A stretch of DNA of 63,757 nucleotides, counting the filler, from Licmophora abbreviata (lineage: Eukaryota): NCBI GenBank assembly GCA_900291995.1. It is 11 parts of 11 records of this genome, joined end to end, with 100 filler letters (N's around TTAATTAATTAA, not from the genome) between each part and the next. Parts side by side here need not be neighbours in the genome. Positions count along the whole stretch, not along the records: positions 32,828 to 36,233 come from OLMU01001490.1; 10 more parts are not named here. One strand, written 5' to 3'. This document shows, piece after piece, positions 1 through 63,757 of the stretch. Position 1 is the first letter of the stretch. Each line of letters starts with the position of its first letter. Under the pieces are notes generated by a model. It saw only the letters and a program-made list of their open reading frames with translations, searched no databases and had not been told where the DNA came from. Made by a program: the position numbers and the translations under genes.

Positions 1-129
1 TTGCAGGACAAGCAAGCCGAGACGAAAGCGGCGGGAAAGCGGATGCCGGTGTCAAACTTCTCTAATCGTTGGTTACCCAACAAATAATTTTATACATAAG
101 GATACCCTCCACTGCAGGCAAAACGGTAT

Positions 130-202
130 GCCCGCTTAGCACAGTGGTAGTTGCACTTCATTAGTAATGAAGAGGTCCGTGGTTCGAACCCGCGAGTGGG
201 CT
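130..202 (+). tRNA. tRNA-Thr, anticodon AGT, intronless
   Basis: Acceptor stem GCCCGCT/AGTGGGC, D-loop AGTGGTAG, anticodon arm CTTCA-TTAGTAA-TGAAG, T-loop GGTTCGAAC; followed directly by a T run (Pol III terminator). Confidence 0.96.
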
Positions 203-622
203 TTTTTGCTTTTGTTTTTTTTTCTCCATACCAGTCTACTACAACTGTTCCGTCTCGGTAGACGAGAGGAGGCCCATGTACCACCTCAAGCTGACTTGTG
301 CCAACGCTTGTACTTTCAGCCCACAGTAGAACGTTGTTACAAGAATTTTTCCATCCCGAAAAAGTACGAGGGCAAGTTTGAAGTTTTTGAGTCGGATAAG
401 TCAAGTAGGGGTACGGCGGGAGCCGTTCATTTCTTGGAGCTCATGACCTTGCCGTTGGAAGGCGTGGCGCGCCCACCCCACTCCCACTAGAGTTGTGGTT
501 GTGTGGCGTTTGCCTCACAAGGTCTTGTTCATTAGAGCGATCACACTAGTTGCCCATCGTTGGAGGCCTTGCAAAGGACACTATCGCTGCTTTTCTCGGC
601 TCGATCCACCTTTAGGCTAAGA

Positions 623-1585
623 ATGTCGACAGCGGACAGCACGGCTGCTTTTTTTGCAAAGAAGAAGAAGAAAAAGGCCTTCAAAGGTTTCAACGCCAAT
701 AAGATTGATGCCTCCAGCATTACCACGACGGTGCACGTCGACGCGCCTGCAGTGTCGACCGATCCTAGCGCAAGCGTGATTTCCGCCTTGGCGTCTACCT
801 CTTTGGTAGATGGAACCTCTCCGGAACAAGAGACTGCTACCGAGCAGTGGGATGATGAAGCCATGGCCGCTGCCACCACTCGTAAGGCGGCTGGTGCTAC
901 GTCTCAACAACAGACTGCTGAACTCTTGGACATGAAAGCTCTGGATACAAAGCGCCGAGTGCAGGATGACATTGCAGAACGCATGCGGGTCGAAGAGACC
1001 AAAGCTGCTTTGGCAGCAGCAAGGGAGGGAATGGAACGAGAGGCGCAACGACTGAAGGAAAATGAGGAACAGAAGGAGACGAAAGGCACCGCCGCCCCCA
1101 CGTCTCGATTCGGAGCAGCTTCTGCGTCAGTCGGGGGAACTGGTGGCAAGTGGGTTGCTCCGCATATGCGCTCAGGAACGGCTGCAAGTTTGACTCGATC
1201 GCGGATGAGCGGGCTATCGCAGAAGCTCGACACCAAGGACGAGAGCTTGTTTCCCGATTTGGCGTCGGCGGACGCCATCTTGGAACAGCAGCAGAAGCAC
1301 GAGCAGACAGCGTATAAGGTCCCGAAGAAGTCCCCAGTTGGAGGTGGTGCTACTTGGGCCTCCTCACGTCTGACGGGGTCTCGTTCTGTAACATCTCGGC
1401 CTGCAACAGCGCCGAAACCAGCGCCTGCTCCGGAACCAACCAGCAAGCCTGAACCCCCCAAGGAGCCAAAACTAGCGCCTGCACAGGCTGCTGGTGCAAC
1501 GATACAAAAGCCTGTCAAACCGTTGGGCACGGGAGTCAAGAAAAAGAAGAAGAAGGATCTGTCGACATTCAAGCCGACTTCGTAG
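623..1585 (+). CDS. CDV3-like low-complexity protein
   Basis: First ATG at 623. N-terminal 'AFFAKKKKKK', later 'GKWVAPHMR' and 'DESLFPDL' resemble CDV3-family motifs. Confidence 0.6.
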   Translation: MSTADSTAAFFAKKKKKKAFKGFNANKIDASSITTTVHVDAPAVSTDPSASVISALASTSLVDGTSPEQETATEQWDDEAMAAATTRKAAGATSQQQTAELLDMKALDTKRRVQDDIAERMRVEETKAALAAAREGMEREAQRLKENEEQKETKGTAAPTSRFGAASASVGGTGGKWVAPHMRSGTAASLTRSRMSGLSQKLDTKDESLFPDLASADAILEQQQKHEQTAYKVPKKSPVGGGATWASSRLTGSRSVTSRPATAPKPAPAPEPTSKPEPPKEPKLAPAQAAGATIQKPVKPLGTGVKKKKKKDLSTFKPTS

Positions 1586-2044
1586 GGCTGCCGGAGTTAG
1601 CGGTGCTTAGAGGGTCTTGATAGCGAGAGATCGACCTTTCACCCACGTTTGTGATGTCTCGATAAAAGTTTAGACAACTCTATTCTTTAGTCTCAGGTAG
1701 CACGAGAATCGAAGTCAAGCAAGGCCAGAAGAAATCTGGTGGAACTACTGGTATTCCCGACATTCTACGAACGAGAGGACGCAGCTGTAGTCTACTCCGT
1801 ACCCGACGAGTAAGTCAAAACACGAATAATTCCAAAAACTCAGAATTAGGAACAAACCTTATCAGTGCGAATAGACAGTACAAGGTAAACAAGTACCCTG
1901 TACACGAGGCGATGTATTTCATAACATTCAGTGGATACGGCGCCTATAGCGCGCCCATTGTTGTCGATGTCACAACAACGGGAACGAGATTCCGATGTGA
2001 ATCTTCTCATGTTTTGGCCATCCTTCTCAACTGAGCACCCCGTC

Positions 2045-2401
2045 TCACCCAAAAACTTCCTCTAAATAGTAGTGATCGTTGTATGCAAAAGGCAAAAACG
2101 CTCCCTCTGGTGCAGGTTCCCATCTCTGCGTGCTTACTTGCATGACTTGCTCAGCTCGCAACCAGGCCTCGCCACCGACGAAATACTTCTCTCCTTTGAT
2201 AGTAGCCCCATCTCTTGGCCAACGGGTGTTCTCCACCATCTGAGTCCGACCTGTCGGATCTGATCGCCAAAACATTCCACTGAAGCCGTGTTTTCTCTTC
2301 TTCAACTTGTACGTCTTGATTCGACCAGACCGAAACACTTCTGGAGCTAGTATCGTAATGGACGCTTTCGAGGCTGTCTCGTTGCTTATACAGCCTCCCA
2401 T
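2045..2401 (-). CDS. Small uncharacterised protein (GMFWRSDPTG/WPRD family), predicted N-acylated
   Basis: 118-aa ORF starting MGGCIS (Gly2, Cys4); clear paralogue of 3055-3555. Confidence 0.8.
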   Translation of the reverse strand: MGGCISNETASKASITILAPEVFRSGRIKTYKLKKRKHGFSGMFWRSDPTGRTQMVENTRWPRDGATIKGEKYFVGGEAWLRAEQVMQVSTQRWEPAPEGAFLPFAYNDHYYLEEVFG

Positions 2402-3054
2402 GCTGACCAAAACGCTCTATTCCAAGAACCAGGTCGTTTGGTTGCACAATGCTACGTGCAAATAAGCTAGATTAACTACCATTTTGGGGTGCAAGTCAGC
2501 GATGATCATCAACATGCACTTCTCTGTTGACTTGGTGATGAATGGTCGGGCGTGGAAAGTCGTGAAGATTCCTGCTTGATTCATGTCAGCGATGAGCTCA
2601 GGGCTCCTTAATTAAATTGGTCTTCTGTGACATTTCAGAATGTCATGACATCTATCTCAGGATTGCCCAGGCAGCAAACTTCCTAACTCCACTCTCTCAC
2701 TAGTTTGCACGGTATCATACCTGGTACTGGTACCCGGTAAGGAGATTGTGTTGATCAGTCGTATCATCGCTTCAGTACACCGCAGTCGACAAGTATGATA
2801 AAGAGCGTCGAACAAGATCTCCCTTAAGAGAAGGGCAAGCGGGACTCAGGAAGGAGGGGGGGGGGGCTTGTATTCTTATAGCTTCGCACAATCGCCGACG
2901 TAGCTATCGTATGAGGATACTAGAGCTTGCGACAGTGATCTTTCTAGACAGTGTACCTCAGTACGAGATAAGAAAGCTAAGTTTCATACTTCGATTAATA
3001 CTTTAACAGACCGAAGCGTCTCTTCCGGAACCATAACCGAGTAACACTGCGGCT

Positions 3055-3555
3055 TCATTCAGTTCGTTGCAACGTCGTGGTAACGGGCTCGTTCGTCTTG
3101 TTGCGCTTCATCCAACCAAATAGTCCAGCCAACGATTGACTAGTCTTCTCTGTCTTCTTTTCTTTCTTCTTTACTTTTTCAGTCCTCTTACGTTCCTTGT
3201 AAACTTCTAAGCAGTAGTGATTGTTGTATTCGAAAGGCATGTACGCATTTTCCGGTGCCTTCACGAATTCCTTGTCGTAGAATTGCCTAACGTTAGAAGC
3301 ATGGAGCCACTTCTGACCTCGCACTGTTACCACTTCTCCACGCAGAACAGCATTGTCCCGAGGCCAATCCCGATTACTCGCAACATGACTCTTTCCGGTC
3401 GGATCCGACCGCCAGAACATGCCAGTGCAGCCAGGACGGCGCTTCACCAGAACGTACTCTGTTCTTTGTTTCTGCTCCTCCTGGTGCATTATTTTGAGTT
3501 GTTCTTGTCGTTCCTGTTCGAGCCGGGCACTATGTTGGCAGAGTGAGCGATTCAT
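3055..3555 (-). CDS. Uncharacterised protein, paralogue of 2045-2401
   Basis: Shares GMFWRSDPTG, WPRD, WLxA, AP-x2-A-x2-PF-x-YN-x-HY-x-LE with its neighbour; first ATG at 3555. Confidence 0.8.
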   Translation of the reverse strand: MNRSLCQHSARLEQERQEQLKIMHQEEQKQRTEYVLVKRRPGCTGMFWRSDPTGKSHVASNRDWPRDNAVLRGEVVTVRGQKWLHASNVRQFYDKEFVKAPENAYMPFEYNNHYCLEVYKERKRTEKVKKKEKKTEKTSQSLAGLFGWMKRNKTNEPVTTTLQRTE

Positions 3556-3941
3556 TTCGATGCTGAAAACAGCGGCAGCTGTGTCACAGAAATTGTGTGA
3601 GCAAAGTTGACAAGCAACAAGGAACACAAACTGATGATGTGTTTTGTGTTTTCACTTATGTGAACCTTGCTCGAGCTGGTTTCAAACTTCAAACTTCCCA
3701 CGCCATCGCGGCGCGCGACGGACGGGTTCAGCGTGTACAAAACTCCGGGTTTCTTTCAGATTCAGATTGAGAAAAAGAAAAAATGAAAAAAATGAAAAAA
3801 ATTCAAAAATCCACACTTGCGCTGTGATACACGCGACACGCGTCGCGAGTCGCGAGCTTACAAACGTAGTGCTGTCATTCAACAAGTTCAAGTCGTCGTA
3901 GGGTCAGCGAGTTCGCGCTGAATGCTGTACCTGGTACCGGT

Positions 3942-6436
3942 ATGTGGTCCTCATCACCGCTACGAAACTCATCTCGCCAAGCATCTTGCTTTGCATCACG
4001 CCAAAGCGACGTTGTTGCCGGAAGCTCAGCTCGCCGGCTGTCGGATTGGGATAAGTCTGGCCGCCGCGGCGGTGCCGGACGAGGTGCCGGACGAGGCGGT
4101 GATGGACGCTCGTCGAGACGAGGCGACCAGGTCGAGGGTGCTATGACTCGCTTTCGTAAGATGCGGCAGGCCGAGAAAGAGAAGCAGAATTTCGCCAAAT
4201 CTGTGCTGGAACCAGCGGCTCGGGGCGAATTGAAGAATCATCAGTCGGGCATTCCAAAACTTGCGGCCCGCAAGGGCAAGTCGCATAAAGTGCACGATGA
4301 GTTTGCGGAAGTGCACAAGACGACACTGGATCTTGTAGACGAAGCAACATTTCCAGAGGAGGATCAAGATTCTGGGATGGTGATGGATGTTGAAGCGGTA
4401 GAACGAGGGCGTCGTGCTAGAGATGGAGGGGTGCGAGTGACGTATCAGACTCAATCAGCTGAGGCGTTCTATGACTCGGAGGATGAATTCGATATCATGC
4501 AAGAGGAAGATATGATCCATAACTTGGAGGACCATCCCGATATCACCCCTAATGAAGATGGTACGCATACTCTTTACTATGATCCGGGGGAAGTCGTTGG
4601 GTCCTCCGACGGGAAGGGCCAGCGACGAGGGGATGAAAATGAAGCTCGTGACCCGGTTTCTGCCTACTTCGTTCGTCGCCCCTGGAGCAACCCGGACATG
4701 GAGACCGAACGGATCCCAGCGGAACGTTACAATCGCGTTTTGCCGTTGGCAGACCATGGGCCAGAGCTCGAAGACTTTCTCGAGGCACATCTCGAGCACC
4801 CTGCCAAGTACGCGGAGGTGACACGCTACAACCACCACTCCGAATACGAGCGAGAGCCGAAACCCGACTTCCCCCAAAACCGACTCCTNNNNNNNNNNNN
4901 NNNNNNNNNNNNNNNNNNNNNNNNNNNNNNNNTTAATTAATTAANNNNNNNNNNNNNNNNNNNNNNNNNNNNNNNNNNNNNNNNNNNNACGAGCGAGAGC
5001 CGAAACCCGACTTCCCCCAAAACCGACTCCTGCCTTCCGAGGAGTTTGTCACGTCTCATAAGCGCTTTCTCTATGTGACAGGACTCCCACACTTCACGAT
5101 GGACGACGACGAAGTTGGTGACTTTGAAAATCCTGTGCACCGCTATGAAGTTGTTAAGATGGTGTCGGGTATCTTTGGAATCGAAGCGGAGCACGTAAGC
5201 CCTTGCAATATGACGTCGGCTTTTATTGGATACGTCGACAAACAGAAATTTTACGATGCCCAGCGAAGCGGACCCTCCCGCCGTAGCTTCGTGAAACCGA
5301 TCCTTATTACCAGATATTCTGGGACCGAACACGATGAGTTTGTAAACTCTTCGGACGCCGTCGTGGAGCTGAGCCACCTACCTGCTGGCATGAGTGCCGG
5401 AAAACTATCCCATGCCTTGTTTCCAGCTGGTAGTGAATTAGGATCCATCTACGGACCCATAAGTAAGGATCAAGTTCTGATCACATCCCCAGTGACCGCT
5501 TTGGTTCGCTTGGAGTCAGCGAAACACGCAGAGTCGGCTATCTCCTCGGCAATGCTGGAGAGTCACCTGAAGGAGCTCGGGTCAAGCCGCGTCCGATACT
5601 TCAAGGCTCGACGCGAGATCGTCCACGCCAAGTTCGGAGGCCCAAACATGTGTCGAGAGATGAAACGGAGAGGATATCGCCTCATTGTGGACGGCGATGC
5701 ACCGTCTCCAGAGTTTTATCGCAGTCATGCAGGTGTGCTTCACCTGCGAGGCTTGAATCCGTCCGTCACGAAGAAGGATCTTGCGGAGATCTTCCAACCC
5801 TTCTCGATGGACAGAAGGGATGTCACAGGATCGGTGGAATTCGTGAAGTGTGAAGAGGGGCTCCCTACTGATCGTGCTTTTGTTGGTTTCGATGCGTTAG
5901 ATGAAGCAGAAAAGGTCCTCACGTCCTGCAGTGGTCTTCTGCAGATCGGTAAGACAAAGGTGGTGGTCCGAGCTGTGAAAGACAAGCATCAGTTCCGACT
6001 TGAAAGACATGGCGGGAAAGAACCAAAAGAGTCCCGACCCATGCGAAGTCAAGAAGATATCCTGGAGAGCTTGAATAATTGGGAGCAGTTTGTCGATCCG
6101 AAAGAGATCCAAGAGTTAGAAGAACTGGGAATCCGCAAGGAAGTGCTTGACAGTGCCTTCCGCACAATGCGTTTCCAGAACAAGACGTTTGGTCCCAGCG
6201 ATCAGGCTCTTACTCGCGAGCGCCTGGTGCCCGATCGATCATCCGGTGACGATTATCGCGAGACTGTTCGTGAGTACATTGACACCCTGAAGGAGTGTAT
6301 GGCGACTCCAGAGAATCCAGGCCTTGTGTACAAGAGCCTGTTCTTCCCGAATGAGGAACTAGATCTGTCATTCTTTGATGTTGAGAAAGAGCGCCAAAAG
6401 AAACTTCGAGCGAAGTACGAAGGTACCTCCTCCTGA
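3942..6436 (+). CDS. RGG + multi-RRM RNA-binding protein, possibly mitochondrial (spans false gap)
   Basis: Contig ends overlap by 43 bp (4846-4888 = 4989-5031), joining the ORFs in frame (...QNRLLPSEEFVTSHKRFLYVTGLP...). RRM-like segments FLYVTGLP..AFIGY, VVELSHLP, VLHLRGLNPSVTKKDLAEIF..AFVGF. Ser/Arg-rich N-terminus and RGG repeats. Confidence 0.75.
4889..4988. other. Artificial contig spacer N44-TTAATTAATTAA-N44 (also 15582-15681, 22937-23036, 32728-32827, 36234-36333, 42847-42946, 53949-54048, 57318-57417, 60820-60919, 62141-62240)
   Basis: Ten identical 100-bp blocks whose core gives stops in all six frames. Confidence 0.99.
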
Positions 6437-6788
6437 TCTAGTTTATTGAGTCACTGCTAGCTCAAAGATATGTTTGTGTTAGGCAATGGCATTTCGGAAT
6501 ATCATGTTTAGCTGAGACTTGACTCACTCATACCAGTATGTATCAGTATCATGCCGGCACCGGCAAGGAGTGTGTGCAGCAGTGTGGCACCAACCCAACC
6601 CAACAGCCGTTGGAAAGCGTTATAGTGTATATATCTACTTATCCAGATATTAAATGTCGCCATCTCTATCTCTTTCTCACAGCGCCAACGAGCGACAGGA
6701 TAACACGATCGCTGATGGTGCGCTCCACTCCTACACCATGATGGCACACCGTTAGACCCATTTCCGTAGTCCTTCCACGACGACGACC

Positions 6789-9700
6789 ATGGAGCACCCT
6801 GATGATGAAACAGATTCTCGTTCCTCAGTGCCGAAAAAAGACGATCGGCGTCGAAAGAAGCAGGCTAGGTTCAAGCAGTACCAGGCTACGAAAGGAAGCA
6901 CTGGCAAGCCGAGGGCATACGAAGATGATATGGGAGTACCGGTAGAGGCGGACGAGCCCGTCGAACCGGAGGATGGATTGATGCTGTCAAGTGGATCGCT
7001 CCCCTCAAACAAGGTATCCACAGAAAGTCCTTCGGGTCGTAGGCGGTCGTCACGAGAAGGTCGCGGGGCGCAGCGGTACGACGACGAAATTTTGTCTAGG
7101 AGAATTGAGCAGGCGAAGGAACGCTCTTGTAGCCAGGAGAATTCAACCAGTTTTGAAAAACCGGATACTGCTGTAGAGGAAAAGAAGACAAGCCAATGGG
7201 ACACGCGCTCCATTCTTGACCACCCACCGGAGGGTGTTGAACGACCGGAAGCCCTAGATTCATCGTGGAACCCAGAAATTCCTCGTTTCGACGTTTCAGA
7301 GACATCGGACGACCCGTCCGCTGGCGATACGACCCCCGTCGGAGATGGCCTGGACATGTTTGACACAAAATCATGGGCAGTTAGCGAAACAAATTTTTCG
7401 ACATTCACCCCGGCAGTATTGGCAACCAGTCATGAGTCCGACGTTTCCCGCACAAATGGCGCTGACATGGAAGATTCTGATTTCGATGAGCAATGGGAAG
7501 CTGTGAAGCAACAGAAGAGAGAAGAGGCCCTGGTGGATAGAAATGGTCTCACCGATGAACCGACAAACGAAGAAAATCCCAAGATCAAGGACGATGAAGC
7601 ATTGCTCGGTGACGACGAGATTCGGAGCGACGTGCTGGACAGCTCTGGTCCTACCGGCGATGGACAGCTGTCAGAAGAACATAGACGACTTCAGCAGCTA
7701 CGGATACAAACTTATTCTGCAGAAGCCGAGGCGGACTCCGATAGTTCTGGAGGAGAAGACGTGGGGAGCGATGTTGAGTCGCTTCCAGACATCGATGACG
7801 ATGTCCAATATATCTCTGCCGACAGCGAGGACGAGGTAGATATGATGCAAGTACCGGTACCAGACAACACTTTGGACGAGGAAATTCTATCTGGAATTCA
7901 GCACTCGTCGGCTCAAGATTTTGCATCGTTTCATGCGAGCATGCCACCGGTAGCTGCGACTGTACCGATAGTTGAGGCTGCTCCGATGATGGAGGTCGAG
8001 AACCTGAAACTTGGCGGCGACGAGACGCCGATGATGTCCAACAAAAAAAAGAAAATCATGCTCAAGATAGCACCTCCTCCGGAAGAGAAGCTGAGAAAGT
8101 GGGAAGAAGAGAAATTGCGCCCTTTAAAACATGCTGTCGCAAGGTCTAGGCCTGAGAGCTCAAACTCTGTTCAAAACTCACCTGGGGGGTCCCATAAGTC
8201 TATAGAAGGGACGGAATCAGGCCACGGGCCGAACGCCATGCCAGGGCAAAGTGCTTCTCCTGCAGATAAGGCGAGAACAGGCTTATATCTTGACCAGCAG
8301 CGGTCACCAGCCCATTATGATGGAAAGATTGCGGAGAAGCTTATCATGGCTAGCTCTGCTGCCTCTAATAAGTTCGAGAGTATGGTTGCTCGTGAGGGCA
8401 TCAAATCATCGATCTCCCGAGAGCTGCTTACCTCCAGGAGTCTAGATTTTGAAACCGAATATGTGGAAATCGAGGATGCTTCAAGTAATAACAGACCTTC
8501 TTTCTTCTGCGCTCCCGACTCTATCCGCGAGAATATTGCCAGTATGACCAGCTCATCTCTCGGCATAAGCGAATTATCAGTTTGCCATGGAAGCGACGAC
8601 AAATGCTCCGATGATGGTTCCACGTTCATATGCCCTCCGATCAAGGCATCGCGCTCGACAGATGAGATGCGATCGACTTCTGTTTCAAAATCGCATAGCG
8701 GTGAGTTGGAGAAGATGAACCGAGGGGTAGAACTGTTCGGTGGAGCCTTTAGTCCTTGGCGAAACTCCGGCTTGGCGCCGGTCTCTGATAAACGAGCTCT
8801 TTCTGGCTATGAAATGGCTTCTATCGATCACGTAAACCCGCTTCCTGAGCGAACACTGACGGAAAGGTCCGAACCGGCGCCCAAGAATGTCGACGCCGGT
8901 GCCATAGCTGTGGACGAATTGCTCGTTTGGCTTCAGAATGATGTGCTCGGGAAGGCGGGCGACCCCGACACCGCAAACTTATATGCGTTGTCGCCTCAGC
9001 AGGCTCAGAGGCGAATTGCAGCATTTCTCGAGCACGACAAGCACCTGAATACGCTGTGTAAGTACGCGCTGGACAAGGTGAACAGCAGGAATCGTGAAGA
9101 ATCTACGACAGAGGTATCCGAAAAGACCTCAGTACCCTTTTCTGTCCCCGCTGGAGGAAACAACACATCTTCGAGGGTTCTTGCTGCGCACTTAGTCAGT
9201 TTTATGGCTCTACTTTCCAACAAGAGCGGCGTGGAGTCGCCCTTCGGCGATGGCAACCCTTTCTTGCTTGATATTGTTGGACGATCTCTGAATCGTGCAG
9301 AGGAAAAAGATGCCGACCAGGAGAGTAGTTCCGACGCTCGAAATTTACAAGGTCTGGTTCTCAATTACCTTGATGGAGGGTGCATTCCTATTGTGCAGTT
9401 TCTTTATGAAGTATGCCACTATGGGAAAGAGCTGAAACAGAATTCCGACGCGGCCGACGCCAAGGCGCCACTGGGGGAATATCAAGAAATGTGCACTCGT
9501 GAGAACATGGAATCGTTTAATCCACGCTTCCAGGTCCCAGGAGAAAGTCCTAGTCCATTTGAAACCACCTCCGAGGTACTGCCAGATATCCTTTCCAGTA
9601 TTTTAGATTTTCTCGGTGACCCTGTTGCTGTTTGTCGGACCAAGATGTTGAACCATGTCTGTAGTCGAGCAATCACAGACAATGAACACGTGATGATGCG

Positions 9701-11105
9701 GAATGCTGTCCGCTGCGGTGGAATGAGCATGAACGTTCGGCCTGCTTTCTGGATGTGGATAACGCTTGAAAAGTGTACCATACAAGACCGCAAACAGTCT
9801 ACAGTCGACGCGACCAAGAGCGGCCCTGAGGTTGATCGATGCTACAGTGATGATGCCGAAGACCTTTCGAGCCATGCCCCGGTGGCTTCATCTAGTCTCG
9901 CATCCCTTGAGCAGATCGGACGCGAAGGCAAATGGCATAATATCATACAGCGCGATGTGACGAGGGCATTTGGAAACATGCCGCCGCACAAGACAGGCGC
10001 GAGACTGCGCACTGATTCAATTGTTCGTGCCATGGTGACGTGGGGCAGAAGTCGTCTGTTGAAACGAGGAGTAAAAGGTGGCGGCGCGCCTGATTCCCAT
10101 TCGAGTCCTGCCCCATGGAGAGCCGATGACCTTGATACTGACGGGAGTAACGAGTCACGCGCTGATAAAGTGAGCGACTGGGGAGGCATCTCTCCTGTAG
10201 GCAGCTTTAGCAGTGTGCCAGGTGGTGCAGGGGAGTATTCGTATGGAAAGCAGACCTCTGGTCGCGCGTCCATACCCATGGAAGCCAACGGTGACAAGCC
10301 CGAGAAAATTTCGAAGTCGCTGGAAGAGTTGGCACTTAGCGGCAATGCCTTGACAGATGAAATGAAAGTTGACCTCCAGAATCAGCTGGGATTCATTCTT
10401 CATGCTCTTGCAGCTGCGCACGAGGACGTCGGCTACTGTCAGGGGATGGACTACATTGTTGCTCACCTCCTTAGGGTTCTTCAGGACACAGTACGTTGGT
10501 GCGCTGTCAAAGGTACGCTCCCTTCTGCGATCAGAGCCCGTCCCGAAATACCAGAGGCAGACACAGATGACCAGTCGTTATCGCTACGAATTGATGAAGC
10601 GATTGAGGGGAGTTTGGTAGTTGAAGAGACTGTCTTTCGAGTGATGGATACATTGTTCACGACTTACAACCTTCGACATATGTTCTGGCCAGAGCTGCGC
10701 TGCCTGAAGACATGTTGTCGAGTCTTTGAGCGATTGATTCAGATCAAGCTTCCAGTTCTTGCAGATCACTTCGAGCATCACGATCTGAACGTGGGACTCT
10801 TTGCCCTTGGCTGGTTTCAAACGCTTTTCCTATACTTGCCTTCTATGCCAAGTCAGACTGTTTGCCACATGTGGGACATTTGGCTTGTCGAAAGGAGCTT
10901 CAAGATTTTCTTTCGAGTGGGAACCGCGATCTTGTTCTTGAGTCAGCCTATTCTCTTGAATCACGAGCTCGAGGGCATGATGACATATCTTAACACTTTT
11001 CCTGATGCAACGCTCCTGAATCCAGATATTCTGATTGCGTGCGCACTCCAAATCAAGGTGACAAACCGTATGCTCGAGGAGATCGAACAAGATGTCACTG
11101 GGTAG
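6789..11105 (+). CDS. TBC-domain Rab GTPase-activating protein with long acidic disordered N-terminus
   Basis: 1438-aa ORF with TBC motifs IQRDVTR (Arg finger), GYCQGMDYIV (Gln finger), WFQTLF, MWDIWL. Confidence 0.92.
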   Translation: MEHPDDETDSRSSVPKKDDRRRKKQARFKQYQATKGSTGKPRAYEDDMGVPVEADEPVEPEDGLMLSSGSLPSNKVSTESPSGRRRSSREGRGAQRYDDEILSRRIEQAKERSCSQENSTSFEKPDTAVEEKKTSQWDTRSILDHPPEGVERPEALDSSWNPEIPRFDVSETSDDPSAGDTTPVGDGLDMFDTKSWAVSETNFSTFTPAVLATSHESDVSRTNGADMEDSDFDEQWEAVKQQKREEALVDRNGLTDEPTNEENPKIKDDEALLGDDEIRSDVLDSSGPTGDGQLSEEHRRLQQLRIQTYSAEAEADSDSSGGEDVGSDVESLPDIDDDVQYISADSEDEVDMMQVPVPDNTLDEEILSGIQHSSAQDFASFHASMPPVAATVPIVEAAPMMEVENLKLGGDETPMMSNKKKKIMLKIAPPPEEKLRKWEEEKLRPLKHAVARSRPESSNSVQNSPGGSHKSIEGTESGHGPNAMPGQSASPADKARTGLYLDQQRSPAHYDGKIAEKLIMASSAASNKFESMVAREGIKSSISRELLTSRSLDFETEYVEIEDASSNNRPSFFCAPDSIRENIASMTSSSLGISELSVCHGSDDKCSDDGSTFICPPIKASRSTDEMRSTSVSKSHSGELEKMNRGVELFGGAFSPWRNSGLAPVSDKRALSGYEMASIDHVNPLPERTLTERSEPAPKNVDAGAIAVDELLVWLQNDVLGKAGDPDTANLYALSPQQAQRRIAAFLEHDKHLNTLCKYALDKVNSRNREESTTEVSEKTSVPFSVPAGGNNTSSRVLAAHLVSFMALLSNKSGVESPFGDGNPFLLDIVGRSLNRAEEKDADQESSSDARNLQGLVLNYLDGGCIPIVQFLYEVCHYGKELKQNSDAADAKAPLGEYQEMCTRENMESFNPRFQVPGESPSPFETTSEVLPDILSSILDFLGDPVAVCRTKMLNHVCSRAITDNEHVMMRNAVRCGGMSMNVRPAFWMWITLEKCTIQDRKQSTVDATKSGPEVDRCYSDDAEDLSSHAPVASSSLASLEQIGREGKWHNIIQRDVTRAFGNMPPHKTGARLRTDSIVRAMVTWGRSRLLKRGVKGGGAPDSHSSPAPWRADDLDTDGSNESRADKVSDWGGISPVGSFSSVPGGAGEYSYGKQTSGRASIPMEANGDKPEKISKSLEELALSGNALTDEMKVDLQNQLGFILHALAAAHEDVGYCQGMDYIVAHLLRVLQDTVRWCAVKGTLPSAIRARPEIPEADTDDQSLSLRIDEAIEGSLVVEETVFRVMDTLFTTYNLRHMFWPELRCLKTCCRVFERLIQIKLPVLADHFEHHDLNVGLFALGWFQTLFLYLPSMPSQTVCHMWDIWLVERSFKIFFRVGTAILFLSQPILLNHELEGMMTYLNTFPDATLLNPDILIACALQIKVTNRMLEEIEQDVTG

Positions 11106-11324
11106 CTGTTCAAAATTCGCCTAGCTCAAAGACGATCCGGAAGTTTTCCTTTTGCTTAGATCTAGTGAGCCTTCCACCTTGTACCGGATTTGTTTGTGTG
11201 GTTTCATACGACATCAAGATTCAATGTTGACACCATCAGCCGTTTGAAAACTACGTAAAAGATGTACCTATTGCTACGTTGCTAAAAAAGTAGCACTCGA
11301 GAATACGTGCCCCTAGTTTCATTT

Positions 11325-13096
11325 ATGTCATCGTCGAACACTGTCACCGCGTCGCGCCATCACAAAGCAACGGAAGTCATGGGTGCTACCGTTTCCACAA
11401 GACGACAACCCAAGGAATCTTCGCAAGCAGCCATACGATCGTCGCACCAGTCACCATTCGACTCGAGGAACGAAACACGCAGGAGAATGATGTCGGACTA
11501 TTATAGATTTCAAAATCAAGACGGTCCGTTCGATCGATCACCCGATAACATCTCCCCAGTTCCCTCGACAAGCCTTCGATCGCCGCCTTACTTGATCTAT
11601 AAGATCCCTCATCGACCATCCATTTCAGGAGTGACCGGACAAAGTAGCATGTCGTTCACCAAGCTTAACTCGGGGCAGAAGCACGGCAAGTCAAACGCCC
11701 GCGAAGTCATCGCAGTGGACGCGCCAACAACCAGACTGTCACTGTTACGCAGTGACAAGAAACGACGCTTTTTCTCACCGGCAGCCAAGTCCGCAACCTC
11801 GAAGCAGCTCATCCAAGCAAAAGCGAGCGTGTCACATGATCATGACTATTCGACGGTGAATCCAGAGGTCGTTCAAAACAATGAAAACAACCGTCAAGCT
11901 CACGGCCTTCATGATAGGAATTCAAACGCAGCATCTATATTCCGTCCAAAGCCAACGAGTAATGGCATCGGCATACAAAAACTTCGAGCAAATGCGCCTG
12001 CTTTTGTACCAGGCAAGGTACACGTCCCATCGATCCGTCGTGCTGACAACTTCTCGACCACGCGTAGTGAGGCGACAACGAACGTAGCTCATCCCATGAC
12101 GCTGGACGAGAGTCGCAAGGCACCATCAACTTTTACGATCGCAGGTCTGGGACGCGATGGTCCACGATCTCATCATTTGAAAGGTCAACAAGATGCATTG
12201 TGGACCTCCGCGACTATACCGACCAGCGCGCAGAATCGCTCCACCCAGCTCGAATCGTACCTCCATGTCACTCCGGATGCTCACCGGCAACGCAAAGGAT
12301 CGCCGATGAGTCCCTTGCCTGCCTCTAAAAGTCCTAGGGGGGCTTATTCCTTTGAATGCGAGGGCGTCAAAGTGACAATGATCGACGAGATAAGCAAAGT
12401 ATTTGTTGTCGATCTTGTGTCTCGAAAGGACTGTGAACAGATTCGGTCGCTAACGGAAGAGCATATCGCGCAGGTGGAGAAAGAAGGTGATAAGTCCAAG
12501 AGCTGGCGCTGCTTGTATACCTATACGAAAATGGATCTTCCCTGTAGCGAGGTAGCATCGCTCTCCGTAGTGACTGGGAAAATAATGAAGAAGCTTGTTC
12601 GAATTGTTGGAAAAGTTTACGGTCGGCCCAAAGCGGCGTCCAAGCTAAAGCCACGAAGTTGGAAAGAACCCCATCTTCTCATGTACCAGAAAGTGAAAGA
12701 TCAACCGTAAGTGAAAGTGGTAGTTGTCCCCGTCGACTCAAGAAGCCCATCTAACTTACTCCATGTCAAACATCTGTCTTCCTCTCGTACAGAGAACACA
12801 CGGGGATTGAGATGCACTACGACGGATGCGATATCACGTGGCAGCTCATGCTCACGGATCTGAACGAGTATCATGGTGGAGGTACATACATTCGGACACT
12901 TCGCAAGACAATCATGCTTCGTCAAGGACAAGTTCTCATCCATCCTGGTGAGCTCTACCACAAAGGCGTTGACATAACGAGTGGAACTCGTTTCCTAATG
13001 GTGTGCTTCATGGACGGATTCAATTCAAAAGTCAGCGACCTTAGTCGCTCTCATGACGATTGCAAGGAGTTTGAAAAGAACGTCTGTTTCTTCTGA
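11325..13096 (+). CDS. 2-oxoglutarate/Fe(II) dioxygenase (prolyl/lysyl hydroxylase-like) with PAM2-like motif; intron 12707-12792
   Basis: GT-AG intron joins ...KDQP-EHTGIEMHYDGCD; HxD...H...R pattern (HYD, YHKG, SGTRF); KLRANAPAFVPG in the N-terminal region. Confidence 0.8.
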
Positions 13097-13241
13097 TGTG
13101 TGTCCAAGAGTCTGAGAGCGAGCATACCCGTAGGTTCTTCAAAAATATCGGACGAAAATGCAGTGCTTCCATCGACAACCTAGACGAGCGCCCATAAAGC
13201 AACCGGGCCATAAAATAGTTGGACTCCGTTCAATAGCCTGT

Positions 13242-15319
13242 TCAAGTAGACTCGTTGGCTGGGAGGCGAAGCGCTTCATATAGACGCTTGCACAGATCAG
13301 TGAGCGAAACGTCCGTCGAATTGCTGATCGTTGAAGCTGGTTGATGCCGATCGGCGAGTAGATGCCTACAAGCGCCACGATTCTGCGTAACCCAGAGAAG
13401 GAACCGAACGGACTGGGTGGGAGTTAATATCTGTAGAAGCGCTGTATTTGTTCGCATCGAGGCTGCGTGACATTGATATCGCACACCTTTGCACATGTGT
13501 AGAACCATCTTAGTCGCTGCGGCCATCTGCGTGCGATCCGTCGTGAGACGTGCAGCGTCTTGCGTTCTTTGAAGATGAGGGCGGTCGGTTAGCAAGGAGC
13601 TTTTTCAAACCAGGCCAAATGAAGTCAGAAAGAGACTTACGTTTTGTGCATCTGCAACATGCGCTCTTCTTGCTCGACTCCAACCTCAAGCTCATGGCAC
13701 AATAGTGGCCACATGCGAAGTGCGTCCGACGCGGTGCAAGACACGGGCTTAGACTCTTCTTCGTCCTCCTCTGAATTTTCCCATGCTTGCGTCAATTCCT
13801 TTCCAATCTGCTTTGAACTTACTCTGCCCGGGGTAGCCTTGCTCGCCTAAAGTGCAAAGGACACAAGACGGATATGAGCACAATACTACGTTTTGCTGAC
13901 AACGTATGATCTCGACGGACACTACTACGACGTGCCTGTAAGGCATCCACCTGCTGGGCTTGCTCTTCTCTTCCAGCAATTAGAAAGTGCGGAGGCTGGG
14001 CTGTCCACCATAGCAAGAACTCCTGATATCTCGACAGCAAGAGTTGCTTCCACATTGAGAACTGAAACGACAACACAGCCTCTCGAATCACACGGTTTGG
14101 ACTATGCTTTGCCAAGAATTCTTGCAGCTGTTTGACCGTGATCAAGTCTGCGTGGACATTGAGCTCTAGAATAGCGCGATGCCGTTCTTGTTTAAGAGAA
14201 GGCTCCATGCGCGCCATGGCATCGCGCCGTTCTACTTCCAACTGACCGTACAGTTTCGATACTTTATGAGACAATTGCTGGAGACGTTCCTTTTTGCGTC
14301 GACGTGAGTTTCGTGCAGATTCGGCATTTCGCGCCAGTCGACGTGCACGCTTCTCCTCTGATTCTGGTTGCTTCGGAGGCTGCGTTGGCAGGATGGCCGC
14401 ACCGTATAGGGCAGCCGCCACGGCGGGTGGAATATGAGGATAGCCAGGAAGCACGTGTGGCGGCGCGGGCATGCCGGTAGCAGCAGCGGGAGGGTGATGG
14501 GGTGGGCCAACCACCATCGGCGCTTGCTGCTGCGGTTGTTGCTGTACATTGACCATTCGCGCCATAGCGTTGATTTGATGAAGCCAAGCCAGATGCTGTT
14601 GCTTTTCGAGCTCTCGCTGATTCTGTGCTTGACCTTTTTGAGCGTATTTCGGCGGCGGCGGTAACATGAGATTCTCTTGCCCCGATCCAATGATTGCAGC
14701 TGGGGAGATCGGCGATTCAGTCTGTCCTGGCCGTTTTGATCTTCCAGGGTCTGCGTCTCGGTTGAATGTCGACGGACGCATCTGTTGCTCTATGTGGTGC
14801 TGCAGCACCGGGCCGCCCGATACCAACGCGGCAGCCATGGATGTCAACGCTGGGTCTGCGAGACTCGACGAAGGCTGGCCGTTCGTGGATTTCAGGCTAC
14901 TTCCGTTCGCCGCGGCATAAAATTGAACTGCCGGCGTCGAGGGGGGTTGAAAACCTCCTCTCTTCATAGGCTGTTCAATGAAATCTTCGTCTTCGGGCTC
15001 ATTCTGTGCTCGTGTGGAGCCAAACATTGGCGAACTTCCATTGTGTGGCTGGTGTCCAATCGATGCTCCATCTACCAAGTGCGACAGCAGATAATCAACT
15101 TTTCAATTTCGGGAGTGAAAGAGAAGAGAGAAGCGAGGTACATGTAAAACGGTGATGAGAAGTGAAATCTCAGGAAATTCTGAATTGACAAGTTTGCTCG
15201 CAGATCTCACCCTCTTCTGTGTCCCAAGCCTCGGGAGCACTCGCAGACTCTTCTCTATTCGAAAGTGGGATCTCCTCCGGCTCATCCTTGATGGTAACGC
15301 GCTTGGCAGAATCACTCAT
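13242..15319 (-). CDS. bZIP transcription factor; introns 15072-15210, 13847-13935 (GC-AG), 13567-13640
   Basis: Basic region EKRARRLARNAESARNSRRRKK plus leucine heptads; Q/P-rich region; spliced exons stay in frame (RVSSKQIGKEL, MWPLLCHEL). Confidence 0.85.
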
Positions 15320-16117
15320 AGTGTCTAAACTAGTAGTTTGCTCCCACGCTGTGAGCTCCCGGTTCCCGGTTCGTCTTGTCTTGTACTCCCTCATGCCATA
15401 GAGAGAAAGCTAGCGCGCCCAGAAGCACACCGGAGAATTTATCGAACGGGCAACCACATCGGGGTTCGCATCCACGTCGGCTTCTCGTCGCCACCTTAAT
15501 CGATGATGACGTCGGCTTATTTATGGTGCGAAGGAAAAGGGGCGCCCACGACATGAATCGAATCAATCAATCGGACAAAAGNNNNNNNNNNNNNNNNNNN
15601 NNNNNNNNNNNNNNNNNNNNNNNNNTTAATTAATTAANNNNNNNNNNNNNNNNNNNNNNNNNNNNNNNNNNNNNNNNNNNNTCAACCGACCGTTATGGTA
15701 CGTCAAACAAGCGGGAGCATTTTGACGTCCTGTCCGTCAGCACGACTTCTCGTAGGTCAGTACTGGAGTCTACGCAAAATGCCACTGGAAGGCGACCGGT
15801 CATAAGGACCACCCAGATGCATTCCGCCACCAATTCTGGCATATTTAGTATTTAGACCTCCTGGTTCGATGGGCGCTCTGAAAATGTGATTTTGAGCGAC
15901 ATCGGTCGTGTATTTGGGATTTCAAGGACGGGGTACGCTCAACCGTGGAAACAATACTGAGTTGCCTGGTGCGAGAAAGCAACGGACCCCTTTTTAGGTG
16001 ACTCCTACGAAACTTGTGTGTGTATTTATGCCAGGTTTATATGCGATGTCTTTCTTGTAGACGTCCTTTTCTCTAGTTGCTATTCCCGTGCGGTTCGAAC
16101 TGATAGGGCCGGGCCCT

Positions 16118-16714
16118 TCAACACCTCCCTCCCGGCTCTTCTATCAACTCAAAATCATTCTCATCGTACTCCCATCCGAACTCTGATGCGTAAGTCTTCA
16201 TCTTTGTCTTCAGAAACGCCATTATGCACGGCTTGATACGAGGATCAGTAAATTTATCATATTGGTTGAGCGCGGACTTCATATGATACATCCATCGTTT
16301 TGCTCCCCGTGCCGTCATGACTTCATGGGCATTGTGCCTATGATGAAACTCTAACCTGTAGTTACCACCGTGGTAAACTCGTCCGCCGCCCATGGCGTCC
16401 ACCCAATATGCCGTTTGTGTTGCCACGTGGTGGTCAAGTGAAGCGACTTTCACAAAGACCGAACGGAACCATTCCGCTTCGTGGTCGTTGAAAATTCGAA
16501 CGTAAAAGTCCTTGATTATTTCCAGGACTGGCTCATGGCCAATGAGGGAGTAGAGCTGCCAAAAATACAGTGGCTTTGACGTATCGGTCGCATCGGCTTG
16601 CAGTTGTGATTCGGAAAGCGCGTCTCTCGTATCGTTGACTTTCTGCTGGTCAAAGAATTCCTCTCGGGCGTGGCGAGTCGCATAACCAACTTTAGGCTCA
16701 AAGGGACATTTCAT
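16118..16714 (-). CDS. Truncated (2/2) haemoglobin-like globin
   Basis: ATG at 16714; DFYVRIF (B9-B10 FY), AMGGG, RLEFHH (proximal His), KRWMYHM (G8 Trp). Confidence 0.8.
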   Translation of the reverse strand: MKCPFEPKVGYATRHAREEFFDQQKVNDTRDALSESQLQADATDTSKPLYFWQLYSLIGHEPVLEIIKDFYVRIFNDHEAEWFRSVFVKVASLDHHVATQTAYWVDAMGGGRVYHGGNYRLEFHHRHNAHEVMTARGAKRWMYHMKSALNQYDKFTDPRIKPCIMAFLKTKMKTYASEFGWEYDENDFELIEEPGGRC

Positions 16715-16887
16715 ATTCTCACTCTGTGCGAATCGTCTTCGTCGGAATTGTGAGATCTTCGTCGGATCACACACATCACAAGAAGTTCTCCGAGCTTTCG
16801 CCGAGATCGCCGAGAGCATCAATCCCAGCGTCCTACGACCAACAAAGCCTATACCTGATAGACGTTTGAAAGTCATAACGCTTGATA

Positions 16888-18515
16888 TTATATTTTTCGT
16901 TTCCGCTGCGGCGCGAGTGCGTCTGGGTCGTGGTATGCTACAATCTTCCAATATTCTTTCTTGTCACCCCATGAAGGACACGCCCGACACTCTTCTTCTA
17001 CAATGCTCTTCCAGAGCTGCAAGTTCACTGCTTTGGAGAACTTGACCGGGTGTACGATTGGGCACTTCAGCTTTTCTTTCTTCGTTTGAAACGGTATCGG
17101 GTCGAATACGTGTGTGTCGCAGTGCGAAAAGTTCAATAGCATGTCATCTGGGACGTTCATAATGTACGCCATTGGAACAGCAATCTCGAGCATGACGTCG
17201 TGCTCTCCAAAAAGTGCTAGTGTTCGAGAAATGCGATCCCCAAGCAATGTACCAGGTACGTAGAATGCATCCGAGTACCCGCGTACCATCGGAGTCAGGA
17301 TGTTTGACTGGCGTTCTGTACAGAGTTCCTTCTGCAACAAAGTAGTTGGCGGAAAGCTTTTCAGCTCGCTGTCCGCGCAAAACTCAGTGCCGCTTCAAAA
17401 TTCGATCGTGTTCTATTCCTTGGCTTCGAATATAGCAGGTAGCCGCTATCCAGGTGCCACCAGACCCATGGCTCTGGGTAGGACCCATATGGGTATCTGG
17501 GAAGAAACTCCCTTGGTCTGTACTCTGCTGAGGACAAGGGCATACCCGGTGTCCTGTAAGGAAACGTTCCCCACGGAGATTCTCCTAAATAGAGGCTTGA
17601 TTTTGCTGCAAAATCCCATAATCTTGCCACAGCGTCGTCGTTTACCTGGAGATAGCCCTTATACCCAGGAAATTTTGAACTTGCTATTGGCATACTCATG
17701 TGAGAGTTGGTGCCCATGCTTTTCTTGAATGGATTGATTAACGAAGTGGCATTCGTGACTGAGCTACTATCTTCATCGAGCGGCAAGCTAATGGCATGGG
17801 GCGTGATGACGGTAACGTCAAAAAGGGTGTGTGGCAAGTGACTCGGAAGGATTGTGCCCATCAGCAGGCTATAGACTTCATCCTGAATGACATGGTGAGA
17901 ATGAAGGATATAAAGGATCCTTTCAGAAACATTAGCTTGGCTCAGTTGTACTGCCTTTGCTCGGAGGACCCTAGCATGTCTCTGCAAGAGGCCGATGACG
18001 AAGCTTGGGTCATTCTGGGTAGCCTGCCATACCCCGACTCGAGTTGCTTCGTCGGTGCCGTCCGCATACAAGTCACATTTGTGCCCGGGTTTTGAACTAG
18101 TAGTGTTCTTGTCTGTATCGCGTCGTGTGGATAGTTGCCAGGCGTCGCATACTGGATTAGCATGACACAGATCATTGCACCATTCAACCGCTAGTTGTAC
18201 TTTCTCCGCGGGCTTTTCCATCGCCCCTTCGAAGATCGACGCCAGATGAACGCCCGAGCAAACCATAAATCTCCTTATTGGAAGTGTCCCGCCTCGCAGA
18301 GAAACCCCCACGCGGAAAGTATCCTGGTGCACGACGTCACCATCACTGGATCTATCGTCACCGTGGGTGGGATCATTGATCGCGATTGATGATGATAGCT
18401 CAGGTTCGACCTGACTGAGCCGAACGAAGACGCGGAATCGCACGGCAACTATCACCACTACCGGTAACAGAAGCAGTGAAATTGTTCTCATGGTAGAGCT
18501 AAGGTAAGCATACAT
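16888..18515 (-). CDS. Type II membrane protein: PAN/apple-like Cys module + STELLO/DUF288-like region; apparent 1-bp frameshift near 17379-17382
   Basis: N-terminal TM; WCNDLCHANPVCDAWQ..CDLY; GYLQVNDD..LWD in the first ORF and SDAFYVP..LEIAVP..VHPVK in the second. One added T joins them (ALSF-CADSELK). Confidence 0.6.
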
Positions 18516-19029
18516 ACACGGAGCGACTAGCGAGTTTGCTCGCTGCCAGGGTCATAAGGTTTATCATCCCCATCATTCCATACATTGTTCTGCTCATCAT
18601 CTCTCACATCCTGAAGTCATCTCCAATCCGTCATCATCACCCGGCCCCGTCACATCACAGTCTCAGTCACATGAAACGGTCCTGATGACCATGACTCAAA
18701 ACGACTCGACTCGTGATTCAACCACAAACATTTCCATTTCGGGAACTAAAACTGGCGGCTCACTCCTCAGGATCCTGCATTGTCCATTACTTTGCTCTAC
18801 TGCCATTCTGTAGCGCACGTATAGCACCTTGCTGGTATCGTGATGGACTTAGAATTGAGGTTGGAGCGATGGTGGAGTCTACCCCTATAACACGATTGAA
18901 TGCTCTCCGGAGAACCCAATCGAACACCAGACACCTGAGGTTTCCCTTATGATTTACCGTGCCGATACAACGGGCACCTCTTCGCTTCCGCCTTATTCTC
19001 TTGCCAAACGATTCATGTTCGCAAGCTTG

Positions 19030-19701
19030 TCAGTACCTACCCCGACCTCTGCCCCGACCACCGAACCCGCCACCTCGTCCTCCAAACCCGCGTCCCGGCG
19101 ATCGACCACCGCGGCCAAATCCTCCTCGGCCTCCGCCCCTTCCAGGAGATCTACCTCCCATGCGGCCACCTCTTCCACCTCCCCTGCCTCCACCCGGCTT
19201 GCTTGGATTTGTGAAGCGACCAAGAGGCAGCAGCTTATCAGTTCCGACATAGACCAAATCATTCGGCTGAAAGCTCTTGCTCACTACACCGGGATCCATT
19301 TTGACGGTGAAGAAGACTTGGGATATCTTTCCAAGAATCTCGTCGACCTTGCCTATCCTTCGCTTGTTTTCCAAATAAACGCCAGCGTTGAAGTACGGGA
19401 CCTTTTCAGGAAGCGTCCATTGACAGACCAGTTCTGATTCACAGTCGTGCGCGACCTTGCCAGCCTCTGAACAAAGAAAAGAGACGATACGAGCGTGAGC
19501 GACGTGTACGTTCATCCCGCTCGCAACAGCGATCGAACGTGGTTATGATATGAGTGTTCCGCCGCGCGACATACCGACGATTTCTGCGGGCGGTCCTTCG
19601 TCGCGCTGGAAGCGACCGCCACCTCCTCTTCCCCGCCCGCCGCCACCACCACGTCCGCGTCCACGCCCACCTCCGAATGAGCCTCTCATTGAGCCCCTCA
19701 T
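19030..19701 (-). CDS. GAR1: H/ACA ribonucleoprotein subunit GAR1; intron 19467-19574
   Basis: RGG-rich ends around [12 protein letters not shown]...[25 protein letters not shown]...KLLPLGRF. Confidence 0.96.
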
Positions 19702-19972
19702 GTCCGAGAAGGAATTGTCAAAGCAGGTAGATGGAACAAGATACGCACTACGCACTATGTGTGCCTGTTAGTGCCGTCCTTGTGGGTGCATGCAGCATGG
19801 CCATCCATTTTCCAGCGTACGACTAACAGACTTCCTTGCACGGAACTTGTTGTCAACACGGCACACGGCGAGCGGCACACGATGAATGCAAAGAAACTGA
19901 TGCAAGTGGCAAAGGTTGTCGGTTGTCGGTCGATACTGCTTTCTTCTCGAACCGCGCTGCCTCCAGTAGAGC

Positions 19973-20482
19973 ATGGTTAAGTCGGAAATTACAAAGAAGA
20001 CACAGGCGTCGAAGCGCCCGCGTCGAGAAGTTCAAGTGGTGGTGTGTCCAAGTGATTTTCCGACCAACCGCCCGTCGAGCGCACGTCGGCAGCCACACGA
20101 CGAACATCGAGCCAGAAAACGACAACCGAGGGAGCTAGACTGGCACACAACAGCTCATGAGATTCATGCTTTGGGAGCAACTGCATTTGAGGGACACCAA
20201 AAGCGGTCTTATCAGCAGGAAGAATACCAACGGCTTACGGGGCGCAAAATGAAGCAGCAGAAAGTCCCTCGAAACATCCAAAGAGGCATTCAGCGAAAGG
20301 CAGAGGAGCGTCGCAAGCGCAAGCTCGAAGAAGCGCGTGAAGCCGGCTTAGTTCTACCTACGTCTGCTAAGAAGAGAGAAAAGAAGCGTGACTCAACCGC
20401 AATGGTCCACGGGCCAGCTCCTTCTGTGGGATACATGAAGAGAGGAGTACTAAGGGTAAAGCGAGACCAAAGTAGCTCATGA
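19973..20482 (+). CDS. Faf1/C1orf131-like small-subunit processome factor
   Basis: Basic 169-aa protein with EIHALGAT, KVPRNIQRGI, EEAREAGLVL, SVGYMKRGVLRV. Confidence 0.65.
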   Translation: MVKSEITKKTQASKRPRREVQVVVCPSDFPTNRPSSARRQPHDEHRARKRQPRELDWHTTAHEIHALGATAFEGHQKRSYQQEEYQRLTGRKMKQQKVPRNIQRGIQRKAEERRKRKLEEAREAGLVLPTSAKKREKKRDSTAMVHGPAPSVGYMKRGVLRVKRDQSSS

Positions 20483-20599
20483 ATCTACGTTCCTTTTATA
20501 TACAATAGCTAGCAAGGATAAGTCTGTCACAAGGATATATTCAGTGGGTAGGCACAAGATTGGGATCGTGCAGTGTGAAAGCGGACCGCATCAACGTCA

Positions 20600-22549
20600 C
20601 TACACCTTGCTGGGATCGTTCATGTTGAACGACTCCATCAGCTGCATCAAGTCTCTCAGTAGTGGACGCATCACATTGAGGAACTCACTAATCTGGTCGT
20701 GGGCCTCCTTCTTCATCTCTTCACCGACGAAAGCCTCACGACCACAAGTCGGTGGAAGCCTTGCAATGGGCGAAAAAGAGGGGTCATCTTCGAGCTTTGA
20801 TTCTTTCTTTGGCGACAACGGCTCAACAGATTCGCCAACACGATGATCCTTCGGGTGGAATTTATAACACGACAAGTCCGCCCTGAAGCGTCTTTTGTAC
20901 TGTTCCCGTAACTTTTTCTGTCGGCGCTTTTCTTCTTCCTCCGTGTTCTTGAAAAGATCGGCGGTGGACCGGACCAAGTTGTCCCATCCTCCCTGAATGT
21001 GCTTTCCGGCTTGATCCCATTTCTCCATCAAATGAGAACCCAAAGTGCAAATGTTATGAAACTCTCTAGCTTCCATCTCATAGGAATGATCGAGCTGATC
21101 CCATGCAAAGGGCGATGAATCGTCGTCGCTGCTGAAAGACGACACCGTAGACTCAGACAGACTGGGAAGAGGGAACCTATCTCGCCTTGATCGAGAAGCC
21201 TGTGACAGTTCCTTGTGACGCTGAGGATTCAGAGAGTTGAAGAGCTTCTCAACCGGTGGTGTTGCTTGCAGTGAGTGGTGAAACACTTTTTTGATCATCC
21301 AGCCATGGTAGTTGGCGAAAACTTCGTCATATGCCGCCGTGCCAGCTGCAGACGAGTCTGCGAAAGCAGACGAGACTTGCAGCAGATTTGCAAACGTTGC
21401 CGCCTGGTACTGCAGTTGCCGAAGGCTCCATAACAAACTAAGTCCTGCCGTCTTATCGTTCAGCTTGGGTAATCTTGGGTGCATGTCGTGTCGAAGCTCG
21501 TGCTCAAGGAGCTGACGAAGCGTAGGACTCTTCACCATGACGACTGACGCGTCCGAGGAAAGTCTCCGTTGCCATTCTACCCAAGCATGCCCGGCCTTTT
21601 CCATCTTTGCAATATTTTGAATCAGGTCATGACGACCCATGCTCATTCCTGCAGCATACGCTCGGTATCCCTCTGGCACCAGGCGCACGGTACGCCACTC
21701 TGCAAAAAGGCGCAAGATAGCACAGAAGGCAAAGGCGTCCATGTCGGCGCCCCCAATAGTCCTGCCTTTTTCTCGATCTGCGACGACCTCCAAGCCCCGA
21801 GACGAGCACACTGCTGCATCTATAGCGGCCTTGACCTGCCTAAGCAGCGGCGAGGTTTTGACAGCTTCCACGCTTCGAGGGTCTGCGAGTGATTGCTGCA
21901 TCAGTACTGAAAAGTCTCGAAGGGTCATTCGAGCGACGAGGTCAAGCGATACAAACGACTCCTTGGCAGACAAGCTAAGTAGATGGTATCCTCCTGATTC
22001 GCAAGAGCCGTTCCAGCACGGAAAGCTCTTCACTGCCTCCGAGAGTTGAGAGAGACCTGCTGCCGATGACTCCCGGGCTGCCATGGATATGCGCTTGGCA
22101 GCATCCATGGAGTTCTTGCTCACCGTTCTTCGAAGTGAATCAATCTGACCCATCGACATGGACATGTGTGTCCGTGATGATCTGGAACGTTGAATCTTGG
22201 TGCTCACGGCCGCTGACGCGTTCCATATGAAATTTCGAAATGTATCATGACCCAACAGAAGAGGGATCGCCGAAAGCAACATGGCGATCCAAGCAATTTC
22301 ATGAATTTCTTCTTTCCTCGGCTCGTCAAAGTCAAAAACGTCCGCACAACTCGAATGTTGGGAATGGTGCACCAGGGTTGCCAAGGTTGCCATGACGGCC
22401 GAGATGACACCCAAGTTCGTTCGAAATGACTGGTACCAACCTACTTTTGGAGTGTGATGATCTCCTCGGACGATTTCTTCTTCTGCGATGATCCAATCAT
22501 CAAAAGAAGATTTCGACAGGGATCTATGCTTGTCTGTTGTTAGACACAT
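20600..22549 (-). CDS. Glycolipid transfer protein (GLTP)-domain protein with N-terminal hydrophobic segments
   Basis: GLSLLWSLRQL, AYDEVFANYHGWMIKKVF and C-terminal MNDPSKV. Confidence 0.8.
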   Translation of the reverse strand: MCLTTDKHRSLSKSSFDDWIIAEEEIVRGDHHTPKVGWYQSFRTNLGVISAVMATLATLVHHSQHSSCADVFDFDEPRKEEIHEIAWIAMLLSAIPLLLGHDTFRNFIWNASAAVSTKIQRSRSSRTHMSMSMGQIDSLRRTVSKNSMDAAKRISMAARESSAAGLSQLSEAVKSFPCWNGSCESGGYHLLSLSAKESFVSLDLVARMTLRDFSVLMQQSLADPRSVEAVKTSPLLRQVKAAIDAAVCSSRGLEVVADREKGRTIGGADMDAFAFCAILRLFAEWRTVRLVPEGYRAYAAGMSMGRHDLIQNIAKMEKAGHAWVEWQRRLSSDASVVMVKSPTLRQLLEHELRHDMHPRLPKLNDKTAGLSLLWSLRQLQYQAATFANLLQVSSAFADSSAAGTAAYDEVFANYHGWMIKKVFHHSLQATPPVEKLFNSLNPQRHKELSQASRSRRDRFPLPSLSESTVSSFSSDDDSSPFAWDQLDHSYEMEAREFHNICTLGSHLMEKWDQAGKHIQGGWDNLVRSTADLFKNTEEEEKRRQKKLREQYKRRFRADLSCYKFHPKDHRVGESVEPLSPKKESKLEDDPSFSPIARLPPTCGREAFVGEEMKKEAHDQISEFLNVMRPLLRDLMQLMESFNMNDPSKV

Positions 22550-23247
22550 TGTTAAGTGTGTGTCTCAAAAAGAGCGAGTGAGGTGGAGAGAGTATTGGTC
22601 TCGTCGGCGGGCAAAAAGTGGCGATGTCTGGCGATTCGATTGATTGCTTGGCGCCAAAACTCAAGTTGCTCGTGCGTTGACTGACACTGGGTCTGGCGTC
22701 AGTCGGTTCAGAGCATTTGATTGGTTCGAATCGGAAAAAGATGTCATGATTGGTGTCATGCTTCTGACGACGTACGGACGACACAATTTAGAACTTGAAA
22801 GCGAGTCGAGTGAGTCAATCAAGCCCGAATCAATCGAATGATTCGAAACGGAACGATGACGCGAGGGCCGGAGAAAACGCAGAATGCTCGACCGCTCGTC
22901 TTGTGATGTCGTTACAGCTTGGATCCGTGCGTGCCGNNNNNNNNNNNNNNNNNNNNNNNNNNNNNNNNNNNNNNNNNNNNTTAATTAATTAANNNNNNNN
23001 NNNNNNNNNNNNNNNNNNNNNNNNNNNNNNNNNNNNATTCGAGAGTTTCTTGTATTACTCATATCAAAATTCACCTTAACTGTTAAACAATCATTGCAAT
23101 TCGAATGAGATTCGGAGACAGAATGACAGAACACAGATCACAGAACAACCGGAGGAGGTGTGTGTGCGTCAGTTCTTGTTGTTACAGAACTTCGAGCGCT
23201 GCTGCTCGCTCTGTTTCGATCGAAGGATGATCGTTCGGAGAAAGGGA

Positions 23248-25376
23248 ATGTCCGCTGCGGGTCTGGCGGTGCACTTGCTAGCTCTGCTGGGCACTGCCAA
23301 AGGATTCTCGCATTCCAAATTCGGAAGACGAGTTGCGCCCGCCTTCCGTCATCACCTCCGCGTGTATGCCTCCACACAGGAGACTCAGGTTTCAGCCATC
23401 GAAGATTCGTTCGACGAAGATCCGAACAACGGAAGTACGAAACAGGAAGGATCCCATATTTCACTGCCAGAGCACCCCATTCCAGAGAAACTTCTCACTC
23501 TTCCCAGACACTCCCATGAGGGCGTGACAAACATCCTGGAGCAAACAGAGTCTGCCATTCGAGGACTCCACCAGCATTCTCAGAAACTGGATTCAAGTAG
23601 CAGGCTAAGGACGCTCGAGGATGATGATTCAGGGCCTATGCATGGCAAGGTCTTTGCCAATACCTACTTGGACTTGGGAAAGGTCGACACGGTCGGATTC
23701 GACTATGACTACACACTCGTCACATATAAAGAGGAGCTTCTTGATTTGATCTACGATATGGCACTCAAGAGGCTTGTGCACGAGAAGCAATATCCATTAG
23801 AAATGCTGGATGCGGGCATGAAATTCAACCCTCGCTTTAGCATTCGAGGTACGTTCGGCTTTCTTATACGGCTCTGACGCATGGACATTGTCCAGATTCG
23901 AAGCAGAATCTTCTCACACGACGGAAAAAAACGTTTCAACTGCTTTCCAGGCTTGGCTGTTGACAAAACCACCGGCTGGATCTGTCACTTATCTTACACA
24001 CATCATGTGGCGGTTGCGTGGGAAGGTCGACAGAAGGTCCCTACAACTCGATTATACGAAGAGTATCGAGGCAAGAGAGCTCTCAAACCGTCGGAACGCA
24101 AAAAGAGACTTAAACCTCTTAATGATCTCTTCAGCATGGCAGAGTGTTGTCTAATTGCTGATACAGTCCAGTTCTTCAAGGATACAGGTATTCCGTACTG
24201 TCCGAAAAATGCTGTCACGGACGTTCTAGGAGCCATCAGTGCGACTCACATATCGGGAGACTTTCATCGGATAGTGGCGGAGCATCCTGGTCGGTACTTT
24301 AAGCCGACGCCTTATCTGAAGGGAGTGCTACAGAAACTCAAAGATGCTGGCAAGCGTCTTATCTTTGTTAGCAATTCACCGTTTTGGTATGTCGACGCTG
24401 GTATGCGGTATGTTATCGGCGAGAGTTGGATGAATACTTGGGATGCCGTGATTGTCAGCGCTGGGAAACCGAGCTTCTACACTGAGGAAAACCGTCCGTT
24501 CCGAGAAGTCAGCCAGCGGACGGGTCGAGCAACCTTCAAGCGAGTGAGTAGAGGACATGGTGTGCCCTTCGCTGCGACACAGGCGTGCTCGTCATGATCT
24601 AACGCGTGTCTTGCCCGTTCGTTCACAGGTTGAAGGATTCGAAAAGGGTGAAGTCTACACAGAAGGTTGCTTGAGAGAGCTCACTAGAATGATGAACTGG
24701 GCTCGTCCAGAACAGATCGATCCCCGAGTGGACATGAGTGGAGCACGAGAGTTGCTGGGCAGTCCGAATGTGTTGTACATTGGAGATTCACTCTTCGCTG
24801 ATCTTGTAGATGCCAAGCGTGAATTCGGGTGGAGCACCGGAGCGATCACTCCCGAGGTCGGGTACGAGATGGAGATGACACGTGAAGCCGCTTTCGTTCA
24901 TGTTCAAAGAACAATCGATCTCTTGCTTAATGCTCTTCGTCTTTTGCAAGAGGAGCTGGGTCCCGGGCAGCGCTCAGAGGAGGATCTAACCATTCTAGAT
25001 GCTCTGGAACGACTGGTGTCGAAATGGCGCGATCGGGAAACCGCGATCCTTGGCAATCCATGGGGTTCTGTGTTTCGAGCTCGCTACCAGGTGAGAAGAG
25101 TGGCGTTTTGGGGCTCCCGCGTATCATATGAAGAAGCTCGTGGACTGGCTAACCGAGTTTCCTTTCTCGTCAATACAGCCGTCTCTTTTTGCTCACTCTC
25201 TAAGAAGATACTGTGATCTGTACATGAGCAGTGTTAGCAGCCTCCGAAACTATAGTCCACAGCATCGGTTCTACCCTGAGGACTCACGGTTGCTGAGCCA
25301 CGAAATAAGTGAGGTTGACGACGGTTGCTGGGCTTTGGAGGACGTCTTGGCATCGAGCAAAGAGCTTGAACTATAG
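23248..25376 (+). CDS. HAD-superfamily 5'-nucleotidase (cN-II/NT5DC type), probably plastid-targeted; introns 23849-23950, 24544-24628, 25091-25178
   Basis: GFDYDYTL (motif I), FVSNS, AGKP, LYIGDSLFADL, NPWGSVFR; signal peptide ending AKG-F. Confidence 0.9.
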
Positions 25377-25498
25377 ATGATTCTGTCACAGTGAAAGGTG
25401 CCGAAGGGTCGTAGACCAAGATATAAACATTATTTTGTGCACATTCAACCGACCGATAGATGTAGCTTTATACTAGCACTATGTTCAACAACCCCAAA

Positions 25499-26944
25499 CT
25501 ATGTCCTTGGACCGTTCGTCTCGGACGGTCCTCGGAATCGAAGCCCACCTGTCTCTATTTCTACCACTCCGCACGCCCTGGCTCCATTCGCCCACCACTT
25601 CTTTCCTGCATGTCCGGCCTTGCACTTTGACACTTGATATTCCACCAGTTGCTTCTGGACGTTTTTGTCGACTTGCCTGCACTTCCCATTGAAGTGTGAG
25701 ACGTCCATGTTCTGAGCAGCTTGGTATAGGGCACGAAGAGTCGCTGGGAAATACATGGAGCCTCTTGGACGTTCATGCGACGGCAGTATGGCGCAATGCT
25801 TGCACCGAATGCCGACATGGCCCGCAGAAATATCACGCCTTCGTCCGGCACCCATGCTGTGTAGGTCGTGAGGAGTGGCTTCAAAGAACTCAATTTGCTT
25901 CCGCAGGAGGACCTGGTGGGCGGAAAGAACGTCCTCATCGCACGGCATGAACATATCGACCGGTGGATGACCCGCCTCTACTCCAAAAGCGCGTAAGCTT
26001 GGGTGCCTGGCTGCAAGACCAAGGCTAGCTTCGGAGGCAGGAACGGGTGGAAGACCAAGAAATCGGCGAGTACGCCAGTCCAGACTGCGTTCCAAAGCAG
26101 ATTCAGGAGCGACAGGAAAGGCCGATGGTGGGAGAGCGCCAGCGCGCATGGCAGCTGTGGCTTGAAGAGGAGCACCGACTTGCGGACCATAAGCAAGCAG
26201 TGCAGATGCGGGGGTCTGAGACCCCAACGGCGGCCTTGGGATCGCCCCAGGGTAAAGACTGGCGGAAGACAAGGGAAGGCCCGGCAGTAGTGGAATGCCA
26301 ACCTGGTCACCATGCGACTGTAGAAGCGACAGCTGTTCGTCGATATCGGCCGTGAGCCGTGGGAAGGAAGCACCTGCCCTTGACGCCAGAATCCTTTCCG
26401 CTGCCCGCGTCGCAGCAATCTCTCGGAGGAGATGCTCGCGTTCTTCATGTTGACGCTGCAGCAAGAAATGCGAAGGATGAACACCTGGAGACGGAAATAC
26501 GAGGTGTGGTCCGGGACGAGATGCTAATTGATGAGCAAGGAAGGCCTGATACCCTGAGTTTGGCATACGAGGAACGCTGGCCGCGAATGACGGTTGCATC
26601 GCGAACGCTGCAGCGGCATCATTGCGAAGAAGTTGGGATCGCAAAGAGGCGACCGGCTCAGGGGCGGTGCTTGGAGCAGAAGCGCTCAGGCCTGTCTTCG
26701 CAATGCCTAGTTCCCTGGGACCCAGACGACTTGGGACAGACACAGCGCCAGCACGCTCTTCCGTGGGAGGGTCAATGTCCGATGCGGGCTGATCGCTTGC
26801 AAGTCTGGGCCTCGAGGTTGGCCGGTGACTTTCATGAAAGTCCTGTGGCGAGCCCTTGGCGTTTTCAGACGCTGCTTCGCGGTCTCTCTTCCTTTCCAGA
26901 GCCGGACTATCCTGAATCTGGCTTCCTAAGGGGAGTTGACGCAT
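25499..26944 (-). CDS. Uncharacterised protein with C-terminal VGIRCxHC domain (putative Zn-binding regulator)
   Basis: 481-aa ORF; Ala/Pro/Leu-rich N-terminus, then LSAHQVLLRKQIEFFEA..VGIRCKHC..YFP..LYQAAQNM..HF..C. Confidence 0.7.
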   Translation of the reverse strand: MRQLPLGSQIQDSPALERKRDREAASENAKGSPQDFHESHRPTSRPRLASDQPASDIDPPTEERAGAVSVPSRLGPRELGIAKTGLSASAPSTAPEPVASLRSQLLRNDAAAAFAMQPSFAASVPRMPNSGYQAFLAHQLASRPGPHLVFPSPGVHPSHFLLQRQHEEREHLLREIAATRAAERILASRAGASFPRLTADIDEQLSLLQSHGDQVGIPLLPGLPLSSASLYPGAIPRPPLGSQTPASALLAYGPQVGAPLQATAAMRAGALPPSAFPVAPESALERSLDWRTRRFLGLPPVPASEASLGLAARHPSLRAFGVEAGHPPVDMFMPCDEDVLSAHQVLLRKQIEFFEATPHDLHSMGAGRRRDISAGHVGIRCKHCAILPSHERPRGSMYFPATLRALYQAAQNMDVSHFNGKCRQVDKNVQKQLVEYQVSKCKAGHAGKKWWANGARACGVVEIETGGLRFRGPSETNGPRT

Positions 26945-27540
26945 GGTAGGTTTGTATGATACAGTTCGTGCAACAAGGAAGGACTTGATGGTTCACCATG
27001 TCCAGCGTGTCCATGGAAGTGAGGCGCGACATCGCGGACAGAAGGCCTATCTCAGCTTGAAGATCACAGAACGTCGGGTTCGGATTGTGTACTGGTTCCC
27101 ATAAGTAATGTGATCGTGCAAAATTCTCTGCCTTCTTTTTGTGGTGTAAATAAACGCCGTCGTACCTCGAATTCACTCTTCCTGTTTGTATGAAAACTCT
27201 TATTTTGACGAGCTATTCCGATCCCGATTTCGACCACGTACTAGAATATGACACTGATGTGACATTCATAGAATGAATGTCTTTTTTTCTTCAACTTCAG
27301 CGCTCTTGAGGAATTCGAATGAATCGAAATTATCAGGTCATGAGCTATATCTGCTAATTGCGCGGGTGCGCGCGGAACGGTCATTTTTCTTCCCAACGCA
27401 TCTCAACTTTCATCAACTTCTTTTCCACCACCACGTCCCCACCCACCCCACACGCCCAACACTTGGATGGAGGTTTAGGTCGTCGTGCGGCGCTGCTTCT
27501 CCTTTCTCACCTCCTTTCATACATACTCTAACTGACTGAC

Positions 27541-30384
27541 ATGTTAAAGCCCCCTGGTTCCTCTTCAGCTCGCGCCGCTCAGCGTTCGAGCCGTCGGAAG
27601 ACGCAAGAGAATCCCGATGACGTAGTTCGTCAGTTGCAGCGTCTGCCTCCCAACAAAAAGTGCGCGGATTGTTCTTCTATGGGCCCCCCATATGTGAATT
27701 TGACGGTCGGCACATTCGTCTGTATGGCCTGCTCCGGCGTTCTACGTGAACTGAATCATCGCGTGAAAGGGATTGGTCATTCAAGCTTTACGGCGGAAGA
27801 GGTGGAACGCCTGAAGAAAAGTAACAATGACCAGATCAACGAGCAATATTTGGCACGGTACTCGTTTGCCAAGGAACGGCTCAAGGCGCCCGCAGATAAC
27901 AACGACTTGCAGCATCTGAAGATCTGGATTCGACGCAAGTACCATGACAAGGCATGGTACAGCATCAAGGGCAGCCAGGAAGCGGAAGCACAGCCGACAG
28001 TCGTTCAAGTCCCGGCAGCTAAGAAGGAACCGTCGCAGGACCTGTTGGGATTCGACAGTGCGCCGGCGGCTCCCGCCCCTGCGGCGAGCAATTGGGATGC
28101 CTTTGGAGGAAATGCGCCGGCTCCTGCCGTACCAGCAAGTCCAGCCTTTCAGGCAAACTTTGCCAGCTTTGATCAATCTGGCACTCCGAATCAGCAGCCG
28201 CAAGTTCCGAATGGACAAGGCTTTGCGAATTTCCCGTCTCCGCAGTCCCAGCCCCCGCAGCAGCCACCCCCGCCGCAGCAGCCCCCTCCGAAAACCGACT
28301 TTGCGAGCTTCCCTCCTCCCACCCAGCCACAGCAGCCGACAGGACAGCCTAGTGGCCCAGGCTTTGCGAATTTCCCGCAGCAACAGCAGCCTGTTCCGAA
28401 CCAAGCTTTCGCCACTTTCAATCAGCAACAATCACCGCCGCAGCCGCAGGGATTTGCGAACTTTGAACAGCAACATCCCGCACCGCAAGTGCCACCTCAA
28501 CAACAGCCGCCTCAGCAGTTCGCGGGTTTTCCGCAGGCGGGAGGAATCGCGCAGCAGCCAATCCCACCGCAACAAGTGAGTCACCAGCTACCACACTCGA
28601 CGAACCAGCCGCAGCAGCAGTTTCAGTCGCCGATGCCACAGAACAACAGCAATGTTCAACAGCTAGCGCCAATGCAAGCTGCACAGCAGCAGCAGGGCGG
28701 ACAGGCGCCGGTCTCGAACCAGGGTATGCCATCGCAGCCGCACCCACACGGGCAAGGATTCGCGAGTTTCCAGCAACCAACCGGGCCAAACGATCCGCCA
28801 ATGAGTACAATGCAACCGCCTCCACAGATGCTGGCCCAAGGAATGGCACAGCCCGGTTTCGTCAATTTCCAGCAACCGGGGCAGCCACCGCATGTATCCA
28901 CTCTACAGCCAGGGCAGCCCCAGCAACACCCAATTCCACAGGATACTCAAGGGGGATTTCAACAGGCTCCGACTCACCAGCCGATCCACCAGACGCAGAT
29001 GCAGCCACCGAGTACCACTCAGGCTGGCGCCATGGTTCAAGCTTCAGCGCCGGCTCTGTCGCAGGCATCGACCATGCAACAGGCGCCCCAACAGCAACCG
29101 CAGCCAAGTGTAATGGCTCAGCCTGCTCCGCCGCAGCCACATGCTCCTAGTCAGCGAATTCCGGTCGCCCCTGTCCAGGCTCCTCCTGCGAGTGACGCGT
29201 CTGCTGCGTCAGGAACCATGAGTGCATCAAGTGATCGCCAGAATGCGTTTGAGGCATTTTCTTCGCTATCGGTAGATTCCAAAACCAAAGAGAACGCAAA
29301 AGCAGTATTGTCGGTTCCTGACGAAGCGACAAAAACCATTGCGCCCACTCCTCCGAATAGACCAGTTTCCACTTTCAAAGAGGGACAAACCGTGGTCTAC
29401 AGCAACAGTAATGGCGACATGAGCATTGCGATGATCGTCAAAATCCATTTTGACGACGAACTGGAGCCTTTCTACACGATCAAGCTGTCAAGTGGAAAAG
29501 AGAAACAAACCGACGACGCTCATTTGAGTATTCCGAAAACATCTCCGATTCACGAAGAGATCGCGAATATGTTGCTCCTGTTTTCCCCGGAACAGTTGAT
29601 GACGGTTCAGCAGTTCGTCGCGGGCATTGCGAATTCACAGACCGCCAACTCAGGGACGCCGACTTCTTTCCATGCGCCTTCGAGCCAAGGGCAACCCACT
29701 GCGACTGTAGCTCCCGCTCCCCAGTCTTCCTCAACAAACGGTCACGAGGGCACCTTTGCGCTCTCGTCTGCCCCTCCGACCCCAGATCCCAAGTCCGGGA
29801 GTGCTCCGGTAGGCCGATGGTCAGGTATACCTAGTCCATCATCTCATCAGCAGAATGGAATGGGATTCGGGGGGACTCCGAGTCCCGCCGGGCCTTCAGC
29901 AGCAACCCAGGGACAGCAGAGAGGTGGCCCAGCACCATCATTGTATCAACATCAACCGTCTGGGCCCGCGTTGCAGGTTCAATCGGGAAGCGTCTCAGCC
30001 CCGCCAGTCTACCACCAGCAGTCTGGAGGCGCACCGATGCCGCCAACAAGCGCTCAGGCTCCCCAAAGAGTTGCCTCTATTGCGCCGAATGGCTACCAAC
30101 AACCACAGCAGCATCAAAATATTCAGCCTGCGAACACAATGCAGATTCAGCAGCAGCACGCTCAAGTACGACAGGGCTATCCTCAGCAACTGAATCATGC
30201 TACCGCTGCTCCCAATATTAACCGGATGTCACCACACACGGCTCCTGCTCCGCAGGCAAACCAGCAACAAGGAGTACAAGTGCAGTTCACACAACAAGGC
30301 TCAACGATGGGCCATCAGCAGATGGCTCCTACGGGTATGCCTGCATCGCCGAAAGGCAACCCGTTTGATATGTATGACGACTGA
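27541..30384 (+). CDS. ArfGAP (AGFG/AGD14-like) with Q/P-rich tail and terminal NPF
   Basis: CADC-x16-CMAC-x4-R zinc finger; repeated FANF/FASF; ends KGNPFDMYDD. Confidence 0.92.
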   Translation: MLKPPGSSSARAAQRSSRRKTQENPDDVVRQLQRLPPNKKCADCSSMGPPYVNLTVGTFVCMACSGVLRELNHRVKGIGHSSFTAEEVERLKKSNNDQINEQYLARYSFAKERLKAPADNNDLQHLKIWIRRKYHDKAWYSIKGSQEAEAQPTVVQVPAAKKEPSQDLLGFDSAPAAPAPAASNWDAFGGNAPAPAVPASPAFQANFASFDQSGTPNQQPQVPNGQGFANFPSPQSQPPQQPPPPQQPPPKTDFASFPPPTQPQQPTGQPSGPGFANFPQQQQPVPNQAFATFNQQQSPPQPQGFANFEQQHPAPQVPPQQQPPQQFAGFPQAGGIAQQPIPPQQVSHQLPHSTNQPQQQFQSPMPQNNSNVQQLAPMQAAQQQQGGQAPVSNQGMPSQPHPHGQGFASFQQPTGPNDPPMSTMQPPPQMLAQGMAQPGFVNFQQPGQPPHVSTLQPGQPQQHPIPQDTQGGFQQAPTHQPIHQTQMQPPSTTQAGAMVQASAPALSQASTMQQAPQQQPQPSVMAQPAPPQPHAPSQRIPVAPVQAPPASDASAASGTMSASSDRQNAFEAFSSLSVDSKTKENAKAVLSVPDEATKTIAPTPPNRPVSTFKEGQTVVYSNSNGDMSIAMIVKIHFDDELEPFYTIKLSSGKEKQTDDAHLSIPKTSPIHEEIANMLLLFSPEQLMTVQQFVAGIANSQTANSGTPTSFHAPSSQGQPTATVAPAPQSSSTNGHEGTFALSSAPPTPDPKSGSAPVGRWSGIPSPSSHQQNGMGFGGTPSPAGPSAATQGQQRGGPAPSLYQHQPSGPALQVQSGSVSAPPVYHQQSGGAPMPPTSAQAPQRVASIAPNGYQQPQQHQNIQPANTMQIQQQHAQVRQGYPQQLNHATAAPNINRMSPHTAPAPQANQQQGVQVQFTQQGSTMGHQQMAPTGMPASPKGNPFDMYDD

Positions 30385-30461
30385 GTAGCAAATTCGAATG
30401 GACAGACGGAGTAGTAACTTATATTATCAGAACTAATCGCTTAGCATTGGTTAGGGCTATA

Positions 30462-32480
30462 TTACGACCACAAGACGTTGGACGCCAGTACAGTTGCCAG
30501 CATGCAGACTGACACAATACGACAAATCATTGATGCGTCCGATGTTGGCAGTGTCGTGGGTGGGGGGCTTGCAATTGCGTCCGATGTTGGCAAGGTCGTT
30601 GGTGGGGGCGTCGCTGTTGGGGGACTCACCGGTGATCCAGCATACGCAAATGTGTTGACATCTTCGATGAAGAACTCTCCTCCTTCGAAAAGAAGAGATC
30701 CTTCGCCTTCACGAGCGGGCCCCAACCAGACCTGATAGAACCCATCCCCAAAGGCACAGCACAGGCCGTTCCTTTCATTGTCTGTCATCGTGAATCGGTA
30801 GTTTATCGGTTCGGAGCCTGGCAGAAGCAAATCTATCTCCTCCTCGACCCGCGTGTTACTCTGGTCGTACATACCAGGGTACGTGATGGCAATGAGTATA
30901 GGGTCATTCTCCTCCAGCAGAGCTTCCAGTATCCATCCCGATTCTGCTGGACGCTGATCCAGCCCGATCACAAGGGTGATAAATGGTCGTGAACTAGTCG
31001 GTGCAGACGACGGCATGTGCGTAGCTGATGGAGCTGGACTTTGTGAGGGAAAGGCAGTCGGAAGCCCGCCAACAACAAAATCAAACTCTCGTGAAAAGCT
31101 TCTGCGACCGCCCCCTTGAACAGGTTCATCGATGAAGTAGACGCCTGTCGTCTCAGTACTATTTGCGCCTTCGTACACGGAAAGACTGCCACGAATATCC
31201 TGCGCTAAGTCCAGAACAATCAGCTTGTACGCACGGTTGTTGGGAACCTCCACTGTCTCTTTTACATCTTCGCGAAAGCCCAGATTCGAATACGAGAATA
31301 GGGGTGAGGAGTAGTACGATACGGCTTCCCCTTCCTCATTGGTAGATTCTAGTATCCACCCGAGGCCGGCAGCGGATATGTACCCATTCAGCTCGATGGA
31401 AAGGGAGATCAATTCTCCGGTAAAGTCTGGTTCCCGCGATGCCATTTCAGGACAATTAAAATCCTCCGGAGGGTTACTTGACAACCGACACACTGTTTCA
31501 TCAATCCAATCTCTCACATACGAAAGTCGTGCGTACAATCCAGGGAACTGGCCGTTCGCACAAGGCCGTATCCCGTACGAAACGACTCCTACCTGTACGT
31601 CGATACCATCTTGTACAGATATCAAAGGACCTCCTGTTCATGCACGACAGACGAGTGTCAGCGTTCAATCTTTGCCGCCTGAATACCAGTACCGAGGCCA
31701 AAACATAGTGTGTTGTCTGAACCAAGACCCACTTACCTGAATCCCCACGACATGCATCTTCGCCGTTGACAAAGTCGATCGCACAAAGACTGACCCCAAT
31801 CACTCTTTGCTCGAAGCCAGGAAACTCCTTACACCGCTCATTGGGAATGTAGTTAATAGTAGTTTCTTGCAGTACATCCGCTATCAAATCTATACTTGGA
31901 TCAGTTAACCCCCACCCCATGACGGTTAACTCATCTCCTTCTGTAGTCGGGAGGTTTGGATTCTGATTGAGACGCACCGCGGGTTGCGCGGACGAACCAT
32001 AGAGTCTGACGAGAGCAAAATCGAATTCATCGACATCCTCGCTCGCCTGACCGGGGTTTCGGTAGTAGAAAGGATGTGTTTGTCCCTCTCTTACAAGAAA
32101 GCTTTCATACGTCTCATCGAAATCCGAGCGATTATACCGACCGACCTGTACTTCAAAGAACTCACCGGCACAGTGAGCTGCAAACAAGACCACGTCGGGC
32201 GCCACCAGCTGAGACGCAGAGCGAGTATTCAGGGCACGAGAGGCAGAAGGTACAAGCCGATGAGTATCTTATGAGACAGGACAGCAGGAAATTAACGTCA
32301 GATACGCACTGTTCCCCCGCATTGATGGCCACTGAAGCCCCGAAGACTGGCCATGTAAGGGTACCGGCCAACCGGTGCGTTCTCGCCTCCAATGATGTAA
32401 CTCTCTCCGCCTTGCCTGAGTCCTTGACGACCCTGGCAGCCTACTAAACAAGTAGCAATACCAAAGGCTCGTAGCCGCAT
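30462..32480 (-). CDS. Secreted trypsin-like (S1) serine protease with accessory domains and GPI-like tail; introns 32209-32309, 31634-31736
   Basis: Signal peptide, IIGG, CGGT|LVAPD..AAHC, DFAL, DACRGDS|GGPL; TDNERNGLCCAFGDG module; duplicated PPPTTLPTSDA stalk; hydrophobic C-terminus. Confidence 0.92.
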
Positions 32481-32827
32481 CTTGGCTTAGAAAAAGATGA
32501 CAACGATTGCACCACAGTGCCAAGTACCAGGTACAATCTATCGTGCCAAACCTGCGATGATCATCGCTTTGACTAGTCCGGGTTTCTTCGTCCAACTCTA
32601 AGATTAGGTGCTGGGTCATACAGGAGTCGTAGGTCTGGTGGTAACCGGAGCTAATACTTGTCTCGGGTGCACCGCACCTAAACTCCGCTGGTGAAGTAGT
32701 CGCCAGCAGGGCGGGTGGGTGGGAAAGNNNNNNNNNNNNNNNNNNNNNNNNNNNNNNNNNNNNNNNNNNNNTTAATTAATTAANNNNNNNNNNNNNNNNN
32801 NNNNNNNNNNNNNNNNNNNNNNNNNNN

Positions 32828-34035
32828 GGAGGCCGGTTCCTTTCGGTATTCGCTGTCGTCGGCGTCGAGGGGGCGGAGGACATCGTCGATCGCATGCAAG
32901 AGGGTTCGTCAAACGTAATTCAAACGTTCGGCGTTTCCTTGGGCAAGACCGAGAAAGTCGTCCACGAAGATATCAAAATAGGCTGCTCGTCTGGCATTTC
33001 GTACTTGTAACGAGGGATCGCGGTCGGTTGGTATCTGCGTTGAGCCATGGAGGCCAGAAGCAGGCACGAATACGGCTTCGGTGGTGTCGGGATCTGGCTG
33101 AGTATCGGCGACCTCGTCGAGTCGGTGTGGGAGGACAGAACGGTTCTTGAGGAGGCGCTGGTTGGCAATATCGGCGATCGTCTCCGTGACAGCTGAAAAA
33201 ATGGGGGGGGGGGGGGGAGGTTCTTCCAGCCCATTGGTAGCGCCAGCGGAAAGGCTAGGAGGGGATCGGATTGGTCATCGGCTGGGTAGATCATGGCAAG
33301 CTTAGGCACATCTTCTAGCCGGACCCAGACGCGATAGAATCCATCCGAGAGGTCTACCTTGAGCATCTTGACCGGGCCGAAGCGGGGGTCAGCTAGAACG
33401 ATGTGTCGAAGGTATCTCTCCAGTGCTCGACCGAACTGCATGGCCTCCATTGGAGCTATAGGTAGGGTCTCGTCATTCTGCCCGTGGAAACTGAAGTCGC
33501 AAATCACGCGTGGTCGTCTTCCATGTTGGGGCACAACGCCAAATGGCGCGATGCGCAATCCTTTAATGGTGCGGGCGAGGCTATAAGGAAGGAGTAGCCA
33601 GAACCCTTTCTGGATGAAGTCGATCATCTCTTCGTGTAGGAACGGTAGGTGTTCGTACAAGGATCGATGGGGCCCTCGGCCGACTGCGGCGCGTACGCGG
33701 GAGTGGGACCATGGAGGGGTGGAGTATACCACCGGCGCACCTCGTCGGCTGTATTGGCGGAGGAGGCGGTGCGCGGGATGGGTTTTAATGTTTTGGAGAT
33801 TGGTGAAGTCACCGCGGCCACGACGGAGGCGTATCAGTGTAGGCAAACCGTGGGTTTTAAATAGAGTTACGTCACGCTTCACTAACTCACCAAGTGTCTC
33901 CGATGAGGACGGCTTCACTCTCTTTGTCTGAGAGATCAGCAGGTCCGGGGAAATTGCTCGCTTCTTGGTGTAGGCAGTGGCAGGTGACAATGGCTCTAGA
34001 CTGGGGCCCATGCGGCCCGAGTCCTTGCCGATCAC
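32828..34035 (-). pseudogene. Reverse transcriptase ORF2, frameshifted at C15 tract (33203-33217), premature TGA (32909-32911), 3'-truncated by gap
   Basis: IAPFGVVPQ..RPRVICDFS, KVDLSDGFYRV, LPMGWKN; after the shift IFSAVTETIADIAN..YFDIFVDDFLG..YV*RTLLHAIDDVLRP. Confidence 0.85.
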
Positions 34036-36216
34036 CTATTCGTGCCAGTGCTGCTGGCACCAAGTCAGAAGAGCGTTGTCGTCGTCTTCGCTGCCGACGA
34101 TATGATCGCTGTTGTTTCCGCACTGCTCGTTGCACATCCCTTTCACGTGCCACGCTAGGCACCGAGTCTGTCCATCGGATCGTTTCGGAATCGTGACGCG
34201 TTCTGTCGTGAGTCTCTGGCGGAGGTCTCTGACCTTGATTGCAATGGACTTGTAAGGCTGGAACATGCTCTTCCAACCCAGATTATTCACACGAATGTTC
34301 GGCTCCGAATCGGGGGCACCAGCACTTCGAGAAGCGGGGGCGCTGGTGGCTGGAGGTGGAACGGCGGGTGTCGGAGGAGGGTCCGAGGCCGGAATGAAAC
34401 CGGGAGGGAACGTCGGGAGCCAGTACTCATTGAATCGAATCTTCCGGAAGATTTCGCCGTACGCTGGGGCTGGGATGATGGCCGGGGAGCGCAACTGCTC
34501 GTCGACCCACACACTGAAACGCAGCTGCATCCATCGAATAAAGTAAGCGGGAGCATGGGTGGTCGGAACGCCCGGGGGCATCGTCATCGTCTCCATCACA
34601 TGTTCGTTCGCACTATACGACACCAAGAGTTGCGTCATCGCTCGGGTGTGGCTGTGAGCCGCGCCAAAAGCAGTGGAGGACGCCACCAGCATGTTCTGGA
34701 GAGTGTATCGGACCTGAGACCAGGTCACGGGCAAGTCGGTCTTGTCGGCGGCAAGGAGGGCTTGTGCGTCCTGCAGGGACGGGTTAGCGTCGTGCTCGGA
34801 CACCATGGAGTGGGTCTCCACTAGGTGCCGGAGGACTTCCTGAGATCGGGGTGTACGGTAGGTAAAATGGAAATGATGGAGGCCGGTCTCCAGAACATTC
34901 TCGTCTTCCATGGCCCATGAAGCACTAGCGACTTTCTTTGCCATACTGGGAGTCACGATCACCTTGTGGCCGACGTTGAGGAGCTCCGACGATTCGTCCA
35001 TGTACTGTTGGATCACGACTCGTTCTTGGTTCTTGGGGGAGTTGGCGATCGCATCGTACAGGGGTGGCAGATTGGCGCTGGAGGCGCTCTGGCACAATCG
35101 CAGGATGCTCTGGAGGCGGGGCCCGTAGAACTGATCCGGAGTCTTGGTTTGGGTCTGGAGCCGGGCTAAACGCGCGTCGTCTTGACCTTTCGTCATTGCA
35201 GTCACCAAGTGTCGTCCGATCTGCCCGGCTACCTCGCGCATGCCTTGAGGCGGCTGGAGGGCTAGAGCCAAACCTGGAAGGTCCTTCATCAGGAGCTCCC
35301 ATCGATGGTGCAGGAGTACTTGATCTGCCAGTGGGACTGTAGGCATGGGTACTTCGAGGATGGAGGCGGCGTCGATCGCATTTCGCGTGAGGGCCACACG
35401 CAGCCAGGTGATTAGGGGCAAACAGGCATTCCGAGTCCCGTCAGCTGTCACTGCATCGACCAGACGCGTGAACGCCTCGGCAGGAGTCAAATCCTCTTCG
35501 AGGAACAGACTCACATATCGCGGAGGGACGTACATCGAACGTCTCGTTCGTACGACTTCGGTGCCGGCATCATTGTTCCCAAAAGGTCCGAGGAGCATGG
35601 GCATCGGCTGTGCAGCCATCTGCTGGATCGCTTGATCGACAGTTGGCACGCGGACGAGAGCTCCGGCTTGGTGGAAGTAGTCTTGGGGCCATTGGATGGT
35701 GACGGCCTGTTGATGTACCACATTTCCTTTCGTGGCGAAACCTTGGTCGTCCCACGGAGTCGCGGGAAGGCCGAGTCGGGCCGGGAAACGATACTGACGA
35801 TGGAACAGGATCACTTTACCAGGGTCCTGAGCTGGATCAGCAAGAGGGTCGCGGCACAGGAGGAGGAAAGCCATTGGCACATCGGCTGCCGCCGAGGTAT
35901 ACACTTGGTTCGCTAGGGCGGCGGGCTGAGTGGCAGCTGCGTTCACATTGTCGACTTGGAAAGTCTGCATAATCTGGTCGTACTGCCCCCTGAAGGGATC
36001 GTTCTGAACTGCGTCGTAGTACTCTCGGTAGTTCGTGAGACCCCCCATGGGGTTGGGTCCGACGGCAGCGACGGGCTGTGGGGCCTGGACAGGCGGAACA
36101 GCGTGTGGCTGGGGTTGGAAAGGAGGCACGTTCTGCGCGGGCGGAATCTGCGGCTGCTGCTGTGCAGGAGCGGCGGGTGGCCCAGCAGGAGGTGCTGGTT
36201 GGGCTTGACCGTTCAT
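34036..36216 (-). CDS. Retroelement ORF1 (gag-like), 726 aa, C-terminal CCCH finger
   Basis: Uninterrupted ORF; Pro/Gln/Ala N-terminus; ends CLAWHVKGMCNEQCGNNSDH (C-x8-C-x3-C-x5-H). Confidence 0.8.
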   Translation of the reverse strand: MNGQAQPAPPAGPPAAPAQQQPQIPPAQNVPPFQPQPHAVPPVQAPQPVAAVGPNPMGGLTNYREYYDAVQNDPFRGQYDQIMQTFQVDNVNAAATQPAALANQVYTSAAADVPMAFLLLCRDPLADPAQDPGKVILFHRQYRFPARLGLPATPWDDQGFATKGNVVHQQAVTIQWPQDYFHQAGALVRVPTVDQAIQQMAAQPMPMLLGPFGNNDAGTEVVRTRRSMYVPPRYVSLFLEEDLTPAEAFTRLVDAVTADGTRNACLPLITWLRVALTRNAIDAASILEVPMPTVPLADQVLLHHRWELLMKDLPGLALALQPPQGMREVAGQIGRHLVTAMTKGQDDARLARLQTQTKTPDQFYGPRLQSILRLCQSASSANLPPLYDAIANSPKNQERVVIQQYMDESSELLNVGHKVIVTPSMAKKVASASWAMEDENVLETGLHHFHFTYRTPRSQEVLRHLVETHSMVSEHDANPSLQDAQALLAADKTDLPVTWSQVRYTLQNMLVASSTAFGAAHSHTRAMTQLLVSYSANEHVMETMTMPPGVPTTHAPAYFIRWMQLRFSVWVDEQLRSPAIIPAPAYGEIFRKIRFNEYWLPTFPPGFIPASDPPPTPAVPPPATSAPASRSAGAPDSEPNIRVNNLGWKSMFQPYKSIAIKVRDLRQRLTTERVTIPKRSDGQTRCLAWHVKGMCNEQCGNNSDHIVGSEDDDNALLTWCQQHWHE

Positions 36217-36746
36217 GGTCGAGGCATTAAAAGNNNNNNNNNNNNNNNNNNNNNNNNNNNNNNNNNNNNNNNNNNNNTTAATTAATTAANNNNNNNNNNN
36301 NNNNNNNNNNNNNNNNNNNNNNNNNNNNNNNNNTGGAGTTTCCCGCCAAAGTAAGTCACATCAACCATCCGCGCCGGCAATTTGATGTGTTGCGTTGAAA
36401 AATAGTTCCGGGTCCTCCAAAATTGCGGGAAAATAACCAACATTATCAGAAACGTAGCTCTATTATAAACTTCAACGGAAACGTTTCCGTTGACGCATTG
36501 GATCGTGATCTTCTGGTTGTTCCCGCAACCCGCCATTTGACACTGCAGCACTGATGATTCCTGGTCCTGGAACATTTGTTTGCATGCCATGCCCCTTAGA
36601 ACGCCATTCCTGATCCCCTCTTGCCTTTATTATCTGAATTCTGCAGTTGAACTGCGAGAGAAAAGCATTGGTTGATCAGAAACTGTAGTGCCGCGAGAAT
36701 AGATTTCGAAATTTCGACTTGACTAGAATTTCGCCGTAAGCTCATC

Positions 36747-37987
36747 ATGAACAGCCCCGGCCCTGCCTACGAGCTTCATCGCAGCAGTGGGCCTCCCCAT
36801 CATCAACCTCCCAACTCTTCCAGTACGTACACGAGTGATGCGTCCCCTTACAGCGAATCTATGGACGACCAGAGCAGCTATGTAGCGGCCTCGAGCGTTA
36901 CCGCGGGCGCTGTGCGCTATCACGATGCCACGAAGGTCGTACATGAGATGCACTTGGCATTGCTCTATTTGCTGTCCCACCCAGACGAATTTCATAAGGC
37001 TCTGAAGACACATCCACCGAGGGGCGCCACTACGCTTGCTGACTGGAATGCCTCTTATGAAGACTCGCATGACGATGCTTCTGTAGCAGATTCCCAGACG
37101 CCGCTTCCGTTCGTCGTCTTTGCGGACGACGCAGAAGTCGTCTTGCCACAGGCTCATACCGCTAGCCAACTATTTGGAATCGAACGAGTGGAAGGAATTG
37201 AGCTGGAAGCAGCTGCAGGGGTTCCAGCGCTGTCACAACTATTTCTTAGATGGCTAGCGCTGATGCCTGGAGGAGATCACTTGAATATTATTGACCCTCC
37301 CGGCCTCACTGTCATGAGGATCGCTGGAGGACGATACCGTGTGACAGCCGCCCACCGGGTCGTTTGGACGTGAGTTTAACCATGATTTCTGATACTCTGC
37401 CGGGATGCAGATATTCAAACTCACCCGTACCTCACTTTGAGCATCATCCTTCTTCTTACAACAGTTGGATGAATGAATTTGGGGTGCTGAGTGACGTTGC
37501 TGGGAACGAAGATGGAGAAAAGACCACGCTGCAGGTTGGCGACTTGGCTACCATGACGATTGTCGATGTATTCGAAACTGACAATAACGGCAAGCTGCTA
37601 TCCTACTGCCCTACTTTTGACAACCGTGATATTCGGAAAACGCACCAAGCCTCGGAAAGTATTCGCAAAGGCTCGTCCAAATTCATGGGGCAGTTATCAG
37701 CGGCAGCCAAATCTCCAGCCGCAAAGAAGGTTAACCAGGCGGCAGCACATATGACTCGAATGAGTATCCACGCTGCCAAGAGCGTTGCCGGCTCAGTGAA
37801 GGGCAGGATTGATGAGCAATTAAAGACAAATCGAAGTCCACCGCGAGGCGGTTCAGAAGGACTGGTTGATGCAAAAGGGTTTGAAGAGGCGCTGAACGAG
37901 GCCGAAGCTGCGGCAACCAATACAGCCACAGCATCGGCGCAATTTGATCGAGATCTACATCTTAACGGCAATTCAGGAGGCCTATGA
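36747..37987 (+). CDS. Uncharacterised protein, possible NTF2/SnoaL-like core; intron 37370-37464
   Basis: Two ORFs join in frame over a GT-AG intron (HRVVWT|WMNEF); TIVDVFETDNNGKLLSYCPTFDNR. Fold call tentative. Confidence 0.7.
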
Positions 37988-38126
37988 GAGCGAGCGACCA
38001 TTGCTTCAGTGTTGCTTTCGGCGACATCGTACCTATTTGTATACACGAGACCAATTATTATTCGTTAACTCAATCGTATCTGCACAGACTTCTACTAGCC
38101 TAAACCCCACAGAGCTCCCGTAAAAC

Positions 38127-39395
38127 CTACATTAACGCCAACGCAACACCCAAGACGGCAGAAACTCCATAGAAGACAACAAGCTCGCACATGTCTGCCC
38201 TCGACGAGGACGTAGGTGGGCTGGTGGGCGGCTCCGTCGGGGGAACCGTAACGACCTCCTCAAAGGTGGCAAATCCACGAAGGATTGGATCTTCACTAAG
38301 CGATACCATGTACGCGTCCGTAACGTACTCAGCCGTGACGGGGAGAGCGGACAAAACTCCGTTGTCTAGAAGGAACTGCGCCACACCGTCAAACCATGTG
38401 TCGACAATGGATGGGGCACCATCGACGCGTTTCATTAGATCAAGCTGCTGGTCAAGACCAAACAACGGGCGCTGGTTGATCTCCTGTTCCATGGCAGCCA
38501 TTGAAATCGACACGTTGAAGCTCCCGTAAAACGCCTCCATGTACGCAAGGACCTGGTCGCGGTTGGCGGGGCTCTTCACAAATTCAATGCCCCGCATCCA
38601 GGCTGCCAACGCCTTGCTTGTTGTTGCATTGCCACCCTCAGTCTGGATGAACTCACGTCGGATCATAATTCCACCTGGGACGGTAGCATCAGCCGTGGCC
38701 CCTGAGCATATAACCTCGCTACCTGAATTGTTCTCGAGGAAAAGGTAGAGGTTCGGCGCCCAGAGGCCACCGTACTCAGTGGTGCCATCTGTCAGGGCTT
38801 GGAGGACCCCTGACTGCTGTGTGAAGACGAAGCTAGCGTCCTGCGGGTCAAAGCCCTCCTCAAATAGACAGGCTTCAACGGCGTATTGGCCAGTAGAGTT
38901 TGGCGTGACGGCAATAGGCGCAGCGTCAATCAGACTCGGAGGCCATTGGGCCACTCCGACCGCGTTGGCGACAAGAGCGTTGGTAGCACTTTCATCGTTG
39001 CTAATACCAATAGTATCGATGCCTTGAAGGCCGCCGATAATGTTGGGAACGATTCCGGCTGCACCAAGATCCCAAGCGGCATTTTCCACAGCGGCTGCGA
39101 CTTGAGGAGCACCCGAGGGGTACTATCGTATGACGCGGCGTATTTTTGAATGACATAATAATGCGTGAGTGCCTGGAGAGCTACCCAAGCCAAAATGCGA
39201 AAAGGTAATGCTTACCACAACAAACGTCACATCAAGATCTTGTTCTGTAAAGTATCCCTCCTCCTTGGCTACGAAAAGAGGAAGTGCCCAATACACAGGA
39301 CCCTGATGGCTGATGGTGATTGGAATCAGCGCCACCGCCATGCCAGGCCAGAGGCTCACCAGGAGCGAAGATAGAACATTCGAGGAGATCTTCAT
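38127..39395 (-). CDS. SsuA/TauA/THI5(NMT1)-like solute-binding protein with signal peptide and GPI-like tail; intron 39123-39215
   Basis: YWALPLFVAKEEGYFTEQDLDVTFVV|YPSGAPQVAAA..WDLGAAGIVP; GLWAPN; LAAWMRGIEF; PPTEPPTSPPTS stalk then hydrophobic end. Confidence 0.85.
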
Positions 39396-39824
39396 TTTTG
39401 TTCAGCAAACACTGCACGAGACGAGGCACCGGTTGTATCTTTGTACGAGTATACGAGACGAGTATGCTTCGTATGACTCTCGACATCTTCAATTTTGGAT
39501 GACCCAATTGAATCGTACTGGTAGTTAGGATTCTGGCGCATTTTACATTTTACATCTTGACGCGTGTTTGGATTTGGAAGGTCCTTTCTGTCTTTCTGAC
39601 CATATTAATTGGGACTGTACATCTCCACCTGCATAAAAACAATAGGGTAATATAAATTAGTACCTGTGTAATGCATTTAATTATAATATAGTTACGGAGA
39701 CATTCTATGGGCGCTGGTGCGACAAGCCTTCTTTAACGAGCTGACGCTTTCGACGAAGTCACCCTGCCACCTCACACCTCATCGCACACAGGTGTTATCG
39801 GTCCGGTTCGTCCACATCGCCACC

Positions 39825-40657
39825 ATGAACAGAAGCAGCAGCAGCCACTGGAAACGCGTCGGAGACGCCGTACATCTGGCGAACCTGGCCAATGCAGTGT
39901 TCTTCGCCTATTCGGTAGTACAGGAACATTCCTGGTTCGATGCTGTTTGGAAAAAGGATGGCTTTTGCGTTGCCAACCCAGAAACACCATTCTGGACATC
40001 GCACGACCTTTGCCTGTACGCCGATGTCATTCTGGCTGCGGTAGTAGGTCTTCTTTACTTAGCTCTTCGTAAACAGCCAGGTATGGCATTGCAAGCGAGC
40101 TGGTGAAGGTTAACATCGGGGGAATAATTGGTCATGGTGTAGGCCATGCCGGAATTGCCAAGGGCATGCGAGATGGTGTGGCAGCGAGTGCGGGTACCGG
40201 ATGGGAGAGCATGCAAGGGCTTCCCATGACAGAGATACTGATGCAATCTGTTCCATTTCTCATCTTTTGGGTATTCCTGTTGAAAGCGGCAATGCCTAAG
40301 ACATCGTACTCAGTTGTAGGCGTGTGGTCTGCTCTGAGCGCCGGGTTTGGGTTGCTTGTTCCAAACAAGTTTGGTTTCACCTATGTTCAGACCGTCCTTT
40401 TTGCTGCTTTTGATATAAATGAGCTTTTGAAGCCGCGTGAAGATAAAGGATTCGAGTATGCCGTCTACCCAATGTTTGTGGGGCTGCCCTTAGCTGCCAT
40501 CGCGTGGGTCGAAAGCACGCAATGCTCAAGGGGCCTCATGGATCTCGGTGGACACGTCGTTTACGATGCTTACATTCCAATCTCAATTATTGCATTTTAT
40601 ATGACATGTTGGATACGAAGCAACACGAGAATTCGACGCAGCAAGAAGATGGCATAA
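39825..40657 (+). CDS. Multi-pass membrane protein with His motifs; apparent 1-bp frameshift near 40088
   Basis: Two hydrophobic ORFs joined by a -1 shift (KQPGM-x-IASELVKVNIGG); SHDLC, GHGVGH, GGHVVYD. Confidence 0.65.
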
Positions 40658-41050
40658 AAGCAAGTACGAAATCCCTGCCTTAACCTCTTCTGCTGTCGAT
40701 CCGATTTGAGCGCAATTGTATCGAGACGGGCAGGCAGGCAGCCACTGTATCTCTTTACTAGAGAGCTGCAACCTACAGTAGCTTGGCTGCTCAATCATTG
40801 CGGAACTCAATCTCGTAAAGTTGTCCATCAACGCTCAGCCTAGCAACAGTTTGAGCTAGTCTATCTTGTGAGACGACATGTCGTTGTTGTTGCCGCATTG
40901 TTATCCTCCGTTGAAGACGGAGGGATGAACAGACCGTCATCTCTGATGCCAAGAAAAACAGAAGCGCCATTCGCCAACACGCCATCATCACCCATCACAC
41001 TTTTCATTCGTCACACTACCATCATCAGTATCTTGCAGTTGACCGCAACG

Positions 41051-42001
41051 ATGATTGCTACTAATCCAAGGATTGGGATCCTTCTCATCTTCATCTGCTC
41101 TACAAAGGGTTTCTCAACTGATGTGAGCCGTCGAGATGTGGTGATCGGCGGCGTCCTTGCCGGGTTGATTGGAGTTGATCCTGCGGCTGCTGCCAATCCA
41201 TCGCCCATTGCAGTGATCGGTGCCAGCGGACGGACGGGGTCTCTCTGCGTGACATCATGTCTTCAACGAGGCATTCCTGTTCGGGCCCTCACTCGAACTG
41301 GATCGTGGAACGGCGACGACAGCAGCAGCAACACTAGTAATTTGCTGACCGTCGCTGCATGTGATGCCAAGGATCCCTCAGCACTCGCGGCCGGCGTGGC
41401 CGGTTGTCGCGCTGTGATCTATGCCGCATCGGCAAGCAAGAAAGGTGGGAATGCCAAGGAGATCGATAATATCGGTGTGGTGGCGGCTGGTGACGCCTGT
41501 TTGAGCAACAAAATCGGTCGGTATGTCATCATTTCTTCGACTGCCGTCACTCGGCCCAAAAGCCTCGGATACAAGTTTACCAATGTGCTAGGAGGAATTA
41601 TGGACGAGAAGAGAAACGGAGAGACTGGAGTCATTGCGGCCTACAATGGCATCTCACCATCCACGGTGTCCTATGCTATCATAAGGCCGGGCGGACTGGA
41701 CGAACCCAAGAAGAATGTTGTACTTGGCGCGCCTGCGCTCGAGATATCGCAGGGCGATGCCCTTGCAGGCATCATAAGTCGGGCAGACCTGGCGGAGGTA
41801 TCTGTCGAAGTTGCGCTTTCGAATGCGCCTAACCTTCGAAATGCGGCTTTCGAGCTTTATTACACGAACTCGGCGCAGCCATGCGAGGGACGTTTCAAGG
41901 AGCTTCTCAACAGTGGCGAGGTGTCGCGGTGCCACGGAGATTCTTACACCGCCCTTTTTGGTGGTATCAAGCCTGATGGGGAATACTTTGTTCCGGCCTA
42001 G
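41051..42001 (+). CDS. NAD(P)-binding Rossmann protein (Tic62/atypical SDR-like), plastid-targeted
   Basis: VIGASGRTG, VIYAAS, IIRPGGL, ISRADLAEV; presequence TKG-F then SRRDVV..AAAA. Confidence 0.88.
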   Translation: MIATNPRIGILLIFICSTKGFSTDVSRRDVVIGGVLAGLIGVDPAAAANPSPIAVIGASGRTGSLCVTSCLQRGIPVRALTRTGSWNGDDSSSNTSNLLTVAACDAKDPSALAAGVAGCRAVIYAASASKKGGNAKEIDNIGVVAAGDACLSNKIGRYVIISSTAVTRPKSLGYKFTNVLGGIMDEKRNGETGVIAAYNGISPSTVSYAIIRPGGLDEPKKNVVLGAPALEISQGDALAGIISRADLAEVSVEVALSNAPNLRNAAFELYYTNSAQPCEGRFKELLNSGEVSRCHGDSYTALFGGIKPDGEYFVPA

Positions 42002-42293
42002 AGTATGTTGACTAGAAAGAGGGATGAATCATGAATTAGCTAGTATGACAAGTTCCAGCAGAGGACAACATCAAACAACCAGAAAACCCGGAGAAACGGA
42101 GAAACGAGAAACGGCATGCAGTCGCGTGACATAGTCGAGTGAGTCGAGTCGAGTCACTGGCGTTTTTGGTTTTTTTGTGTTTTTGTGGATGGAGGATGGC
42201 AGACACAACGATCCGACGCGTGTCACTGTCATCAAGCTTGCTGTCCTGCACGCCCATCGTCTCTTCATCCCAGTTCCTGTTCCACCAGCTGAA

Positions 42294-43136
42294 ATGTTAG
42301 TGAGAAGATTGCAGATCCCGCTTTTTTGGCGTCAATACTCCTCATTTCGACTGCCTCAGCCTCGAGCCCTCTTCTGCGGATTCCGGTATGGAAGTCGACT
42401 ATGAGCACGGCGGTGCGTGGTCCAGGCCGCGCTTCCTACTCAAGACGGAGTGGTCCCACTGGAACAATCAGTGTGTCGCGAAATAAAAATAAGGAACGAG
42501 TGCAGCCTACTTTGGAGGCGCGGAACCCCGAAATACCTTCAATTCAAGATCTCGGGCTGGTCGGCAAGATCTTTGTGGGGTCCATACAAATTGTCCTGAC
42601 GACCGGAATCGAGTATGCGACTGGTTTTCTCGGAGGTTTTGTTTTGGGTGGCATCGTAGGCGCTCCCGGCATGTTCACTCCTGCTGGCCCTGCTCCAGTT
42701 CCGAACGAGCTGGCTCAGCGTTTGGCACGGTGGAATGGCAAGGCTCTACGGTGGGGCAGCACTTGGGCTCCTATTTCAGCGGTATACGGCGGTTGCGATG
42801 CAGCTGTCCGTGTGGCAAGGGGCAACGTGAAGGATCAATGGAATACNNNNNNNNNNNNNNNNNNNNNNNNNNNNNNNNNNNNNNNNNNNNTTAATTAATT
42901 AANNNNNNNNNNNNNNNNNNNNNNNNNNNNNNNNNNNNNNNNNNNNCGTGAAGGATCAATGGAATACGATATTGAGCAGTGCTGCTGCCGGTGCCTACTT
43001 CAATCGAAAAGGTGGTCCGCAGGCCATGCTACAAGGCGCAGCAATCTACGGGGGCCTCACGTATATCTTGTCTGGAGGAATGACGCCAAGTCGGAATAGG
43101 CAGTTCGGATATGAGGAAGAAGCCGTAGAATTTTGA
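42294..43136 (+). CDS. Tim17/Tim22/PRAT-family membrane protein (spans false gap; 5' end needs one extra T at 42322-42327, else start 42401)
   Basis: GFLGGFVLGGIVG; WAPISAVYGGCD..RGNVKDQWNTILSSAAAGA; 21-bp overlap across the gap (42826-42846 = 42947-42967). Confidence 0.8.
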
Positions 43137-43660
43137 AACGGATGCAACTTACTGTAGACTCCTATCAAGAAAGAGAAACGGCACCGACGTAGTGCACGTG
43201 ATTCATGCCCTCAGCTACTGGTAATTAGAAATCTGTATGAGAGAGCTAGATACTGTCCAACTGGCATACCAATCTACAAGGTGTGCCGATAGCTCTCTAC
43301 CTCTCTACGAAGAAGGTTGGCTGTATAGTGCACCGTTGCTTGGCTGTATCTGTATTCACAGTATGCCCCTAGTGTATAAAGCCGATGAGAAAAAACCTGC
43401 AAGCAGCATTTACCGTTGTTGGTTTTGTTTGTGTCTGACAACGTCAGCACTTTGAGCTTCCAGAACCCATCATACGCGCACCTCTTGTAATGTCCTACGT
43501 ACCTGGTACGAGTACAACCGGTACAGGGACGTGCGACCGCGCGAAAGCCAAGAGCGATGCTGACGATACAAGGTGAAACACAAACAAAAGCAAACTGCCC
43601 AACACCAGCCGACAATGTGCTGGTACCGCCATTGAACTCCCATAGAACAACGCCAAGATC

Positions 43661-44759
43661 ATGAAAGCACCTCTCACAGCACCGCACATGGGACCATCAA
43701 AGGACGACAAGCCTCCTGTCGAAAAACTGCTGGACCCCCCTTCCATGTTGGCGCGCTACACGTGCGCCTCAATTCTCGTCGGCATTTTCGCCATATTTGG
43801 TCAGCTTGCCTTTGTCGGAGAGTCGCAGGCACCGGCAGTAGGCCAGGAAATGCACAGTTATCGTATCCCACTCGTGCTGACGATCGGATATGTTGTTAGT
43901 CTGCCTTTACTACGGCTGCTCACTGAGAAATATCTCTCCAAGGTGGTCGATGCGAAGCTCCTGCTGACCGAGTCCATGATCATTTACAACATTGGTCAGG
44001 TTCTCCTCAACGCTTGGATGGTGTATCGGTTTATCCACGCCCTACTCTTCCGGGGGCATCCCATCGTGGGGGACATTCACACAGTAAACTCGGGGGCTAC
44101 TTACGCTGTCTGGGTACATTACTGCGACAAGTACCTTGAGTTTTTCGACACCTACTTCATGGTTCTGCGCGGCAAGACGGACCAGGTAAGCCGGACATTT
44201 TACTGAAAGAAAGTCGGGCTGTGCACCTCACGCGTCAGTAGATGCTCACCACGATGGAGGTTTTCGTTGTCTTTAGGTCTCATTTCTCCACATTTACCAT
44301 CATGCGACGATCGCATGGGCTTGGTGGGCTGGCATGACCCTTTGGCCAGGAGGCGACGCCTACTTTGGGGCGCTACTCAACTCGTGGATTCACGTCATGA
44401 TGTATTCATACTATGCTTTGAGTCTCCTCAAGATTCGATGTCCATGGAAAAAGTATTTGACAATGGCTCAGCTCGTTCAGTTTACAACTGTGTTGCTCTA
44501 CTCGGGATGGAGCATCCTCTGTCTGCCGCAAGACGGCAACTGGAGGCACTATTTGGCATTTGGAATCCAGGACGCAGAGATGATCAGCCTCTTCATGTTG
44601 TTTCTACATTTTTACAAAAAGACATACAGCAAGAAAAAGGCTACTCAAAAAGAGTTGAGGAGTGTTGATAGCGTCTCGACCTCAGATTCAGTGGCCGAGC
44701 AGCTCTCGGTGTCGTCGGTGAGCACGGCAGACGTTGGAGAATCGCCGACAAAAAATTAG
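43661..44759 (+). CDS. PUFA elongase (ELO family, delta-5/C20-elongase-like); intron 44186-44276
   Basis: HYCDKYLEFFDTYFMVLRGK..Q|VSFLHIYHH, NSWIHVMMYSYY, LTMAQLVQF. Confidence 0.93.
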
Positions 44760-44966
44760 GCCGTCGTCGGGAAAAATGTGAAACATTCGGAGGCTTTGAG
44801 AAGTGCTGAATGGCTACGAGTGCACGTTTCACCACTTTGAATAGAAACAGAAACAAGCTTAGCCAAGCTCAGCCACTACTTGGGTACTTTAGATATGCTA
44901 TATCTCATCACGTAGGTGCGCGAGTCTCGTGGTTGCAGTGCCAATGTATATGATATGGTACGATCA

Positions 44967-46292
44967 TTACTTTGTCGCCTGCCAGGACGACGGAATGTTC
45001 TCAAACTTTTTAACAGACTCACCCATGAGACTCCCGTCGTCCTTTTGATAGAAGCCGAAAAGACGATCCACATGGCAAAAGAACTTCTGATAGTAGTGTT
45101 TACCATTGCGGTGATGAAAGTGATGTCTTCGCGAGCCGGTCGCAAAGCCAAAAGGAATGACATTCTGGGGACTCCATGGAAAATCGAAGCCGCAATGAAG
45201 TTCCGTAAGAAGGAACGTAATAATACAGTTGTAGATGGTACGAGAAACAGGATGTGCCTTGAGAAGGTTCAGAGCCACGATGGACATTCCGACTTCGAGT
45301 ACTTCTTCAACGAATGATAGTCGCACAATTTCTGCCGCTCGGCATTCGAGATTGACGTGATGCTTCTTGTGTATCGTATTGTAGATAATAGGGACTTTGT
45401 GCATCAAAAAGTGTCCAACGAAAAAGAAAGCATCGTAGAGGAGGAGACCGCAGGAGACATCACGGCAAACTTGAAACGCCGACGGCGCACCCCACGTCGC
45501 AATTTTGGCAGCGCGGCGGGGAATGAAGTAGTCCCACAAAAACAAAGGGACGGCATAGACTGGGAGTTCGCAAATCCACGCTTTCCAATTCCACTCGGTT
45601 TGCTGGACGGAAATTGGAGGTTGTGCGTTCAGGTCTACGTCTTCCCCACGCTCCTTCCGGCGCAACTGCTCGCGACGGAACTTTTGGGCCTCGTAGCGAT
45701 CTTGGAGCCTAAACTTCCGCCAAGGGTGGACGCGACCTAGTCGAGAAGAACGTAGTACAGCTCGATCTGCAAGCCAGAAGCCATGAATCCACACGAAGAA
45801 AGCATTTATGGCCACCATCCATTCCCAGTGATCATGACGAAACGCTCGAGCAATCGTACCAGATGAGCTCTGAAGATACGACCAAAGATGCACTAAGCTG
45901 GTGTCGATGCTTGCTCGAAACAAAACAATGGAGGCAAGAAAAGCGAATGCTGCGAGACGCCATTTCGATGCTTCATCCACTTTGCGAATCGTGGACAGAC
46001 TCGATGACAACCACTGTCTGGCCTGAGTGAGAAGCGGTGCCTCTCTACCGAAAGGAACTGGGGCTGTCGAGAGGCCGACCTGCGTGGTCGTTCCATACCT
46101 CCGAGTTTGCTTTGACGCGCTGGACATTTCAAGAGAAATCTGTGTCCGAAAGCTTGAAGCGGTCGCTGCCTTGCTCACTATATTGTGCAATGGAAAACTT
46201 GGGCGACCGACAGAAAACGCCCATGCTGCGCCGCTATCGCCCGTCCATCCGAAAATGGCAACGGCCGCCAGAGCCAAGATCAATGCCTTCAT
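44967..46292 (-). CDS. Fatty acid hydroxylase/sterol desaturase superfamily protein, plastid-type presequence
   Basis: His boxes HFLMH, HKKHH, ELHCG, HHFHH; signal peptide ending AWA-F. Confidence 0.88.
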   Translation of the reverse strand: MKALILALAAVAIFGWTGDSGAAWAFSVGRPSFPLHNIVSKAATASSFRTQISLEMSSASKQTRRYGTTTQVGLSTAPVPFGREAPLLTQARQWLSSSLSTIRKVDEASKWRLAAFAFLASIVLFRASIDTSLVHLWSYLQSSSGTIARAFRHDHWEWMVAINAFFVWIHGFWLADRAVLRSSRLGRVHPWRKFRLQDRYEAQKFRREQLRRKERGEDVDLNAQPPISVQQTEWNWKAWICELPVYAVPLFLWDYFIPRRAAKIATWGAPSAFQVCRDVSCGLLLYDAFFFVGHFLMHKVPIIYNTIHKKHHVNLECRAAEIVRLSFVEEVLEVGMSIVALNLLKAHPVSRTIYNCIITFLLTELHCGFDFPWSPQNVIPFGFATGSRRHHFHHRNGKHYYQKFFCHVDRLFGFYQKDDGSLMGESVKKFENIPSSWQATK

Positions 46293-46951
46293 GGCAGCTC
46301 GAATGCTCTTTCCTATCTGAGGTTTCCTACTTCAGTGGACGACCGCATAGATTTGATATAACCTGGTGTGCAGCAGGTTCTCCAGTGCCACGTTGATGGC
46401 AATGAATCATCCGATCCGTCTCTATCGGTCTCACATGCATTGAAGATGCTGTCCACAAATTGAAAGACGCGCGGCGATCGCAGAAGATATGAAAAGACTG
46501 ACGTCACTCAATCGAGTCGAACGATTCAAAAGAAGTCTCAAGTTGTAGCTTTTAGTACTGTGATTCACGTACGCAATCAACGTGGAGGCGACATTTCAAA
46601 ATGAAAAAGACACTCGAGTATCCATGGGAACGGCGGGAATCCATTTGAATAATATTACTATTCAGACACGAATGAATATCCTCGAGGATGTCCAGCCTTT
46701 TCATTCACGCGTGATTCTCCAATCATTGCAAATCGCGACTGGAAACTGCTTTCACGAAAAGCGGCGCAACAGAAGAACCACATCACAACGAGGGGAGTGA
46801 ATGAATCCTGAACGACGACAGAATCGAGCAATAGAGGCATTGGCAAGTCCAGTGTAGAGACTATACGCTTGATCAAGTTCAAAAGCATACTGAATCTTTA
46901 GGAGGCTCTAAAAGATTCGTTACAGCCCAAGATTGAAACTCCGACAAAATT

Positions 46952-49321
46952 ATGGCCGGCACAACCATCAGTACCGGTTCTCAGGAACCCAGCTCATTGA
47001 ATGCACATATGCAGCTGCGTGTGAATCTTATAGCAGAAGGCTTTGATGCCGACACTGTGGATGCTGCGTTGGAGCAAATGTGGAACGAGCATCTTCCATA
47101 CGATGATTTCGATGAGGTGCTCGGATTCCTTTCGCAGAAAAATTCCACCAAGGATCCGCATGAAGAAGAGCACACTGCTGAGTCCTCGGCGGGCACTGCC
47201 ACTGTGTTGGACGAAGAGTTCTCGACTGAAGGCACCAGCAAGGAGGGATTTTGTCGCGATTCCATCTCCACCATGCATTCCTCCCAGAGCAGGTTCAAGT
47301 CTTCCCTGGAAGCACGACCTCTCGGCCTGGCCTCCAAGCTGGATATCGTTGCAGACTACGAGAATTTCATGGATGCCGTGTTCGCTTTGACCGAGTGGAC
47401 CACTAAAGTGGCAAAGCAAGCTGAGGTACGTGTCATTTTAGCCCACGGATTTTCGTCGTAACTTCTGTCGCTTTCGTGCTAACGCAATGCTCTGAAATTC
47501 ATGCTCAGTTGGAAGAACTGTGCGAGGCGAAAGAAACAAGCACTCTGCAAACTATCGTACGCCGTGCCATCACGGAGGGCTCAAGTCCCACGAAATTTGA
47601 ACGGTCGATATTGCCGTCGACTCTCCAACTGATCGGAAGTGTCCTTCTGACTTTGGGCTTCCCTTCCTGCTCCGTTTCATCGGTGCGGAAGAATCTCGAG
47701 GTCCTCCTAAAACAGGCTCGCAAGGCTTTGTTAAGATGTCATGATGATGAAAAACGAAAGGCCCTTGCTGAGAACGTGTCTCATCATATCGTTACGAAGC
47801 TGTCAAACGGCATTCGTGAATTCCGGCTGAATACAGACGCTACCGAGCACCACATGATACCCCGTTTGGAAAAAGAGATTGAGGCTGCAGTCGCATCCAT
47901 TTCGACCACTGGGGAGAGTGGCGTCGTAGAGCTTATGCTGAATCGGGATATGCAGAAGGAGGCAGCCGAAAAGGCGTCGGTAGTTGTTGGCGTTTCAATC
48001 TCGATTGCGTTGAACGGCAACGACGAAGAAGGGGCTACCGCCCACGCAGGAAACTCTGAACCGAAACATGTGAAAGAGACGAAGGAAGATCTTCTCGTGA
48101 CTCTCGTGGGAGAGGAAGATTTGAAAACCATTGAGATGAAAAAGAGCGACCATGAAACTCTTAAGGCCAGAGCGGTGGATGTTCAATCCGAGCTTGCAGC
48201 AGTATCGCAGGCTGTCGGGACGAAGCTTGACTCGTACCGAGAAGAGAAAGCTACGATCGCAGGAGAGATCGAGGAACTGCGCCGCATGATCCAACAGCTA
48301 GAGCAGAAGGAAGCTGAGCTCGACGAGAAGATTTCAGAAACGGAACTCGAAGCCGAAAACGTGAAGACAGATCGCAACAAGCAGCTTGGCGATCTCAATG
48401 ACCAGGTGGCCGCCACTACTGAGCCATTCGAGTTTGCAACTGCATTGCACAAACTGGCAACGGGATTGAAGGGCTATGGTGAGTCGCTGAACAAAGCTGT
48501 AGCCAACCCATCGTCGGATTCAATTGAGGAGGAAGCCAAGAATCTGGTCGAGGACGTCCCTCGGAGGATGGGAGTCTACCTTGTACACGCCAGAAACTAT
48601 TTTCGAGCCGAGGCCAAATGCATCTCGTTTCTTCGAGGAAGAATGCAAAAGCTTGTCAAGAAAGTCCAAAGCCTGGTAAGCTGCACGAGCTCGTGACGAA
48701 AAATTGTTCTCCTGCAATGGTAGCTGTCTCAGGGATCTTATCTGTTGCGTTTTTCCGTCTTTGCGCTAGGAACGCGACCTCGAGGAATGCAAGGCCCTCG
48801 GTATGAAGACGAACGCGTCTCAGATTTCAAAGTCTCTCTCCCGTGTCCGTAGTGATATGGAAGACGACAGCTCTGTCGTGAAGGCATTATGTCATGAAGT
48901 GCAGATGGTGTTTGAAGATCTTTTAGCAAGAATTGATCAATACATTTCAAGTGGCCAAGGTGGAAAACTGTCGTCGCTCCAAGTGTCAGTGCTGAGTGGC
49001 ATTCTGTCGTGGCTCTCCGAGATTGGTCTCGAGAGCACTGCTCCTCTCCAGGCCATTATATCTAGCAACGAAGACGCTAAGAGAGTTGAACAAGTCGCGG
49101 AAGACATCAACGAGACTTTGGAATCCGATGGCACGTCAGAAATCGCTACCGCGAGCATTGCTACTGCCGTTGGGACACCGCCCAAGCAGGGGGTGGACAC
49201 CCTGAAGACCAAGCTCACTTGGGCAGCGAAACAGGGAGGGAAAACCGAAAAGACCAAATCACTCACTGAAATTCAAAAGGAGCAAAGCTCGGGAGCTTTG
49301 GTCGACACAGTGAAAATGTAG
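46952..49321 (+). CDS. Uncharacterised coiled-coil protein with UBA-like N-terminus; introns 47426-47508, 48676-48769
   Basis: Three ORFs join in frame via GT-AG introns; LIAEGFDADTVDAAL; long heptad region; KSLTEIQKEQ near the end. Confidence 0.75.
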
Positions 49322-49742
49322 AACAGAAAATCAACACAGACGATGCGGGGAGTCGTCCTTTACAGAGTTTGGAAGAGGTTGCGAAGTGTTCCTTTATCTC
49401 CTCATTACATTTATAAACAAAATGTTTGATCAGGATCGCGAGTTCCAATATCAGGCTATCTTAGTGAGTTTGACTCGTTTTAGTAGTAAGGCTCGCATGC
49501 AGTGTTGTGGTCCTGCGACTTGAAACTGGTGCGAAGCCGTGCTTGAACGTTGACTGGCTCGCTCTCATGCAGGTCTAAGAACGCCGCCCGCGCGCGCGAG
49601 GCGTCGCGAAAACCGCGACGCCGCGGCCACTCTTCTCATCGCGAAGCAACCGCGGTGCGAGCTGCGACGATCGAAGACATATGATACCTGCATCGCAGGA
49701 AGGCTAACTCTCTGAATCGTCGATCGATCGCTTCCTGCCGCG

Positions 49743-51068
49743 ATGACATCCCTGACAGCAATGCCACAGCATCGTAAGGGCCGGCTCTCCCTGCCAGGAC
49801 TGCTCCTTGTTGTCGCCACAGGCTTTGTTGCTGTATCAACCTTGCTGCTGCACCGACTGGAGTGTGACGTAGAGGGACAGATAGCTTTATTTCCACCAGG
49901 AAACAGTACCGATCAGGTCTTGCTATCCACACCAGCGCACGGCGATGAGTGGCCACACCCCTTCATTCACATTGTCAACACGCGGTTCATGCAGCACCAA
50001 GGAGACCTCGTCGATCTGGCACGCGCTCGTTTGAGACTGTTCGAGACCTTCTGTCTTGACTCTGTGTTAGGACAAACCATTCTGCAAGACAGAAACGACA
50101 AGAATCTGTCCCCGCTCTTGTGGATAATCAAGGTGGATCCTCAGCTGGGTGCACCGATCGTAGAAGAGCTGCTGTCGCTTGTAAGCCGCCATTCTTTCAT
50201 CTATGTTGTGGCGAGCAATGTGAATTTCGGAATTGGGGTCAGTCCTGGGGGATGGAGGGGAGGAGAAGCTGGGCAGGATGTACTGGACTCGACAGTGCAC
50301 TGTGGCGACATGAGACTGTTTCGTCAAGCCCACGCATCTCGGGAGACAAGAGCTATCCTGGACACGAGACTTGACGCGGATGACGGGCTGCACACAGAGT
50401 ACCTCGAAACCATACAAGTAGAGGCTCTGAAGAAACTGCGATGGTCTCATAACCAAACTTCTGGGCAGAGACAACGATGGAAGTACTGGTGTATAAAGAA
50501 TCGTCTCGACTGGGACCCACCGCCACCGTTTGCGGAGGCGAACGATACAGACTACGGAGTCTTCATCCCTAAACGATCTCCGGAGGTATGTATAACACCG
50601 GGAATCACACTTGGAATCTCGATCGGACCAGAGGAGGAAGAGATCCCACATTTCCCGCACCATGAGCTATATTCCAATTTCCGAAGCGACGTCGAACACC
50701 CCGACTGTGGAGGTCGTGTGGACACGCGGTGCTTGCGAATGCTTGGAGAGCCCATTCTAGGAGCCATTCGGTCCAGAACACCAACCAGTGCGGGCATGAG
50801 AGGCGTTACAAAAGATGAAGAAGAATACGAGGAAAGTAGCGCACACTCGATTCCCACCGACAACAAGCATCTCTTGCATGCGCTTGAAACTTCTTTTCAT
50901 GTGAGCCTAGCACAAATCATCAAGACCAATCGATTTCTGCGGGAAAACTTTGAGGGGATCGTGGTAGACAACCTACGAGGCCAGTGTACCCATGATCATA
51001 GCTGCAAGAATTCCACGAAAGAGGCACTCGAGAGATGGCTTGAGCGTTCTCGGTCCAAGCGTGGGTAG
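49743..51068 (+). CDS. Type II membrane glycosyltransferase-like protein (putative rhamnosyltransferase family)
   Basis: N-terminal TM; TRF..RLRLFETFCLDSVLGQT; TRLDADDGL. Confidence 0.7.
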   Translation: MTSLTAMPQHRKGRLSLPGLLLVVATGFVAVSTLLLHRLECDVEGQIALFPPGNSTDQVLLSTPAHGDEWPHPFIHIVNTRFMQHQGDLVDLARARLRLFETFCLDSVLGQTILQDRNDKNLSPLLWIIKVDPQLGAPIVEELLSLVSRHSFIYVVASNVNFGIGVSPGGWRGGEAGQDVLDSTVHCGDMRLFRQAHASRETRAILDTRLDADDGLHTEYLETIQVEALKKLRWSHNQTSGQRQRWKYWCIKNRLDWDPPPPFAEANDTDYGVFIPKRSPEVCITPGITLGISIGPEEEEIPHFPHHELYSNFRSDVEHPDCGGRVDTRCLRMLGEPILGAIRSRTPTSAGMRGVTKDEEEYEESSAHSIPTDNKHLLHALETSFHVSLAQIIKTNRFLRENFEGIVVDNLRGQCTHDHSCKNSTKEALERWLERSRSKRG

Positions 51069-51139
51069 CTTGAGGGCGGGAAAACTTATACGATATCATA
51101 ATGTCTTTATTAGCATGGGGGAGGGAAATTTCACTTTTA

Positions 51140-51982
51140 TCATTGTTGCCTCAGCTGTTGTAAACCAAAATGTCGCATCCCCATAATGGCAAGGATAGAG
51201 CCCAGCAATCCATTTGCCCAACGAACAACAAGCGTCACAACAGCACGAATAGCCGGATACCTTTTGAATGGTCTCTCGATAAGCCACGGCTCAATCAGAC
51301 CCTGTAGAATCTGATAGCGCACGTTCGAAACAATGGCCATAAAACTCCCTGTGAAGATGCTTGCATACAGTACATTGATATTGCGAGTCGCCGCCTCATA
51401 GGACGGGACAAGAACTGACCGTAATGCAATCAACAAGCCCGTCAGACCATATCCCACCAAGCTTGCAATGAATCCAGCGCGAAAGAGGGAAGGCACCGGC
51501 ACAATAAATGAAAGAAGACGTTGCAAAGGTGTGGGTCGCGTCGAGCCGTCAAGCAGGGTCGTCTGAAAAGCGTTTGACGGCACTGGGATGCCCCCGAAAG
51601 TCACGCCTGTTGACAACCCCTTGTCATCTTCTCGTTCCACTTTCGTAGGTGCGACTCTCCACATGGCATAGTACTTTCCATACATCGCAGTAAGAATCCC
51701 CGCCGCAACGAAGTCAATCTCCGGCACTATTCGATACGCCCCACGCCTGTTCCATTCTGCTGTCATCTGAGTTCCTACTGATACCAGTATTTCTGTGACT
51801 GACTTGATGGGGAAGGAGGGATCGGCTGCAACGCGCTGCTTGTACCCGTTTGATATGGAACTGGTGAGCTTCCGAACGCTAGGCGACGACAACGCCCCTG
51901 CGGTGTCGAAGCGGGTGCATAACAGCAGCACAAGCACAGAGCTCCACCCGGAAACGAAGAGAAAACTGTATCGAATCTTCAT
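51140..51982 (-). CDS. RETICULATA-related (DUF3411) plastid membrane protein
   Basis: RVAADPSFPIK..E, AEWNRRG..EIDFV, NAFQ, FMAIVSNVRYQIL; signal peptide. Confidence 0.85.
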   Translation of the reverse strand: MKIRYSFLFVSGWSSVLVLLLCTRFDTAGALSSPSVRKLTSSISNGYKQRVAADPSFPIKSVTEILVSVGTQMTAEWNRRGAYRIVPEIDFVAAGILTAMYGKYYAMWRVAPTKVEREDDKGLSTGVTFGGIPVPSNAFQTTLLDGSTRPTPLQRLLSFIVPVPSLFRAGFIASLVGYGLTGLLIALRSVLVPSYEAATRNINVLYASIFTGSFMAIVSNVRYQILQGLIEPWLIERPFKRYPAIRAVVTLVVRWANGLLGSILAIMGMRHFGLQQLRQQ

Positions 51983-52193
51983 TGCGACGGAGCAAAAGCC
52001 GCATCAACGGGATATTGAACTGTGATGGACGATAATGTGTCCGCTCCGCGCACGCGTGTCTGCGGTCGCGCAGCTTAGACGACCGGTTACATTTCATCCG
52101 CAAGATTATGACAAGTTAGTAAGGTTACAAGATTCTAGCATCGATATCATAGCTGAATCATTCGTAGACAACACTACTAGGTAGCGCTCCTCA

Positions 52194-54423
52194 CTAAAGC
52201 AGATCGATGACTTCATGTTCTACCGGTGTGCCATTCTGCCGAGATCGCTTGGCGTCCGACCCATCTCCGTCATCATCGTTTTTGCGCTTTCGGTTGTACC
52301 GCTTCTTGGTCTCATCGAGAAGCTTCCAGGTCGCATTTGCAAAGAACTGCACACGGTCTTGATGGGGCCGGGCCTGTCCCTCAAACTCCGCCAGCACTTT
52401 CTGCGTCAAGCCACAGACTTGCAGGTCGCGACACGAGACGAGATTGCCACAGACCGGACACTGCCACCGGATGCCGCTTATACTCTGATTCGCTTCCAAA
52501 AAATTTCGTAAATCAAAGCACTGCCAATGAGTACACTGTTTCCCTCGTACAGGAGTTTTGATAAGCTGCATCGACAGAGGACATGTCAACTTGAATATGA
52601 ACGAGTTCAACTCGTCGGAACCAGGGTCCGCGTCTTCCAGTACGACCGTCTGCTGGTTGGCCATTTGCAGTGCATAGGCTGTGGCATCTTTTTCGCTGAG
52701 TTTGTCGGCCCACTCGTTGAGTACCCTGTCGTATAGTGCGTTGGGCGTTTGATAGGAGCATATGGCCAAACACATGACATATTGCTGATTGTCGTAGAAG
52801 CACATCTCAACCCTGTTGTTGCCGGAAGGACGCTTGATATGCTCCGTCAAATCGAGAGGTTTACACATGTACTTCCATTCACTAGGATCATGCGACTGCT
52901 GTCGTCGCTGTACAATGGAAACGGGGCTTCCGCCGACTTGAACAAAGGTCCCCTCAGGCCACAAGTGCGTGTCCGCTCGCTTCTTCTTTCTCCCTGAATT
53001 CAATGGTAGCATTCGCAACATGAAACGCCGCTCCCCCTGTGAAAAATGTGAATCCGATCTAGCGGTACCCCAGGTGTGCATCGTCTTGGCCTCGGCGGGC
53101 TTGAGTCGCACCTCGCATGATGTCGCCTGATGTGGTTCAGGATCGCCCTTCGCGAGCTTCTCCAGACGCGAAGTCTTTTGGGTCACCGCGACTGCCACTG
53201 TTCTTTCAACTCTCCAGTACGGATCCCAAAGACTGAAACGGTCTACGACGTGTCTCATGAACTGGGGAGTGACAGGCCACTGCTGATAGGTTACCTTGAC
53301 CGTGGACCGAGGCATCAGGGCACCCGACAAAGCCCCCGTCGGGTCCTTCGCGAACCAGATAGCAGAGACGGCCGGGAGAACCTTGTCTGTCGCAAATATC
53401 TGATCTTGCGGAATTGGTTGGATGGAGGTGGGAGCTGCTGAATGCTTTGGCAGTAGAAAAGGCTCCGTCTTGGTCAGTCTGGTCGCATTGATGGTAGACT
53501 CTGCTTTCGCCGTCATGCTGGATTCTGCAGGCATGCTAGCGACTTTCGCAGGCTTGCTCAAGGAGACCCCCATGCCTGGGTGTGCTGAAGAAGTCGGATC
53601 GGCGACAGCAGGGATCGACGGATCGGCAGAAGACGCTGCAGCAGACAGTCGCGGTGGTGTAGAACCGGCTTGTGCGGTGCGCGCCAAATCTGGCGGGCTT
53701 GCAGGGTGGTGTTGGGGACGAGCTGAACTCTTTGGTGACGCAGCTGCCTCCGGTTTCTTGGATTCAGAAGGCTTTTGAGTTACTGTGACAGGACCAGGTT
53801 CTGGAATAGTCCGTCGTGGCTGGTCAGGGACCTGGTCAGGGTCGACAACCGCATTGTTTTTATTGCCAGCGCCGTCATGATGTGTGACCGCGCCAGAATT
53901 TATGGAAGCCTTTGGTTTCCGGGTTACTTCTCTTTCCTTTTCTCTATTNNNNNNNNNNNNNNNNNNNNNNNNNNNNNNNNNNNNNNNNNNNNTTAATTAA
54001 TTAANNNNNNNNNNNNNNNNNNNNNNNNNNNNNNNNNNNNNNNNNNNNTTCTCTTTCCTTTTCTCTATTCGAACAGGACTGCTGAGTCATTGTTTGCATA
54101 TTCCAAGACGATTTTTTGTATTCTTCATCCACCCGTTCAAGTAGGGTGGACAGGGCCTTCAAGGCTTTCCGCCGTATTTGAGGTGGATTCTTGGAGTCGA
54201 TGGAGCAGTGGAAGTGCTCATCGAAAAGCCATTCTAGCCTTTTATAGGCCTCGTCTTCTGGTGGACACGATTCCTTGTCCTTGTTGTTCAAGGAATCCCG
54301 GACGATATTCATCACGGTGGCAGGCGGGAGCGCCGACCACTCTTTCTTTCGTTTCGTCATGATTCTCGACCAAAGATCCATATCCTCTTTGGAAATGGAC
54401 TCATTTGAATTGTTACTAGTCAT
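52194..54423 (-). CDS. SP-RING (MIZ) zinc-finger SUMO E3 ligase-like protein (spans false gap)
   Basis: LTCPLS..PVRGKQCTHWQCFD..WQCPVC; C-terminal SIM-like EVIDL; 21-bp overlap (53928-53948 = 54049-54069) keeps the frame (SNREKEREVTRKPK). Confidence 0.88.
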
Positions 54424-54714
54424 ATTTACTATCTCTCAGTTGCAGGGTCCGAAAGGGACCTGTGGCTGCCACAAACATGCCGCTTTCACCACCACGGCTA
54501 AACTTCGTCCCGAAAAAGTCAGCATCACTTTTCGCGCGCTAGAAGAGAGAGGGGCGACGGACAGACCTGTGATGAAGAACGGAAAAAAATAAAAAATTCA
54601 CATCGCAACTTTGCAACGCGACATCGTCATCTTGCAGGGAAGAGTCATTGCAAGGAAGATCTTCGTTTGGGGAATCTTTATCTTTGGCTCGTCGTTTTCA
54701 CCCTTCCATACCTC

Positions 54715-55947
54715 ATGCCCTCTGTGATAGGGCAGTTGATGGACATACCTGCTGGAAAGAAGTACGAATCAGGGCTTCCCCATTACCGCTCCTCAGCCGC
54801 TCGGCCCAAGAAACAAGAAATGGTCAGAATCAACCGAAGCTCCTCATCCCGTCGAGTCAAAACACCTACTCTCCTTGATCATTACGTTGTCGTCTTGACT
54901 GTCATCGGTTTTGCTTTCTTTTTCTCTTGCTTTCTGCTGCTTAGCTCCAAAGAGGTACGTATAGTCGGACGCACCGAATTCGGAGGTGCTCGGCTTCATT
55001 TCGATTCCTCATCCTACTCTATGCCCCTCCACACTCTGAAACAGGAACGACTTTACAACATGGCTTCAGCACACTCTGCAGCTCGCGTCACATCGACTGG
55101 AAAACCATTCCTCGTGTATGGTACAGCCTGGAAGAAGGAACAGACGGCACAGTATGTTTCAGAAGCTGTACATGCTGGATTTCGATTCATTGACACAGCT
55201 TGCCAGCCAAAACACTATAACGAGGCAGGAGTCGGCGACGGATGGTCTGCTGCGGCCCAGGAACTTGGCTTGGCACGATCGGACATATTTCTCCAAACGA
55301 AATTCACATCGATTTCAGGACAAGATCCGAACCGCATCCCCTATGATGCATCGGCACCGTTGAAAGACCAAGTCAAACAATCACTCGAGGTGTCACTCAA
55401 GAATCTTCATACAGACTATCTAGACTCGCTCGTTATGCACTCACCCATGGACACAATGGAGGAAACCATGGAGGCATGGAGGGTCATGGAAAGTTTCGTG
55501 GATGCTGGAAAGGTGAAGCGCCTGGGGATGAGCAACACGTACGACTACGCCAAGTTTACAACAATTTATCAACAGGCTCGTATCAAGCCTTCTGTACTAC
55601 AGAATCGGCTATATGCCGAGTCGAACTTTGATACCGAGTTGCGAAAGTTTTGCAAAGAGAAAGGAATCTGGTATCAGTCGTTTTGGACCTTGACAGCCAA
55701 TAGACACGCCTTGGCGCTGCCCGAGGTCCAGGCGCTTGCGGAGAAGAAGGGACTGACGTCGCAGACGTACATGTTTGCCTTTTTGATGTCACTGGGATAT
55801 GTCAGGCCGCTCTCTGGAACGACAAGTACCGTTCACATGGCCGAAGATGTTGCCGTGATGGAGCGAATGCAGGGCGGAGAGGAGATCTTTGAGAGCGACG
55901 AAGAATTACATCACATGGCGCAGCTGCTGGGTATGCCTGACTTGTGA
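54715..55947 (+). CDS. Aldo/keto reductase with N-terminal membrane anchor (start 54715 or 54820)
   Basis: VYGTAWK, GFRFIDTA..HYNE, FLQTKF, YLDSLVMHSP, LGMSN. Confidence 0.9.
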   Translation: MPSVIGQLMDIPAGKKYESGLPHYRSSAARPKKQEMVRINRSSSSRRVKTPTLLDHYVVVLTVIGFAFFFSCFLLLSSKEVRIVGRTEFGGARLHFDSSSYSMPLHTLKQERLYNMASAHSAARVTSTGKPFLVYGTAWKKEQTAQYVSEAVHAGFRFIDTACQPKHYNEAGVGDGWSAAAQELGLARSDIFLQTKFTSISGQDPNRIPYDASAPLKDQVKQSLEVSLKNLHTDYLDSLVMHSPMDTMEETMEAWRVMESFVDAGKVKRLGMSNTYDYAKFTTIYQQARIKPSVLQNRLYAESNFDTELRKFCKEKGIWYQSFWTLTANRHALALPEVQALAEKKGLTSQTYMFAFLMSLGYVRPLSGTTSTVHMAEDVAVMERMQGGEEIFESDEELHHMAQLLGMPDL

Positions 55948-56227
55948 GAATAGTGAAATAATAGTACGTGCCAAGCCTAAATACTTCTCTGTTTGGAGTT
56001 GCTTTAAAAATGTGCATATATAGATTGCTAGTTGTAGCGTGTTGCTCGATGCCGGCAGACGCAGGTGCCCTGGGCGAGCCGATCGATGAGAAACCTATCA
56101 AGAATCACTGGTGTAAGCCACAGTAGCTAGCTAGTCTCTCTTCTATACCCCAGTACGAGTAGTAGTGTACCATACCGAACAAGGAACAGGCGCATTTATC
56201 CTTAGCCCTTCAGAAAAGCGAGGAATC

Positions 56228-57109
56228 TTATTCCGTGGGCAGAGTCAAGTCACGATGCTGCACAAGAGATAGATAACAGTTCCAGCCGCAGGAGCATATG
56301 CCCAAAACCAATGGTCGGAGGTGGGGCGGAACTAGAGCGAAATTGAAGAAGTTGATGGGAATCCAGGCCTTGGCACTTGTAACCATCGTATTGAGGAGCT
56401 CCGTTCGGACTTTCAGTTCGGATTTTGACAACATCATTTCCCAGTCAAAAGGAGGCCCTCTGTCCATAATAGCACCAATCTCACTCCCAACCAGCTCCAG
56501 CTCCTGTAATTCCTCACGCCACTCGCTCCGCAGTGCAAGCCACTCTACAGAATGATGAACACTCGTTCCGTAGACAAAGAACGCCATATTTACAGGGATC
56601 GAGGCGATAAGACTTCCGACGACCCGCGCGATAACGGAAGCGGGAGGTTTTACTGGAAAAACGCGGTCAAAAACTCGGTACACGACCATCCAGAATGGGG
56701 TCATAAATCCAGCTGCCCATGCAGCCATCGTCGCTGTTCGAAGGCCATCAATGGATTCAATTTGACACCTGAGCTCTTCCCAGACAATCTGAGCGGTCGC
56801 CAGGTAGTGCTCGGATGTGCTCCTACAGCCGTCGTCACACAGTGTACTCGGCCGACGCGCTTCATCGAATTGACTTCCTGCTGATGGGTCACCTTCACCC
56901 CCATGATTTCTGTGTGTACTGTAATGCCGTAGACTCAATCTTCGTTTGAGAGGAACCGTCTTCGACTCAGGACTGTCGCCTACGTGGCGCTGCTCCATCT
57001 CTTGCGCCAGGATATCTCCCACCCCCATGAGTACCAACGACGAGGTCAGATTCGTCACCACCGGTCGCGTTTTGAGTTTGGTTATGTACCACCGGACAAA
57101 ACGGCTCAT
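56228..57109 (-). CDS. Mpv17/PMP22 family membrane protein
   Basis: RPVVTN..GDILAQ; WIPINFFNFALVPPHLR..WNCYLS. Confidence 0.92.
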   Translation of the reverse strand: MSRFVRWYITKLKTRPVVTNLTSSLVLMGVGDILAQEMEQRHVGDSPESKTVPLKRRLSLRHYSTHRNHGGEGDPSAGSQFDEARRPSTLCDDGCRSTSEHYLATAQIVWEELRCQIESIDGLRTATMAAWAAGFMTPFWMVVYRVFDRVFPVKPPASVIARVVGSLIASIPVNMAFFVYGTSVHHSVEWLALRSEWREELQELELVGSEIGAIMDRGPPFDWEMMLSKSELKVRTELLNTMVTSAKAWIPINFFNFALVPPHLRPLVLGICSCGWNCYLSLVQHRDLTLPTE

Positions 57110-57417
57110 CTTAAATGTCAATGGAGGGACGAAAAAGTGAATTCTGCTGCGAGGAACAGCGGCATCGATGCGACATCGCGTCACTCGCCATTTCCGACCT
57201 CACTTGCTTTCTTTTTAGATCTCTGGGATGGCTTTCGACTCACTCTTCTTTTGTGTTGAGTGGTGAGCGTCTGAATCTTCATTCATTAGAGCTGAGGCTA
57301 TCAAAATGCTACGCATANNNNNNNNNNNNNNNNNNNNNNNNNNNNNNNNNNNNNNNNNNNNTTAATTAATTAANNNNNNNNNNNNNNNNNNNNNNNNNNN
57401 NNNNNNNNNNNNNNNNN

Positions 57418-58366
57418 CCATCTTGAGAAAACTTTGGTAGTCTGAGAAGCGAAGAGCAAAGGAATGAGCACATGGTGTAAGCGGTTGATCGGATGATGAG
57501 CAAACCGACTCCACGAAATACGTACTGACTGGTCCTTGCACAATGTTGAGAGTCTTGGGGACACAAAGAAACCACTGTGGGTGGTTGTCAACGACAAGAT
57601 TGACGACATTGGTAAAACCTGCCGCCGCAGCTGTAAGGGCCACCAACTGATGCGTGGCAATGATGGGAATATCCTTCGGATAGGCCAAGAGGAGAGGCTG
57701 CAAGTGCGCGGCAGTCAGTTCAGCAACGCGGAGAGCGTCAGCATCACCTCCTAACATGAGCGACCCCCAGAGCTTTTCGACAGGTCCACCGATTTCAGAC
57801 GCATATCTACTGAAGCGAGAGTAAAGCTCGTCCGTACTCTTGATCAGATTGGCCTCCGGGGATTCGATGTTGAGGAGATCATGGAAGATCACTGGGTGCC
57901 CCGACGTTTTCAACGCCCAAGAAGCCGCCGAGTATGCAAGACGATGATGCCCGAATCCCATACGAATCGTAGCAATGATAATGGGAGTCTTCGAACTGTC
58001 CGCCAGAAGCTGGTCCACCGAGATCAAGCCTTCCTTCTTCTCCGCCGACACGTTCGAAGATGATACCTGGCGACTCACGCGGAGACCTGGAACGTGCGAA
58101 CTCTCAAAGCACTCGAGGGGAATCGGTTTGGCGGACGCCTGACGATTTCCAAGGCGAAACTTATGGAGGAAGACAACCTTCAAAGGCTTGACAGGATTGT
58201 TTGGCCCGACAAATGCATCTATGTCGCAGGAAGTCTGTGGAGACTTCAGAAGCTCCTTGTACGCTCCACCAGCCCATAGATTCAGGACAAAGATAATTGC
58301 TAGGACTGCCAATACCACGACTGCGATAACAATGAGGGCAATCGCCCACGCTTCCAGACCTGCCAT
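57418..58366 (-). CDS. GT-B glycosyltransferase, MGDG-synthase/UgtP-like N-terminal half; partial; intron 57442-57525
   Basis: TM anchor; MGFGHHRLA, IIATH, VVDNHPQWF; truncated by gap. Confidence 0.7.
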
Positions 58367-58751
58367 TCTTGCAAGAGAGACTGCTGTATCGACGCCACCG
58401 CTGCAGCAACGAAAGTGATGAGGCCACGCCGTCGTCGGAAAAGATTCCAACGGCTGTGTGTTCATCAATCTTCTACTGGAGTATGTGTACTTTGTACTTT
58501 TCACTTTTCCTACCTCACTCGACTTCTTCGACTACATTTGCCCTTGGACCCCTGCAGCGACCCGAATGAATCTGAGAAGATGAGAGCGAGCGACATGTAG
58601 ACTTGATCTACGACATACCAGTTACAATGCTTGTACCCATACCGCTATGCCGAAGGATTGCCTCCTATTGGAATATGATTTGTCATACTGTAACTCTACC
58701 TAGCTAGGCGGGGGTGAGAGATGGCGCAACCCAATCAGTCCATTTCTATAT

Positions 58752-59759
58752 TTACAAACTCTTGACATTGGTTGAGTCTTCTCGGTATGTATTCGCAATA
58801 TAGCCATGGGCTGATGTTTTGATGAGCTCCCGCATATGATTATCCTTGAGGAACCAAAGTAGCCTCTCCTTCACGACGCGATCCAGGTGGCCTTGCGAGA
58901 GTGGGATCAGGTTGACGGTTGCATTGAGAATGGGAAGACGGAGAGGTCCTGTGGGCAAGGCTACTACGATCGGTAGCAGAGACCGCTGCACCACGGGACC
59001 AGGGATGAGCCACGACCCCAAACTGACAATCTGTTGATTTCCCAGTGCCGATGGATCGAAGAAAGGACGAGACATGGGCAGAAAATCCTGCAAGCGAGGC
59101 TGCAGAGATTCAGGAAGTGCCAGATGCCGCCGTCGCTGGACCTTCCGTTCGTCGGCGTACTTTCGGCCAACCAAGTAGTTGTCTCTTTGCCAGCGCACGG
59201 ATCGAAGTGCTAGCTTGTACAGTTCAGCTTCTCTCATAGTGGCGGCATCCTCGCCAGAATACTGAGCAAATGCAGCTGCTCGCGTTGACGCTGAACCATC
59301 ATTTTCCAGTGAAACCCGAGCCTCCTCCTGCATCTGCATCCCATGGGGTTCATCCGACGAATCTATAATTTTCTTTTCCTCTTCTTTCTCGCCTTCCTTT
59401 CTTATGCCATCGCTGCTCTCTTCTAGATGCAACAGGTGCTTTGTTACTTCTCGTGCGGCTATGCCAAGAAGACCAAACGCGACTTGATCCACTACTTCTC
59501 GTTTAGGACCAATGTGAATCTCTGTAATGTCTTCCTCATCATCATCTCTATTGGGGAGAGCATCCAGTGCTCTCTGTTCCATGCGTTCATCATCCCATCC
59601 TATCAGTCGAGGGCTCTTGGACAAGATATTCGTCAGCCAGACAGCTGGACGATTCGGATTCCCGTCGAGGGGTTGGTCATTCCACCACTTCTTTTCTTCC
59701 TCCGACTCTTTCCTTCGATCCGTTATATAGCGATGATGCGATGGATCTGAAGTAGGCAT
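58752..59759 (-). CDS. Hypothetical protein
   Basis: 335-aa ATG-initiated ORF filling the interval; no motif recognised. Confidence 0.6.
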   Translation of the reverse strand: MPTSDPSHHRYITDRRKESEEEKKWWNDQPLDGNPNRPAVWLTNILSKSPRLIGWDDERMEQRALDALPNRDDDEEDITEIHIGPKREVVDQVAFGLLGIAAREVTKHLLHLEESSDGIRKEGEKEEEKKIIDSSDEPHGMQMQEEARVSLENDGSASTRAAAFAQYSGEDAATMREAELYKLALRSVRWQRDNYLVGRKYADERKVQRRRHLALPESLQPRLQDFLPMSRPFFDPSALGNQQIVSLGSWLIPGPVVQRSLLPIVVALPTGPLRLPILNATVNLIPLSQGHLDRVVKERLLWFLKDNHMRELIKTSAHGYIANTYREDSTNVKSL

Positions 59760-60145
59760 TTCCCAATCGGAACCTTCTCCATTCAGGCAATCATTTCATG
59801 GTTGGCAGCGGTCGCAGCATCAACAGTCTCGCCCCACTTTTACGATGAAGTTGTTGACGCGCGGAAGACGACGTGTCGAGCTCTATTCTCTCTAAAAACC
59901 CTTTGAAACTTGAAAAATTTTTGGAGTTTCAATCGCGAGGTGGCCGGATACCGGAAATATACCCATTATCGTCAAATATAATTACTGAAGATAAATATTT
60001 TCCTCGTCACAGAGTTCGTCACGAGAAGTGACTCTTGTAAACTTCGGTCGCGTTGACGCCGTCTACAAGATACCGGTATACTCTCGGCAAAGTTCATAAA
60101 TATCGATTGTAAGAGACAACCATATCGTCTGTCTTGGAGGTAAGG

Positions 60146-60819
60146 ATGGACCTTGACAGCAAGAGCCGAGTCGACATCTTTGATAGTATCAAGGCATGTT
60201 CTTGGGAGGACGTGCTGGATGCCATTGAGTTCCTCCCAGAAAATGGTTCTAATCTGGCGTTACATGCAGCTTGTAGAATGAAGCCCCCTTTGGTCGTCGT
60301 CGAGGCGCTGTTGGAATGTGCCCTGGAGCTCCCAAGATGAAAGACCAAGAAGGGTACTTTCCTCTTCATCATGCGTAAGTACTCGGCGTGGAAGACTATG
60401 CACTACAAAAGCGAAAAAACATCAATCGCCTCATCTCAAACAATGTCTATCCATTGAACAGTTGCTCATCGAATGCGTCAAGCAAGGTCGTCAAAAAGTT
60501 GATCGAGGCATATCCAGCCGCGACCCGAGCTAGAACAGATCATGCGGAGGAGCTACCACTTCATCTTGCCTGCAGAACTGGTGCGTGCGAGGGCGCGATT
60601 ATGGCCATTCTGACTTACCACCCGGAAGGCAGCTACCTTCGTGATTCAAAGCGCATGACGCCAATGGACTACGCCAAAGTTGCTACGGACGAGAGCGTGA
60701 GGAAGCAGGTTGTGCAGGCCCTCGAGAGAGCTCCGCTCCTGTGCGCAGTCTCGAAGGCGGCTCAACAGCGAGTCGAGTCCGAAATCCAATCGCGTATGCG
60801 AGCAACCGCCGAGGCGAGC
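60146..60819 (+). CDS. Ankyrin-like repeat protein, partial; intron 60375-60461; apparent 1-bp frameshift at 60321-60323
   Basis: LALHAAC..VVEALL, (shifted) KDQEGYFPLHHA|C, ELPLHLAC, TPMDYA. Confidence 0.75.
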
Positions 60820-60919
60820 NNNNNNNNNNNNNNNNNNNNNNNNNNNNNNNNNNNNNNNNNNNNTTAATTAATTAANNNNNNNNNNNNNNNNNNNNNNNNN
60901 NNNNNNNNNNNNNNNNNNN

Positions 60920-61925
60920 GGATCGACCACAGCATTGATGAAACTAACCTCGTCCGTCGACAACAGCTCCCCTTGGCGCTTCACCTGAACAAACGCGTAA
61001 AGGTCGCCGGCAAGTCCTCCGTTGCGACCAGCGACTCCCTCTCCTTCGACGCAAAGCATCCTCCCACTTTCCATGCCCGGTGGAATGGTGATTGTAAGCT
61101 GCCTGTCCACTTGCTGCGCCCCCCTTCCCCGACACGAGCTGCATCGCTCCTCATAGTGAGTTCCCGTTCCCCAGCAAGAAGGACATCGATGGTGCCTACG
61201 AAAGTGTCCGTAGCCGCCGCAGTCGTGGCACATGCGCGACCTACTTCCCGGCTTGACGCCATTGCCAGGGCAAGCGTCACACGGTCCCCAATATAGAATC
61301 CGAACCGTCTTTTGTCCACCAGACCACGCCATACTGTAATCGATCTCCAGATCGTCGCATCGCAGATCTTCTCCCACGACCGGCACCGGTGTTTTCGGCA
61401 CATTCATGTCGATTTGATCTCCAAAGCTACCGGTCTGAAAGAGTGCTCCGGCAGCACGATCCGACGTCACTGATGTACCGATACCGTACTGACCAAACCT
61501 GTCGTAATTGTTCTTTAGAGCCGGATCCGTGAGCACTTCGTAGGCGCGATTGATCTCCTGAAACTTCGCCGTCGTGTCTTCTTCGGGGTTGGCGTCTGGG
61601 TGCATGAGAGGCGAAAGAGCGCATAAGTCGATATTTTCTACAAGAAACAACGGTCGAGCGTATGATAGTAACGGCACTCACCGGGATGGTACTGCTTGGC
61701 CAGTTCTCTATAGACCGTCTTGATCTCTTTCTCGTCGGCGTTCCACGAGACGCCAAGAGTCTGATAAAAGTCTTGGCCGACCTCCGTATCGAAGAGCCGT
61801 GTCGAAGAGGGTCTTCCCGCAGTGGCTCGTGCGAATGCGACGGCATCAGGACTCGATAACGGCACACGCGTGAAGGCAACGACACCGTTGACCAAGAAGA
61901 GCAACGACATGACCGGAATTCTCAT
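60920..61925 (-). CDS. dnaJ: Type I DnaJ chaperone, plastid-targeted, partial; intron 61596-61681
   Basis: Signal VVA-F; J-domain [24 protein letters not shown]; four CxxCxGxG repeats; IPPGM..GDLY. Confidence 0.9.
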
Positions 61926-62279
61926 CGTCAAACGTCGTCTCTGGCAATCCTTGGAAGTGAAGAATGGGTCACGAGGGACAATTGTTCTCTTACGAATGAT
62001 GTCTGAATGTTCAATGTCCGCTTGGTGGCTTGCGAGGGCACTAAAAGTAACGCTTCGTCGATATCGATGGTGCCATGCTCAATCATACGGAGCAGATGGA
62101 AGATGTGTCGTTGATGTGTGTCGTTGCGATGGATGGCGCANNNNNNNNNNNNNNNNNNNNNNNNNNNNNNNNNNNNNNNNNNNNTTAATTAATTAANNNN
62201 NNNNNNNNNNNNNNNNNNNNNNNNNNNNNNNNNNNNNNNNAACAACGTTCCACAGGGCATGCGATGTATTACTTCGTAC

Positions 62280-63008
62280 CTTTCCTGCGTCCACGTGCCC
62301 CAATACGACCATGGCAAGTCGACTCCTCTGCTTTGAGATGGCATTCGCAATGTGTGCCGGAAGGATCTGCTTGGGTGGCGGCGAAGCCATACGGGTGCTG
62401 TTTGGAATCGATTTCGGAGTAGAAGTGTAAGAAGTCGGAGGAGTCTTCATTTCCTTCTGTCTGGTTATCGGGGATGCGAATAAAGCGGAGGGCGAAGGTC
62501 CTTTGGTTGTCGACGGCGGCTTGGTGGGCGTCGCGACAACCACCGACGCCGCGGCACCAGCCGATTTCGGCGGAGCCATGAACCCTGGCGGCGGCTTGGC
62601 AATTCCTGGTTTCACAGTCGAAGGCGTCGAAACGCTTCCAGGCTCTACTTCTGAGGGCTCGAGTCCTCCCGTTAGCAGGAGCTCCACAGCTCGTTCCGTA
62701 TCGTTGTCGACAGCACTCAATGCACGTTTCGCCTGGTCGCTGCTGAATCCCATGCCCTCTAGCAACCTCTTCTTTTCCTCTGAGCCGTTTTCAGACTGAT
62801 TGTCTCTCCGGGTATCAAAGTTTTGAACCTGACTTGACGATTTCGTCGTCGTTGCGGGCACTGCAAACTGGGTCGGCCGTGATGCTTGGTAGCTGTACTG
62901 CTCCGCGGTGTCGTCATCTTCTTCGTAGTAATCGTCGTCGTAGTAGTCCTCGTCATAATCGTAGTAGTCATCTTCGGTTAAGTTCCGAACGTTACGATGA
63001 CGAGACAT
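62280..63008 (-). CDS. HBS1: HBS1-like translational GTPase, first exon only
   Basis: MSRHRNVR + D/Y-rich tract, UBA-like LEGMGFS..AVELLL, then VVLGHVDAGK followed by a GT donor and a gap. Confidence 0.88.
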
Positions 63009-63693
63009 GGTGAATGGTGAGGGGTGTATCGATCCGGGAACGCGATCAAAAAGGCAGTCTCTCCGCTCTCCTTAAACCTCATCGTCTCGTGGTGACACAG
63101 CAAACTCTGTGATGCATGTTGCATGTTCGCATCGTAGTCAAACTTTCAACTTGGCAATTTCTCGTGATCTCATAGATTGGAGCCATGATTAGGATAGGGT
63201 TTACCGTTTTACCTCTTTACTAACATTTACGTTTTGTACTTATCAGAAGACACTCTCGGGGTTCGGGTTCTTTGGAAGCCGGTAGAAGTCTACAGGATTC
63301 CACGCACCAGGCTGCGTTCTCTCGTGGAAAATATACTGATTTCTACGCGGCTTCCCACCTCACCACTTTTTGTGGTCGTCGCGTGAGGTGAGCTTGCCTA
63401 TGGGAAAGCGGCGTCGTTTTGCGTTGTTGGAGGGATACTATTCAGAGAGACGGCTTCAGAACTGTTCCATGTGAATAGAAGAACGCGTGCAGACGAAAAG
63501 GGGCGACGAAACGCGGAAGAAACGGAGGAAAATGGCCATGGCCGATCGACCTCTTTTGCTTTCGTTTCGCACAGTTGAATCGTTCGACTCAAGTCTCAGT
63601 CGTTGTTTGAAACCAGTCTCACAATTTCCTTTCACTTCTCTCTTGTTCATTTCGATCAGACGTTTCCGCTTTTCTCTCTTTTTCTATCTCATC

Positions 63694-63757
63694 ATGGGTC
63701 GCCGTCCTGCTCGTTGCTACCGTTACCAAAAGAACAAGCCCTACATCAAGAGTCGCT
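63694..63757 (+). CDS. RPL10: 60S ribosomal protein L10 (uL16), 5' fragment
   Basis: MGRRPARCYRYQKNKPYIKSR, preceded by a pyrimidine tract. Confidence 0.96.
   Translation, partial: MGRRPARCYRYQKNKPYIKSR

What the first reader, a model, noticed from the sequence alone, without database searches (positions are those of the whole stretch)
33990..34045. Retroelement gag and RT ORFs are in frame across one UAG followed by a stem-loop: candidate stop-codon readthrough
Seen: minus strand reads CAC GAA TAG GTG ATC GGC AAG GAC TCG GGC CGC ATG GGC CCC AGT CTA GAG CC. The frame stays open from the UAG into the RT motifs. GACU-C-GGGCC/GCAUG/GGCCC-C-AGUC forms a hairpin 12 nt after the stop, extendable by GGC/GCC from +6. 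Known: UAG-G plus spacer plus 3' structure drives gag-pol readthrough in gammaretroviruses, whereas DIRS/Ngaro ORFs are usually described as separate or overlapping. Inference: this family may make a Gag-RT fusion by readthrough. Alternatives: initiation at the AUG inside the hairpin (34011), chance frame match (1 in 3), or a CAG>TAG lesion in a fused ORF.
Basis: partly seen in the sequence, partly recalled or inferred. Interest (0 to 1): 0.7.

Follow-up and report, generated by a model that had tools for sequence, protein, structure and literature searches.

The report
Retrotransposon stop-codon readthrough signal with hairpin
A family of jumping genes in a diatom-like alga keeps its coat-protein gene and its copying-enzyme gene in one reading frame, split by a single stop codon followed by a conserved RNA hairpin, which points to ribosomes sometimes reading through the stop, a trick known from some viruses but not yet shown by experiment here.

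Summary
Confirmed. The window holds a 3'-truncated Ngaro-like (tyrosine-recombinase) retrotransposon: gag (726 aa), one UAG (34038-34036), then pol in frame. It is no lesion. Gag and RT are in frame across one UAG in 13 of 15 junctions in this genome (three deep clades; two exceptions have 1-nt homopolymer indels), and in 5 of 5 foreign elements, where the stop is UGA or UAA. GG follows a 6-nt spacer in 22 of 23 junctions. The stem covaries (4 of 10 and 6 of 11 pairs change on both sides) but is weak in 3 of 5 foreign elements. The linker has no stop and keeps a basic cluster (17 of 19). In 9 of 20 elements no in-frame AUG precedes a conserved splice donor, which has an in-phase acceptor at the recombinase ORF (16 of 16). 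Best reading (0.7): structure-stimulated readthrough makes Gag-RT/RH, and on spliced RNA Gag-recombinase. No translation or splicing data exist; reinitiation or a separate pol mRNA remain possible (Tca2 precedent). Not found described for YR retrotransposons in five library searches, but the main Ngaro reviews were not read. The scan noted this junction and splice before on other DNA (e1-7365551, e1-7561852).

The parts
34036..36216 (-). gag-like ORF1, 726 aa from ATG 36216, ending in a Cys/His knuckle (C-x-x-W/Y-H...C...C...H) and the UAG
   Evidence: no Pfam family; C-terminus aligns across all 20 junction peptides aligned; 'gag' is a label by position and synteny
34036..34038 (-). UAG stop followed by G; candidate readthrough codon
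   Evidence: UAG-G in 18 of 18 own-genome junctions; UGA or UAA at the same place in 5 foreign elements
34030..34035 (-). 6-nt spacer between the stop and the stem
   Evidence: GG at +7/+8 in 22 of 23 junctions
33992..34029 (-). stem-loop: GGC/GCC lower stem, AA/AGA internal loop, upper stem, GCAUG loop
   Evidence: 10 named pairs kept in all 6 distinct clade A+B rows, 4 with changes on both sides
34009..34011 (-). in-frame AUG in the loop (rival start), only in this clade
33891..34035 (-). stop-free linker of 48 codons, P/S/T-rich, with basic clusters (KKR at 33966-33958), up to the splice donor
33885..33890 (-). predicted 5' splice site G|GTGAGT (GT at 33890-33889), phase 1
   Evidence: donor-like site in 20 of 20 elements long enough, phase 1 in 19; acceptor lies outside the window; no spliced read seen
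32828..34035 (-). pol ORF (RT), in frame with gag; frame broken at a C run near 33217-33203; FVDD at 32968-32957 in the continuing frame; cut by the contig gap
   Evidence: RVT_1 E 0.17 for the window piece, 3.6e-5 for the sister copy

Best explanation
The element is an Ngaro-like tyrosine-recombinase (YR) retrotransposon that uses programmed stop-codon readthrough. Most ribosomes stop at the UAG and release Gag. A stem starting 6 nt downstream, near the mRNA entry channel, favours a near-cognate tRNA in a minority, which continue through a basic, P/S/T-rich linker into RT/RNase H (a fusion of about 1,500 aa in full-length copy C6333). On RNAs spliced from the donor in the linker to the acceptor at the start of ORF3 (intron of 1.9-2.0 kb), the same readthrough yields Gag-YR (about 1,100 aa). 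One leaky stop would then set the ratio of both enzymes to Gag. SHOWN here: conserved frame, stop position, spacer, covarying stem, stop-free linker, splice-site sequences and their phase. INFERRED: that readthrough happens, that the stem stimulates it, that the intron is spliced, and that the basic cluster is a nuclear localisation signal.
For: (1) In frame across one stop in 13 of 15 own-genome junctions and 5 of 5 distinct foreign elements. Stop-to-donor distances of 146-389 nt all keep the frame, except in the one copy with an extra G. (2) The stop identity changes (UAG, UGA, UAA) while its position and the +7 GG are kept; the three UAG clades sit on long branches not resolved as one group. 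(3) Covariation in clades A+B: 60 of 60 cells paired, 4 of 10 pairs change on both sides, slid controls 30-40% paired. Clade C plus two foreign elements: 94.4% of 124 cells paired, 6 of 11 pairs, 2 of 500 shuffles as high, slid controls 49-60%. Mean folding z is lowest at +7..+56 (-3.0) of 28 offsets, and is -1.5 or lower in 19 of 22 junctions. (4) No in-frame AUG before the donor in 9 of 20 elements; in three clade B copies the first AUG is about 150 codons in, past conserved RT N-terminal motifs. (5) Between the stop and the first AUG or donor, 15 elements show 0 stops in frame against 20 and 42 in the other frames over 2,452 nt (partly by selection). A basic cluster is in frame in 17 of 19 linkers and in 0 of 19 in either other frame, and it lies before the AUG in all 6 clade C copies that have one. 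(6) Acceptor CAG in YR phase in 16 of 16 loci that cover it; the four full elements are phase-consistent; a donor-compatible tripeptide occurs in 64 of 77 homologous Pol proteins against 67 of 924 control windows. (7) 11 of 13 Gag-only homologs end within 3 residues of the same place, and 3 fragments run from knuckle to RT with W, Q or L at about the stop position. (8) The host reads UAG as stop: 149 Gln codons and no internal TAG in a 950-codon host ORF.
Against: There is no protein, ribosome-profiling or spliced-read evidence. The hairpin is not above shuffles in 3 of 5 foreign elements (z -0.1, -0.4, -0.1), and +4 G is kept in only 1 of the 5. Covariation counts are of sequences, not events: A versus B is essentially one comparison. 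Clade C keeps an AUG at one linker position in 8 of the 10 copies that cover it and GUG in the other 2, which fits an internal start. The acceptor CAG is also the Gln codon of a conserved Pol motif, and the donor pattern was widened after clade B had been seen. YR retrotransposons lack a protease (PMC3783388, passages), so the fusions would have to work uncleaved. In Tca2 the same anatomy (in-frame stop plus 3' structure) did not direct readthrough in a yeast reporter (PMC2194720, abstract and passages).
Confidence: 0.7

Rival explanations
1. Termination-reinitiation: ribosomes stop at the UAG and restart downstream at an AUG or near-cognate codon, helped by the stem (as in SART1; AUG-independent ORF2 initiation in LINE-1 is recalled). 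Pol and YR are then made without Gag.
For: SART1 needs an RNA structure downstream of the ORF1 stop for reinitiation (PMC10275272, passages). An in-frame AUG precedes the donor in 11 of 20 elements; clade C keeps AUG or GUG at one position; near-cognate codons occur in all 15 linkers examined. No protease exists to cleave a fusion.
Against: It does not explain why the distance from the stop to the first start is always a multiple of 3 and stop-free, or why the conserved basic cluster lies before the AUG in 6 clade C copies. AUG positions differ between clades and are absent in 9 of 20. No stop-start overlap exists in the pol frame.
Confidence: 0.14
2. Pol comes from its own mRNA: a promoter inside gag (as found in the Tca2 junction), or, in this genome, splicing that uses UAG|G itself as a 3' splice site.
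For: Tca2 junction promoter (PMC2194720, abstract). YAG|G is a consensus acceptor (established knowledge) and all 18 own-genome junctions read UAG-G. The element already appears to use splicing.
Against: UGA or UAA at the same position in 5 foreign elements cannot be an acceptor. A competing AG lies within 20 nt upstream in 9 of 18 own junctions and a branch-like motif in 2 of 18. A pol-only mRNA needs an AUG, which is missing before the donor in 9 of 20, and would not need the gag-pol frame to be kept.
Confidence: 0.12
3. The host, or the hosts of these elements, read the stop as a sense codon (variant genetic code), so gag-pol is simply one ORF.
For: All 18 own-genome junctions use the same codon, UAG.
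Against: No internal TAG among 149 Gln codons of a host ORF or among 57 Gln codons in gag; pol ORFs themselves end in TAG in 2 of 5 complete cases. Foreign elements use two other stops.
Confidence: 0.02
4. The UAG is a CAG>TAG lesion in a fused ORF, or the frame match is chance.
For: The window copy carries another lesion, a C-run frameshift in RT. A few database fragments show a sense residue at the site.
Against: The same stop position is found in 23 junctions from eight lineages with three different stop codons.
Confidence: 0.01

Closest known systems
Ngaro retrotransposons (DIRS order), e.g. Cafeteria burkhardae Ngaro1-4 (PMC8547959; section 11 and passages read) and fungal Ngaro (PMC3783388; abstract and passages read)
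   Same: ORF1 gag-like, ORF2 RT/RH, ORF3 YR overlapping the end of ORF2 in another frame; no methyltransferase motif in the Pol tail; about 5.5-6 kb.
   Different: The parts read say nothing on how ORF2 or ORF3 are expressed. Here gag and pol are in frame across one stop with a conserved stem, and splice sites link the linker to ORF3. The YR reads R-S-L-R where Cafeteria has His-X-X-Arg. Split direct repeats were not fully shown.
Gammaretrovirus (MuLV) gag-pol readthrough, Type III context UAG-G (PMC3159437, passages)
   Same: gag and pol in frame across UAG-G, with a structure a short distance 3' of the stop.
   Different: The spacer is 6 nt rather than 8; the structure is a stem-loop with an internal loop, and no pseudoknot was tested; the stop varies across the family; no protease or integrase.
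Alphavirus, tobravirus, furovirus and benyvirus readthrough stem-loops (PMC3159437, passages)
   Same: A 3' stem after a short spacer, supported by compensatory changes; occasional change of stop codon.
   Different: Those have 7-12 nt spacers, often long loops, and UGA-C or UAG-CAA contexts; they are RNA viruses.
Candida albicans Tca2 and soybean SIRE1 (PMC2194720, abstract and passages)
   Same: Retrotransposons with ORFs separated by an in-frame stop; Tca2 has a 3' structure.
   Different: They are LTR elements. Tca2 junction sequences alone did not direct readthrough in S. cerevisiae, so its bypass mechanism is unresolved.

Membership tests
Ngaro (YR retrotransposon) | pol ORF with RT and RNase H | tested here: met
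   RVT_1 at E 1.8e-5 to 4.9e-4 in 3 of 3 full Pol proteins, below the curated cut-off; YxDD-type motif present; RNase H assigned from recalled motifs only, no Pfam hit
Ngaro (YR retrotransposon) | ORF3 tyrosine recombinase downstream of and overlapping pol | tested here: met
   ORF3 of 388-395 codons in relatives with LLRPGE, RSLR and GRW..MLRY; Atlas cluster with PF00589 in 20% of members at score 0.98; no Pfam hit by hmmscan. Not in the window copy (contig gap).
Ngaro (YR retrotransposon) | His-X-X-Arg motif in the YR | tested here: not met
   3 of 3 YRs checked read R-S-L-R; the last Arg and the Tyr are present
Ngaro (YR retrotransposon) | No adenine methyltransferase domain (separates Ngaro from DIRS1/PAT) | tested here: met
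   Pol tail of 136-168 aa without recalled MT motifs in 4 of 4 tested (the script failed on the fifth); no MT Pfam hit
Ngaro (YR retrotransposon) | Split direct repeats A1-ORFs-B1-A2-B2 | tested here: inconclusive
   261-nt direct repeat at both ends of L054, 127 nt in L052, 55-nt repeat 3' of YR in L060; none in 5 other loci of 8; contigs end at the element ends
Ngaro (YR retrotransposon) | RT phylogeny with reference Ngaro elements | not tested
   no reference Ngaro sequences were fetched; the tree holds only this family
Type III readthrough signal (gammaretrovirus-like) | UAG-G context | tested here: met
   18 of 18 own-genome junctions; 0 of 5 foreign elements, which have UGA or UAA
Type III readthrough signal (gammaretrovirus-like) | 8-nt spacer then compact pseudoknot | tested here: not met
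   the spacer is 6 nt in 22 of 23; a stem-loop is supported; pseudoknot pairing was not tested
Programmed readthrough (any type) | Measured readthrough above background that depends on the 3' element | not testable with these tools
   needs a reporter, ribosome profiling or proteomics

The most novel reading that the evidence does not exclude
A large family of YR retrotransposons of diatoms and related algae expresses all its enzymes through one structure-stimulated leaky stop: readthrough on unspliced RNA gives Gag-RT/RH and on spliced RNA gives Gag-recombinase, both uncleaved. The signal (6-nt spacer, GG-initiated stem with an internal loop) works with any of the three stop codons, and unrelated clades in one host have settled on UAG-G, which would reflect host tRNA or release-factor properties.
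Probability: 0.45. Interest if true: 0.8.

Novelty: new variant of a known kind. Interest (0 to 1): 0.63.

Why it matters
How YR retrotransposons express ORF2 and the overlapping ORF3 is not addressed in the papers read here. This junction gives a precise, testable answer for a large family (1,463 Pol relatives at E 0.001 or better). It adds a natural series of readthrough signals, with three stop codons and many compensatory variants, in algae where recoding is little studied, and it predicts that gene callers mis-annotate these elements as separate gag and N-terminally truncated pol genes.

Tried and rejected
RNA evidence: no RNA holder listed. The one low-share run, laid on sister element C6333, gave 21 divergent contigs and no joints; uninformative either way. 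Viral contigs: 0 relatives among 96 candidates. Prokaryote genomes: 1 of 118 candidates, a 2.5-kb MAG contig that is probably eukaryotic carry-over (inference). Fused Gag-Pol among proteins of 1,272-3,630 aa: none among 7,998 candidates, weak evidence. The Gag C-terminus was found in 0 of 120 Pol homologs. A junction pattern search in the genome gave 23 matches against 11 for the control; 7 were known junctions and the other 16 were not followed up. Solved structures: nothing for YR. Dropped rows: 2 of 8 metagenome loci lacked a junction (L055 truncated, L056 degenerate), and L052-L054 were counted as one element. C7029 was left out of the z scan (30 nt only). C6118 was left out of the basic-cluster count. 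5 YR hits were truncated before the acceptor. 3 junctions without RT were left out of the tree. Rejected: lesion, chance frame, variant genetic code, and the loop AUG as a general start. Literature: five searches combining DIRS/Ngaro/YR with readthrough, read-through, stop codon or splicing and one on Ngaro plus diatom listed no description, judged from listings and from passages of the papers opened. Poulter and Butler 2015 is not held, and Goodwin and Poulter 2004 and Poulter and Goodwin 2005 were not read, so a prior description there or in Repbase entries is not excluded.
Full report
1. Observation. The element fills a 3.4-kb contig (32828-36233) between assembly gaps, among eukaryotic genes (ArfGAP, trypsin-like). 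On the minus strand a 726-aa ORF (ATG 36216) ends ...QHWHE at TAG 34038-34036, and the same frame continues without a stop into RT motifs. The first 51 nt after the stop fold at -23.6 kcal/mol (z -3.0, 1 of 200 shuffles); with more flank the z is -1.8. The window copy's pol frame is broken at an expanded C run near 33217-33203 relative to its 83%-identical sister C5670, and its 3' half is missing. The host is inferred to be a diatom or a relative: the nearest Atlas clusters of the YR are commonest in Bacillariophyta (few members with a record), and related Pol proteins come from Thalassiosira oceanica and a Pseudo-nitzschia-labelled model.

2. What the element is. Full-length relatives in the same genome (C6333, C6348) and in metagenomes (L051, L052) have gag, pol (805-873 codons) and an overlapping ORF3 of 388-395 codons with LLRPGE, RSLR and GRW..MLRY motifs. 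RVT_1 is hit weakly. No methyltransferase motif was found in 4 of 4 Pol tails. This is the Ngaro layout (PMC8547959, section 11; PMC3783388, passages; PMC4157794, passages). The split direct repeats are only partly visible, and the YR has Arg where Cafeteria Ngaros have His, so I file it as Ngaro-like. The family is large: 1,463 Pol relatives among 8,000 candidates scored.

3. The stop is conserved. Searches with RT and with the Gag C-terminus found 22 and 20 matches in the genome. Of 15 distinct contigs with both, 13 have gag and RT in frame across a single TAG; C6118 and C6392 have the same TAG with a 1-nt indel in an adjacent homopolymer run. Three more contigs show gag-TAG-G without RT. 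Of 8 metagenome loci, 6 have a junction and represent 4 distinct elements; with one more from a MAG contig, 5 of 5 are in frame, with TGA four times and TAA once. The own-genome copies form three clades on long branches (0.67, 0.88, 0.39) that are not resolved as one group apart from the UGA/UAA elements. A change of stop codon with the position kept argues against a lesion. In a search of 1.84 billion representatives with the junction peptide (870 hits, best 150 examined), 19 matched the Gag C-terminus: 11 of 13 Gag-only proteins end within 3 residues of the same place, and 6 also contain RT. Three of those 6 read W, Q or L at about the stop position; they are short fragments whose DNA I could not see, so decayed copies or gene calling under another code may explain them. 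The host treats UAG as a stop.

4. The stem is conserved. GG follows the stop after exactly 6 nt in 22 of 23 junctions. Clades A and B align without gaps: 10 named pairs are kept in 60 of 60 cells, 4 change on both sides, and slid controls pair 30-40% (RNAalifold finds the same stem). In clade C plus two foreign elements, 11 pairs are kept in 94.4% of 124 cells and 6 change on both sides (2 of 500 shuffles; slid controls 49-60%). These counts are of related sequences, and the structures were derived from them. A scan of 50-nt windows puts the lowest mean z (-3.0) at +7..+56 of 28 offsets; z is -1.5 or lower in 19 of 22 junctions and ranks first in 9, with 25 shuffles per window. Three of the five foreign elements show no excess, so the stem is firm for this genome and partial for the family.

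5. The linker looks translated from the stop. Between the stop and the first AUG or donor, 15 elements have 0 in-frame stops against 20 and 42 in the other frames (partly by selection of intact elements). Lengths vary in multiples of 3. A basic cluster is in frame in 17 of 19 linkers, in 0 of 19 in each other frame and in 0 of 20 Gag ends; it precedes the AUG in the 6 clade C copies that have one. The window's loop AUG occurs only in clade A. In three clade B copies the first AUG is about codon 150. Against this, clade C keeps AUG or GUG at one linker position.

6. A splice to the recombinase. Following an unchecked note from this scan (e1-7561852), I tested for splice sites. A donor-like GT(A/G)(A/C)G(T/A) lies 146-389 nt after the stop in 20 of 20 elements long enough, in phase 1 in 19 (the exception is the copy with the extra G); in the window it is at 33890. 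Its amino-acid footprint is seen in 64 of 77 homologous Pol proteins against 67 of 924 control windows. A CAG in YR phase sits at one position in 16 of 16 YR loci that cover it, and the next YR-frame AUG is 71 or more codons later in 15 of 16. The CAG is also a Pol Gln codon, but Pol uses CAA and CAG about equally and the preceding Pro codon varies at its third base. In 9 of 20 elements no in-frame AUG lies between stop and donor, so a spliced YR message there has no AUG start except gag's. The acceptor of the window's own clade was not seen (contig ends), and no spliced read was found.

7. Mechanism. Most likely (0.7): readthrough stimulated by the stem, giving Gag, Gag-RT/RH and, after splicing, Gag-YR. 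The geometry resembles known viral signals: stems 7-12 nt after the stop, and UAG-G with an 8-nt spacer and a pseudoknot in MuLV (PMC3159437, passages). Rivals: termination-reinitiation as in SART1 (0.14; PMC10275272, passages), a separate pol mRNA as hinted in Tca2 or splicing at UAG|G (0.12; PMC2194720), variant code (0.02), lesion or chance (0.01). Tca2 is the main warning that this anatomy does not prove simple readthrough.

8. Novelty. In-frame stops between gag and pol are known in MuLV and Tca2, and between pol and env in SIRE1. I found no description for YR retrotransposons in searches, or in term look-ups within PMC3783388, PMC3266345, PMC7192593, PMC5633606, PMC8547959, PMC12440569 and PMC5009743. 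The primary Ngaro papers were not read, and no supplements were opened. The scan noted the in-frame UAG in a marine protist element (e1-7365551, hairpin unsupported there) and the splice in another diatom-like genome (e1-7561852); these are leads, not support. Verdict: a real, conserved recoding-like signal; new variant of a known kind; interest 0.63.

Noticed in passing
window 33217-33203 (-): Expanded C run that breaks the RT frame in the window copy compared with sister C5670; either an assembly error or an inactivated copy.
   Followed up: partly
L040:4156-5331, L051, L052 (ORF3): The YR has R-S-L-R in place of the usual His-X-X-Arg in all three lineages checked.
   Followed up: partly
L005:281-303 and other clade B junctions (+53 to +75 after the stop): A second stable hairpin follows the first in clade B (z -3 to -5); it could be part of the signal.
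   Followed up: no
L040:2075-2130 and other clade C junctions: The G-rich 5' arm can pair either with the near C-rich arm or with a second GCCCCC run further on, so two registers or a switch are possible. Seven copies also have an AUG at +2 opening a short out-of-frame ORF.
   Followed up: no
L057 (NZ_JANXSQ010000123.1): A bacterial MAG contig carries a gag-UGA-pol junction of this family; probably eukaryotic carry-over.
   Followed up: partly
P0238, P0255: Proteins with 4-5 tandem copies of the Gag C-terminal Cys/His knuckle and no RT; possibly domesticated or amplified Gag ends.
   Followed up: no
P0067, P0072, P0086, P0090, P0095, P0107, P0166: Pol relatives with 300-450 aa N-terminal extensions that share a non-Gag domain, so some subfamilies have a much longer linker or another expression route.
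   Followed up: no
window 30462-32268 (-): Intron-split trypsin-like gene next to the element's contig; ArfGAP gene at 27532-30384; tRNA-Thr at 130-202.
   Followed up: no
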